In this document: positions 1-64,000 of the stretch, one piece after another
Position numbering within the stretch: position 1 is the stretch's first letter
How the letters are laid out: every line of letters begins with the position of its first letter
NCBI GenBank assembly: GCA_951406725.2
Contig: OX597817.1
Span: forward strand, 22,816,001-22,880,000
Direction: 5' to 3'
From: Octopus vulgaris
Taxonomy: Eukaryota
Length of the DNA stretch: 64,000 bases
Notes under the pieces: model-generated
What the model saw: the letters and a program-made list of their open reading frames with translations, nothing else
Database searches by the model: none
What the model was told of the DNA's origin: nothing
Program-made: the position numbers and the translations under genes

Positions 1-81
1 GTCTCTCTCTCTCTCTGTCTGTTTATTTATCAACCTACCTACATACCTACCTACCTTCCTACTTATCTATCTATCTATCTA

Positions 82-89
<8 letters not shown>

Positions 90-158
<69 letters not shown>
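90..158. repeat. (TA)n microsatellite, preceded by (TC)n/(TACC)n/(TATC)n
   Basis: Direct reading. Representative of many similar tracts in the window. Confidence 0.95.
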
Positions 159-162
<4 letters not shown>

Positions 163-362
163 GAAAAACAAGACGCAAAGGATGTTGCGGTACATATGTT
201 CGGGCTTTATAAATCCCGAAACATATGTACCGCAACATCCTTTGCGTCTTGCTTTTCATTTATTTCATTTGATTCATATATCCTATCACCTATGCTATTA
301 GCTGGCATATACAGGTGCTTACAGTTATCAAGTATTGACCCTGAATTTATTATATATATATA
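157..362 (+). mobile_element. Very short Penelope-like 3' end fragment with an inverted copy (hairpin 157-204/215-263)
   Basis: About 48 bp near-perfect inverted repeat containing the hammerhead 3' half cccGAAAcatatgTAccgc. 215-355 is homologous to 48665-48800 (acaggtgctta..ttatcaagta..ccc.gaattt). Flanked by TA runs. Confidence 0.6.
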
Positions 363-994
363 TCCTCAACTACTTACGCACACACAACCACATTGCTAAA
401 AATAACTCTACAACCACTGTCCTTAGCCATGACGGACACAAATAATTACTACCAAATCTCCTCCACAAAACTTTAGACTTTGAGACTACCAGACATCTAC
501 TACTCTCTTTAAATTCCTTTCATTTCCATCTATTTTTTAACCCTATCTTTCTCTACCTCCTCTTCCTGTCTCTCATCTTCTCGGCTACCCCGTACACCAT
601 TCTTAGACATCATACACATATGCACCTTACTTTATCCCATAGCCAATCCTTAAAATCCCCCCTATCTCACTCTATCTACCTATTTTTCTATTTCTTTTAT
701 TTTCTTTTTCCAATTAATAGCCACCTCCGCTACCATTCTGTTATTGAACGTTGATATGGTCGCGTTTTTTTCTTTGGATGTCTACTGTATCAGGATTTTA
801 ACCCACATGTATGCACACAGGATTGCATCTAAGGACTCGTGCTTTGCTTTCTATAACTTCGGAAAGTTGAACAATGAATTATTATGCTTCTTTTTTCTTC
901 TCTCTTTCCACCTCCTTTTTCTTTTACTCCCTTCCTCTATTTTGTCATCTTACTGATACAGACTATTCTCATTTTCCATAATTAATGACCTACT

Positions 995-1050
995 TCTCTA
1001 TAATGACGGAATAGTCCATACTCGGGGATATCACAGAAACAGCTGTTAGA
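995..1050 (+). ncRNA. Degenerate minimal hammerhead ribozyme motif
   Basis: tct-ATAATGA...GAAAcagctgTT-aga: palindromic stem III and 3-bp stem I present, CUGANGA box mutated. Confidence 0.3.
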
Positions 1051-1281
1051 TTTCGAATTTCTTCCTAAAATAATATCGTGTATGAGTTCAGATGTTTGTC
1101 TTCCCTTAACGTTTCGCGTCCTGTTTAACAATAATATATCCGCTGCATCGGAAATCTACAATGGCTCCATAACTACCGTCTCGGCTACAACCTTGGAGTC
1201 CCAGTAATTCGTTACAGCACTTACCTAGCGTACCTACTCGTTTAGATCACTTGTGAACTAATCCCCCATACTTTGTGTGTT

Positions 1282-1348
<67 letters not shown>

Positions 1349-1502
1349 GTATGTATGCATATACATGGAGTTAAACGCAGGTGTTATTCAAATTCTTTTA
1401 CTTCCGACATATGTTTCGAAGAAAATATTGGTATTATTCCAAAGGAATAAAATGGTGAAGAACAATGTAATCTCCTTAGGGAAATATAGAAAGGGAACAT
1501 CC

Positions 1503-1547
<45 letters not shown>

Positions 1548-1548
<1 letters not shown>

Positions 1549-2025
1549 TAGCAGTATCGCCCGGCGTTGCTCGGGTTTGTAAGGGAAATAACTATATAAG
1601 CATTTTTAGAGAGTTACTTCCCTTATATATGCCAATTCGGGCTTTCTTAGCCATTTCTGTTTTGGTGTCTTCAAGCCATGAAGTCGTTGTTCTAAAAGAA
1701 CTCTGGTCTCTTTGACAACGCTTTACGACGTTGATTTCCTTAAACTCGCTTCCCCACAGCTTCACGAGGGAGGGAAGAAGGGGGAGAAGAAAACAGGTGC
1801 AGGTGTGACCATGGACGCCAACTCCGCCGCCATGATAACTTATGCATTAAAATGGAATAAAAAAATGATGTTGAATTATTTTTAAAATCGTAGACTCATC
1901 GTAGACGCGCGCTAATACTCAGACGGGCTCGATATGAATCACGACTATAAGATACCCGAATTTGGTTAAACTGTGGGAGTAGTTAGGAATCTAAATCGAA
2001 GGGGACAGCCACTCACACAACTACA

Positions 2026-2035
<10 letters not shown>
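1548..2035 (-). mobile_element. Non-autonomous Helitron-type element inserted in (TA)n
   Basis: Minus-strand 3' end reads cccgagcaacgccggg (GC hairpin) + cgatactg + CTAG. No ORF; both flanks are (TA)n. Confidence 0.7.
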
Positions 2036-2077
<42 letters not shown>

Positions 2078-2097
2078 TATATATATATATGTATATG

Positions 2098-2142
<45 letters not shown>

Positions 2143-2143
2143 G

Positions 2144-2187
<44 letters not shown>

Positions 2188-3887
2188 GGACAAGAGACAA
2201 GAACACAACAGACGATAATAAAACATGTGAACAGTCAAACGATGCAAAGACGGACAGGAAAACTCAAGGATGGGTCATTCGCAACCTTTTCTCATCAGTC
2301 AAGTACCAGATCATTCTTACAGTTTCGGCCGGTTGCACTTGAGACTGTTCAAATCTGGCTAGCCCCAAAAATCTAAGCCAAGAGCATTTAAGGTTTTGAG
2401 AGAAAGCAAGCGAGTGCGTACGACAACAAAGACAAAGAAAACGGAGAAAATTTTACACTATTACAAATACAAACAACAAGAAAAAATATATATGTAGAGA
2501 CCAAAAGCGAGAGAGGGATGGAATACGTAAATAAATACAAAAACACATGATGGTTTACCTGTAAAATTGAAGGAATTACGTGGATGTAAATTAATTATCC
2601 TTATATTCTTAATACTAGTCCATTACCGATAATATATTTTTTTGGTGTACTTTTTCCTCCCTGATAAATAAACTAAAATATTTGGAATAAACCATGGTTT
2701 TTGGTGATAAAAGAAGCCGTTTGAAGCTGATAGTAAGACACATATCTATTTTACTAAAGTATTTTGTTTCTAAACTCAGAAACAACAAGATAACGTAAAG
2801 ACACTCACACATATGCGCAAACACACATGCACAATCGCATATATGCAGCTTATAGGTAATATATATGTGTGTGCATGTGTGTGTATGTGTGGGTGTGTGT
2901 ACATGTGCGTATGAAAGATAAACTCTTTTTGCGCATGTATGTATGAAAGATAAACTCTTTAACTTCATTCAAGATAGCTGAGACGGTAGTATTTCACATT
3001 TACATTATACACAGTTGCTTATAACTGAATATTTCATTCCGTCGTTTCTACGTCCAAATCAATTTACAGCGAGGCCCTATACTGTACATAATCTATCGAA
3101 ATGGCTAGAATACAACTAAATCTAATTGCACATTTCCATAGCTTGTTACGATCACTGATTCGTTACTATCTGGCGATATTGGAGTTGATTGATTTCAAAT
3201 ATCAGTGGTTTCAGAAAATTATGAAACACAAACGAATTCCCATAGCTGACATCTCCAGTTTATATTTGTGAAATGATGTTGATTGCTCTGTCATACAATG
3301 TCGTTACTAACAAGCAATAGACAGCAGGAAAAAAAGAAAACACTGAAATAAAGCAAAATAAAATAAAATAAAAGGATATTCAAAGAATATTGATATTTCC
3401 TTTGAAAACAAGTTTCTAGTTTACTACAGTTTCTAGAAAGGTTACTTATAGGACAAAATAGTTCTGTAACATCACTAACAACAGAACCATTACGGCACTT
3501 ATCAATATTTTGAGAATGGTAAATTGACATATAAATGAAGTTATGCAGTGTCAGCCAGCCTCGTACTAAAATGAATTACTGGTGATACACTGACTAATTA
3601 CGAAGTAAACGATGTAATTGTCCATCAGCGGAGAAGCTGATGCAACGACATCTCAATCTTAAACTTAAACATGTTCTGTCTTTATGATTGATCTGTGATG
3701 ATTCAAAACAAACCTATTAGAATTGTATCTATTCTTATATACTAAGAAGCATTCACACTCACAAATTTATACATAGAAAAAGGTCTATAATGCGCTTGGT
3801 CATATATTTTGAGTGGAAACAGGTATGTATGTATGTATGTATGCATGTATGTATGTATGTATGTATCTATATGTTGATGATATATAT

Positions 3888-4117
3888 ATTTCTTTATTGC
3901 CCACAAAGGGCTAAACATAGAGGGAACAAACAAGGACAGACAAAGGGATTAAGTCGTTTACATCAACCCCAGTGCGTAACTGGTACTTTATTTATCGACC
4001 CCGAAAGAATGAAAGGCAAAGTCAACCACGGCGGAATTTGAACTCACAACGTAACGACAGACGAAATACGGCTACACATTTCGCCCGGCGTGCTAACGTT
4101 TCTGCCAGCTCACCGCC
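3888..4117 (-). mobile_element. SINE family B (tRNA-like head, Meta-domain-like body)
   Basis: Reverse complement of 44009-44220 and 61994-62226; B-box-like gagttcaaattcc; body tttgcctttcat.ctttcggggtcgataaa. Confidence 0.85.
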
Positions 4118-4408
4118 TATATATATATATACACGAGATACACACCACACACACATATATGCATGTATGTGTGTGTATGCATATATATATATATGTGCGT
4201 GTGTGTATTTGTGTATTCTTATATTGTCTTACTGTGGAGATGCTGGTGAACCGCCAGTATTATTATCTTTTCAATTGCCATTCTTTTGTGATTGACTATC
4301 CGTGAAGTAGGGAGATTTATATTGCTGCTCTGAAATTCTTCAGGCAAGTTACGAAAACCCGGGGCACCGACAGATGAAACTGAGTGTAGATATAGACTGA
4401 CTCGACCA

Positions 4409-4519
<111 letters not shown>

Positions 4520-4649
4520 ATATATATATATATGATGATAATGATTGCTCTTTCTTTACAGAAGAAGGCCCTTTATTCAATTAATAAATACTGTTATGAG
4601 ATCTTCTATGACTAGCAAGTCTTGCTCTTGACAGAGAAACTCTACTGCA

Positions 4650-5750
4650 AATCTTATAAATATTTTAAAGCAGAAAAGTGTCTGGGATTATAGTTAAGAC
4701 CTGCCTACGAAGTGCCCATTTCAAGATAGATTGTTCAATCCTTCAAGCTTCAAATATATTACATCTATTGTAGATCATTTGTTGCCAAAACCGATCAATC
4801 TTGCGTCATCTGCTCCCAGCCTTCAACTTTCACATTAAGAGGCTTAAGGTTGCTTTTCACAGCATCTCTAGAACGTTTCTTATGTTTATGTCTCGGCCTT
4901 TTACTACGCTGCAACTCCCCGTAAAAACAAACTGCTTTGGCAACCTGTCGTTCTGCATCCTAACAAGGTGCCCATCCCAATGCGTATGAGGATGTGTTAG
5001 CTTGCTGATGAACAACTGGATGTTTTAGCGTGCTGATGAACAACGGTGTCTGGTGTTAAAGACTTCCAATTGATGTCTAGTATCCTCCTAAGGCAAGTCT
5101 GATGGAATCTTTCTAAAGCCTTGATGTGGCGCCGAAATGTCCAGGTCTCAGAACAGTACAGGAGGACCGTTAAAATACAAAATTCATAGAAACTAAGCTT
5201 GGTTTTATAGGTGATAGCTCTATCAGACCACACACGATTTTCAAACCTTCCAAATGCTTTGCTGGTTTCTTCAATTCTCAGATATATTTCAGAATCAAGG
5301 GACACATCTCTAGAGAAAGTTCCGCCAAGGTAGATGAACGAATCAAACACATCTAATCTTGTATCTTGGACGAAGATGTTAGGTTCCACTTAGTGTTGGC
5401 CTGGTGGCTGAGAGAACATGATCTTTGCTTTCTTGAGACTGATGGTAAGTCCAAAAGCAATAAAAGCAATAATTTGCATATCCTTCTCGGTGTGAGCAGC
5501 GAGAGCTACATTATCAGCATAAAGGAGCTCTCGAATAAGGGCCTGGAATATCGTCGACTTTGCATTATAGCGTTTAACATCAAAGACCTTACCTGTAGTT
5601 CTGAAGTAAAAATAGATGCTGATATCACAGTCTTGGAAAGAGTGCAAGATAGTTACAGCAAAATATATGAAAAACAAAGGTATTGGAGCAGGAATATCAC
5701 CTTGTTTAACTCCGTTATCGGTGGAAATTGGTTCCAATGTGTCCATTTTG
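4650..5750 (-). pseudogene. RTE (BovB-like) LINE, degenerate reverse transcriptase C-terminal half
   Basis: ORFs 5390-5746 (GVKQGDIPAP, LLYADN) and 4997-5389 (FIYLG, SKAFGR, LLYCSETWT, LERFHQTCLRRIL); frameshifted. Confidence 0.9.
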
Positions 5751-5764
5751 CTCTCACATCACCG

Positions 5765-5935
5765 CCAGATAACCAGTGTTGGTGAGTTTACGTCCCCGTA
5801 ACTTAACATTTCGGCAAAAGAGGTCGATAGAATAAGTGCAAGGCTTTAAAAAATACGTCCTGTGATCGATGTACTCAACTTCAAGATCGTGCTCCAGCAT
5901 GGCCGCCTTCAAATGCGTGAAAGAAGTAAAAGAAT
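5765..5935 (+). mobile_element. SINE family A, degenerate 3' half
   Basis: tttacgtccccgtaactta...gtgctccagcatggccgc matches the other family A copies. Confidence 0.75.
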
Positions 5936-5977
5936 TTTAATAAATAAAGGAATATATATATGCATATATTCAATCGT

Positions 5978-6382
5978 TTTTTTCTTTTCCTTGTTTCAGT
6001 CATTGCACTGCGGCCATGCTGGAGCACCTCCTTGAAGAGTTTTACTCGGGCGCATCGATCCCAGGACATTTTGTTAAGCCTAGTATTTACTTCATCGTTC
6101 GTTTTTGCCGAACCACTAATTTATGGGTAAATGAACATACCAACGCTGGTTGTTAAACTGTGATGGGTGGAGAAACACACAAATACACACACACACGCAC
6201 AGAGAAACAAACCTACTCACACACATTTGTTGGGCTTGTTTCAGTCTCCGTCTACCAAATCCATTCAGAAGGCGTTGGTTGGCCTGAGTCTTTAGTAGAA
6301 GACACTTTCTCAAGGTGCCACGCAGTGTGACTGAACCCGGAACCTTGTGTTTGGGAAGCAAGCTTCCTACCACACAGCCATG
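5978..6382 (-). mobile_element. SINE family A (tRNA head, CORE-like segment, internal microsatellite, LINE-like tail), diverged
   Basis: Homologous over its full length to 8870-9270. Confidence 0.85.
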
Positions 6383-7132
6383 CCATGTATCATGCTCCCA
6401 CTCTGTTAATGGTAAAGTTAGCATTTAAATAATTTATGGACGTCTCTTTGCTAGGTTTCTCAACTTGAAATATATTCTATCTGTTTTAAAATTCAATATC
6501 ATTTTCCTTAGCTTTTTTTTAGTTAAAGGGTCAACGATATATTTTTATTAGGTTCTGTTTAGCACAAATGCAGTTATTTAGTTGCCTTATTTTCAGTAGT
6601 GGTGTCAGCTGTGATATTTATTTCCGAGTGGGAGGGATTTATCGACCCGCTAGCCAGCGAAGAATGGTTGGCGACCATAGGACTGACTCTTAAATACTCT
6701 GATGGAACAGATGATAGTGTCACAGACGTTGGCGTATTATCTCCAGCCTCCTAAGTACAAGAGCGGTTTATATGGTTAACTTCCACATAGCGTCTGTCTA
6801 CGCTTTTTACATAGCATAACGTTGCCTGGCTTGGAATATGGTAAAACATATGCGCCCAGGGGTCCATTTAATTGGAATGGACATAAAGAGCGTATCGAGT
6901 AAGTGAAACACGTACATTTTCAGAGGAGCCAGGAAGCCGCACCTATACAAAGCCACCTGTTGACAATGCGAAGCTATTACAAAAACCTCAATTTTAGAAA
7001 AGCTAGGAAGTCGTTGTTATATGATTTAATAAGAGAAGAAACAACTTTTGAGAATTTATCTTGAATGCAAGGATCCACTCCTCAATTATCTTACGTTTTA
7101 AAGAATCTATTGTTTGTGATTTGTGCCACCCC

Positions 7133-7186
7133 AATAATAATAATAATAATAATGATAATAATAATAATAATAATATTAATAATAAT

Positions 7187-7231
<45 letters not shown>
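7133..7231. repeat. (AAT)n microsatellite
   Basis: Direct reading. Confidence 0.95.
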
Positions 7232-7234
<3 letters not shown>

Positions 7235-8793
7235 CAAATAAAAATAAAGAAAAATGAAAGAAAGAAGTTTCTTCTTGGAAATCTGTAGCAGAAAACATTA
7301 ATAAAGGTGGCATGACTAAATGAATTTCATATTTTTACTGTCCCTATTGATAAACTGACAGCAAAAATTGTATCACTTTGAAAAGAATATCTTGCGGGTG
7401 TAACAAACGCTTTTGTTTCTTTCAAATGTTGAACAAAGCGTATTATAGAAATTAAACTAAAATAAAAAAATTCAAGGCCACGATTTATTGGAAACTTTGA
7501 ATTGTTAGAAAATGGAAATGCGGTTTGCAATAATAATAATAATATTATAATAATAATAAAACTAATAATTGAACGAAAAATATGTATATGACATGATATA
7601 AAAATGTGAGTAAAGTTGCAGAGAATAACTACGAAAGAATAAATAGAACATACTGGATATATGGATTACTTCTATAGCTTGCCTGAATCTATACATATGT
7701 GCATGTGTGTGTGCGCACGTGTGAACTGTGTGTGTCGTGTGTGTATAGTTTTATGTATGTGCATGCATACGTACCTATGTGAATCGCTTCTGTTTTGTTC
7801 TCATCTCTTTTCCTCCTTCCTCTTCCTCTCTTCCGTGTACTTTCCTTTGGTATCCGTCGACGGAATATGTCGGAAACGTTATACTTTCTTTCGATATGAT
7901 TTACTTCATATTTTTTTCCTTCTTTGAGCGTCAGCCTAATAAAACTCACTATGCACGTTTCCTAACACACATGCACTAACACAAACACACACATATATAG
8001 ATAGATCATCGGTTTGGATGTAGAGGATGCAATTGTTTAATCTAGTGAAGTATATTCGTTTGTAAGAGGTTGAGCATACCACAAAAACATGTATCCATGT
8101 ATCTTAAATGCAAGATGGCCGGTAACGAGCCAAGCAGCTAGTTCTAAAATCTCTAAACGAGATATAAGTAGTAACAATACTAGTAACGTGTTTTTGCCAT
8201 CATAACACGGGTGTTGTATAAAGAATTATGTTACTACATTTTATCCCCAGGAAAACGTATTTTTCAGCTGGTTAAAGGAACACAACCTGTGTGCGGTTTA
8301 TTGTGAGTAAGATTGTGAATCACTTCCCTCCCACCAGTTTGGCAAGACCAGTTGACACAGAGAAGCGGCATACATAACAAGCAACAATCCTAGACGGTGA
8401 CGTTTTTCTCCCACTATAACATAGCAGACAGGTGTCCAGTACCTTGAAGGGTGTAGACCCAAAAACCATGGCCTACTGGTCTCATCAAGCTGGAGGGAGT
8501 CATTGGGAGCCCTTACTCACAATATACCGGATACGTTGTGTCGTTAACCAGCTGGAAGAAATGTTTTCCTGGAGTTAAGATGTAGTAACATAGATGTTTA
8601 TAGAACAGCCATGTTATTGTGACCCCAAAATATTATTTAGTATTGTTACTACTTATATCTCGTTTAAAGATTTTAGAACTAGTTACTTATGCATACATGC
8701 ATACATACATGCGCACACACACACATACATACATACATACATACATACATACATACATACATACATACATACATACATACATGCATACATACA

Positions 8794-8857
<64 letters not shown>

Positions 8858-8869
8858 CATATATATATA

Positions 8870-9373
<504 letters not shown>

Positions 9374-11696
9374 CCTAACCGAAGGGGGCAAATAAAAACA
9401 TAACTGCCCAAACTCAAGATCTTTAGCGAGACTCCACTTCATGTATGAATATACCTGATCTGGCCCAGACTGCAAGATTGATACAGGGCGGCTCGAAACG
9501 ATGATCGTACAAACAAAAGAGTTGTACCGATTCCCTCTGTTCTGTTTACATAATCGATTATTGTGCTTATGCGTGTGTGCATATGTGTGTGTATGTGTGT
9601 GTGTGTGTGCGTGTTTACTTCTATATATTCTTGTTGTTGTATGTTGGTACACATTTATTATCTTTTACAAGGAAAAGATTGACCCTAGGTGCATAGTTTT
9701 GGTTTGTTCGTCTTCATACGGTTGTGAAAACGAGCGAGACGAAATCTTGAATGAACTACCAATATCCCCTTTGTAATAGTTAATGTGCGCGTGTGTGTAT
9801 TTGTGTTTGTGTATGTGTGTCTGTGTATTCGTTGTTTGTAGCCCATACGAAAAATGTAATTACCCAATAGCTATAAGCATACATTATAAGCATACCAGAT
9901 ATAAGCATACATTTTAACATATAGTGTATATATTTAGACATCTATTCTCTAAGCGCAATGCCTTGTGGATAGAAAAAGGTGAAGAGACCTGGTTTCATTT
10001 CAGCTAAATGCCTTTTATTCCCTATGCACAAACTTATAAAATCATAAATTCTAAGGGCATAAATATAGGAAAAGTTAATTTATATATATAATTCATTACT
10101 AAGGGCATAAGTAAATACGATAGTTTTATTCATATCTATAATTCCTTCTTGGCAGTTGGTTCGATTTATAAATACGTGATGGTTGAACACATTTCAATAT
10201 ATATTTTACTATAGGGTATATGTATAACTTTGTTGCTTACATTTTCCGTGAAGAAAAATGCGAAGTTGTTTGGGCATAGAGAGTCTATTCATGGGCATAA
10301 ATTGAAAGATCAACCGATATACGTTTAATCTCGGCAGTCTTCTTAACTTCCCAATATATAGCTTCTCTTAAACTACCATTGTTACGAGCTTAGGTAGATT
10401 ATATAAACAAATTTACATATATAACGTATACTGACACCTGCTGAAATCCAATATGGAATTGTATCTAGTCCTCTTTTCTTGTCAACGAAGATAGTATACA
10501 GAAATGGTATTCATATCTGGTTACGCATACAGTGTTGGTTAAAGACCGCTTAATACATTCTGTTGTGCAGTACAGCATTGCAATAAGTTTGTGATTTCTG
10601 AAGTAATACTAATCTTACACGTAGCTATAATTGCTTTTTATTTACAGATGCATCAAAAGTAGTTTCTTAAGTTATTAACTGGGAATTTGAAACACTAATT
10701 CGGAGAGCTGTTATGAAGCGTACTCGGGGGCTAATGAAATTTCACCACATATAATGCGGGTTTTGTATATATATATCTTGATAAACTATATAATACAGTA
10801 CAGCACTAACACAAAACTTTGTTAACGCAGCCATAATTTAGCAATACCTAATGTAGGGTATGGAAGTATTTATTCAGCTAAAGCCTTACAGTTTTAGTTA
10901 ATTTTCTTGTTCACAAGATCATTTTGATAATAGTATGATGAATTTTAATGAATTGTTTATTCGATAACACTATCTACAAGTGACATTCATAATCGTATGC
11001 GAATTTTCAACAAACTGAAGCAATTTTTTGTAAATACAAAATTAGCAAGGCTTATCAAAAGAAAGATGTGGTAACACATAAGTTACTAGGATATTTGCAT
11101 TTATTTATGGTTAAAAGTTTATGTGGGTTTCTTAGAGACGATTATCGCACTTTCCTTGAAGAGGGGAGAATGAATCTATTTAAGCTGGTAATATGCAGTG
11201 ATTTTTAACTTGATATTAAATGAGAAATCATGTTACCATGTCTACAATGTGTAACGTTTGCTAATCGATGGTTCAATAAGTTTTCAATTCAAACAATGGT
11301 GCTAGATGCCTGTACTTGAAAACTTGGAGCTTAATTTCTTTGCATGGAGCCATAACGAAGAGGTATATTTTCTGTTCAAAATACATTCAGATAGAGATGT
11401 CGTAGATAGGGATAAGGGAGTTTGGTTAGATTAGAGTTGATTTGGACAAGGTCAGTTAATGTTTCAAAAGTTTTACTTTGGTACGTCACTCTTCGATAAT
11501 GATATTGCGTAAGAGACTAATAATTACAGCTTTTGCACTCATTTCAATTGAAGATATGTATCAAAATTACCCTTAAGAAAAAAGAGATACACTCTGCTTA
11601 CCTGTTTAACACGCACATTCTTGGTTAGCATCAACATTCATGTTTCCCACCGTATAAGCGTTAGAACATCAATGATGTTCTCTAAAACTGTGTATA

Positions 11697-11736
<40 letters not shown>

Positions 11737-11942
11737 AATCTCTGAACGAGGTGTAAACAGTAACTGCACGACAATGTGAGGTATACTAGTCATCTCAATA
11801 TGGCTAACCACTAATGGTGGGTGTTACTGTAGCTTGTAGCCCCAGGAGAACATCGTCTCCAGCGGGCTTTAGGCACACTTTCTGTGCCCTTATGGTATTT
11901 GCAAAGGGAGGTCATCCCTCCCTCGTCAATCTAAGTGATGCG

Positions 11943-11983
11943 CACGGACTGCAGTTTCTAGGTATTGACCTGTCGTCGGCGTA
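11943..11983 (-). ncRNA. Minimal hammerhead ribozyme variant (CCGACGA box)
   Basis: tacg-CCGACGA-cagg tcaata ccta-GAAA-ctgcag-TC-cgtg: stem I tacg/cgtg, palindromic stem III, GUC site. Confidence 0.55.
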
Positions 11984-11986
11984 CGA

Positions 11987-12026
11987 CAATCACCGGTTTC
12001 TAGGTTTTGATCTGTCGTCGGCATTG
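11987..12026 (-). ncRNA. Second, upstream hammerhead-like motif
   Basis: caatg-CCGACGA-cagatcaaaaccta-GAAA-ccgg-TG-attg; cleavage triplet non-canonical. Confidence 0.4.
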
Positions 12027-12044
12027 GGACTCCATTCATCGAAA

Positions 12045-12376
12045 ACTTATTCTTTGTTAGGCTAGTACTTATTCTGTCGGTCTCCTGCCAAACTGCCAAG
12101 TTTCCTGGACATAAACACAACGACATCGGTTGTGAAAACGATGGAGGGGGACAAACACAGACACACACACACAAATATATGCATGCATATACATATATAT
12201 ATATATTTATATATTTGACGGGCTTCTTTCAGTTTCCGTCTACCAAATTCACCCACAAGTGTTTGGTCGGCCCGAGGCTATAGTAGAAGACACTCGTCGA
12301 AGGTGTCACGCAGTGGGATTGAACCCGGAACCATGTGGCGGAAAAGCAAACATCTTATCACCCCCCCTCCTGCGCC
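12045..12376 (-). mobile_element. SINE family A lacking its 3' tail
   Basis: Homology ends at aaagaataagt and continues into the hammerhead element. Confidence 0.85.
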
Positions 12377-14152
12377 TATATATGTGCATGTATGTTATAT
12401 ATATATATATATACGTACATACACACACTTGTATATGTGCATATATACATGTAACCAACGGTTTGCATCTCATTCCTAAATATTTCCTGCACCAAAGTCG
12501 AATCATATATGAATATACTTTTATAATGTTAAATAATTTTAACCTAATCGATTTTATTATTTTTTTTATCAGTACTTCGCCTTTGATTGCACAATATAAT
12601 CTGATTACAAGTAGAAGTTAGTTGACTTTATCAAACAGATCAAACATCTGATAAAGCAATACACTAACATCAGATAAAGTAATGCACCTAATTACTTGAT
12701 GTAGCTAATGATATGTCATCAGAATACATCGTTTAATCTTTCTTCATGGATGACATAGAGCAAACGAGCGATCTTTCGCATAAATATAGATGCGACTATA
12801 GTGATAAATTCAAAAGAAATCTTAGTACGAACCTCTACTTGGTAATTCTAACTTCTAGAAATAGCGGCTTATATCCCGCAGATTAATCACGAGCTTCAAT
12901 TTTAAAATGAAGAGCCCTTTGAATAATGTAATCCCAAATAGACTATGTTTTTATCAAATATGGGACGGTAATGATTAATATAAAAATAATTGATACTAAT
13001 GTGTATAATGACTGAATTGCTTAGATGAGGACCGGTCTGTGTTAAACAAGGGCAAGAACAACGAAGTCTGGGGTTCATGAATCCACAGAAAGCATGACAT
13101 TCTGATCGCTCCATATTTATATTACACTTAATATAAAAAGTTTCCGGAAGGCAACATATACATAAAAGTATAAAAATTTTGTAGTATATCTTCAAAGCAT
13201 GAAAATTAATTGTCATAAGCGAAACAAATTCACAAAAGAACAAATATTAGCATACGTCGCCAAGTACGTCAGTTCTTAGAGGAGAACTAAATTAGTGGTA
13301 ATATATTAAATGCAGCTGGCTTAAAACAGCTTACTGGAAATAATTGTGCAACAGGAAAAGAGTAATGTTAGCCATTGGCTAATTATTATTTTGTTTGAGC
13401 AAGTATAAGATGTAAAAACCAATTATTCCCCTGTATCATTATAGTCATTCTTTGCAGAGCATACAATTCACTGTTCATACCGAAGTAATGATAGAAGAAC
13501 CATTAGAAATAATGTACAAGAATATAGAACAATATGCGCTGAAATTTCGACTAGATGATATATTAATATTAGCTTAAAGTCTAAAGCCTAAAATCTAGGA
13601 TCACGATGTAGACTACATGAAATAGAATTATAAGTACCCTTCGCATATTAGTTTCTCACAGCTCCAAAGACAGTATAGCAAATACGAAATTATATACATT
13701 TATACAAAAAATGAAGACTTAGGCAGTAGGGCTTTCATATATGTATGTTATTGTTGGTGTAGAGAATCTTTTAGTTTAATCCGAAACTGATATATCCTGC
13801 GCAAATAACTAAGATAAATATAAAATTCAATGTGGACATATTTTAAGAATGAATGCTTAAGGTACCCTTTTGTTCTCGCATGCTCGTTGAAGGTACATTT
13901 GTATTAAAACTTGTCATCAATTCCATTAGAGAATATATATGATGTGTCGAACTATAGTATAGTATAGAGAAATAACTTGTATTTCGGCAATACGGGAGAC
14001 AACTTCAAATAAGTTCTCAAACGATTAAAAGTTTTCAGCGAATCATATACATCACATTTGTTGCCTAGGTAGTGGTGGCTGGATTATCAAATATTGTTCT
14101 ATTTACAACTACATATGATGATGATGGGTATGATATGTGTGTGTGTGTGCGT

Positions 14153-14184
<32 letters not shown>

Positions 14185-14948
14185 CTGTGTCTGTGTGTGT
14201 GTATGTCTGTGTGTGTTGAATATTATATTTGATATTATCTTCGAACTGAATAATCTATACAGTTCTAGACAATTTCAGATCGAAGATGTATATAATTGTC
14301 CAAGTCGTATAAGCTGTGATCAACCCTTAAAAAACAGTTCAGTCTGTTTTTCTCTAACTCAGTAGATTGTAATTTCAGTGGAATTTAGTTGCTATTTCTT
14401 GCAGGTAGAGAGCTTATTTACGGGTTTTATTCATATCTTTTACGAAGAAATGGAGCACCATCATTAAACCTAAGCCAGCAGAAAAATATTTGTCTCAAGA
14501 CAAGTCCGTCACTTTAGTTGGAAATAAATAGTGTGAACTCGAACCCATACCGCAATGCCTTTTGCCCAACTCTCTAAAAGCCTTCAACTGTCCACGTTAC
14601 TGTTATAGCTTAATTATCGATCCCCGAGGATTAGAATTTAAAGCTTATTTCGGCGAGGTTTCAGATAAAATCGCAAATACCTGGGTGAAGCATTGCAAGT
14701 TATTTTTTCAGTACCCTAACGATTCATCTTTTCTGCCTTTAACGATAATGTTAATCGTCGGCCATTTCTGATTGAGGCAGAAATATTATACGAAGCAGCA
14801 ACACATAATTATAATATGCTTGATGCCAACAATTATCCTTTACAAAAGATTAAGAGACATTGATTGTTAAAACCTCATCTACCTAGTAAAAGGAAACTGA
14901 TTGCAACGCTGTATAGAAAGTATATATATATATGTATATATATGTATA

Positions 14949-15045
<97 letters not shown>

Positions 15046-15053
15046 GTATATAT

Positions 15054-15096
<43 letters not shown>

Positions 15097-15129
15097 CTTT
15101 ATTTTAAGCAGCAGAAAATTCAACAAAAT

Positions 15130-15167
15130 CTGTTACTCTGAGTTTCTCGTTGCCGTTCATCAGACAG
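15130..15167 (-). ncRNA. Minimal type I hammerhead ribozyme (left arm copy)
   Basis: Reverse complement of 17591-17628. Confidence 0.65.
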
Positions 15168-16310
15168 TTTTTGCTAGAATGGAACTTATATATTAATTCA
15201 ATCTATACTCTTACAAACGCTACACCTTTAAAAAGAAATGGACTTGTTTGATTGGCCCTTTAGAAAAAACGGTCAATCTTCGAGCGATAAACAAAAAGGT
15301 CAAAAATATATGTATATATATATAAAAACTTATAAAAATTATAAAATCCGAGGAAAAAAACCGAGGAAAAAACCTATTGCCGTTAATGAAGACAGTGCAA
15401 ATTAATGCATAGAAATTAAACCTGTTATAAATACTGCAATACATATTTATATTAAAATCTACATATATATATCAACATACACAAAAGGATGCGCGTAAAC
15501 GCCATACATACATATACAGACGTATGAATATGAATCTAAATATACACATAAAAGCATGTGTACATATATTCACGCAAACCGTCTCGCACGCAAGCTAAAA
15601 TTCATCTATGTAGCAATTCTCATATACTGAGCAAGGAGGGGGAACGAAAGAAAGGGAAAGAGAGAAAAAGGAACGAAGGAGGGGTGGGGAAAAAACTTGT
15701 AACGATGTTATTGGCATCTATAGAGACCAGTATACATACACAAGTTTGAATGGATACATATACATACCGTCGTGTATATGTGCGCTTAAGCACAAGCATA
15801 CTTTCACTTACACATACACAGATACGCATGCTTACAAATACATATGCTTTGCTATACACATACTTATATAAACATTCTAATTTTGACAACATTGCTTTTT
15901 TTTAAAAAAAACATTGCTTTTAAAAAATGGGTGCATTAATAAAAATATATACGAAAGACATATAAAATAAAATATAACATCCTATTTTGGGTCATTTATA
16001 AATAATCAAGGTAATATAAATAATCAAGGTAATCCTATGCAATACAATAACATGAAAACAAAGTTTGTAGGTTTTTCCTAATATATATGTAGAAACATAA
16101 GACTTTGCTATACGGATTAATATCCGCGTAGCTTGGAAACAGAATCAAAATCCGTCGTAGCGCTCAAGAGTCAAAATCAAAATCAAAAATCAAAAGTACA
16201 AAATATATACTCTATCCATATGGTATATTTATATTCGACATTTTAAATTTAGCCGCGTGCCTACATAAGTTCATTAACTCACTTCTTTGATTCAAAGAAT
16301 TATTGTCTTT

Positions 16311-16547
16311 GAACTAAAAGAAAAGGAAGCCCCACCTTTCAACGTGACATGGAGCATTCTGGACTGGGCGGCACCATACAGGCATGGAGCTTACAAATAT
16401 AATTTCAAGTGCAGACTTTGCCTATTAGAAAAAATGCACATCTTATTCAAAGACAATAATTCTTTGAATCAAAGAAGTGAGTTAATGAACTTATGTAGGC
16501 ACGCGGCTAAATTTAAAATGTCGAATATAAATATACCATATGGATAG
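16311..16547 (+). pseudogene. C-terminal fragment of a Penelope-like GIY-YIG endonuclease
   Basis: ELKEK..FNVTWSIL..AAPY..KCRLCLLEK..LNQRSELMNLCRH; the CxLCxxEK and RxExxxxCRH motifs are recalled as typical of Hydra-clade PLEs. Confidence 0.85.
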
Positions 16548-17590
16548 AGTATATATTTTGTACTTTTGATTTTTGATTTTGATTTTGACTCTTGAGCGCT
16601 ACGACGGATTTTGATTCTGTTTCAAGCTACGCGGATATTAATCCGTATAGCAAAGTCTTATGTTTCTACATATATATTAGGAAAAACCTACAAACTTTGT
16701 TTTCATGTTATTGTATTGCATAGGATTACCTTGATTATTTATATTACCTTGATTATTTATAAATGACCCAAAATAGGATGTTATATTTTATTTTATATGT
16801 CTTTCGTATATATTTTTATTAATGCACCATTTTTTAAAAGCAATGTTTTTTTTTAAAAAAAGCAATGTTGTCAAAATCAGAATGTTTATATAAGTATGTG
16901 TATAGCAAAGCATATGTATTTGTAAGCATGTGTATCTGTGTATGTGTAAGTGAAAGTATGCTTGTGCTTAAGCGCACATATACACGACGGTATGTATATG
17001 TATCCATTCAAACTTGTGTATGTATACTGGTCTCTATAGATGCCAATAACATCGTTACAAGTTTTTTCCCCACCCCTCCTTCGTTCCTTTTTCTCTCTTT
17101 CCCTTTCTTTCGTTCCCCCTCCTTGCTCAGTATATGAGAATTGCTACATAGATGAATTTTAGCTTGCGTGCGAGACGGTTTGCGTGAATATATGTACACA
17201 TGCTTTTATGTGTATATTTAGATTCATATTCATACGTCTGTATATGTATGTATGGCGTTTACGCGCATCCTTTTGTGTATGTTGATATATATATGTAGAT
17301 TTTAATATAAATATGTATTGCAGTATTTATAACAGGTTTAATTTCTATGCATTAATTTGCACTGTCTTCATTAACGGCAATAGGTTTTTTCCTCGGTTTT
17401 TTCCTCGGATTTTATAATTTTTATAAGTTTTTTTATATATATATACATATATTTTTGACCTTTTTGTTTATCGCTCGAAGATTGACCGTTTTTTCTAAAG
17501 GGCCAATCAAACAAGTCCATTTCTTTTTAAAGGTGTAGCGTTTGTAAGAGTATAGATTGAATTAATATATAAGTTCCATTCTAGCAAAAA

Positions 17591-17628
17591 CTGTCTGATG
17601 AACGGCAACGAGAAACTCAGAGTAACAG
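17591..17628 (+). ncRNA. Minimal type I hammerhead ribozyme
   Basis: ctgt-CTGATGA-a cg gcaa cg a-GAAA-ctc a gag-TA-acag: 4-bp stem I, quasi-palindromic stem III, GUA site; stem II is weak. Confidence 0.65.
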
Positions 17629-17729
17629 ATTTTGTTGAATTTTCTGCTGCTTAAAATAAAGCATATTACTCTACCACTGGTATTTGAGTACTCTTTTTTC
17701 CACCTTGTTTCACATTTATGTGTTTATCC

Positions 17730-17798
<69 letters not shown>

Positions 17799-18759
17799 CG
17801 TTACATTGAAAAGGGCTTGTAAATAACAGGATCAGAAATTAAGTTTAAGGCACAAAATATGTAACACTCATAGGAGGCTGATTTTGCAGACTAATTTCAA
17901 GAGGAAAATGTCAACAACAAAGATTTATACGCGCAAAATAACAAGCATAAATGAAATAGTGTTGGATATTGTGTTATATTCTATTAAATATATAATGGTC
18001 TCATTATTTTATGCCACTTCAAATTAAAGAACTTAAGCTGATTATCATTTGAGTTTCAGTGTGGCCAAACTTATAAATAGTTCCTGACACTAGAACCGTA
18101 TCTTATTACCATATTCATTAACGCACGCTCACACACACGTACGCGCACACACACACGCACACACACAAACAAACAAACATACACAAAAACACTTAGGTTT
18201 TCGTTGACCTGTCTGCCTGTCTATACTATTCTCTCTCCTCATCATATCTCTTTGTCGCTCTTTTATTTTTATAGATGTATAGAAATAGCACATAGAAATG
18301 TCCTCCAGTTTGAACAGGCAGACACCGCCATCTCTGGATTGGGCTAACCGTCTCGCTGACTTTGGAACCATATCCGTTGGTTTATAATACAACAAATATT
18401 TTTATTATGGTTTTTTTCGATCAAATGGTTAATAACTCCAATTTATTTCTTTTCTTTTCTTTACTTTTTCCATTTTACTCATCCTTTCACACTTTGCATC
18501 AACTTCCTTCTTGTTCTTTTCTCTTTTGTTTTTTTCTCGTGATTTTTCACCGACCAGCGATCTTGATTTTCTAGCAGAACAGACCATGTGCTTAGAGCCC
18601 GGAGATTGCTTGGCAGCACAAGGCCTGTCATAAACACTTGCTCAGGCACCAAGAATCTATTATTAGCTCGTATGTTTATACTGTATACATTAAATAATTT
18701 GTGTCCCTCACAGGATGCAATACTTTTAGTTGATGTTGCCTCAACGCAACAGTAAACTA

Positions 18760-18819
<60 letters not shown>

Positions 18820-19222
18820 CTCTTTGTAGAAATATATTAATCCGGTGGAGAAGTACACTTTAAGCTGTAGAGCAGTTAATAGTATAGTGGAGTAGGCCGG
18901 TTTGTGGGGTTACCCTGGCTTTCTCGCTCATAAGGGGTTTAGCCTTACAGTGTTTTCTTTACCCCTTTAAAATAAGTGTAAAACCCTCAGTGATTATCTG
19001 CTTTGCCATTGTCCATCGATCTTCATTTGCAGCCATCTTGCGGTCACTAAAGCACCACGGAACATGAAGGTTTAAACGAAGGTAACCGAGTGTCTCTCTA
19101 CTGCCTTTGATATTGTTTTCTGGCTCTGTTGCTGCCATGCGGACACCAAAAAAGGCCAGCAGGAATTTTCTAAAATGCAGGATGTTCCCTGGCACGAGCG
19201 AGTCTTTAAGGATCCTCGTGCG

Positions 19223-20728
19223 TTAGGCAATGCATAACTTACACCGTTTCGTCCCGTTGATGTAGAGGCCTAGGATCTCGAGTATTTTCCATACGATCGC
19301 GTATGGAATCTCTTTATCTTGTAATTGCCGAATATGGCTGGTCAGCGATGTCTGAAGGACATCTGAAGAGACTCTGAAAGAGGACATATGATTGGAAATA
19401 TGCTGTTTAAGAGAAGTTTCAGAGCACTCCACGTACTTCTGGGGGGGCGTGATATCGTTGCACCTGTTGCGTCTCTCGTTGCACCTGTTGCGTCTCTCGT
19501 TGCGCCTGTTGCGTCTCTCGTTGCGCCTGTTTCTTCTCGCGTTGCGCCAGTTGCTTCTCTCGTTGCACCTGTTGCGTCTCTCGTTGCACCTGTTGCGTCT
19601 CTCGTTGCGCCTGTTGCGTCTCTCGTTGCACCTGTTTCTTCTCGCGTTGCGCCAGTTGCTTCTCTCGTTGCACCTGTTGCGTCTCTCGTTGCGCCTGTTG
19701 CTTCTCTCGTTGCACCTGTTGCAGTTGTAGGTGCTGTTGTTGATGCGTTTATCGCTGCTGTTGCTGTTGCCGTTACCACTGCGCCTGTTGCTGCTGTCAC
19801 TGCACATGTTGCTGTTGTAGGTGCTTCTGCTATTGGTGCTACTCTTGCTGCACTTGCTGCACTTGCTGCTACCGTTGCCACTGATACCGCTGGTGGTGTT
19901 GTCGCTGCTGGGGCTGGTGCTGGTGCTGGTGTTGGTGCTGGTCATATTCTCGTTCCTGCACCTTTTGCCTGTGTTGCAGTCGCTGCTGTTGCTGCCATTG
20001 CTGCTAGCGTTACTATGGCTGCTACTGTTGTTGTTTTTGTTATCGTCGCAGCTGGTGGCGCTGCCGCCGGTGTTGCTGTTGTTGTTGTTGATGGAGTCGG
20101 GGCAGCTGGTGATGTTGCTGGTGTTGGTGACGGTGGAGGATGTGGTAGTGGCGGCGGTAGTGCTCTCGCCGCTGTCACTTCTGCTTCTGTTGTCGTTACA
20201 GCCAGCGATGGAACTGCATGCTTTGCCTCTGCTACTATCACTGTGGCCAATAGGCCTGGCATCGGAGACGTCGGGGAAGCTATTGGCAAGGCTGGTGGTG
20301 GTGGTGGTGATGTCGATGCTGTTGGCGATGCTGCTACCATCCATTGTGGCGATGATGGCTGTGCTACTGGCTCTGTTGATGGAACCGGACCTGTTGCTTC
20401 CGCTACAGATACTACAGTGGCTAATAGTTCTGGCATCGTGAACGTCGAGGAAGCTAATTGGCAAGCTGGTCATGGTGGTAATGTCGCTGGTTTTGGTGAT
20501 GCCGCTGCTGTGGTTGTTAGCGATGGCAGTGGCGTCAATGATGGCTGTGTTACTGGCTCTGTTCTCATATCTACGGTCGTTATTGTTTCTGCCGGTGTTA
20601 AAGGCATGTCGTGTTCGACCTTCGGCTTGATATACGACTCCTTTGGTTTCGTAGCTTACACCTACCGGGCAACTTGCTTCCGATACTGCGTGAATAACCA
20701 GCCGCTTCCTGTGGCCAAGGAGTGCTAA
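19223..20728 (-). pseudogene. GIY-YIG endonuclease frame with about 400 aa low-complexity insert
   Basis: One stop-free frame: CPVGVSYETKGVVYQAE (GVVY 20641-20630) ... KYVECSETSLKQHISNHMSSF..TSL..WKIL..Y..KRCKLCIA*. The track ORF 19223-20473 is part of it. Confidence 0.8.
19458..19723. repeat. 21-bp minisatellite, about 12.5 units, with a 105-bp higher-order period
   Basis: Unit gttgc(a/g)cc(t/a)gtt(gc/tc)(g/t)tctc(t/g)c; variant order A A B C D A A B C' D A B'. Confidence 0.95.
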
Positions 20729-21832
20729 CTAGGATGCTCTTAATTTTGGGGGCGCAGCTAAACGATACTGTAACATTGTGCCTGTTGAATAAGGAAAAGT
20801 TTACATACGTAGGAAGGGAGTAGGAAGGGCAAACCAAATTCTGGAGTGCTTTCTTCTGCGGCTGTTGGGTTCCGGTATGTAGGAGATGCGGTGCCTAAAT
20901 TCGCTGGCAGCTAGGGCCTCATTATAGAACGGGGCTGCTGCGTCTAAGGCTTCTTGGCTAGAGGAAAGGTTCGAAGTCCTCTTGCTGACGCATTTTACCA
21001 GGTTCTTGAATACTATGGGTGGGTGACAGGAGGTGCCAGGTTATCGCAAAATGGCAGCGCGGGAGAAGATCGATGGACAATGGAAAAGGGAGATAATCAC
21101 ACAGGATTTTACACTTAATAACGAGGCTTTCCCCACTCCATATGTTAAAGAGGACTCAGACCAGTAATGTTTGGGTTCTGAAGATATGCCGGAAGATATG
21201 AGCGAGAAATTTGGTGTAACCCCATAAACCGGCCTACTGCATTATTTTATATACTTATATACATACATATATATATACGTACGTGCACACACATTCACAT
21301 ACACAAACGTATGTGTGTGTGTGTGTGTATGCAGTGGCGGCGTGGACAGGTTGTTAGCTTGCCCGATCGCAAATGGGCCCCTTTAGACATTAGGTTCATA
21401 TACGGAAGCCCATGGAATACTTTGCTTTCAAAGAAAATATCTGAAATCTTAGAGTGAGGATAAAAATGAAAAAAAAACAACAAATAAAGCAATTAAGCAA
21501 AGCACTTGGTCAAAGAATTTCCTAGAGAATTCATAGAATCCAAAATATATGATACAGTAGACAGCTAGTCAGTGGTGATAAAGTGTAACTAAATTTACAT
21601 ACATATTAATGCATATATACATATACATTCACACGCACACATAAATATGTATATATATATATATATAGGCGCACACAGACATAGCCGCAAGACGACTGTC
21701 TTTTGTTCGTTATCCTAAGGGACTTTCGCTAGCATTCGATTGATCCTAGCACTTATAAGCCTCCGGACAACAAGCAATAAATCCAGAAGCAGATTATAAT
21801 TGACGTATGCTTGTATGTGTGAGAGAGTGTGT

Positions 21833-21870
<38 letters not shown>

Positions 21871-23510
21871 TGTGTGTGTGAGCAAGTGTGTGCGCTTGTG
21901 TGTAAGTATGAATGGAAAGAAAAAAGATGTAGATTAACAGAAAGTCCAATTTTGCTTTTTCAACGCATGACTGAGCAGTGACGCTGGCATTCAGGGTGCG
22001 GGTACACACACAAACACACTCACCCACAAACACTCACACATGCACGCATGCACACTCAAACACACACAACATACACACATGGTCATCTATATATTGGTAT
22101 TTGTAAACTTCATTTTTTTTGCTGTGAGGTAAGGAAAACGGTGTTAGTTTACGAACGAACAAGAGAAAAAATGTTCAAAAATGTAAATTTTGAATTTAGC
22201 TCTACTTATAGAATTACATCTCAAAACAGCTCAAAACATTGGTTTCAGCTTATTTTTGCATATATCTTCAAAATTTTTCATTAAATCGAACCTTTTTCTT
22301 TCTTTATTTCGTCTATTTTTTTCGTCATTTTGTACTAATCCAATTTGTCAAATATTTGAAATTACTATGGGGAGGAGGCGGAGCAAAATAAGTCATTTCT
22401 GATTTTTTCTTATTTTGAGGTTACTAATAAAGTATTTGAATAATTTTTGGTATTAAAGAATTGTTGTTCTTTTCTCTGTTGGATTCCGTGTCAATTTTTT
22501 CCAACACTAATGTCTAATTTGATAATTTTCCATTCTCAAACAATGATGTCTAAATTGGGCAAAATGAGTAATCACTAATTTCAATAATGAGATGTTTCGT
22601 AGCAGAACACCCACATGTTGGATTTTCTCCGTTTTGAAGGTGATATTTCCAATTCCTTTTTCACCACGGCCTAATTTTTTCTCACCTTCCTCTTTTCCCC
22701 TCTTGATCTTCATTCACACCGATTTTGGCCACTTTGTTTTTGGAGTAGCCACTTAAAAACGATTGGAGAAGCCTTTGCGCTAAAAGAAAAATAAATTCAA
22801 TATTTTCACAAGAAAAGGTGTGTGATTTAAAGGAGATTTAGGTGTTGTTTCTAGCACATCCTTTGTCACTGTCACAGGTGTTGATATTTTTTCAATATTT
22901 TTCTCCCCATAAGCTATTTAAAAAAAAAGTAAAATTTGAAAATTTTTGATTTTTTTTACACCCCACATTGTTTCTGTTTATAATTTTAGAAATATTGGAG
23001 TACCTGAAAAGATCAATGCTGGAATTTATTTACGGTGATTTAACAAAAAAGAAGATATCTTAAAGATAATTTATTTGAATAGCATGCTTTTCTGTCAGTA
23101 AATGTGTTGTCTTAAACACGCACGCGCACACGCACAGACACTCACGCAAATGGCGTCGCTTGGTTGGTGGGTGCATATAAATTTCAAAATGTTATTGTTA
23201 CTTTAGATCCCAGCAATAAACTACGCATGTGTTACTTCCGCATCATCATTCCTTAAAATGTGCTTATGGGTAGAATGTTATCGAAAAACTAAAACGATTA
23301 CCCTTGATAAAGTGGACTGCATGTAATACAAGTTTTGCGCATTTGAACTATCTGTTAATGTGAAAAAATTTAAATAAATGGTGCATGTATAATATACTGC
23401 TATTTTAGAACTCTTAGTTTTATAAAACAAAGGAATGGCAAGAGCGGGGTGGGTGGGGATAATAACAGAAGGAAGTAAAATATTAAAAGGAGAAGGAATC
23501 TGTTAGTAGC

Positions 23511-23577
<67 letters not shown>

Positions 23578-23694
23578 TCTTAATTAACGATAAGTTGGAA
23601 TTAGTATTAATCTTTATTTTGTACATATTGATACTGCGCATTATGAGTTGGACTCCCTTCTTAAGAAATTTATTATTATTATTATTATTATCAC

Positions 23695-23762
<68 letters not shown>
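23511..23762. repeat. (AAT)n and (TTA)n tracts in inverted orientation around a ~90 bp spacer
   Basis: 23511-23577 AAT; 23670-23762 TTA. Confidence 0.9.
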
Positions 23763-23765
<3 letters not shown>

Positions 23766-23769
23766 GTAA

Positions 23770-23815
<46 letters not shown>

Positions 23816-23829
23816 AGACTGGACGTATC

Positions 23830-24689
23830 TTATCTCTTTCTTCTATCTTTTCTCTTTTCAAAGAAAATATTTCTCCAGCGTTCGCTATTTTTCCCTCGTT
23901 CTGGTCTAACGACCGTCCATGTTGTTTTCGTTCGGTTTACTTGTATGTCTCCACTGTCCTGCTTTTGTTCCCAACTTTGACCCTTCATAAATCTCAAATT
24001 TTATTTTGGTACTTATGGGAGCAACTGTCTTCGAAGACTCATATTGTCGTTCACTGTTCGAAACGAGGAATAGATGGACTATCGACAATTGATGAAGAGT
24101 CATTCTTTATGTCACTTGTCTTCTTTTCCGTTTGTTTCTCTCGTGTTTGCGTATTGAACTCATTTGTTTTCGTATTTCATGTTGTTTACTGTTGGTAACA
24201 TCCTGTACGCATATATACATATGTGTTTGTGTGTGTGTATGCATCCATTTCCGAGTAAGTATATCATTTTGATGCGTCTCTGCTATATACTGTTCCCCCC
24301 ATCGTTTTCTCTCTCATCCTTTCTCTAATTCACTTTTTTCTCCTTTCACCGTTTTCTATATGTCCCTCTCTCTCACCTTTCTTCTTTACTCTCCCTCGTT
24401 GCTCACACGTGATCACCCCGCTTCCTTTCCCTCACGTGATCATCTTTCATTACTTTCAGGACTGTCCTAAACACTATACATATCCTATCTCTCTTCTATC
24501 TGTTCTCTTGTTAAAGAATATTTCTCCAGCGTTCGCTATTTTACCCTCGTTCTGGTCAAACGACTCTCCATGTTTGTTTTTGTTCGGTTTTCTAGTATGC
24601 GTCCCCTGTCCTGTTTTTGTTCCCAACTTTGACTCTTCATAATTCACAAATTTATTGGAGCAACTGTGTTCGAAGACTCATATTGTCGT
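23830..24689 (+). repeat. Partial tandem duplication (~220 bp, period 651 bp) of an interspersed repeat
   Basis: atatttctccagcgttcgctattt at 23867 and 24518; shared through gaagactcatattgtcgt. Confidence 0.85.
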
Positions 24690-25018
24690 GAGCGAGTGCA
24701 TATGAGTGTACATTTGTGTGTGATTAGGTAAACTGCTATCTATCCCTAAACGACGGAGCACCGATATAACACGCATCAATTAAAACAGCTCGAATTGAAG
24801 ATATTTAATAAACAGCGTGACTAGAGCGCAGCCTAAGAAATCATGCTGACATTATTGAGGATGCTTTGGAGAATTTCAAAGAAATGTGAAATTGGATTGT
24901 AGCTATTAATAGGTAACTTTAAATTACTATCATTTCTTGCACTCTCAAAGGCTTCTTATTCACACTTAACAAAATATTGTAGGAATAATGAGAAACTTTC
25001 TAATGTTATACTATAGTA

Positions 25019-26279
25019 TGAGGTTGTTTAAAAACGTTCTCGGACTAGGTCTGTAGTGCGCCAACAGATTACAGCACACGGTTGCGTGCACAATGAGAGC
25101 TAGCAGTGAATTTCATGAAGCAGTGTGTCGAGTGAAATTGCTGTGATTACTTTGAAACTTGTCAAATTTGTTTTGTTTTTATGATTACGTATATTCTATA
25201 TTCTGCGATGGACAGGAAGTTGGAAGAAAGAGCCAACTTGAAATTTTGCGTTAAAGTTGGGGAATCTGCAGCAGAGATATTGAGCGTGCTTCGGCAAGCT
25301 TACGGCAATGGGTCGTGCGAAATGTTTCGAGTGGTACGTGTTCTTCAAAAGCGTAAGAAGGTCCTTAGAAGACGATGATCGATCTGGAAGAACTGCCACA
25401 TGCCTCACCTCCGGAAATGTGAAAATTCATCAGCTCGTGCATGAGCATCGTCGGGAGACAATCAACGACATTTTTGACGTTGGTTTACCGTATGGGTCCG
25501 TGAAGGCAATCGTAATGTCTGAATTGAAAATGCGGCGTTTTTTCTGCCAAGTGTGTACCCTGCCATTTGACCACTGAGCAGAAAGAACATCATGTCAAAG
25601 TCTGTTCACAGTCTCCGTCACCATGTTAGGTTTTACTATCCTTCATGTCGAGGATCATCACCGGTGACGATTGTTGATTCTACAGGTACAATTCTGAGAC
25701 GAAGCAGCATTCAACATAATAGAAAAGGCTTTCATCTCCCCAGTCCAAGAAGGCATGGCAGAACCAGAGCTCCGTCTAGAGCATGCTCATCGTTCTTTTC
25801 GATATCGGTGGTATTGTGCAACGAGAATTCGTCTACCCCCGTCCTGGTCAGGCCGTCTATCAAGAGTTCTACTGCAACGTTTTGAAGCGTTTGAGGGAGA
25901 ACATTAGGCAAAAGCAACCGGATCTGTGGAGCGCGTAGAATTAGATTCTGCATAATGACAATGCACCCTAATCACCAAGCCCTAATCACTCACGAGTTTC
26001 TCCCCATAAACAACGGATTTCCATTTCTTCCCCAAGATGAAAATGCAGTTCAAAGGTCGTCGTTTTAACACAGTTGTCGAGATCGAGAGCGAATTGCAGG
26101 CCTTCGACTCGCTTACGGAAAAACACTTTCAGGTTGGATTCCAAGACTGGCTAGAACGCTGGAACCGGTGTATTGCTGCGCAAGGTGGTTTTTCGAAGGA
26201 GATGATGTTAAAACTCAGGTAAATAATTTTTTTTTTTAATTAAACATAACTAGTCCGGGAACGTTTTGATACCACCTCG
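25019..26279 (+). mobile_element. mariner (DD34D) transposon, near full length, degenerate
   Basis: About 30 bp TIRs (tgaggttgtttaaaaacgttctcggactag / ctagtccgggaacgttttgataccacctcg) with TA on both sides. Motifs ERANLKFC, IITGD, LHNDNAP, DFHFFPKMK..KGRRF, W.ERWNRCI. Confidence 0.92.
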
Positions 26280-27099
26280 TACATCATCCTTATCTTTCCC
26301 TCTGGTAAATTTTACCTTCATTACCCGATCTCCCACTTCATAACAAACTAACATTATGTAATTAAGTTATTCTCAGCTGATGAAATTCCCGTACTGATAA
26401 AATTCAAGTAAATGGATATGAGCATATATGACTTTAGATCTGAATATCAATAGAATTCAATATCAATAGAATCCAATATCAATATACGACTTTAGAATTG
26501 AATACCAATTATAGGAAACTATAACTGAAATGAAAAAGTGTTAGATTATATGGTATTCTTCATCCCAACAAACGAAAATATCATTCCTTTACGATAAAAC
26601 CTAAATAATATTAACTTATATCAAGACAAACTTCCTCATAGCAATGGTGCGACTAAAGGAACAATAGCACTCTGTTTGTCCTTTTGTCTGTCTCTCTAAG
26701 TATGGTGAAGCTCCAGGTTGGGAGATCTGGATTTATGAGAAGTAAGCGGTCACCCCTTAGTTACTATTATTCATATGTTATGTCCAAGTACGTTAGTACC
26801 TACTCCGTAGTTAGAGGACGCTTCTATTATTTTATACAAAGCTGTGTGGAAGGCACCTCTTCTGGGAGAAATATACTCTGACATAAAATTTACCCTCAAA
26901 AGATTCCCAGCAAATTTATATGTATAAATTGACAGGAAATTGCGAGTTTCTATACTGAAATCTGTCCGAACCTACTGATCAACGCACAACGTTATATATG
27001 TACTAAGAGAATATAACTTTCCTTGCTTGCTTCATGCTCTTGCTTGATGGGGCTGGGGTAATCTCAGGTTAGTGATCCCCAGTGGTGTCATCATGCGTG

Positions 27100-27260
27100 G
27101 AGCCGAGCAAGTTCACTTGTGCTCACCATTGCTGGCGGTTCACTGCCAACACCTCAGTATTCTCCAAGATGCTGTCAAGCCTTGGCTAAACTTCCTTAAT
27201 CACATCCAGCCATCTAGTGCGTGGCCTGTCATAGGACCTCTTCCAGGTTAGCTGCTGTGT
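27100..27260 (-). mobile_element. Possible RTE LINE 3' remnant
   Basis: RPRTRWLDVIKE at the end of ORF 27186-27443 resembles the RTE C-terminal GRPxxRWxD motif. Confidence 0.4.
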
Positions 27261-29471
27261 CGGGTGAGTGTAAGGCCCTGGTAAGGTGAAGGATACAGGT
27301 CTTCGTGAAGTGCCACGTTTCTGCTTCATAGAAGAGAAAGGAGAGAACCGACGCATTGCAGATGCGGACCTTTTTTTCGGTGGATAGAACAGCATCACGA
27401 AAAGAGTTTCATTGGGTTTACATGACCCCGGCATATAGACCATATCTGCATTTGATTACCGGGGTAAGATCTGCAACTGTAGTGCAATCTAGGGTCACCT
27501 GCGCAAAAGTTTTGAGTTTACCAGGATATCGTTTGCAGACTGGTTGACGCTTGATTTGAAGATCTCTCATTTGTTAGTCTCGTCCTTGAAAAAAGCACTG
27601 AAGCGATTGGCGATAGAGCTCGTGAATTTAGAGGTGATGTTGGGATCACGGAGACAGGATGAGCCAGAGTGGGGCTTATATTAGTGGTTGGGTCCACTCA
27701 CCAATTCAACTTGCATGTCGCAGCCAACGTTCAATGGTCGGTATTGCCGTGTTGAGTTCCCCTGTAGAAGCAGCAGTTAGTAGCAAATGACCTTTCGCGA
27801 TGGGAAATGATGATGTGGTCGATCTCCTTTTATAAAAAACATCGACTTTCTTTATCCATATCCGTGATTGTTGTTTGCGGGCATGGAGGTGTATTATTTA
27901 AAATATATATGAATGACTTAAATGTAATAATTTCAATGCCAAAGAATATTGGACAATATAGGCGTCAATTTAAGAAACAAGTCGAAAAATAAATTTAAAC
28001 ATAATTTAGAAGGTAGAAATGGTTTGGTGATCTGTAATGCAATTAGTATCGGGGTGAGTGTTCCGTAAAATAGATACGTAGGTAGCGTCTACAGGGTGCT
28101 TGTTTCTCTGATCTGTACCAAATTGGTTCTTATAACTTCTAATATTCCTTTGTGATTTATAAATGTCTCAGAAAAAAGAAGGAAAGAAGAAAAACACATT
28201 ATTTCATATAAAGTACATTTTACACATATTATTTAGTCTTACTCTATTATGCTGTATGGTTGCGATTTGCGAAGGAGAATCTCCGGTTCAGTGTAATTCA
28301 ATTGTTCTTAGTTTGAATACAAGAAGAAAAACAATAAAAGACAGGAATTTCTTGCAAAAAATTTATAAATAATACATAAAAACAAAACGTAGCAAATCTT
28401 GAAATGTTATTAAAATATGGGAAAATTCTGGAGACCAGCAGCTGAAAAATATTTCATAGCCATTAACAGACCACGCTTCTTTTAACTTTTGAGTGGTAAT
28501 TCTGTCTCTTTCCAATAATTTTCTATTTGGTGGCCATTTTAAATCTACAAGTGCTTTATGTTGCACATCTTGAAAGTTTTAGAGAAATTAATCTAAGAAA
28601 AATAACTAGTTTGTTGATTTTCTAATTATAATTCTATCACTGTGCTGGGAGATGAACAGCTAAATTATGTGATAGAGTACGATGTGGAAGAAATGTTATT
28701 CATAAATAAGAACAATGATGAGATATTTTAAAGATCTACTCTGAGATGTTCCAATCTTACTTGGGATAAAATTTAGAAAAAGAATTTTAAAAGTATATGT
28801 CTGTTGGAAAAAGGATTTTTCAGATGATGCTTAATTTAAGGAAATACAGATCGATGATTGCAGCAAAAATGCTATGTTTTGCCAAGAAAGTATTGAGCTA
28901 AGTTGTTATAGAGGGTTGGCATCTACTTTGGAAGGAATGTAGCCCTTTTCACTTGCGAATCAATAGAAAAAAAGAGTAGTTAGTGAAATGTGTTTCCACT
29001 TGGTCTGATAGCTTACATTTTAATTCTGTGTAGGATTTTTGTGTGGTGGTAGTAGTATTCGGTGGCAGAATATACATAAGTGTTGTCGAGATGCAGAAGA
29101 TATTTGGAGCTATGGATATAAAAGTTTCTGAAAGTGAATAACGGTAGTTACATTAATTTACATGAAAATATCTGTGTTTAGATAACCTCACGTACAATAA
29201 AATGTAATTTAAAACTATTGCGACAAATATCGGTGAGCCACAATATATAAATAAATAGATAAATATCTATATAAATTAGTTAGTTAATTAAAGAGCCCAA
29301 ATAGATTCATTGTATGAGGCACTCATAACGTAAGATTTTTTCTCTAAAACTAACGTCTTTTAGAAGAATGAAGACACTGGTCATTGAAGTTACAGATACA
29401 AAAGAAAATGAAATGATTGTGGCTGCAAAACCTTCGAACATAAGTTTGCTCTATTTGGGATGACAAAGAAC

Positions 29472-29788
29472 AACTAGCCTCCATCGGTTATGACGACGAG
29501 GGATCAGTTGATCAGATCAACAGAACAAAGTGCTCGTGAAATTAAAGTGCAAGTGGCTGAGCACTCCACAGACATCCATACACTTATCGCAGTTTTCATG
29601 GACCGTTTCCGTGATTCAGAATGCAGCAAGGCTTGCCCTTGAAGAACAGGTAAAACTTATTGTTGTCAGTTGAGTGGACTGCAGCAACGTGAAATGAGGT
29701 GTCTTGCCCAAGGACACAAGGCGCAGCCGACATTCGAACTTACAACATTACGACCGTGAGCCAAATAACCTAACCACGCGCTGTCACA
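29472..29788 (-). mobile_element. SINE family D (tRNA head, V-SINE-like segment), diverged
   Basis: Minus strand cgcgtggttagg...agttcgaatgtc then gtgtccttgggcaagacac; related fragment at 37822-37920. Confidence 0.65.
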
Positions 29789-30815
29789 CAAGAAACAACA
29801 ACATCGACAAAACTTCACAACAGCTATAACGTCCTTGATATCTAGTTTAGTCCATCATGATTTATAGAAAGGAAGAAATCTCCCGCAACACTGCATGGTC
29901 TCAAGACAGTACCAGACCTCTTTGTTTCTGACGGAGTTTGAACTCAAAACTTAGACGACATTACGATAGCAACTAACATCAAAATGGAAGTGAAATATAA
30001 AACAATAGAATAATAAATATATTTACGATAGTAATACGAACTAATTATATGAGGCACATTTCACTATAGTAATTGAATGAATGCATGTAATCCAATAAAA
30101 AGCCTGTGTATGTATGTGTAAGTTTAATTACATGTATTTGTCTAATTTGCTGTAAATGTATGCACATCAGTATGTTACGTAACCACTTCAACTTTTGCAA
30201 CTATACAGATATGTAGCATTTGAAAAGATAGCAGGCATCAAATCACGATGGACTGTCATCCACCAAACAAATTAAACTTGCTTAAATACAATGGAAAAGA
30301 CTTCATAAGAAAGAAAATACGAGACTAATGCTCATTAAATGGCGTCGCTTCCGAATAAAATAAATAGTAAGTAGTTAAATTATCATCCCAAACTAATATA
30401 TTGTATAATTAATATTTCAGCTGCTTTCTTTGTTAATCTATTATTGCGGTTTTCTTTTCATATCATTGTCATTTTTATTGCTCGTTAGAGGAGCAAGTAA
30501 AAGTCACATGAGCATGAGATCTGGTTTCAATTTTCAGCTGGAAATATGTATCATTACTGTCGCAATGAGCTGGGGGTAAAATGTAAGTAATAGTTTTATA
30601 TTTCCCTTTATCCAAATAGTATCCTACAAACTTCATATGTAATAAACAATTGTCCGGCAGACTCAGGCACACCTTGTCATACTAAGAAAATTTGGATATA
30701 AAGTGAAACTGTCTCATTAAGACAAAGTGGGATGTTCAATGCAATGCAAATTAATTATTTCTTCACAAAAATTGGATTATTTCTGTAAAATTGATTCTAA
30801 GTAGATAACTAGAAA

Positions 30816-31210
30816 GGCGCAAAAGTGGCTGTGTGGTAAGTAGCTTGCTAACCAACCACATGGTTCCTGGTTCAGTCCCACTGCGTGGCATCTTGGGCAA
30901 GTGCCTTCTGCTATAACCCCGGGCCGACCAATGCCTTGTGAGTGGATTTGGTAGACGGAAACTGAAAGAAGCCTGTCGTATATATGTATATATATATACA
31001 CGTGTGTGTTTGTGTGCCTGTGTTTGTCCCCGATGCTGGTGTGTTTACGTCCCCGTCACTTAGCTATTCGGCAAAAAGAGACCGATAGAATAAGTACTGG
31101 GCTTACAAAGAATAAGTCCTGGGGTCGATTTGCACGACTAAAGGCGGTGCTCCAGCATGGCCGCAGTCAAAATGACTGAAACAAGTGAAAGAGTAAAGAG
31201 TAAAGAGAGT
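30816..31210 (+). mobile_element. SINE family A
   Basis: Full-length homology; (agagtaa)n tail. Confidence 0.9.
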
Positions 31211-31642
31211 ACTCGATCCTGAAAAAAATTTTTCACACGCCTGTAAGGATGCAAACGAACGAGATGGAGGGATGTACAGATTATATTTAGGGAAGATGAT
31301 TCGAAAAATATCAGAACCAGTTAGATATCAAACAGCCTAAAGTAAAAGTTTTTAAACAATTTAGCTGAAATATTATTATCGTTGAGAAACTTTGTTTCAA
31401 AAACAACTTGTCTCCTAAGCCGACATTGATAAATAAAAATTCTCGTTTTCGTTTTGCTGTATTCATCTATCGACGACGATAGATGAATATAAAGTTGACA
31501 TTTGCAAAGACGAGGAAAGAAACGTGTAATTTTGCATACAATTGAAACATTCTTAGTGTGCTATTGAAAATGAGTACAATGTGACGTATAGAACAATATA
31601 AATTAGTTACGACGTTTCAAATATCCAGGAGATATTTTACCT

Positions 31643-32030
31643 GGAGTGGCTGTGTGGTAAGTAGCTTGCTAACCCACCACATGGTTCCAGGTTCAGTCCC
31701 ACTGCGTGGCATCTTGGACAAGTGTCTTCTACTATAGCCTCGGGCCGACCAATGCCTTGTGAGTGGATTTGGTAGACGGGAACTGAAAGAAGCCTGTCGT
31801 ATATATGTATGTGTGTATGTTTGTGTGTCTGTGTTTGTCCCCCTAGCATTGCTTGACAACCGATGCTAGTGTGTTTACGTCCCCGTCACTTAGCGGTTCG
31901 GCAAAAAGAGACCGATAGAATAAGTACTGGGCTTACAAAAAATAAGTGCCGGGGTCGATTTGCTCGACTAAAGGCGGTGCTCCAGCATGGCCGCAGTCAA
32001 ATGACTGAAACAAGTAAAAGAAAAAAAAAG
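31643..32030 (+). mobile_element. SINE family A
   Basis: Near full-length homology. Confidence 0.9.
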
Positions 32031-32985
32031 AATACGCCTGTGTTCATACGTAACATCTCTAAGAACTTACGACAGTAGATATTTGTTTGAGTTTCATTGG
32101 TCACATAATCTTCAGTGTTTATCATAAAAAAAAATTGTAAATTAGATAATGGAAGTGTCTAGAAGGAACCGTTATTGGGATATAGCATTTGTTGGTTTTA
32201 ATGTAAACTTCAATGCAGACAATAACATTTCTCACTCCTTTGTAGCTTCTGGAATTTGATTTTTATGAAAAAAAATCCCATATCTGTACAAACTGCTAAG
32301 CTCAAAATCATCGTCGACGGAAGCATTAAATGCTTGTACGTAACATAGCACAGAGAAATAAGCAATGCACATATGAAATGAAGCAAAATATATCTCAGCC
32401 TGCCTAATCTTGGAAAGAAATATCCTGAAGGTTGCTAAATATCTCAGGCATCAGAATTACCGATACAAATATTTCGTGGTGAACACTGTTCCTCGGTGTA
32501 TATTCTTCATTTCTGATTAGGAGCTAATTAACAAAAGAGTTATATCAAGAATTTGACGTTCGTATGGGTAGAAGAACCGTAGTATCTAGAACATTTCTGC
32601 TCTGTTTGCCAAAAACATTTTATCGATTACAACTCACTAAAGCAATGACGAACAAATATCAGTAGATTGGTCAACAAGCATATATTCTCCCTCATTTGGA
32701 ACTTTCCAATACTACAATAATGATATCTGGCGATTGGATATTCCAAATTTCATATCACTTCCATGATAATAGTTACGTATCTCCTAAGCAATAGGTAACA
32801 ACGTTGCCTTTCAAAGAAAGGTGTAAAAAACAATGAAACCATCAAATATTTTTACTCCCAGCCAAATTACTGTTTAATATGCTGTCGAATATAAATGATA
32901 AATTACATAGACGCAAAAACCTGAAACACTTTGGAATGGGTGCGACAGTATTCAAACAACACGTTTGCTTTTTTATATACACATA

Positions 32986-33371
32986 GGCGCAGGAGTGGCT
33001 GAGTGGTAAGTAGCTTGCTAACCAACCACATGGTTCCGGGTTCAGTCCCACTGCGTGGCATCTTGGGCAAGTGTCTTCTGCTATAGCCCGGGTCGACCAA
33101 TGCCTTGTGAGTGGATTTGGTAGACGGAAACTGAAAGAAGCCTGTCGTATATATGTATATATATGTGTATGTGTATGTGTTTGTCCCCCTAGCATTGCTT
33201 GACAACCGATGGTGGTGTGTTTATGTCTCCGTCACTTAGCAGTTCGGCAAAAGAGACCGATAGAATAAGTACTGGGCTTACAAAGAATAAGTCCCGGGGT
33301 CGAGTTGCTCGACTAAAGCGGTGCTCCAGCATGGCCGCAGTCAAATGACTGAAACAAGTAAAAGAGTAAAA
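32986..33371 (+). mobile_element. SINE family A
   Basis: Full-length homology. Confidence 0.9.
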
Positions 33372-33441
33372 TAGTATACAAATATGTATTTATAATTAAA
33401 TATTCAGGTAGGCATGCATACATACAGGCACATACAGTCAA

Positions 33442-33481
<40 letters not shown>

Positions 33482-34237
33482 ACACACATAAACATACATA
33501 CATTTGCACACACAAGTGTATTTATAAATGTATGGGAACATTTATACATGTATGCATTAATGTTTATGCGTGACTATGTGTTTGTCTCTGACAGCAGGAA
33601 ACGGAAACTGACTAGATTTGAACATTAGTCCCGCTCCTCCCGTGAAGAAGTGTGTGATGCCGAATATACAGCGGAAATTAGATGCCTTGCATATATATAT
33701 ATATAAAGGAACAAAAACGCAATAGAGGACAATAAAACATTCGGACAGATAGACGATACTAAGGCAAAGAGGAGAAACAACAATTAGAACAGGCAAAAAA
33801 AGACGGGTCTTTCGTGGCCTTCTTTCCTTTGTCAAGTTACTAGACGTCCTTACTATTTTGGGCAGTTACTATACAGAGAGAGAGAGAGAGGAAGGTAGGA
33901 AGAGAGCTAGATGGATAGTGAGAGAGAGATTCGTGTGAGTGTGTGTGTGTGTGTGTATTTCAATCTGTTTTAGTACATAAATCAACCGGCAATTCTATTA
34001 CGGAAGCAGAAAAAATCTATCTTTTCTGCCGAACAATTCTTACAGGCCCGACCTAACACAAACGAAGACACAGTTTGAACCAAGTGGTGTAAAATTATAT
34101 GATGATTATTTATTGATTTCTTAAAACGAAAAAATAATTACTTTTGTATTCAATTCGGAATATCGATACTGAAACAGTGGAATAAATACAATGATATACA
34201 TACACAGATGCAAAGACACACACACACACACACACAC

Positions 34238-34288
<51 letters not shown>

Positions 34289-34712
34289 ATATATATACAT
34301 ACATATTTACAGGCATACATTTATGTGTATATATATATATATATCTATATACGTGAGTTTGTGTGTGTATGTTTGTTTGTGCTTTTGTGTGTGTGTGTGT
34401 GTGTGAATATATAATTTGCTCATTCTTTTCTCACAGATCCGTCTTTAATATTTGTCTTTTCTTTCTCTATCTCGCGATTGCGTCTTTAATTTTCAGATTT
34501 ATTGCAAAATTATCACCTGTTGTTTGATCGACATTTTAATAGAAATTTATATATACATACCAAACACAAACACACCCACACACACACATATATATATATA
34601 AATATCCATATATATATATACATATATACATACACACACAAGTATTCATATACAACATATATATATTTATGTATATATATATACATATATATGAACATAT
34701 ATAAACACAAAA

Positions 34713-34746
<34 letters not shown>

Positions 34747-35328
34747 GCACACTCACCTAAAAACGTACTCACGCATATACACACATGCACACACATATTG
34801 ATTTCAATCTTGTCTGTCACTCTCCTCTTCTTCTCATACTCATAAACGTGTACGGACAACATACAAATGCGTTTACTTACGCATTTGTGTGTCTCAATAT
34901 TTCAGTCATGTCTGACAGTCTATCTCGGTTTCTTTCCATCTCTCTTTATCTTCCTCTTTCTGTATATATTACCAAGATACAGAAAGAGAGAGAAAGAGAG
35001 AGATTTACATTCAGTATGAGTTAGAGATAGGAAGATATAGAGAAAGTACGAAAGATAAAGGGTATAGAATGTATAATGTTGCGCACGTAAGAATACATGA
35101 ACCCGCACAAATATATGAAATAAGTATTCTTTTATAATTATCAATGAAAATACATCTGATGTCTATGTACATATACACAAAGGCACCATTTATGTACATC
35201 TATGTATGTGTATGAATATATATATCGAACTATATAACCATGTATATGCATACATATGCATATATACACATATATGGAGACAAAAATATACATAGACCCA
35301 TAAGTGTGTATATGTGTTTGTGTGTATG

Positions 35329-35363
<35 letters not shown>

Positions 35364-35534
35364 ACACATATTCATATATATATATATATGTATGTACATA
35401 TATACATACAGACATATATATATATATGTATATATACACACACAAGCCCATTTATATATTGAGTGCGTAAGGTATTTGGGTTCATTGCTACATATTTTGC
35501 TTAATCTGTATAATTTTTGTTTCAGAAAATAGTA

Positions 35535-36597
35535 ATGGCAGACACTCAGCTTACTTTAAGAAATGAAGAGGCAAGCTGTTATTTTGGTTATAAAGGCTGA
35601 GTATAGCGATTTAGAAATATCTCGATTTTTAAAAAAATTGCCAGATCTTTCATCTACAAAGTTTGTAAGGAGTTAGAGACTGAAGATGGAACATTATTAT
35701 CAGTATTAAAGCATAATAAGCATTCTAAACGCTCTGAAATCATCAGAAATCATGAATTTATCCAACAAGTTCAACAGACCATCGGTTACAATGCCAAGGA
35801 ACTCCATGGGGTCAATCGCAAAAGATCTCTATGTGTCAGAAGGAAGGGTCAGAAATGTTGTCTACGAAGACATCAGATATAAATCTTAAATGATGAGAAA
35901 TGGTCAATTTGTAAGGAAAAGCAAAAGAAAATCACCACATCCGATCTAAAAGGCTCTTAAGCAAACTGAAAATTCCTGTATTTGGTTTTACTCAAACGAG
36001 AATTTTATTTAGTTTTTCTCAAAGGAGAAAAACGTCGACCAAGATCAAAAAGTTAATAGAAGAAATGACAGATGGTTATATGCCGACCCTTCCGAAGTTC
36101 CAAGTGTTATGCAAACAAAGTTTCCTGCAACTGTCAAGGTTTTTAGGGTTGTCAGTAATGAAGGACTGATGATGCCTCCTTACTTCTTTCCACAAAGCTT
36201 TATAGTTAACTCTCACGCCTACATTGAGGTCCTGGAAATAATTGTTAAACCCTGGACTGACAGTGTATACAATGGAAGGCCACATGTGTTTCAGTTAGAC
36301 TCTGTACTATCACACATAGCTCTAGTAACACAGGAATAGATGGCTGAAAATTTTCATGATCCCATAACACCTAACATTTGGCCTCCCAATTTCCCAGATT
36401 TCAATCCATTGGACTATTACACGTAGAGTGTTATTAAAAGAGGTCAGTGAACAAGCACATAACTTCAAAGGTTCTTTAAATCTGCCATACTCAGATATAT
36501 GTCCAAAATTAATCAGGGCCTCTTGATTCGAGCATGTAGATAATTTAGATCTCATATGGAAACTATTGTGGAACCTGAAGGTGGCTTTATTAAATAA
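35535..36597 (+). pseudogene. Tc1/mariner-superfamily maT (DD37D) transposase, degenerate
   Basis: TKFPATV..VSNEG..MPPYFF..YIEVL..VKPW; FQLD-(37 aa)-WPPNFPDFNPLDY; ends GGFIK*. TIRs not resolved. Confidence 0.85.
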
Positions 36598-36603
36598 CAT
36601 CAT

Positions 36604-37140
36604 AGCGTATCACTAAGGCTTGCGAGGAAGGGATGGCCTCCCTTTGCAAATACTTCAAGGGCACTGATATGGTGTCTAAAGCCAGCTAGAGACGACGATC
36701 ACTTGGGGCTATAAAGCTACAGTAACAATCCCTCCCCTATGTGGTTAGCCATGATAAGATGGCTTCTATACTTTACATTATCGAGCGATTACTGTTTCAA
36801 TCTCATTCTGAGATTTAATTATGCTTACTGTCAGTTTTTCGAAATCAGTGGCAGACGCCACTAGAAAAGTTCTTATATATTTTGCAAGGAGGCCTTCACT
36901 TTCATCGCAACCTGGTGATTACCGCCCGTTGACAGGGGACAAAAATCCCGAAACTAGTCCGAGCGTATCACTCAGGCTTGCGAGGAAGGGATGGCCTCCC
37001 TTTGCAAATAATTCAAGGGCACTGATATGGTGTCTTAAGCCAGCTAGAGACGACGATCTCTTGGGGCTATAAAGCTACAGTAACACCCCCCTCCCCTATG
37101 TGGTTAGCCATGATAAGATGGCTTCTAAACTTTACATTAT
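36604..37140 (+). mobile_element. 1.5-unit tandem (period 358 bp) of retrozyme/pLTR-like family 1
   Basis: agcgtatcact.aggcttgcgaggaaggg at 36604 and 36962; degenerate hammerhead at the junction (ttgacag-ggga caaaaa tccc-GAAA-ctag-TC, about 36926-36962). Confidence 0.75.
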
Positions 37141-37755
37141 AGGAAAGTTTTATTCTTATCCTCATAGCATTTCTTGATAAAATAAGTTATTATCTGTTAT
37201 TATATATCTGCGTTTTTTTATAAACATAAATTTATGAGCAATATAATATTGTTTTCCTATTATATTGACCACTTTCAGTTAATTCGTAGTTTTGATGAGT
37301 TCCGACTCGGTTCAACATTTGCATCGAAATGGAAGTTACATATTTTCCTATTTATATTGCATAATAAGTTAGTTTACTGATTGCAATAATGCAAACAGAA
37401 CATTATCGAGAAATAGACTCATATCACAGAAACTTGAATATTAATTGTTACATATAATACAAACTTTTCGGGCAAGACATTAAATGCTTTCAAAAGTGCT
37501 TAGCTTTGATGTTCTTTATGTTGTATATTTACTTCTGTTAGGTTTAGTTTGCATGTCATGGCCCCGGCGTTGGGTTACACTCACACCTGCGCGTACACAC
37601 GTGTGTGTGTATATATATGTATAGGTTTGTCTGAACGCCAGCGTATGGAGCAACATTTTTGTGAAGTACTGTTATTGAGCATATTACTTGAGGGGAAGTC
37701 AAAATGCTGCATATAAATCTCGGCCTTTGTTTCGAGATTTACAATGATGCATACA

Positions 37756-37825
<70 letters not shown>

Positions 37826-38904
37826 CTGTGCAGGTTGCTGAGCACTCAGCAGATAGGCGTACAATTAACGTCGTTCTCAGAGTGATTCAGTGTGACACAA
37901 TTGATATGACAAGGCTGGCCTATTGTGTTTTACGATCGTGACTCGATTTGAGTGATTTGACGACCCAAACTAGCGAGTTGACCCATTTTGCAAATGACAC
38001 AAAGTTTTGACTATGCATAAATGATTGCCAGTCTTTGCCAGTATTTCCAGTCATGTACACCATACGTTGTAATCCTGAATAATTCTACAAGTACCAAGAA
38101 ATATCGCTCGAGAGAAAACAACAGAATGACACTTGAAATGCTACCTGGAAAGAAAATTGCTCCAAATTAGTAGAAGTGTTCTATTTACAAGTCTGTTTTC
38201 AATTCTTCAATCGATTTTCTGAAAATTGTCGAACCACCCAAAATTTTCCCGCTAAATCTGAGGCTGAAGAATTCAACATGGATTAAACCACTTCACAAGG
38301 GCACTTGACTAAGGATGAAAAATATTAAGTCCTATGTCCAGTGGGTAACAGCCTTGTCAGGAAAATTTGCAAGTGACAGCTGTTTGATTTCCAGCATAAC
38401 ACCGAAATAGCTTGCCGTTTGAAGATAATAAGATTCCGTTTTCCGATTCCAGGGCAATCATTGTTAGTCGGTTGAATGAATCTGAGGAATTTCATCTTTT
38501 CACATCTGTCAGCAAGTATGCACGGACAGTCAACACACATAGTTACGGAAATGAAAATTGTAGGTTACATACTTAGTCCCATATTTGAATAGAAAAAAAA
38601 ACAAATTATCAAACTAGACACTGCAAGTATTGAAAGCTGAAAAAAGAAAACAAAAATGAAAACAAAAAAATCAAAATCAGATGACCACTGAAGGTATTAG
38701 TTAGAGTGTATGTCGCTCTAATAGTAAATAAGGTGGGTATCTTTAAGTTCCAGGCAGCTAAGATAAATCATTAGGACACTTTCACCATCGTGTAAAATCA
38801 GTCAGGGAGTAATGGAAGCAACATAGAATTTACAGAGATAAAAGGACTATATGTAAAAGCATATGTCTGTATATATGTATATGTGTGTATATATATATAT
38901 AAAC

Positions 38905-39185
38905 AACGGCAGCGAACTCGTGGTCGGAGGATCGCGTTTTCAATTCTCAGATCGGGCGTTGAGTGTGTTTATTGAGCGAAAGCACCGAAAAGCTCCACGA
39001 GGCTCCGGCAGGGGGTGGTGGTGACCTCTGTTGTACCCTTTCGCCCCAACTTTCTCTCACATTTTTTCTCCTGTTTCTCGAGTAACGCTACGATGGACAG
39101 GCGTCCTGTCCAGCTGGGGGGAACACATACGCCATAAAAACCGGGAAACCGGGCCCATGAGCCTGGCTAGGTTTGAAAAGGGCGC

Positions 39186-39188
<3 letters not shown>
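38905..39188 (+). mobile_element. SINE family C, tail type 1
   Basis: tRNA-like head remnant; cgatggacaggcgtcctgtccagctggggg...gggaaaccggg segment resembling V-SINE bodies. Confidence 0.7.
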
Positions 39189-39232
<44 letters not shown>

Positions 39233-39718
39233 CACAGACACACATCAAAAGAGTGGCATATTAGCAATTAGGACCTAAAGGCAAGATTAATATAGATCAC
39301 AAAAGTGAGGGAGGATACTGGCCAGTACCGTTTATGCTAAAATAAGAGTTAAATTAACTCTAAAGACACAAATCAATCTAACTCAATCATTGACGAAGGG
39401 AGGTAAGCCCCTATTGTATGTAGCCGAATTTTGGTGTTGACACCTTAATTCTCATCAATGGCTTTTAACACCTTGTTTTAAACTTAATTTCCTCTATCAA
39501 TCATATAAATCTAAAATTTGTGCTGATTTTCTAAGCGGTTTAAATGTAAACAAATAACAAAAATGTTAGAAACTAAAGTCAAAATTAATAGATGCCTCAA
39601 AAGTGACGGAGGGTGATGGCCACCGCCGTTTATGCTAAAGTAAGTGTTAAATTCACTTCAAAGCCACAAATCACTCTAACTCAATGATTGACGAAGGGAG
39701 GTAAGCTCCTATTGTATG

Positions 39719-39775
39719 AAGCCGGATCGCAATTTTGAATCTTGGTGTTGACACTCTGATTCTCATCAGCGGCTT
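39719..39775 (-). ncRNA. Hammerhead ribozyme copy with GAAA to AAAA change
   Basis: aagccg-CTGATGA-gaatc..gattc-AAAA-ttgcga-TC-cggctt. Confidence 0.7.
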
Positions 39776-39841
39776 TTAACGCCTAAGGTTAAACTCAACT
39801 TTCTCTATCAGTCATACGAGTTTAACCCTATGCGTTAAAAC

Positions 39842-39892
39842 CCGCTGATGAGAAGTAAGGTGTCAACACCAGGATTCGAAATCGCGATCCGG
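39842..39892 (+). ncRNA. Type I hammerhead ribozyme, intact core
   Basis: ccg-CTGATGA-gaa(gtaa ggtg tcaa cacc agga)ttc-GAAA-tcgcga-TC-cgg. Confidence 0.85.
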
Positions 39893-40162
39893 CTTTATAC
39901 AATAGGGGCTTACTTTCCTTCATCAATCTTTGAGTTAGAATGATGTGTGGTTTTAAAGACAATTTAACGCCTATTTTAGCATAAACTGTGCAGGCCAATA
40001 CCCTCCGTCTCTTTTGTGATACATATATATCTGTTAAAGTGCGTAGGCTCAAAATGTAAAACACTTTCTCACTTCCCGAACGTTAATCTAATACAACAGT
40101 TTGTTGTTTACACACTCGTCTTCGCCATTTTTTTGTAAATTCCAACTATATATATATATATA

Positions 40163-40218
<56 letters not shown>

Positions 40219-40709
40219 AATATACAAACAGTATGATAAAAGATGAAAAGTGAAAAAGAAAGATAGGAATAAAAATAATCTGACGATGAATTACACACGC
40301 GCAAGCACGAATATGTACATGTACGAATATATGCATGCACACGTGCACAGGTATATATATATATCCGCACGCAAATATACTGGTAGAAACATATACTGAT
40401 AGACACCTATAAATATACGCTTAGAAACATGCCTACACGGCCACACATGTATACTGAATATTATATTTATATTACTCTGAAGGAGATGATGCGTGAGCAT
40501 GTGTATAGGCGTAAAAAATTAAAGCCTGTGCAGATGCATTAGAAAATACAATGGGATACAATATCCCATGTATATTACATTAAATAAGTTGATGCCTATG
40601 CAGAAAAATAAGAATAATAAAATAAAAACTTAAAGAATAAGAAAATAATAGGGAAAAATATTGCTTTCAAATTTTGGTACCTGATCAGCAAATTTGGGCG
40701 GAAGGTGTT

Positions 40710-40858
40710 AAATCAATTACATCAACCCCAATGTTCAGATGATACTCATGTTATTGACCCCAAAAGGATAAAAGGTAAAGTTAACCTTGGAGGAGTCTGA
40801 ACTCATAATATTAAGACCTTTCTCAGCGTGCTAACGATTCTGGCACTTCGCCGCTTTG
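40710..40858 (-). mobile_element. Old SINE family B copy
   Basis: ttattgaccccaaaaggataaaaggtaaagttaacc matches the family B body. Confidence 0.6.
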
Positions 40859-41023
40859 AATACAGGTTTGAAATATTGGTTTCAAATTTTGACACAAGGC
40901 CAGTAATTTAGGAGCATTATGGAGGAATTACATTATAGTAATTATTCCAACAATGCAAGGGTCACATTTTTTACTTTATGCATTATACGGTCTAGAGTGT
41001 TTAACAATGGATCATTTCATATT

Positions 41024-41260
41024 TCAGTCCACTAAATTCCAACTTAAATCGTGTGTTAAACTAGGCAAAGAAGTACAATTATCCCTAGCCACTGACCGAA
41101 AGTTAAAATAGTGATTATGTAATCTCACCTTGAGATTTGTACAGCACGCGCTAACATAGACAGACCTAGATCGATCAGTACATACCATGCACTTGTTCAG
41201 AATGTTCATGATCAAACATTTATTATCCAAGATGCTGGGTATTTGAAGTTGCAGTGTTTC
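41024..41260 (-). pseudogene. Degenerate Penelope-like GIY-YIG endonuclease with normal motif spacing
   Basis: DNKCLIMNILNKCMV..VYVSACCTNLKVRLHNH.FNF...TSL; a linker-like region may extend to about 41900. Confidence 0.65.
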
Positions 41261-42343
41261 GTTGAGGAGGCTAAAAGGTCATTAAACGGGTGACCCGTCC
41301 TAAGATCAGAAGATGCTACGAAGGTAGCAGTGAGAGTGATATCCGGATGTTTCAAGTGGTAGTTGTTGACTTGAAAACGACCTCGCTTCCATCATCCACT
41401 ATATTAGTAGTCAGCATCACCATATTTGAAGATCGTTTATATGGAGTGAGCCGTGCTCCTGAGCCAGCGTTGTTGGGTTGATGTCTATTCTAGCATTAGG
41501 GCTAGATAAATTTGTAGGTTTACTGTGCGTGGATCGGTGGTTGGTTGGTTGGTTGGTTGGTAGGTATCTTGCTACTCACATCAGGTTACTGATGTAGATT
41601 ATATGATGAACAAGTAGATTAGGTGATGAACTCTCGTACACACGCCGCGGCGTTCAAAGGGGCGACCACCGAATGAGCTATGATAGGAGAGAAAACGTTG
41701 ATAGAAATGCCGGTGACTGTGGCAGAGTTCAGACATTGCAGCCTGTTGTTAGTATAGCATCCATTAGTCCTACCACGATAACCACGTCTAAGGGCATGAG
41801 GGAAGTATTCAGCACGGGAGTTGATACTTTTCGTATCCGCTATAGAGATAAAGATATCCTTAGTACCAGATACTGGAAAACAAGTGAAAAATATTTAATA
41901 TGTTGAGTGCACTATTAGAATGATCAGGATATCGGTAAAATATTTCTGTATTGGCTCATACGAAAGAATTCGGATATTTGTTGTTTGGATAGCAATCTCA
42001 AATTTTGTTCCAGTTGTTTTCAAATTGTTACTACTTAAGAAAATGAAAATCAATTTCCCAATAAATCTATAATTAAAAAGTTATTAGCCTTTAAATTTAC
42101 AAAATTTGGGTAGTTTAGCCAATCAGAAGCGAGTATTTTACACATCACCGGGAAGTCCTGTTAGTATAGTAAGCAAAGAAATCTGCTTCCTTAGTAAATG
42201 TTTGCAAAGAGCTCTGTTTCCATAGTAACTGAAGATGCTGCGCATGCGCACAAGGAGTGTAACCACCACATATCCCATAATTGTTTTCATAACAGTAGGA
42301 ATTCGATTCGAGAATGGTATAGTAATTTTAGAACAGTTACGAG

Positions 42344-43185
42344 ATGGCTACAACTTTAAACCTTTCTTGTTTGATGGAAGAAGATGCAGCATATTTCTTC
42401 CAAGAGAAAGGAATAATACCAGAAAAGAAGATTTGTAAGAAAGGATATTCCATGGAAAAGAAAAAAAAGTTCGTGGGAATTTGTACTGGCGTGGACAACG
42501 GAGAAGTTGCAATGTATCTGTGTCCGAAAAGATACATGGTTGGAAAATGTCTCCCTTTCTCTGAAAACAATACATCTTTCATACGTATGTGTCAAGGAAA
42601 TGACCTCAATACGTTTTTGTAAAGAACTAGGTATGAATCAGAACACAGCTATTCATTACAGCAATTATGTTGTGAGTTTTGTGCAGAGGAGCTGCTCCGC
42701 AACCCATTCCAGATAGGTGGTCTCGGAAAGTGTTATTGAGATGGACGAAATAGTCTACTCAAAACGTAAGTACAACCGAGAGAGGATGGTACCTGAATAT
42801 GTCGCGAGACGAGGCAAGCTTTCCTTTACGCTGCACCAAGTCGTAACTGCGAAACAATAGGGGATTGCATACGGCATTCAGTTTTTCAGGAACCATTATC
42901 TTCATTGGCCTGTGGAGAGCTTGTAATCATATCCTAGAAATCGATGGCTATGTTTTCAAACATAAAAATATGAACCATAGCATTGAATTCATGAACCCAA
43001 AAAATAGGACTCACACTCAATAAATTGTGAGTGGATGGACGTCTTTAAAGCGTGGAAACAAACTCCGATGTGGGACACACCGTTACATGTTTGACACGTA
43101 TCTTTGCGAATTTATGTGGAGGAGATATGAGAAAGATAATCTATTTCATAAAATCCTAGAGTGTATTGCAAACTTTCGTTCTTGA
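42344..43185 (+). pseudogene. Merlin (IS1595/ISXO2-like DDE) transposase, degenerate
   Basis: Pieces across frames: IGGLG..IEMDE..SKRKYNR, LWRA, HKNMNHSIEFMNP..THTQ*I..W..LKR, YLCEFMWRR. Imperfect inverted agccaatcagaa segments at about 42117 and 43468. Confidence 0.85.
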
Positions 43186-43231
43186 ATTTTTAAACAAATA
43201 AACATCTGTTTTAAGCGATGTCGTTACTGTT

Positions 43232-43380
43232 ATTTCTAGCAACTGCAGTTGGTTTACTCGTAGCTTTAAATATTTAATTTGCTTCTGTATATTTGAATGT
43301 TTTTAGAGTTACTTCTAGCAACTGCAGTTGGTTTGCTCGCAACTTTTAAATATTTAATTTGCTCGCGTATGTTTTAATAT
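43232..43380. repeat. ~80 bp tandem duplication downstream of the Merlin transposase
   Basis: ttctagcaactgcagttggttt at 43234 and 43313. Confidence 0.85.
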
Positions 43381-44008
43381 TCTTCACTCTTAAATATAAT
43401 ACTTTGACATGCCACCCACTCTCCCTTTCTCGCTACAGATGATGGAAGACGTAGCGAACGCGCTGTTTTCTGATTGGCTGAATATTCTGAAAATTATCAA
43501 ACTTTGAACACCTGTAACACTTTCGCAAAATCTTTCTGGAATAACTGAATAACAAATTTGGATTCAGCGTCACAAATTACATCTATATGATACATGAAAA
43601 AGATCTTTTAAATATTTCGACATGCAGTGACTCAAACCACAATGCTTCAGAAGTTCTGTACGATACGCTGTCTACAATAGATTTAACGAGTTTGTGATAT
43701 GGATGGAAAGAGTTATTATGAAGATCTAAGGTAGCGTTTTAGTAGAAGTTGGTGGTTTTAAGGTTAAGCTTAACACACACACTAAGACCACGTTCTTAAA
43801 GAAAGATTTAATTCGTTTTCAATTCGTTTTCATTACCACTAGAATTGGCTATTACTATAACCCAAGACGGTACACAGAGCGTCATACCTATAGAGACCAC
43901 CAGAGAGAAGTGGGGTGGTAAATTCCCAGAGACAGAAAAGTACATAACATATCATGTGGTCAGTAATTTGGGCTGGGTCGCTCGACATCATCAAGATGTC
44001 GAAATTAA

Positions 44009-44220
44009 GGTGGTGAGCTGACAGAATCGTTAGCGCACCGGGCGAAATGCTTGACGGTATTTCGTCTCCCGCTACGTTCTGAGTTCAAATTCCGCCGAGG
44101 TTGACTTTGCCTTTCATCCTATCGATTAAATAAGTACTAGCTACGCACTGGGGTCGATATAATCGACTTAATCCGTTTGTCTCCTCTATGTTTAGCCCCA
44201 TGTGGGTAGTAAAGAAATAG
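44009..44220 (+). mobile_element. SINE family B
   Basis: Homology to 61994-62226. Confidence 0.85.
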
Positions 44221-45066
44221 AAATTATCGTAGTGTCCTTACGGGCCCATAATTTTCTGTAAAACCTAATCCCAGTGTGACGGGCTGTTAGAATTATATCA
44301 ACATTCTTCTGAGTTCCGATTTTCAGGATCGAAAATGTGGGCCTTGTTGAGAAGAACGGGTGAGACGCTAAGAAAAATAGGAATTTGCTTTATTTCTAAT
44401 GGGATAACGATCTAAAGCAGTTAATAACTTCAGTGATGCTAGACCAGAAGTTTGATAGAAGAATCTTATTACGTTGGTGGGGTAATCTTCTATTTAGAGT
44501 AACTTTGTTTATTTGATTTCTATCAGAGACAGAGGAGAAAATGACAAGGATAGAAAGAGTCACAACAAATTAGCCTTGTGGACTTTTAAATTTTTGCGCG
44601 GCGGTCTATGCTCGAAGAGTTCTTTCCTGTCCTCATGACCAAGATGAAAAGATAACTCCCGGCTCATCCGGTTGATTTCCTCTATAGTAGAATAAGGTAC
44701 AACTTTATTGTCCTTATGTAGTTGTTTGAAAATGAGGTTCCAATACGTAACCTTCTACCTATTGCCATCTATAAACGCACCGATTTTAATTTCTTTTAGG
44801 CAACGTGCCCTCTAACTAATACTTTCATAGGGCATTTGATTTTGGTATTATTTTTCTCTTTTCTCTTATCAACATGTCATCAATTCCGGGGTTAGTTCGA
44901 TGATTCATTTATTCATTATCATACGAAAAAGTAAACATGTTATAGGTAAAAGTACCTGAAGATCAGCTAAGCTTGTCCTCTGTATGTTACAACTTATGTA
45001 AGAAGCATCACTTTGCTATGAAGTGTTCGTTGTCCATGTTTGCTTTGTTCCATTCCTTACCTTCTT

Positions 45067-45149
<83 letters not shown>

Positions 45150-45165
45150 TATGTATGTATATAAT

Positions 45166-45378
45166 TCGGCAGGAGGACTTAAACGACATGCAAAGGTACA
45201 TGAAGCCCAGTTACAACTGCAGCCGGCTATTACCGGTAAAGGTTTTAGTTGCCAATTCTGTACAAGACATTGTAGATCTTTGGCTGAACTAAAAAGTCAC
45301 ATTCGATCACAGCACCTGTAACAGTTAAGCTTCGTGCAATGGCCATACTCGATAACGAGGGGACAGCCGTAATGTGTG
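45166..45378 (+). mobile_element. RTE LINE extreme 3' end (terminal C2H2 finger plus 3' UTR)
   Basis: GLKRHAKVH..FSCQFCTRHCRSLAELKSHIRSQH* then ggccatactcgataacgagggacagcc. Confidence 0.75.
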
Positions 45379-48300
45379 TATATTCTCGTGTGTACATTTT
45401 TATAAACCCAAAATTTTGATTTGCAAAATATGTTTCATAGTAATTAAGAAATCAGACTGTGCTGTTATATTTTTTTACAAGGTGGGAGATTAACACATTT
45501 AATTCTGCTTCGATTTCGCGCGAGTCTCGTCACAAGACGTCTGATAAGATTCTCGTGGAATTAAAAGATAATTACCTCAATAAAGACTCATCCGATGGAG
45601 AATAAATATGCATGCGCATGCATGAACGTACGCACTCAGATATACGCACACTCTCACATCCACACAATTATAATGTACGAAGGCTATACTGAGTATGTAT
45701 TCTTAACCGTTTCACTTATTTCAATAGAATAAAGAGGGAATTGAGAGAGAATTGGCTATTATTTTTAATCAGGTTGCTACGTTTATTAGAGCTCAATCGT
45801 TCACTGAAACTTGTTTGCAGTTCCTCGGTGCTGATTTGAGCGATAATTTCTTTTTTCATTATGATGTGAAACTGCATTCCTCTATTTTAATTCCTCCACA
45901 TCTTGTTCAAAATATAAAATTCTAATCACTGAAAAATATAAAGCATCATCTTTATAATAGAAGTAATTCTAGTAGAAGATATCCACGAATATTTATGTGC
46001 TAATATCTGTGGACCATTGTATATGATATTTGCTCATTCATTAGGAGTCAGAGTCATAGCGTTTACTGCTAAATTGATGTATCATCAGTTCTACTCTCCT
46101 AGTAGCTATTTATGCATTAAGAAATATTCTTCGAAGTAACACAAGTTCTTATAACTTAAAAAAAAGAAACTATTTCAAATTTAATTTCCAAATTTTGCGT
46201 TCTGAAATTATAGGTCAAAATCATTATTCTGTTTCCGATTATTGTAAGAATTTAATTAAACATAAAAGTATATATTTAATCTAAATATTTTACCAAGTTT
46301 AAATATATGTATTTAAAGCATGCGCAGGAAATTACATTAATTAAATTAAGTTTTATATTTTAATTAACGTATCGCATTCCACCCTACTTGAGATCATGAT
46401 TTGAAAATAACACACTGATGATGTCTCAAAAATAATATGCAAACATTGATTTTTATTGGCAATAGTTTCTCAACATTTGAAATTAGCAATGCAATAAAAT
46501 ACAGTAAAATAAATAATAATGCAACTCAAAGACAAAAAGTGCTAAGATTATATAGAGAGGAAGGAAAATGGCAAAGGTACGGAGGCAGATACGCAGAGAG
46601 GAGAGAGAAAGCGAGAAAGAGAAAGAAAATGAGAGAAATAAAGAGAGGGAGAAAGAATGGTAGAGAGAGAATCAAGTTGAAGAAGGAAGGATAGAAATAC
46701 GAAGGTAAAAAATAAACAGTATAGTAAATGAGTTTTTATTTCGTTTTGGACGAGAGATTTAGTTACATAACTTTTTTCTTTATTGAAGCATATTTTCTTT
46801 ATTGTGCATCATTTTTTTTTACTGTAATGATTAGTGTAAAATTATTGTGAAAATATTTAATTTTATTTATTTTTGTATTTATTTAATTATTTGCGAAACT
46901 TCGATAAAGTGAAACATGATCTATCAACAGAAAAAAAAAAAAGAAATTAAAGAAGAAACCGTTTCGAAAAAAACTTTGAAAAATATTTCGAAGAAATCTT
47001 ATCTTACGTTCAACACAGGAAACCAGGAAAGAAATTTTCAGAAAAATAACCAAAATAAGAAATTAATTTCAAACTAATAGAAAAAAAAGTTAAAAATAAA
47101 TATATATAATTTAAATAATCAGTTGAAGATAAATCACACAATTCTATCAGTCTTCATTTTTAGAATAAAAATTAGTTTGTGTCTTATGCGTGAGCGTTCG
47201 TTTTTTCATTCCTTATATATCGGTATAATGTGTGCTTAATACGTTAAACCACACCCGCAATAAAAGTTGATGATCATACATAGAGTAAAATGCACATAGA
47301 AGCACACAAAGAAGAGAAAGTGGTGGTGGTGGTGGGGAGATGGCTGAGAGAGAAGTCTAGTTCTGTTAATGCAATACAGAAACAAATGGAACAAATAGGG
47401 AAGATTTTAGGGTAAGTAAAAAAAAGTGATTTCGAAAAATTTCGCAGAAAATAAGTATCAATTCATAGCATCGTGGGCCTTTACAAATGCATTTTCACAG
47501 TTGAAAGCAGATTTTATGAAAAAATACTTAGAGAATGATTAACAACAACCCGAAAAGAATAACAGACAATAAAGAAATGCAGAAATTACGCATACAGACA
47601 CATATGTAAATTTAAAGGATAATGTGTTTTAAGAGAACAAGAAATTGCCGTAACTGTGGAAAATTTTCAGAATAGTTAGCGCTAATATGATTTGTAAATC
47701 TAAGAACTTAGAAATGCTATGAGACTATTCTACTCCGAAAATAACACTCAATAGGGTAATTTAAAGGAAATATTGTACCTTTTCAGTTCTTTCTTGCAGT
47801 AATTTATTTTCTTTCCATTTCTAGTAACTTTTATATATTTACCTCATCAATTCATCATCTAATTTGGACGCAGACTGGCATACAAATTGAACTGCATTGA
47901 AGATTTGTTTATTTATTTATTTACTTATTTATCTTACATTCACATCAAAATGAACTGATCTCAGCAATTCCTTATAATTTCTGCACATTTCGTTCTTTTT
48001 GTTAGAATCCTATTAAGAGACCCTTGTTTGGATGGATACGTTAAGTAGTTGCAAATGTATATTAGAACAGAAGAAAACATATTCACATACGTCCTCTCTC
48101 TCTCATAGAAACACACACAGACAGACAGACACACACACACACGTACACAATCTTATATGAATATATGTATATCAGTTTTTTGTAATTATCAAAGATTGAT
48201 CACTTAAGTATATTACATGAATTTCCGTATCTTTTCGTGTATAGGTATGACAAAAAACTGTTATTAATATGAAATGTATCCTCTTGTGCGTGTTTGAAAC

Positions 48301-48605
48301 CATTATATCACTGTATATTACATAGTTATGTGTTATATAATTATGTATTATATGACAAAATGAATTAATGTATATAACTATATTTATACACATTGGTTTA
48401 TGACAAAACGATTAAGTAGTATGCTTTGTATATGATATTTCTATCTTGCCTACAATTAAAGTTCCATTACATAAAGCAGTTACGTAATAAATAGTTGCAT
48501 CTTAGTATTATGAAATAGTAAGTGATTGCATATATATATATACTTGGTTGCATCCCCAACCAAGAATTTTTGATGTAACACATGTCCTTGTGGAAGCTGT
48601 TGTGC

Positions 48606-48683
48606 GCGGCTGAAGAAGGCCACAGACATACATTATGCTTTGTTATAAATCTGTCTAATAAAGGCCCGAAACATATGTACCGC
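48606..48683 (+). ncRNA. Type I hammerhead ribozyme with long stem II insert
   Basis: gcgg-CTGAAGA-aggcc..(acaga/tctgt)..aggccc-GAAA-catatg-TA-ccgc; about 115 nt upstream of a (TA)n tract. Confidence 0.75.
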
Positions 48684-48791
48684 TGAGTCCTTCGCCTCAT
48701 GTTTTTATTTTTATTTTGATCAATTTACTCCACCACCTACACCACCAAACGGTATACACAGGTGCTTATAATTATCAAGTACTCACCCCGA

Positions 48792-48834
<43 letters not shown>

Positions 48835-48850
48835 AACGCGTGCGTGCAGA

Positions 48851-49061
48851 GACGCAGGCAAGGCTGTAAGGTAAGAAGCTTGCCTCCGATACACATGGTT
48901 CGAGGGTCAGTCTCACTGTGTGGCACCTTGGGCAAGTGTCTTCTACTATACCCTCGGGCAGACCAAAGTCTTGTGAATGGATTTGGTGGACGGAAACTGA
49001 AAGGAGCCGAGCCTGTTGTCTACACACCCGTCTTTGTCTTTTCTTTTTTATATATTCTCAC

Positions 49062-49095
<34 letters not shown>

Positions 49096-49308
49096 AGCAT
49101 GTGTATTCATGTGTGTCTGTGTTTTCCTCACCCTACCCTACCATCGCTTGACAACCGATGCTGGTGTGTTCATGTTATCCATAACTTAGCGGTTCGGCAA
49201 AAAAGACCGATAGAATATGTACTATGCTTAGAAAGGGTAAGCCCTAGCATCGAATTCTTCGATGCTCATCCATGGCCGCAGTCAAATGACTCAAGAAGTA
49301 AAAAGAAA
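48851..49308 (+). mobile_element. SINE family A, diverged
   Basis: Homology with an expanded internal microsatellite. Confidence 0.85.
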
Positions 49309-49668
49309 ATTTAAGAACAAAATAATATATATATACATAAACAAGCAAATACACACACAAATCTATATATGTATATATATATATATAGTCAACATGTGAG
49401 ATCAAGAGACATTCAGTAAATAAAGAACGTAGTAGTACTCAGATGATTTAATGGAAGACAATTTCTCCACCCTGACGACAAAGAAAGGTTTTACGGTAGT
49501 TTATTTACATTAACTACTGGTTACATATCCTTTTCCAAATAGACGAATATGTATATGCATCTACATGAATGTTAGCCTGAATATTTTCAGTTTTTGTTTC
49601 TCTCCCCATATATTTTTATATATGTAGGAACGTTCCCTTGAACTCTCTCTCTCTCTCTCTCTCTCTCC

Positions 49669-49716
<48 letters not shown>

Positions 49717-49723
49717 TCTCTCT

Positions 49724-49942
49724 CTCTTTACTCTTTTACTTGTTTCAGTCATTTAACTGCGGCCATGCTGGAGCACCGCCTTTAATCGAGCAACTCGACC
49801 CCGGGACTAATTCTTTTGTAAGCCCAGTACTTATTATATCGGTCTCTTTTTGCCGAACCGCTAAGTGACGGGGACATAAACACACCAGCATCGGTTGTCA
49901 AGCAATGCTAGGGGGACAAACACAGACACAGAAACACACACA

Positions 49943-49992
<50 letters not shown>

Positions 49993-50157
49993 TACGACGG
50001 GCTTCTTTCAGTTTCCGTCTACCAAATCCACTCACAAGGCTTTGGACGGCCCGAGGCTATAGTAGAAGACACTTGCCCAAGGTGCCACACAGTGGGACTG
50101 AACCAGGAACCATGTGGTTGGTAAACAAGCTACTTACCCCACAGCCACTCCTGCGCC
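49724..50157 (-). mobile_element. SINE family A
   Basis: Full-length homology. Confidence 0.9.
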
Positions 50158-50249
50158 TACATATATATTATATGTATATATATTAACGTTCCCTTCAACT
50201 GTACCATATCCACAAACATATATAAGAAATTTATGGCAATTTCTGAAAA

Positions 50250-50550
50250 ATACTTCCATGCTTCCCATTGATATAATAGAATATTATCCCATAAGACACA
50301 CTCTCGAATTCTACATCTAGCAAGATTTTGGAACTCAAGAAAAGTGGGATCGAATTTAGTCTTCAGTGGGATATAACACAGAAAGCGCAGCCTTATAGAT
50401 ATAGTCGATACGGCTGTGAACTGTTCTCTATGGAAACCTATTAGATTTTTAAGTATAGGGACACAAGAACAACCTGATCAATGATAGATTAGACCTAAGG
50501 TATCATGCGTGCATAGCTTCACCTGTACATTTAAGTATTTTCGAGATTAG
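50250..50550 (+). pseudogene. Degenerate Penelope-like GIY-YIG C-terminus
   Basis: Manual translation ILELKKSGIEFSLQWDITQKAQPYRYSRYGCELFSME, then frameshifted LINDRLD..CVH; parallels 16311-16547. Confidence 0.7.
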
Positions 50551-51136
50551 TGATTATAGGTGTCATGCTTGAACTTTGATGGTGGAACTTAATTTTGGTG
50601 TCGTATCCGTTGTAAACTTACACTTTAGTATTAAATATAATAAAATCATGGAATATTATGTTGTATAGTGAATTAAATTACATTGCATATGTTATAAGCT
50701 ATATGTTGTGGTACGTGGTGTGCTATATGTAATTGCTATTCCATGATAACTCCCGCCTAGTTACTCTGACTTCAGCATACTTTGATGATTAAACTATTTT
50801 TTCCTTTCTATGATGTTATACATTACTGACCATATGTATATTTGTAATGGCTTTTACGTAAGTCTCCTAATTATATACCCCTAGAAACTATAAAATCGCA
50901 TATATTATAGCACCTGTAACACTACAACTTACAAAATCTCTTCGGTCTGAGTACCCCTAAAATCCCCTCACTACACCCATACCTACTACCTCCTCTTTTA
51001 GGGGTTACCTTTATTTCTTCCCTATCCAAAATTGTAATACTCTGTCTCTTTAGATGTAGGTTATATGTATTTCTTATTACTTTCTATAAATTCTTATTAT
51101 TTTGTTATTTTTGTTATCTTTTGTTATCTTACCTAT

Positions 51137-51514
51137 TCACAAATGCCAGAACTGGGCGCCACTGCATAGTGCCAAGGACTCCAAATTTGCTATCAAGATG
51201 TAGGACAAGATACTGTGATAGCCTGGGCTTCCGAGGCCCACAGCTCTTCAATATCCTCCCGGAGAACCTAAGAGACCTGCACTGGGTGGATGCAGATGTC
51301 TTTAAAATAAAACTGGATCTCTTCTTGCCAGGTGTCCCAGATGAATCAACTTCACGGCAGGAGGTGCAGATGAGGGCAGCTGCATCGAACTCTCTCATGC
51401 ACCAAATGGCAATTGCTAAAAAACATTCGTGAAGTAAAATGATGTAGCAACACCAAATGGTGGTGCCCCAGCATGGCCACAGCTTGTGAGCTGAAACTAG
51501 ATAAAAAAAAAAAA
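51137..51514 (+). mobile_element. CR1-group LINE 3' end with poly(A)
   Basis: GRHC..SLGFRGPQLFNILPENLR..FKIKLDLFL..VPD..AASNSL.HQ, short 3' UTR stem-loop, A12. Confidence 0.85.
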
Positions 51515-51517
51515 TAT

Positions 51518-51810
51518 TAACCTCTTTTCCCTTATAAGTTGTTATTGTTCTTAAATAGAGATTTTTCAGATACTTAGGTGTATGCTAGATGGTTATATCC
51601 ATGGAAACGTATAAATATTTTTATATGTGTATATATGCATATATGTGCATAACCTATAAACCTCTTTATCCCTTATAAATTGTTATTCTTCTTACTCGTA
51701 AATAGATACTTTTCAGTTACTTAAGTCTATACCAGATTATTATAATATACTCACATAAACGTATAAATATTTGTCTATGTGTATGTGCACATGTGTGCAC
51801 ATATATAAAC
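51518..51810. repeat. Diverged ~140 bp tandem duplication
   Basis: aacctcttt..cccttataa.ttgttatt at 51519 and 51659; aaacgtataaatattt twice. Confidence 0.75.
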
Positions 51811-52758
51811 ATGTATCTGGATCTGTACACATCTTTATTTTTTCTGATTCTTGGCTTATAATTAATATATAGATATCATGTTTATCTTTCCAGTATTCCA
51901 TAAGTCAGTGCCCAGGGCAGTCTTTATAGAAATCACCTAATAAGTAATTCATTAAGTACATGATTGAATATTAAAGTTATTCTATGTAATCTTTCCTTTT
52001 TAATATTGATAATTGATATATACACACATTTTACCTGTTTTCGTTATGATATCATTTTCGATAATCTTAAATTTTATCTTTATACAACATAACTATATTG
52101 TTTATAAACAATCACCCATAGTTCCCCAAGATAAAATTTCCTTTATATTAATATACTAGGTTTTATTAGCGTCTTGCCCCTTTAACTGATAATTAACATC
52201 ATGATTTAGAGTCTGCCCATATCTAGCCTCCTTTTATGGACAGTTACTCGATATCCAATTTACTACTCCTAATGTCTTCTACCCTCCCCAAAGAAAAGGA
52301 ATGCATATGACAATATTTATGACCATACCTACCTATAAGCTGTCAATCCACTCTTGCCTTTCATTATAAACAGACACAGTCTTCTTAGATTTAGCAGTTG
52401 ATAAAAAGACAAGTAAATTAGAAATGAACCACAATCCTTTACACGCTATGACCCCAGTGGGCTTCATGCCATTCTTGGAAGTGAAGTCTATTTTTAGCTA
52501 CAATAGCGATGACATGAATTTCTTCTATCATCTTGCTCTGTTAAAGTATTTGCGAAAAATTATATTAACGTGTCCAACGTGTTAAAATTCTATTTATTTG
52601 TGCAGCGGACGGTAGCTCTACATTTACACTGATGTACTGATTGCATTGCTTAAATAAATGGAGCCGCTTGAAACGTTCGTACTACATCACTTCTTGATAT
52701 CCTGTTGCTTATTTTGATTTTATTCACCCTTACTTCGAGTTGTGCGGATATATACATA

Positions 52759-52843
<85 letters not shown>

Positions 52844-53025
52844 ATATAAACATGTATATATACATATATATGTACATGTATACACGATATATATATATAT
52901 ATACATATATCTTTATATATATATGCATGTATATATATTTATGTATATATGTATGTATATACACATGTGTATATATATATGTATATATATACGTGTTCGT
53001 ATATACATGTATTATATATATATAT

Positions 53026-53480
53026 ATGATGGCCGACTCCTCATTAACGAGTATGGCCATTGCACGAAGCTCAACTGTTATTGGTGCTGTGATCGAATGT
53101 GAATTTTATTTGCTTTTTAAGGCTACAGCCAGCCATTCAGTTGAGACTCACAGCACCATCAACAATCATGAACAATGTTATATTGCAATGCCTGTGCAAG
53201 AAGATTTTTTTAAAGTGAGGAAAGGCTGTGCACTGAATCAATCCCACTCACTAAGCAACAGGAGCCATAATCCTAAAAGAAGAACAAGTCGACATCATCG
53301 GTAACCACTGAGCCGCAGGTTTTATGTCGGAGTTATCCCAGTTACTTGAGTTACCTTCTCCTAGAAGGATGCCCTAACATAGGCGAGGGTCCTTCACTTT
53401 CAATGGTTTAACAGCGCGATCGGGTATTCAGTCCGATTACTTCTATGTCCCCGCACATGATACAGCCTTAAGCCATAAGA
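53026..53480 (-). mobile_element. Short non-autonomous RTE derivative (5' UTR-like body plus RTE 3' tail)
   Basis: 53026-53103 is the reverse complement of 45297-45373. The upstream part is unrelated to the RTE ORF and contains ttctaggagaaggtaactc, recalled from RTE 5' UTRs. Confidence 0.65.
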
Positions 53481-53531
53481 AAAAAATGGAAATTACACTA
53501 TATATATATATTGTGATTTTAATTATATGTA

Positions 53532-53906
53532 CTCTTTACTCTTTTACTCTTATACCTGTTTCAGTCATTTGACTGCGGCCATGCTGGAGCACCGCCTTTA
53601 GTGTAAGCCCAGTACTTATTCTATCGGTCTCTTTTTTGCCGAACCGCTAAGTGACGGAGACGTAAACACACCAGCATCGGTTGTCAAGCATGCTAGGGGG
53701 ACAAACTCAGACACACAAACACACATATACATATATATATATACGACAGGCTTCTTTCAGTTTCCCTCTACCAAATCCACTAACAAGGTATTGGTCGGCC
53801 CTGGGCTATAGCAGAAGACAGTTGGCCAAGATGCCACGCAGTGGGACTGAACCCGGAACATTGTGGCTGGTTAGCAAAGTACTTACCACACGGCCACTCC
53901 TGCGCC
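53532..53906 (-). mobile_element. SINE family A with internal deletion
   Basis: Lacks about 33 nt between gccttttag and tgtaagccc. Confidence 0.9.
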
Positions 53907-53940
53907 TATGTATATTTATATATATATATATATATATATT

Positions 53941-54243
53941 ACCGTGATCACCGTGACTTACTAGGTAATCAAATGTTGCTACATATCGCTGGTCACAATG
54001 CGCTTCGCATTGTCTAGCCTTCAAATCACGCCACCCCGCTGGCTAAGCGAGCAGACCAACAGAAGAAAGAGTGAGAGAAATTTGTGGCGAAAAAGTACAG
54101 CAGGGATCGCCACAGCGTCGTGGAGCTTTAGGTGTTTTCGCTCAATAAACACTCATAACGCCCGGTCTGGGAATCGAAACTGCGATCCTACAACGCGAGT
54201 CCGCTGCCAGAGCCACTAGGCCATTGGGCCATTGGGCCTCCAC
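53941..54243 (-). mobile_element. SINE family C, tail type 2
   Basis: tRNA head (tggcctagtgg..gtttcgattccc), body shared with 38905-39070, distinct tail ending in gtcacggt-gatcacggt. Confidence 0.75.
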
Positions 54244-54331
54244 TCGTAAAACAGACGAAAGAGCGCTAAACATTTCACCCGGGGTGCTAACGTCCGTGCC
54301 CGTTCGCCGCCTTGGTATACATATCTTTCCT

Positions 54332-54428
<97 letters not shown>

Positions 54429-54512
54429 ATATATACATATATATATCCATCTATCTATCTATCAATCTATTTATCTCTCTATCTCTCTCTCTACACACAT
54501 ATATATATATAT

Positions 54513-54662
54513 GTTTCTTTATTACCCTCAAGGGGCTAAACACAGAGGGGACAACAAGGACAGACAAAGGGATTACGTCGATTACATCAACCCCAGTGCG
54601 AAACTGGTACTTTATTTATCGACCCCGAAAGGATGAAAGGCAAAGTCAATCTCGGCGGAATT
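54513..54662 (-). mobile_element. SINE family B, 3' part
   Basis: Homology to 3888-4040. Confidence 0.85.
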
Positions 54663-54825
54663 GTTGTGGAAGATTCTTGATGTGAAATCGTGGGTTGAAA
54701 CAGATGTTGTTGTAGTTAGGAATGGTCATTTTGCGAGTTTAGCCAATAAAATCACACGCACTATATATTTGGTGTTAATTTGCTTCAGCGTTATTTATTT
54801 TTTACATTAATCTTAATCTTATTTC

Positions 54826-54870
54826 GGCCAGAGTTGTTTCGGCACACTTTTGTGACCTCATCAGTGGTCC
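54826..54870 (-). ncRNA. Minimal hammerhead-like motif
   Basis: cca-CTGATGA-ggtcac aaaa gtgtgcc-GAAA-caac-TC-tgg; stem III mismatched. Confidence 0.55.
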
Positions 54871-55752
54871 TTTGCTTTCTTCTTTCTGATTTGTGTGTCT
54901 CTCCTTACTAACTGTCAGACAAAATGGCTGCCGGTGATTAGCTCCAAGAGGCCTAGAAATAACGATATTTCTATTTTTGAAAACCAGTGGATATATTCCA
55001 CTGAATTTAGGTAAATAATCCTTCGAACAGTCGGTCAGCAGCGACGCCTACTGTGTTCGGCTACTCCACATTGATAAGAGGCAACCACCTTGAAACTAGA
55101 CTGTGGATGCCAGACTAGCATGGTGAAGCTGCTGACCTCTCCTGTTCGAAGGTTAGAATGGACACAGTTTTGTGTGCTACATAGCTAGCTAGATGCAATG
55201 GCCTCTTGGAGCTAATCAACGGCAGAATTCGTCCTATTTTTCTGGACTGCCATGTTCGCTTGGCAGATAACTATTAATATACAGTATATACAGTACCTTT
55301 AGAGAGAATTAGAAATAATGATATTTCTATGATAAATATATAGATATAATTTGTTTGGAATTCGCTTTTAACGTGATATACTTAATTCTTTTAGTTTCAG
55401 ATATTACAAGTTTATACTCTTGTTCTCAAACTCCAAATTTGATGGGTAATTTAAGTAGTTTAGCATTAATTGAATTAACCGGTTTACGACTAGATTTTTA
55501 TAAATAGCAGAAAGAGAATGTTTTGACACTCATTGAATTCTCATGGAACTAGCTTACTGCAATTAAATGTTTATTGTATATAACTAATGTTTGGATTAGT
55601 TGCGAACAATTCGAGGTATTTTAAAATCTTTTAAGCGTCAACCGATAAGTTTCATTCGTACATACCATTAACTATATTCTGTTTACTCTTGATAAATATT
55701 GCAACAAATTAATAAACATTCGTTAATTCCAATTTTACAATGTAATAATATT

Positions 55753-55815
<63 letters not shown>

Positions 55816-57514
55816 TTCTCTCTTCCTCTCTCTCTCTCTCTCTCTTCCGCTGTTTAGTAGAATATAACAAGAGTAAAAGATACATTCATACACATACACA
55901 CATATAAACGCTCAAATTTATATGTTCGTATGTATATACATATATAAGGAATCTCTGTTTACGCTATCTATACGTATATATGTACAAACACATCTATCTA
56001 TCAATTTCTCTAATTATATGTAGATATGTGTGTGTGTATACTCACTTTCCTACAAAATACTGTTAGCAATTCTGTTCATTAATCAAAATAAATTACCGGC
56101 AATGTATCAAAAACGATTCGAAGCATTGAAAAACCGAACCCACACTGAATCTGTAGGGAGTTATAGAAATTAGTAACACACAAAAGTAACACCAACACTC
56201 TCAGAAAACTTGGCAGTAATTTTAAAAATAAAGAAAACCTGTCTGACGTAGATGTAATTAATTAATTACGTAGATGATGAAATGATTCCTTGAGGTGTAA
56301 ATCAGTTCATGTTTAATCGTTAAGTATTTCTCGCTTGAGTAAACTTAGTGTCAGCTTACTTACTAAACTACAATTTACTAAGTCACAGCTTTCTCACTGA
56401 GGCATGCAATTTGTAATGTAATGTTCTCAGTTATTAGTTAACAGAAATAGAAATCATTTATTGTTTCTTTGGGTAACTGAATGGTGGCGCCATTGGCGTA
56501 ATTGTAGTAACATCTGTTGTTATTCCACCATTCAACTTCATTTTCTCCGAGCTAAGAACTACTTAACAAACACATCCAGAAGGCTATATACACAAGTTAA
56601 TCGTTAAAGCGACTCATTAAAGTTTCTCAGACATACGCAGAATATTTACATGCACGTGGGTATCTGTGTATGTCGTGCATGCGTACATGCATATATATAT
56701 ACATATATATACGTAAATCTTACATACTTGCATACATACACACGGACATACATACATACATACATGCATACACATACATACATACATACATACATACATA
56801 CATACATACATACATACATACATACATACATACATAAATTCAGTCATGTATTTTCACAGAGACATTTCGCAGAGACATTATCTAAATACTGCAATGAATT
56901 TTAACCCAATTATTTAAAGAGTTTACCAATCAACTCTTTGATGTATCATAGAAGGATATATAATCAATTTATAAATCAGGAATGATTGGTATAAACATAT
57001 TTCCTTGCTATATTATTTCTAGTATGAAAATTATATTTCAAAACTGCAGAGATCAATTTTCCTAAATAACAAGTGTCTAATTACACACTAATGAAGACAT
57101 GTCGTTGATATTGAGCATAAAAAGTGGAAAAGAATTAAAAATTGAAATAATTAAAAATTGAAAAGAATACATTCTTCCAAAAGAACATTGGGACTTTTTC
57201 AAGTTACATGACCTTGCCTTAGAAAGTATGAAAACAGAAAACAGAGGCAGTTAACAGCATTGGAAACATATACATATCGTGATTGTCCACTCCAGTTACA
57301 AGTAGAAAAATTGTTCTTTTTCAGAACAGTTAGTAAAAATATTTAATCTGTGCGATGGATCGGCTTCAAAAGAGGTTCTATAGAATACAAGATAAGCATT
57401 AGTTTTCTGAAACAGATCTCATAAAGCAACATCATCCATTTATATTCATAAATATTAAGGAAGTTAATTTTTACCAAATGCATGTATATATAAGTGTGTG
57501 TGTTGTGTGTGTGT

Positions 57515-57558
<44 letters not shown>

Positions 57559-57989
57559 TATAGCGACATTCAGCAATACATGAGTGAATGGTTACTGGGA
57601 AGATAAAAATATTTGCCTCTAACAAGCTAAGCGTTACATTGTTTTGAGAGCTTCAAACACTCTGAGACACAAGCACATACACATATATACATACATGTGC
57701 ATATATGTATATGCAGGTGTGTGTGTATACATATATATGTGTGTGTGTATGAATATATGTATGCACACAAAAGCATACATGCGTGGGCGTGCACATACAC
57801 ATGCATCTATATATATGTAAGCATATGCGCAAATACATATATGATTTCTATCCTAATGTCCACAATTTGTAATTATAAAACACAAGAAATATATTTCTCC
57901 TTGATGCACAAAAGGCAGAATAAAATTCTTATAACGTTTGTATGTCAGGATGTGTGTATCCTTAACTATTTCTATACAACTATATCTAC

Positions 57990-58079
<90 letters not shown>

Positions 58080-58191
58080 TTTAACTGTTTTAGTTTCAGT
58101 CTGAAGACTGCAGCCATACATATGTGTGTGTATGTATATGTGCGTGTGTGTGCGTGCGTGTGTATGCATGTGTGTGTGTGTTATTTTATTA

Positions 58192-58396
58192 TTTTATTCT
58201 CTTGTTTCCACTATTCGACTGTCACTATGCTAGAACACCGTCTTGAAGGGTTTTTATCGAACAAATCGACCCCAGGACTGACTCGCTTGAAGCTTAGTTC
58301 TTATTCTATCAGTCTCTTGTGCTGAATCGCTCAGTTACTTGGAAGTAAACAAACCAACACTAGCTGTCGAGCGATGATAGAGACAATACAAACACA

Positions 58397-58434
<38 letters not shown>

Positions 58435-58592
58435 TGTATATACAACAGGCTTCTTTCAGTTTTCGTCTTCCCAATCAATTCACAAGGCTTTGGTCGACCC
58501 GAAGCTATAATAGAAGAGATTTGCCCAAGGTGCTACGCAAAAGAAATCAACCCAGTACCAAGGGGTAGGCAAGCAAGCTTCTTACCACACAC
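58192..58592 (-). mobile_element. SINE family A, old copy
   Basis: Diverged full-length homology. Confidence 0.8.
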
Positions 58593-58757
58593 ACACGATC
58601 GTAACAAGTTCTAAATGTTGAGTGAAAATTTTAATTGAAGATGTTTTTAGATTTGCAACAATATTTGAATATGCTAAAATAATATTAATAGGCTAAACTA
58701 TAAATAATGCGAAATGTCGGAAGCTGAATTTTATGTTAGAAATAAGATTCCAATATA

Positions 58758-59322
58758 TTGGGTCGTCCTGAAAGTTCGTGTCGATTTTTAAAGGAAAGAA
58801 AAAGGTCAATAAATACTTGTCATTACACTTTTAATCAACCTAATATGAACCATCTTGTTGCACAATGCCTCTCCATCTTTTTTTAACTTGAAAATACCCT
58901 CTTCCCAGAATTGAGGTGGTTTCATGGCAAAGAATTCATCAAGGTATCTTTTTACCTCATCCAAGGAATTGAAATTTTTACCATTAAGACTATTCTGCAG
59001 AGATCTGAATAAGTGGAAATCCGAAGAGCAATATCTGGTGAATATGGAGGGTCGGGGTAACACATCCCGGCCGAGCTGCAGCATTTTTTGTCTGGTTCCC
59101 AAAGCATCAAGTGCCGAATATGAACTTTCTTATCTTCCATTTTAAAGGGTTACAGAATTAACGCAGATTATAGGAATATAAAGCTTCTTCCACGAAAAGA
59201 TAGCTTAAACTGTGCTCTAAATGGAGGTGTAGTCAAATCCTATTTTATGGACTCAACCATGTTCTAAAATAATTCGAAATGTAAGCTACTATAAATCGGC
59301 ACGAACTTTCCGGACAACCCAA
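58758..59322 (-). mobile_element. Internally deleted mariner (565 bp)
   Basis: TIRs ttgggtcgtcctgaaagttcgtgtcgattt / aaatcggcacgaactttccggacaacccaa with TA flanks. N-terminus MEDKKVHIRHLMLWE is joined to the C-terminus (PPYSPDIA, DFHLFRSLQNSL, GIFKL). Confidence 0.92.
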
Positions 59323-59663
59323 TAGTTACAGAATTTTAAATAATACATCTATTGACAGCTTGACTCTAAGAGCTAGTTGTAATTGAATATATTAAACATG
59401 TAATTTCATACTTTAGGCGATGAATTACATCAGTTAGAATGTATTGTTGCATTTATTCTGTTGCTTTGCACGATGAGTATAAATAGTGTGATCCCAATTT
59501 TAATTTTCATATTGTTTGGAGGGTGGGTCGATAGATAAAATTATAAGTAGAAAGTGGCGCCTTTACTGAATTTATATAGCTTCGGATTTGACGATTTGTG
59601 ATATCTATTAAGGTGTTTGCGTTCTGAAGGAAATATCTGCAACAATGATTATACTAACACATA

Positions 59664-59730
59664 GCGGTGCCCCAGCATGGCGACAGCTCGTGAGCTGAAA
59701 CTAGATAAAATGAAATAAAAAAATAAAATA
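59664..59730 (+). mobile_element. Tail-only copy of the CR1-group LINE
   Basis: gcggtgccccagcatggcgacagctcgtgagctgaaactagataaaa matches 51459-51506. Confidence 0.8.
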
Positions 59731-60284
59731 ACAATATTGCGTTTCTCTTAGATACCATTGAGGCGGCAGGACGTGATGTCTTGCATGCGTTAGTAAAAAC
59801 TAGTCTTCAGAAAAGAAAGATTAAAGTAAATAAATTTGCCTTGGCCATGCCTTGGAGACGAACGTTTCCAATACTATCATCAGACTGTCTTATATAAAGA
59901 AGAAAGTCATTTACATTTACATTGCTTTCATTAATAATCGTTTATGCCTCCTTTGTGTGTTAGCTATTATTTCAAATTGTAAATTGTTGCATTGTTTTCT
60001 GTATGAATAATGTGGGAAGCTAACACATTTGCTAATGTCGGAAGAAATGCCTATTCCGGTTCTTTACATTCTGACTTCAAATCTTGTCGGAGTAAGCTTT
60101 GTTATTGATCACCCTGGGGCCAATAACTCAAGTGCATTTCAAACATTAAGAGTCGATGGCATCGAACAACTTGTAAAATTATTGGCATTGTGCCTAAATT
60201 AGAAATAATTCTCTTATGTATACATAAGAACTTGTATGCATAAATACACATACTCACATATGTATACATACGTACATTCATATG

Positions 60285-60287
<3 letters not shown>

Positions 60288-60347
<60 letters not shown>

Positions 60348-60352
60348 GTGTG
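60288..60352. repeat. (GT)n microsatellite
   Basis: Direct reading. Confidence 0.95.
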
Positions 60353-61993
60353 TATGTGTAAACGTGTAGATGAGCATTTGTAAATGCCTGAGTATTATAA
60401 AATAAGGTTGTGGCTTTGTGTGAATATATGTGTTTAGTAAGTAAATAACATGGTGCACATTTAGATTAGTATTCATGGAAACACTTATGGGATAATACCA
60501 CACGGAATTAATATGATTAGTAACTAAACGTCCCAAAATATCAGGGTCTACACACCTCAGTCAATTTGTGTACTGGACAAGCTTTTCAATGTCGCCACTC
60601 ATTAAACCATAGAAGCAGACATATCTCATTAGCAGCTTTTAAAGTGGTCAACACATTTGCTCACGGAAGGCCAGTTAGTTGTAGATAATTCGCAGTTACA
60701 TTTATTTAAAATTCTCTATTCAAATTACCCCATTAAATTTAGCAAACATACAATATTGCAGTCATAGAGTATTAAACATAGCATGTTTAACATTTCCTAT
60801 AAAATGGCAACTTGGCACCATGTCATATATTTGAGCGGGGGTGTATAATCAAATCTAGAGAGTAAAACACAAAGCTTGTGTTTATCGATTTCAGACGAAT
60901 AAATGGCAAAGTCAACACTGGCGACATTAGAATGCAGGAAATAGGAGAACGAAATTAAATAATGCAAGGTGTTTAGTCGATCACTCTACCATTTCTTTCA
61001 GTTTATCACTCCAGCCATAGATTAAATAATGTATTTACATCACACGGCTAGAAAATATATTTTCATTAAATGACCCGATGTCTTCTTATATAGACATATA
61101 GCATGAATATAACTTGCACACTAAAATTAAGATTTCGGAGTTACCGTGATTATTCTTTCTACTCATGCACAAAAACTAGAAAATCCGATGAAAGAAACGC
61201 TGCATGTCATAAATAGCAACCGAATAACCGTCACTACTGCCCATAAAAGGGGAAGTCATTGTATAATATACTTCTACATACTTCTTACCTACAATAACTA
61301 GATGGTCATAAACAGAAGCACTATTAATCATTCAGGGATAACCTCGTGCTAAAAGCAACAGCAGGACACAAACATATACGAAATATATTATCAAATGGAG
61401 AAAACAAACCTATTACTAAGATATATCATAATTACTCAAATATATCATAATTACAGTGACTCACTAAATTATATATCACAATCTGTCAACCCACGAATTA
61501 ATACATTTTAATAGTATCATTCTGCGTTCCACTGAATAAACCCAGACAGCATGTTATATTGGTAGTGTAAAGTTTTAAGCAGATGTTTCATTAAGTACAG
61601 GCCATTTTCACTTTTTGTCTTTGACATAGTATGCTGCTTCGAAGAAATATATTTAGTATGTAATTGACTCCTACATATTACAATCATGCGTGGTCGCAAT
61701 GTACTACGACAATGTGTTTATATCCGACGTCAGTAAGTTTAGTCGTGCAAAAGGATAATCAATGTTATGTTGTTTGTACTAACATATAAAACGTTTTGAG
61801 TTTAGGAGGTATTATATATTATAGTTCTGTTGTTGCACCGTTTCTTTCCTTCCTGTTAAATGAGGATCAGGCTTTTAAATATTCATCCTTGTATTTGAAA
61901 GGCACCGTTTATGATGACTGGTGTAATCTCAATATTTAAAAATAATATTTGCATTCCAGCAATCCCTGATATGTTAATGCTGCTATATCTAAA

Positions 61994-62409
61994 GGCGGCG
62001 AGCTAGCAGAAACGTTAGCACGCCGGGCAAAATGCGTAGCCGTATTTCGTCTGTCGTTACGTTCCGAGTTCAAATTCCGTCGAGGTCGACTTTGCCTTTC
62101 ATCCTCTCGGGGTCGATAAATAAAGTATCAGTTACGCACTGGGGTCGATGTAATCGATTTAATCCGTTTGTCTGTCTTTGTTTGTCCCCTCTATGTTTAG
62201 CCCCATGTGGGTAGTAAAGAAATAGGTATTTCGTCTGCTGTACGTTCTGAGTTCAAATTCCGCCGAGGTCGATTTGCCTTTCATCCTTTCGGGGTCGATA
62301 AATTAAGTACCAATTGCATACAGTGGTCGATGTAATCGACTTAATCCGTTTGTTTGTCCTTGTTTGTCCCCTCTGTGTTTAGCCCCTTGTGGGTAGTAAA
62401 GAAATAGGT
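61994..62409 (+). mobile_element. SINE family B followed by a tandem 5'-truncated copy (period about 184 bp)
   Basis: gtatttcgtctg at 62042 and 62226; both units end in gggtagtaaagaaataggta. Confidence 0.9.
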
Positions 62410-63012
62410 ACGAAACCTAACTTTGATATACTTCTCGATATATACCTTTTATCTATCTCATTTTTCTTTCTATTGTAGGTGCAGGTGCTGGTGTTCTTTT
62501 GTGTTGTTTTATATTAGTGATTAGGCTGAGGATTTAATTTAATAATTAATAATTGTTAACGTAATTTGTTTCATTCAATGTTCGCCGTTCACTTTTGCCT
62601 TGTTAACTGAAAACGCTTTCCTGTTTTATTATCCGAAAGCTAACATGTTCTAGCTATAAAAAGACAGGAATGTATAAACCTCTCAGTTTATAGCTCTAAG
62701 CAGATTCATAAGGACCTAAGTGACATGCATATACGTTGGTCTCTTGCTTTTTTCAGTCACTGGACTTTAGCCATCCTGGAATAACGCCTTCATATCTTTT
62801 AGTGCGTGAAACTGACCTTTGAATTTCGTCAAGTATTTATATATCCATTGTGTTCGGATTTAAATGGAAACTCACGTTGACGGGGACGCGTGGAACTTAA
62901 CTAAATGCACCGACGCCATTTTGTTTCTGCCATACAGGTAGGTATACACAAACACACACGTACACTCTTATGTGTTTTAATAAATGTTTATCCACATTTT
63001 TATGCAGATGTC

Positions 63013-63226
63013 TTTACTCTTTACTCTTTTACTCTTTTACTCTTTTACTTGTTTCAGTCATTTGACTGCGGCCATGCTGGAGCACCGCCTTTAGTCGAGC
63101 AAATCGACCCCGGGACTTATTCTTTGTAAGCCCAGTACTTATTCTATCGGTCTCTTTTGCCGAACCGCTAAGTGACGGGGACGTAAACACACCAGCATCG
63201 GTTGTCAAGCAATGCTAGGGGGACAA

Positions 63227-63257
<31 letters not shown>

Positions 63258-63374
63258 TACACATATATATATATATACATATATACGACAGGCTCCTTTC
63301 AGTTTCCGTCTACCAAATCCACTCACAAGGCATTGGTCGGCCCGGGGCTATAGCAGAAGACACTTGCCCAAGAT
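63013..63374 (-). mobile_element. SINE family A lacking the tRNA head
   Basis: Homology stops at gcccaagatg; (tactcttt)n tail. Confidence 0.9.
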
Positions 63375-64000
63375 GTTGCAAAATTTGCAACATATTTAAA
63401 AGCAGTGCATTCTGTAGGATAAATCTACATAGCATTTACACTGACGTGAACTCTCTTTTGTAAATATACTCATGTTACAATCCATTTTACATTCACATTT
63501 CAGACGGTCGAAGAACAAAATATACGCAGGTATTGATTGCTATCTCAGTGTTTGCATACGTTTCCAAAATATTTCATAACATACCAGTATACTTTTGAAA
63601 TATTTTATAACCTGTTTACGCTTTTCAGTATCCTGCATATTTTATTTTAGTATAATGTTGGTTTGAATCAAGAAATGTAAAAACTGTTATTTATATATAT
63701 TTCAATAGAAATATTTAAATATTTATATATCCTATCAACTCATATAGTTATATATTGAAATGTCTTGTGGTTTCAAGCATTTCACACCATGCATTATATA
63801 AGTATGATTTAACGAAATGTGAGAAATGGAACAAGTTTTTTTTCATAAAAAGGAAAAAGGAAACGAATTATTAGTGAAGGGAGCATCAAATAACAATTTA
63901 AAAACATGTTTCTTAGGATGATTATCATAGCAGGTACACTAGATACTAAAATCAATGCACGCAAACATCTTAAAAGCACGTTACACAAGATTATGGATAC

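Follow-up and report, generated by a model that had tools for sequence, protein, structure and literature searches.

On the minus strand of the window, a 64,000-nucleotide stretch of Octopus vulgaris contig OX597817.1, lies a 5′-truncated and decayed copy of a Penelope-like retrotransposon that, judged by its motifs and relatives, is a member of the Hydra clade (Table 1). Other copies of the family reach further 5′, into the reverse transcriptase (RT); this one stops in the RT thumb, whose remnant is 58% identical to an intact sister ORF (tblastn, E 2e-14 over 20873-21031). The inverted copy of its own 3′ end that precedes the element is a layout described for Penelope-like elements (PMC8557442). 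Neither the window ORF nor that of the intact sister had a Pfam match at threshold.

Two motifs about 10–20 residues apart define the GIY-YIG nucleases and are the usual means of finding them. The initial annotation had placed the two motif tyrosines of this copy 399 codons apart in one stop-free frame, and so they are: minus-strand frame 19223-20728 is free of stops over 501 codons, and 1197 nt separate the tyrosines at 20632 (GVVYQAE) and 19435 (KYVECSE). Column-for-column alignment with the intact 717-aa sister, in which the tyrosines are 18 codons apart, and with relatives outside the family bears out its proposal that GVVYQAE is a true GIY half. The insert (18% Asn, 19% Ser, 10% Thr, 14% Arg) is Ser/Asn/Thr-rich and ends in a 7-aa Arg/Cys repeat, as annotated, encoded by a 21-bp unit in 12.8 copies; the alternative Pro/Thr/Ala frame does contain two stops.

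Table 1. Features of the element copy and its flanks, in window coordinates
Feature	Position	Strand	Basis or remark
5′-truncated, decayed Hydra-clade Penelope-like retrotransposon copy (clade by motifs)	18818..21033	-	Match to family copies extends from 21033 as far as the (TA)n run
RT thumb remnant	20801..21031	-	tblastn with intact sister ORF; open frame down to 20801
Decayed CxCx5C linker, 1-nt insertion near 20675	20651..20696	-	Comparison with family copies
GIY half-motif GVVYQAE, hairpin strand 1	20621..20641	-	Alignment with relatives; strand 30-39 in model
In-frame Asn/Ser/Thr-rich loop	19436..20620	-	685 nt align to subfamily core, 86% identity
Old tandem duplication in loop, units of 171 and 186 nt, 70% alike	20207..20563	-	Also in three other loci
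Copy-specific 21-bp (7-codon) minisatellite, the Arg/Cys repeat	19455..19722	-	TRF, 12.8 copies
YIG half, arginine helix, linker strand, CxxC; ends at stop on catalytic Glu codon	19223..19435	-	
Nuclease remainder past the stop, conserved-Asn segment deleted	19139..19222	-	tblastn: 11-residue gap
3′ pseudo-LTR	18866..19047	-	Aligns inversely with 21040..21263
Inverted copy of element 3′ end (inverted pseudo-LTR), degenerate hammerhead-core-like motif	21040..21263	+	
(TA)30 flank adjoining element	18758..18817	.	Reported Hydra-clade target type

This copy is dead. As the annotation had also recognized, linker and nuclease are decayed: one of the four linker cysteines is left and three are changed, and in the nuclease core the Gly is changed, the catalytic Arg codon encodes His, a stop has replaced the catalytic Glu codon and the segment with the conserved Asn is lost to a deletion. 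The 1-nt insertion severs the nuclease frame from the RT thumb, so that the first ∼18 residues of the 501-codon ORF are off-frame. With 42 nonsynonymous to 22 synonymous differences from its subfamily, a neutral ratio (p 1.0), the copy has decayed neutrally.

The window also holds four decayed Hydra-type ORF fragments, three from the nuclease and one from the RT, at 16305-16514 and 50316-50453 on the plus strand and at 40955-41158 and 43691-43789 on the minus strand. The remnant at ∼41000-41200, cited initially as showing normal motif spacing, is a degenerate relative with a spacing of ∼13 (by eye), and its first Tyr is lost. A 182-bp unit in two tandem copies (62042-62410) resembles SINE-like sequence found inside several loops.

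Clade placement and sampling of the family

The motifs RWK, DKT and CxCx5C without CCHH define the Hydra clade, for which (TA)n is the reported target type (PMC8557442, section 11). In our family, CxCx5C precedes the GIY motif in all nine subfamily majorities and CCHH is lacking, with CxxC ahead of the Glu and CxH behind the Asn. RWK is found in L063 and L071 and DKT in L063 and L070, copies with long-loop-type junctions; the window copy is truncated short of this region. The sister element, in the same genome, has RWK, DKT and CxCx5C, and no CCHH. RT, thumb, linker and nuclease follow in order in five long-loop copies (L061, L062, L067, L073 and L077), from which, decayed as they are, we infer that long-loop elements encoded RT together with a C-terminal GIY-YIG domain in a single ORF. 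A subfamily with a 27-codon loop (B) matches Hydra-1_Obim across linker and loop, as printed in the supplementary alignment of PMC8557442, and its hammerhead is canonical, the same as in Hydra-1_Obim. Clade placement rests on these motifs and on this match.

A pattern search found a degenerate hammerhead core in subfamily H, to which the window copy belongs, and in the window's inverted end, and had no match in subfamilies F and G or the 3′ region of locus L079; Rfam gave no hammerhead, only microsatellite-driven matches below threshold. A (TA)5 or longer run lies within 550 nt downstream of 38 of 70 copies, compared to 32% of random windows, which is a weak test. A first reading of the element as belonging to the Neptune or Nematis clade was dropped on the criteria of PMC8557442 (section 11). 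Those clades, like Penelope/Poseidon, have CCHH with two Cys between GIY and YIG, and no such Cys pair occurs in our short-loop members or subfamily majorities; moreover, their linker is CX2-5CxxC and ours CxCx5C.

Two groups of Hydra-type elements with intact ORFs were noted. L079 (G000:C1:57215500-57220500) and its many matches form a young, near-identical family, with 18-codon loops and a 717-aa ORF still intact, whose copies often lie in tandem or as inverted pairs and which has likely been active recently. P0205, P0215 and P0222 are intact Hydra-type ORFs of 813-857 aa with short GIY-YIG spacing and ∼100-125 Pro/Thr/Asn/Ser-rich residues directly past the RT thumb, a separate low-complexity expansion at another site.

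Searching the octopus's own genome (2.8 Gb) gathered 210 loci, in which profile anchors marked 143 distinct GIY halves, 60 without a YIG half in reach and 83 with one; removal of one double-counted anchor left 82 copies with both halves. The loop measures 207–1365 nt in 70 of these and 53–83 nt in the other 12, and no loop among the 82 falls between 83 and 207 nt. This 70:12 ratio is not a genome proportion, as the search queries were long-loop copies, which the sampling favored. The collection that the initial annotation had called for thus showed the insert in other copies, so it is not a one-off, and its core is common to copies on many contigs. Exact 18-nt junction patterns had 7 and 10 matches, 5 and 5 of them already among the matches listed, from which the subfamilies would seem to number tens to low hundreds of copies. 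Twenty copies fetched via YIG-half matches all lack the GIY half, which fits 5′ truncation inside the loop. All long-loop copies found are old, and no intact long-loop ORF turned up: of the 150 matches listed, none has an open frame longer than the 501 aa of the window copy. The loop core is also carried by a predicted protein of Octopus bimaculoides (P0002), the only long-loop relative found in a large protein set, on weak evidence since such searches need shared words.

Recurrent short interspersed elements are later insertions in the AAC-rich loops of L014, L021, L067, L077, L110, L141, L156 and L167, and also in the loops of L062, L130 and L175, which suggests that they favor AAC-rich triplet runs. 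Another O. bimaculoides protein, P0154, starts with ∼170 residues of the family RT joined to a host protein with a PH domain; this is probably an artefact of gene modelling.

Loop length and reading frame

We built a maximum-likelihood tree of 81 copies (L149 left out) from 740 flank columns with the loop excluded, rooted on the 18-codon sister. That root is supported because relatives outside the family have short Tyr-Tyr spacing: 10–33 in the 79 of 150 relatives that could be parsed (71 unparsed), and 9–17 in 58 of 75 full-length relatives (17 unparsed). Many of the unparsed proteins are fragments. Long-loop copies form one clade (support 100), the 27-codon subfamily is its sister (99), and the 18-codon elements lie outside; several inner nodes are weak. 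Loop lengths ascend this tree as a ladder of 18, 27, ∼135–155, ∼200 and ∼210–285 codons. The long loop is family-wide, in frame at both ends, and longer along a tree made without it. An outside relative, P0124, has an Asn/Ser/Thr-rich hairpin loop of 30 residues, possibly an independent start of the same lengthening process.

Subfamily analyses used 78 of the 82 copies, leaving out the outgroup and three near-duplicates. The median triplet-periodic core measures 436 nt in subfamily C, 404 in DE, 447 in F, 586 in G, 638 in H, 842 in I1 and 916 in I2; among copies above 700 nt, many have been lengthened in part by later insertions. The conserved frame is the Asn/Ser/Thr frame that the annotation had singled out, which coincides with the nuclease frame in 64 of 70 copies at the left junction and in 58 of 70 at the right one. 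With three of three aligners, the majority loops of F (140–144 codons), G (199–201) and I1 (285) keep the frame and contain no stop, as does that of DE with two of three; those of H, C and I2 are 1–2 nt off frame. We read the offsets in H and C as alignment noise, because phase switches are scattered in both and both include switch-free copies (3 of 13 in H). The window loop has no phase switch along its length.

The initial annotation had asked whether insert length varies only in multiples of three. Net length is such a multiple in 30 of 70 copies, and in 12 of the 17 up to 450 nt, which is no surprise in old copies that took 6–9 frameshifts per kb in the loop, compared to 7–10 in coding flanks of F, G and H. 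Three I1 copies took 2 per kb. The loop frameshifts are copy-specific. Between majority loops, indels of 3n are in weak excess (35/50 versus 293/520, p 0.07), and triplet slippage favors 3n without selection.

The full 399 codons hold for the window copy and not for its lineage, whose shared loops span ∼135–285 codons, the rest being repeat growth peculiar to the copy. The part of the window loop that aligns to the H core does so with 15 gaps, of which 14 are multiples of three. The ∼170-nt duplication is common to the window copy, L009, L014 and L021, two units each, so one active sub-lineage carried ∼250–270 codons; periodic cores in this sub-lineage measure 808 and 742 nt. In a blastn search of the minisatellite against the 210 loci, all 11 matches listed were to the window's own locus. 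What this copy gained by itself is ∼250 nt of minisatellite and some smaller triplet additions, and about one third of the 399 codons, the Arg/Cys repeat included, is copy-specific.

Selection and predicted structure

Differences between subfamily majorities arose while the elements were active, and comparison of each copy with its own majority provides a neutral baseline. Over the nuclease C-half (106 codons from YIG on), dN/dS is 0.04–0.16 in all 11 measurable pairs of long-loop consensuses, against a baseline of 0.52–0.59 (Fisher p 5e-11 for F-G, 2e-5 for G-H and 4e-8 for F-H). The C-half was under purifying selection between long-loop subfamilies. The loop, with dN/dS of 0.7–0.9, no different from its own baseline, looks neutral in sequence. 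Selection is not significant in the 25-codon GIY half, where 28 differences are nonsynonymous and 24 synonymous (p 0.10) and F and G differ by 1 amino-acid change and 6 synonymous codons, or in the thumb/linker flank (dN/dS ∼0.3, p 0.16). The two flanks, left and right, are unequal in synonymous divergence, a hint of recombination between subfamilies.

No subfamily majority has lost the linker cysteines or the first Tyr. In F, G, H, I1 and I2 the majority retains Tyr, Gly, Arg and Glu; in F, G, H and I2 it has the complete catalytic set (Tyr, Arg, Glu, Asn), which the window copy lacks. Exceptions concern the catalytic Arg codon of subfamily C (of 11 scored copies, 5 have His and 4 Arg) and the Glu codon of H, with Glu in 16, Lys in 4 and other residues in 3 of 23 scored copies (three sister-family rows removed). 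The four Lys loci (L002, L009, L014 and L019) have a neighboring variant in common and cluster, weakly supported, in the tree, and P0002 also has Lys here, so that a nuclease-dead offshoot is possible. Lys may instead be parallel decay, because the Glu codon sits in a CpG, where transitions run at about twice background (17–18% compared to 8–10% elsewhere).

We modelled the hairpin against known GIY-YIG structures, as had been suggested initially, using a natural copy, L027, with an 89-codon loop, one stop read as X and a 63-sequence alignment. The model (mean pLDDT 76.5) has two strands predicted with confidence, 37-47 and 126-137, and between them a loop of low confidence. Its best match is I-TevI (1ln0; Z 8.6, rmsd 2.3, 88/92 residues, model range 37-219), with five GIY-YIG-type folds in the top six, and it also matches T4 EndoII and UvrC; Foldseek against PDB gave nothing for it at E 0.001. 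The core elements of the fold are the hairpin, an arginine helix, a linker strand and a glutamate helix (PMC3045582). For the window ORF, strands are modelled at 30-39 (block pLDDT 85) and 430-436, with low pLDDT in the loop outside the repeat; the Arg/Cys repeat is modelled as one long helix, which swamped the fold search so that only coiled coils were returned. Closure of the hairpin around a long loop is compatible with these models, which are not independent proof of it because both alignments include unsplit relatives that favor closure.

Origin and meaning of the long loop

We consider it probable that the window holds a dead, 5′-truncated Hydra-clade copy from a lineage whose hairpin loop was lengthened in frame, with the nuclease likely still working. 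The initial suggestion that a Penelope-like lineage tolerates a huge disordered loop in its nuclease core gains support from the family-wide in-frame insert, and the lengthened loop is predicted to be a disordered spacer hanging off the hairpin. It may have grown from an Asn/Ser/Thr-rich seed resembling Hydra-1_Obim's loop of 27 residues, as AAC/AGC/ACC triplets slipped and segments were duplicated in tandem and in frame while the elements were active. With the YIG half downstream in the same ORF, frameshifts would have been selected against, whereas the sequence of the loop would have escaped selection. After insertion, the minisatellite and small triplet gains would have brought the window copy to 399 codons. 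We think it unlikely that selection acted on the length and composition of a 200–285-residue loop as a disordered module, which might for instance serve as a tether, form condensates or act as a decoy against silencing by the host.

A less probable course, still deserving weight, is that the first big jump, from 27 to ∼90–150 codons, captured outside triplet-rich DNA by a template jump, the loop being functionally neutral. The empty interval between 83 and 207 nt would fit this, and the mechanism has been proposed for rotifer Penelope inserts (PMC3846280). Yet the 27-residue loop is similar at either end to the termini of long loops (by eye), the F, G, H and I1 loops align with each other, and one later step is a visible tandem duplication.

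We also doubt that the long loop disabled the nuclease, leaving the elements to use a short-loop Hydra nuclease in trans or to keep the C-half for DNA or RNA binding. Short-loop relatives are present in the same genome, the GIY half shows no significant selection, dS is discordant between the two flanks, and Lys replaces Glu in a group within H and in P0002. Set against this, the linker cysteines and first Tyr persist in every majority, the GIY half shows the 1-to-6 pattern between F and G, majorities in F, G, H and I retain the catalytic residues, and the Glu codon of H lies in a CpG, so that its Lys may be decay.

That the insert is an intron retained through retrotransposition, the other origin offered initially, is very improbable. 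Such retention by Penelope-like elements has been published (PMC8557442), and the loop is near-neutral and variable in length. However, no GT-AG pair in the F, G, H or I1 majority loops leaves an in-frame hairpin of 10–30 codons; within wider bounds F and G have none, H would be left with 4–5 or 44–50 codons and I1 with 37. Nothing would keep an intron in frame and free of stops, and by eye the sense strand is A/C-rich with the pyrimidine tract missing at the 3′ end.

Hardly credible is a split confined to the window copy (by a nested element, repeat growth or assembly error) or a host-recruited gene: the minisatellite and triplet gains are indeed copy-specific and later insertions partly lengthened many copies above 700 nt, but a one-off is refuted for the loop core, shared across many contigs and with P0002, and recruitment of the 501-codon ORF is rejected on its neutral divergence from the subfamily and lost catalytic residues.

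Hydra-1_Obim (2507 bp, 27-residue loop; Craig et al. 2021, PMC8557442) is like the long-loop family in its C-terminal GIY-YIG domain, CxCx5C linker, lack of CCHH, CxxC/CxH, RWK and DKT, and in the (TA)n flank of the window copy, while its sister clade, the lineage of the window copy, has loops of ∼90–285 codons. No mention of long loops was found in the passages of PMC8557442 and of its supplement covered here, and the full supplement may catalogue them. The parsed GIY-YIG relatives have Tyr-Tyr spacings of 9–33, compared to ∼90–285 in the active long-loop elements. Core insertions are known in GIY-YIG restriction enzymes (PMC1564403), and a 2026 octopus repeat annotation describes a Penelope expansion without loop detail in the passages covered (PMC13282606). 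The nearest parallel comes from Penelope ORFs of the rotifer Adineta vaga, with Asn-rich in-frame inserts of 460–554 aa between RT and thumb and a further 1.5-kb Asn-rich insert between RT and nuclease, which arose at pre-existing short (AAY)n runs and for which template jumps onto triplet repeats were proposed (PMC3846280). Asn content is similar, ∼21–25% in the octopus loops and 25–30% in those inserts. The rotifer inserts lie between domains in very low-copy families, whereas the octopus insert separates the two strands of the catalytic hairpin, lengthens from one subfamily to the next and is accompanied by a measure of selection on the nuclease. Full-text literature searches, not extending to Repbase, Dfam and subscription journals, came upon no insert within the Penelope GIY-YIG hairpin, and the scan's index contains no similar stretch. 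Already known, then, are the Hydra clade and the Asn-rich insert type; new, and less expected, is the place in the catalytic hairpin, along with a traceable growth series and evidence of selection on the downstream half of the nuclease.

Long-loop elements may be missed or annotated as low-complexity proteins, of which P0002 is an example. The unexplained Asn-rich Penelope inserts of the rotifer type are here extended to a second phylum and into a catalytic core, in a family that shows the growth history of the loop and not just its end points. The natural series of 18, 27, ∼140, ∼200 and ∼285 codons makes loop tolerance directly testable. If the reading we favor is true, the tip of a catalytic hairpin can carry 10–15 times its normal length, with selection on the downstream half of the nuclease not visibly relaxed.
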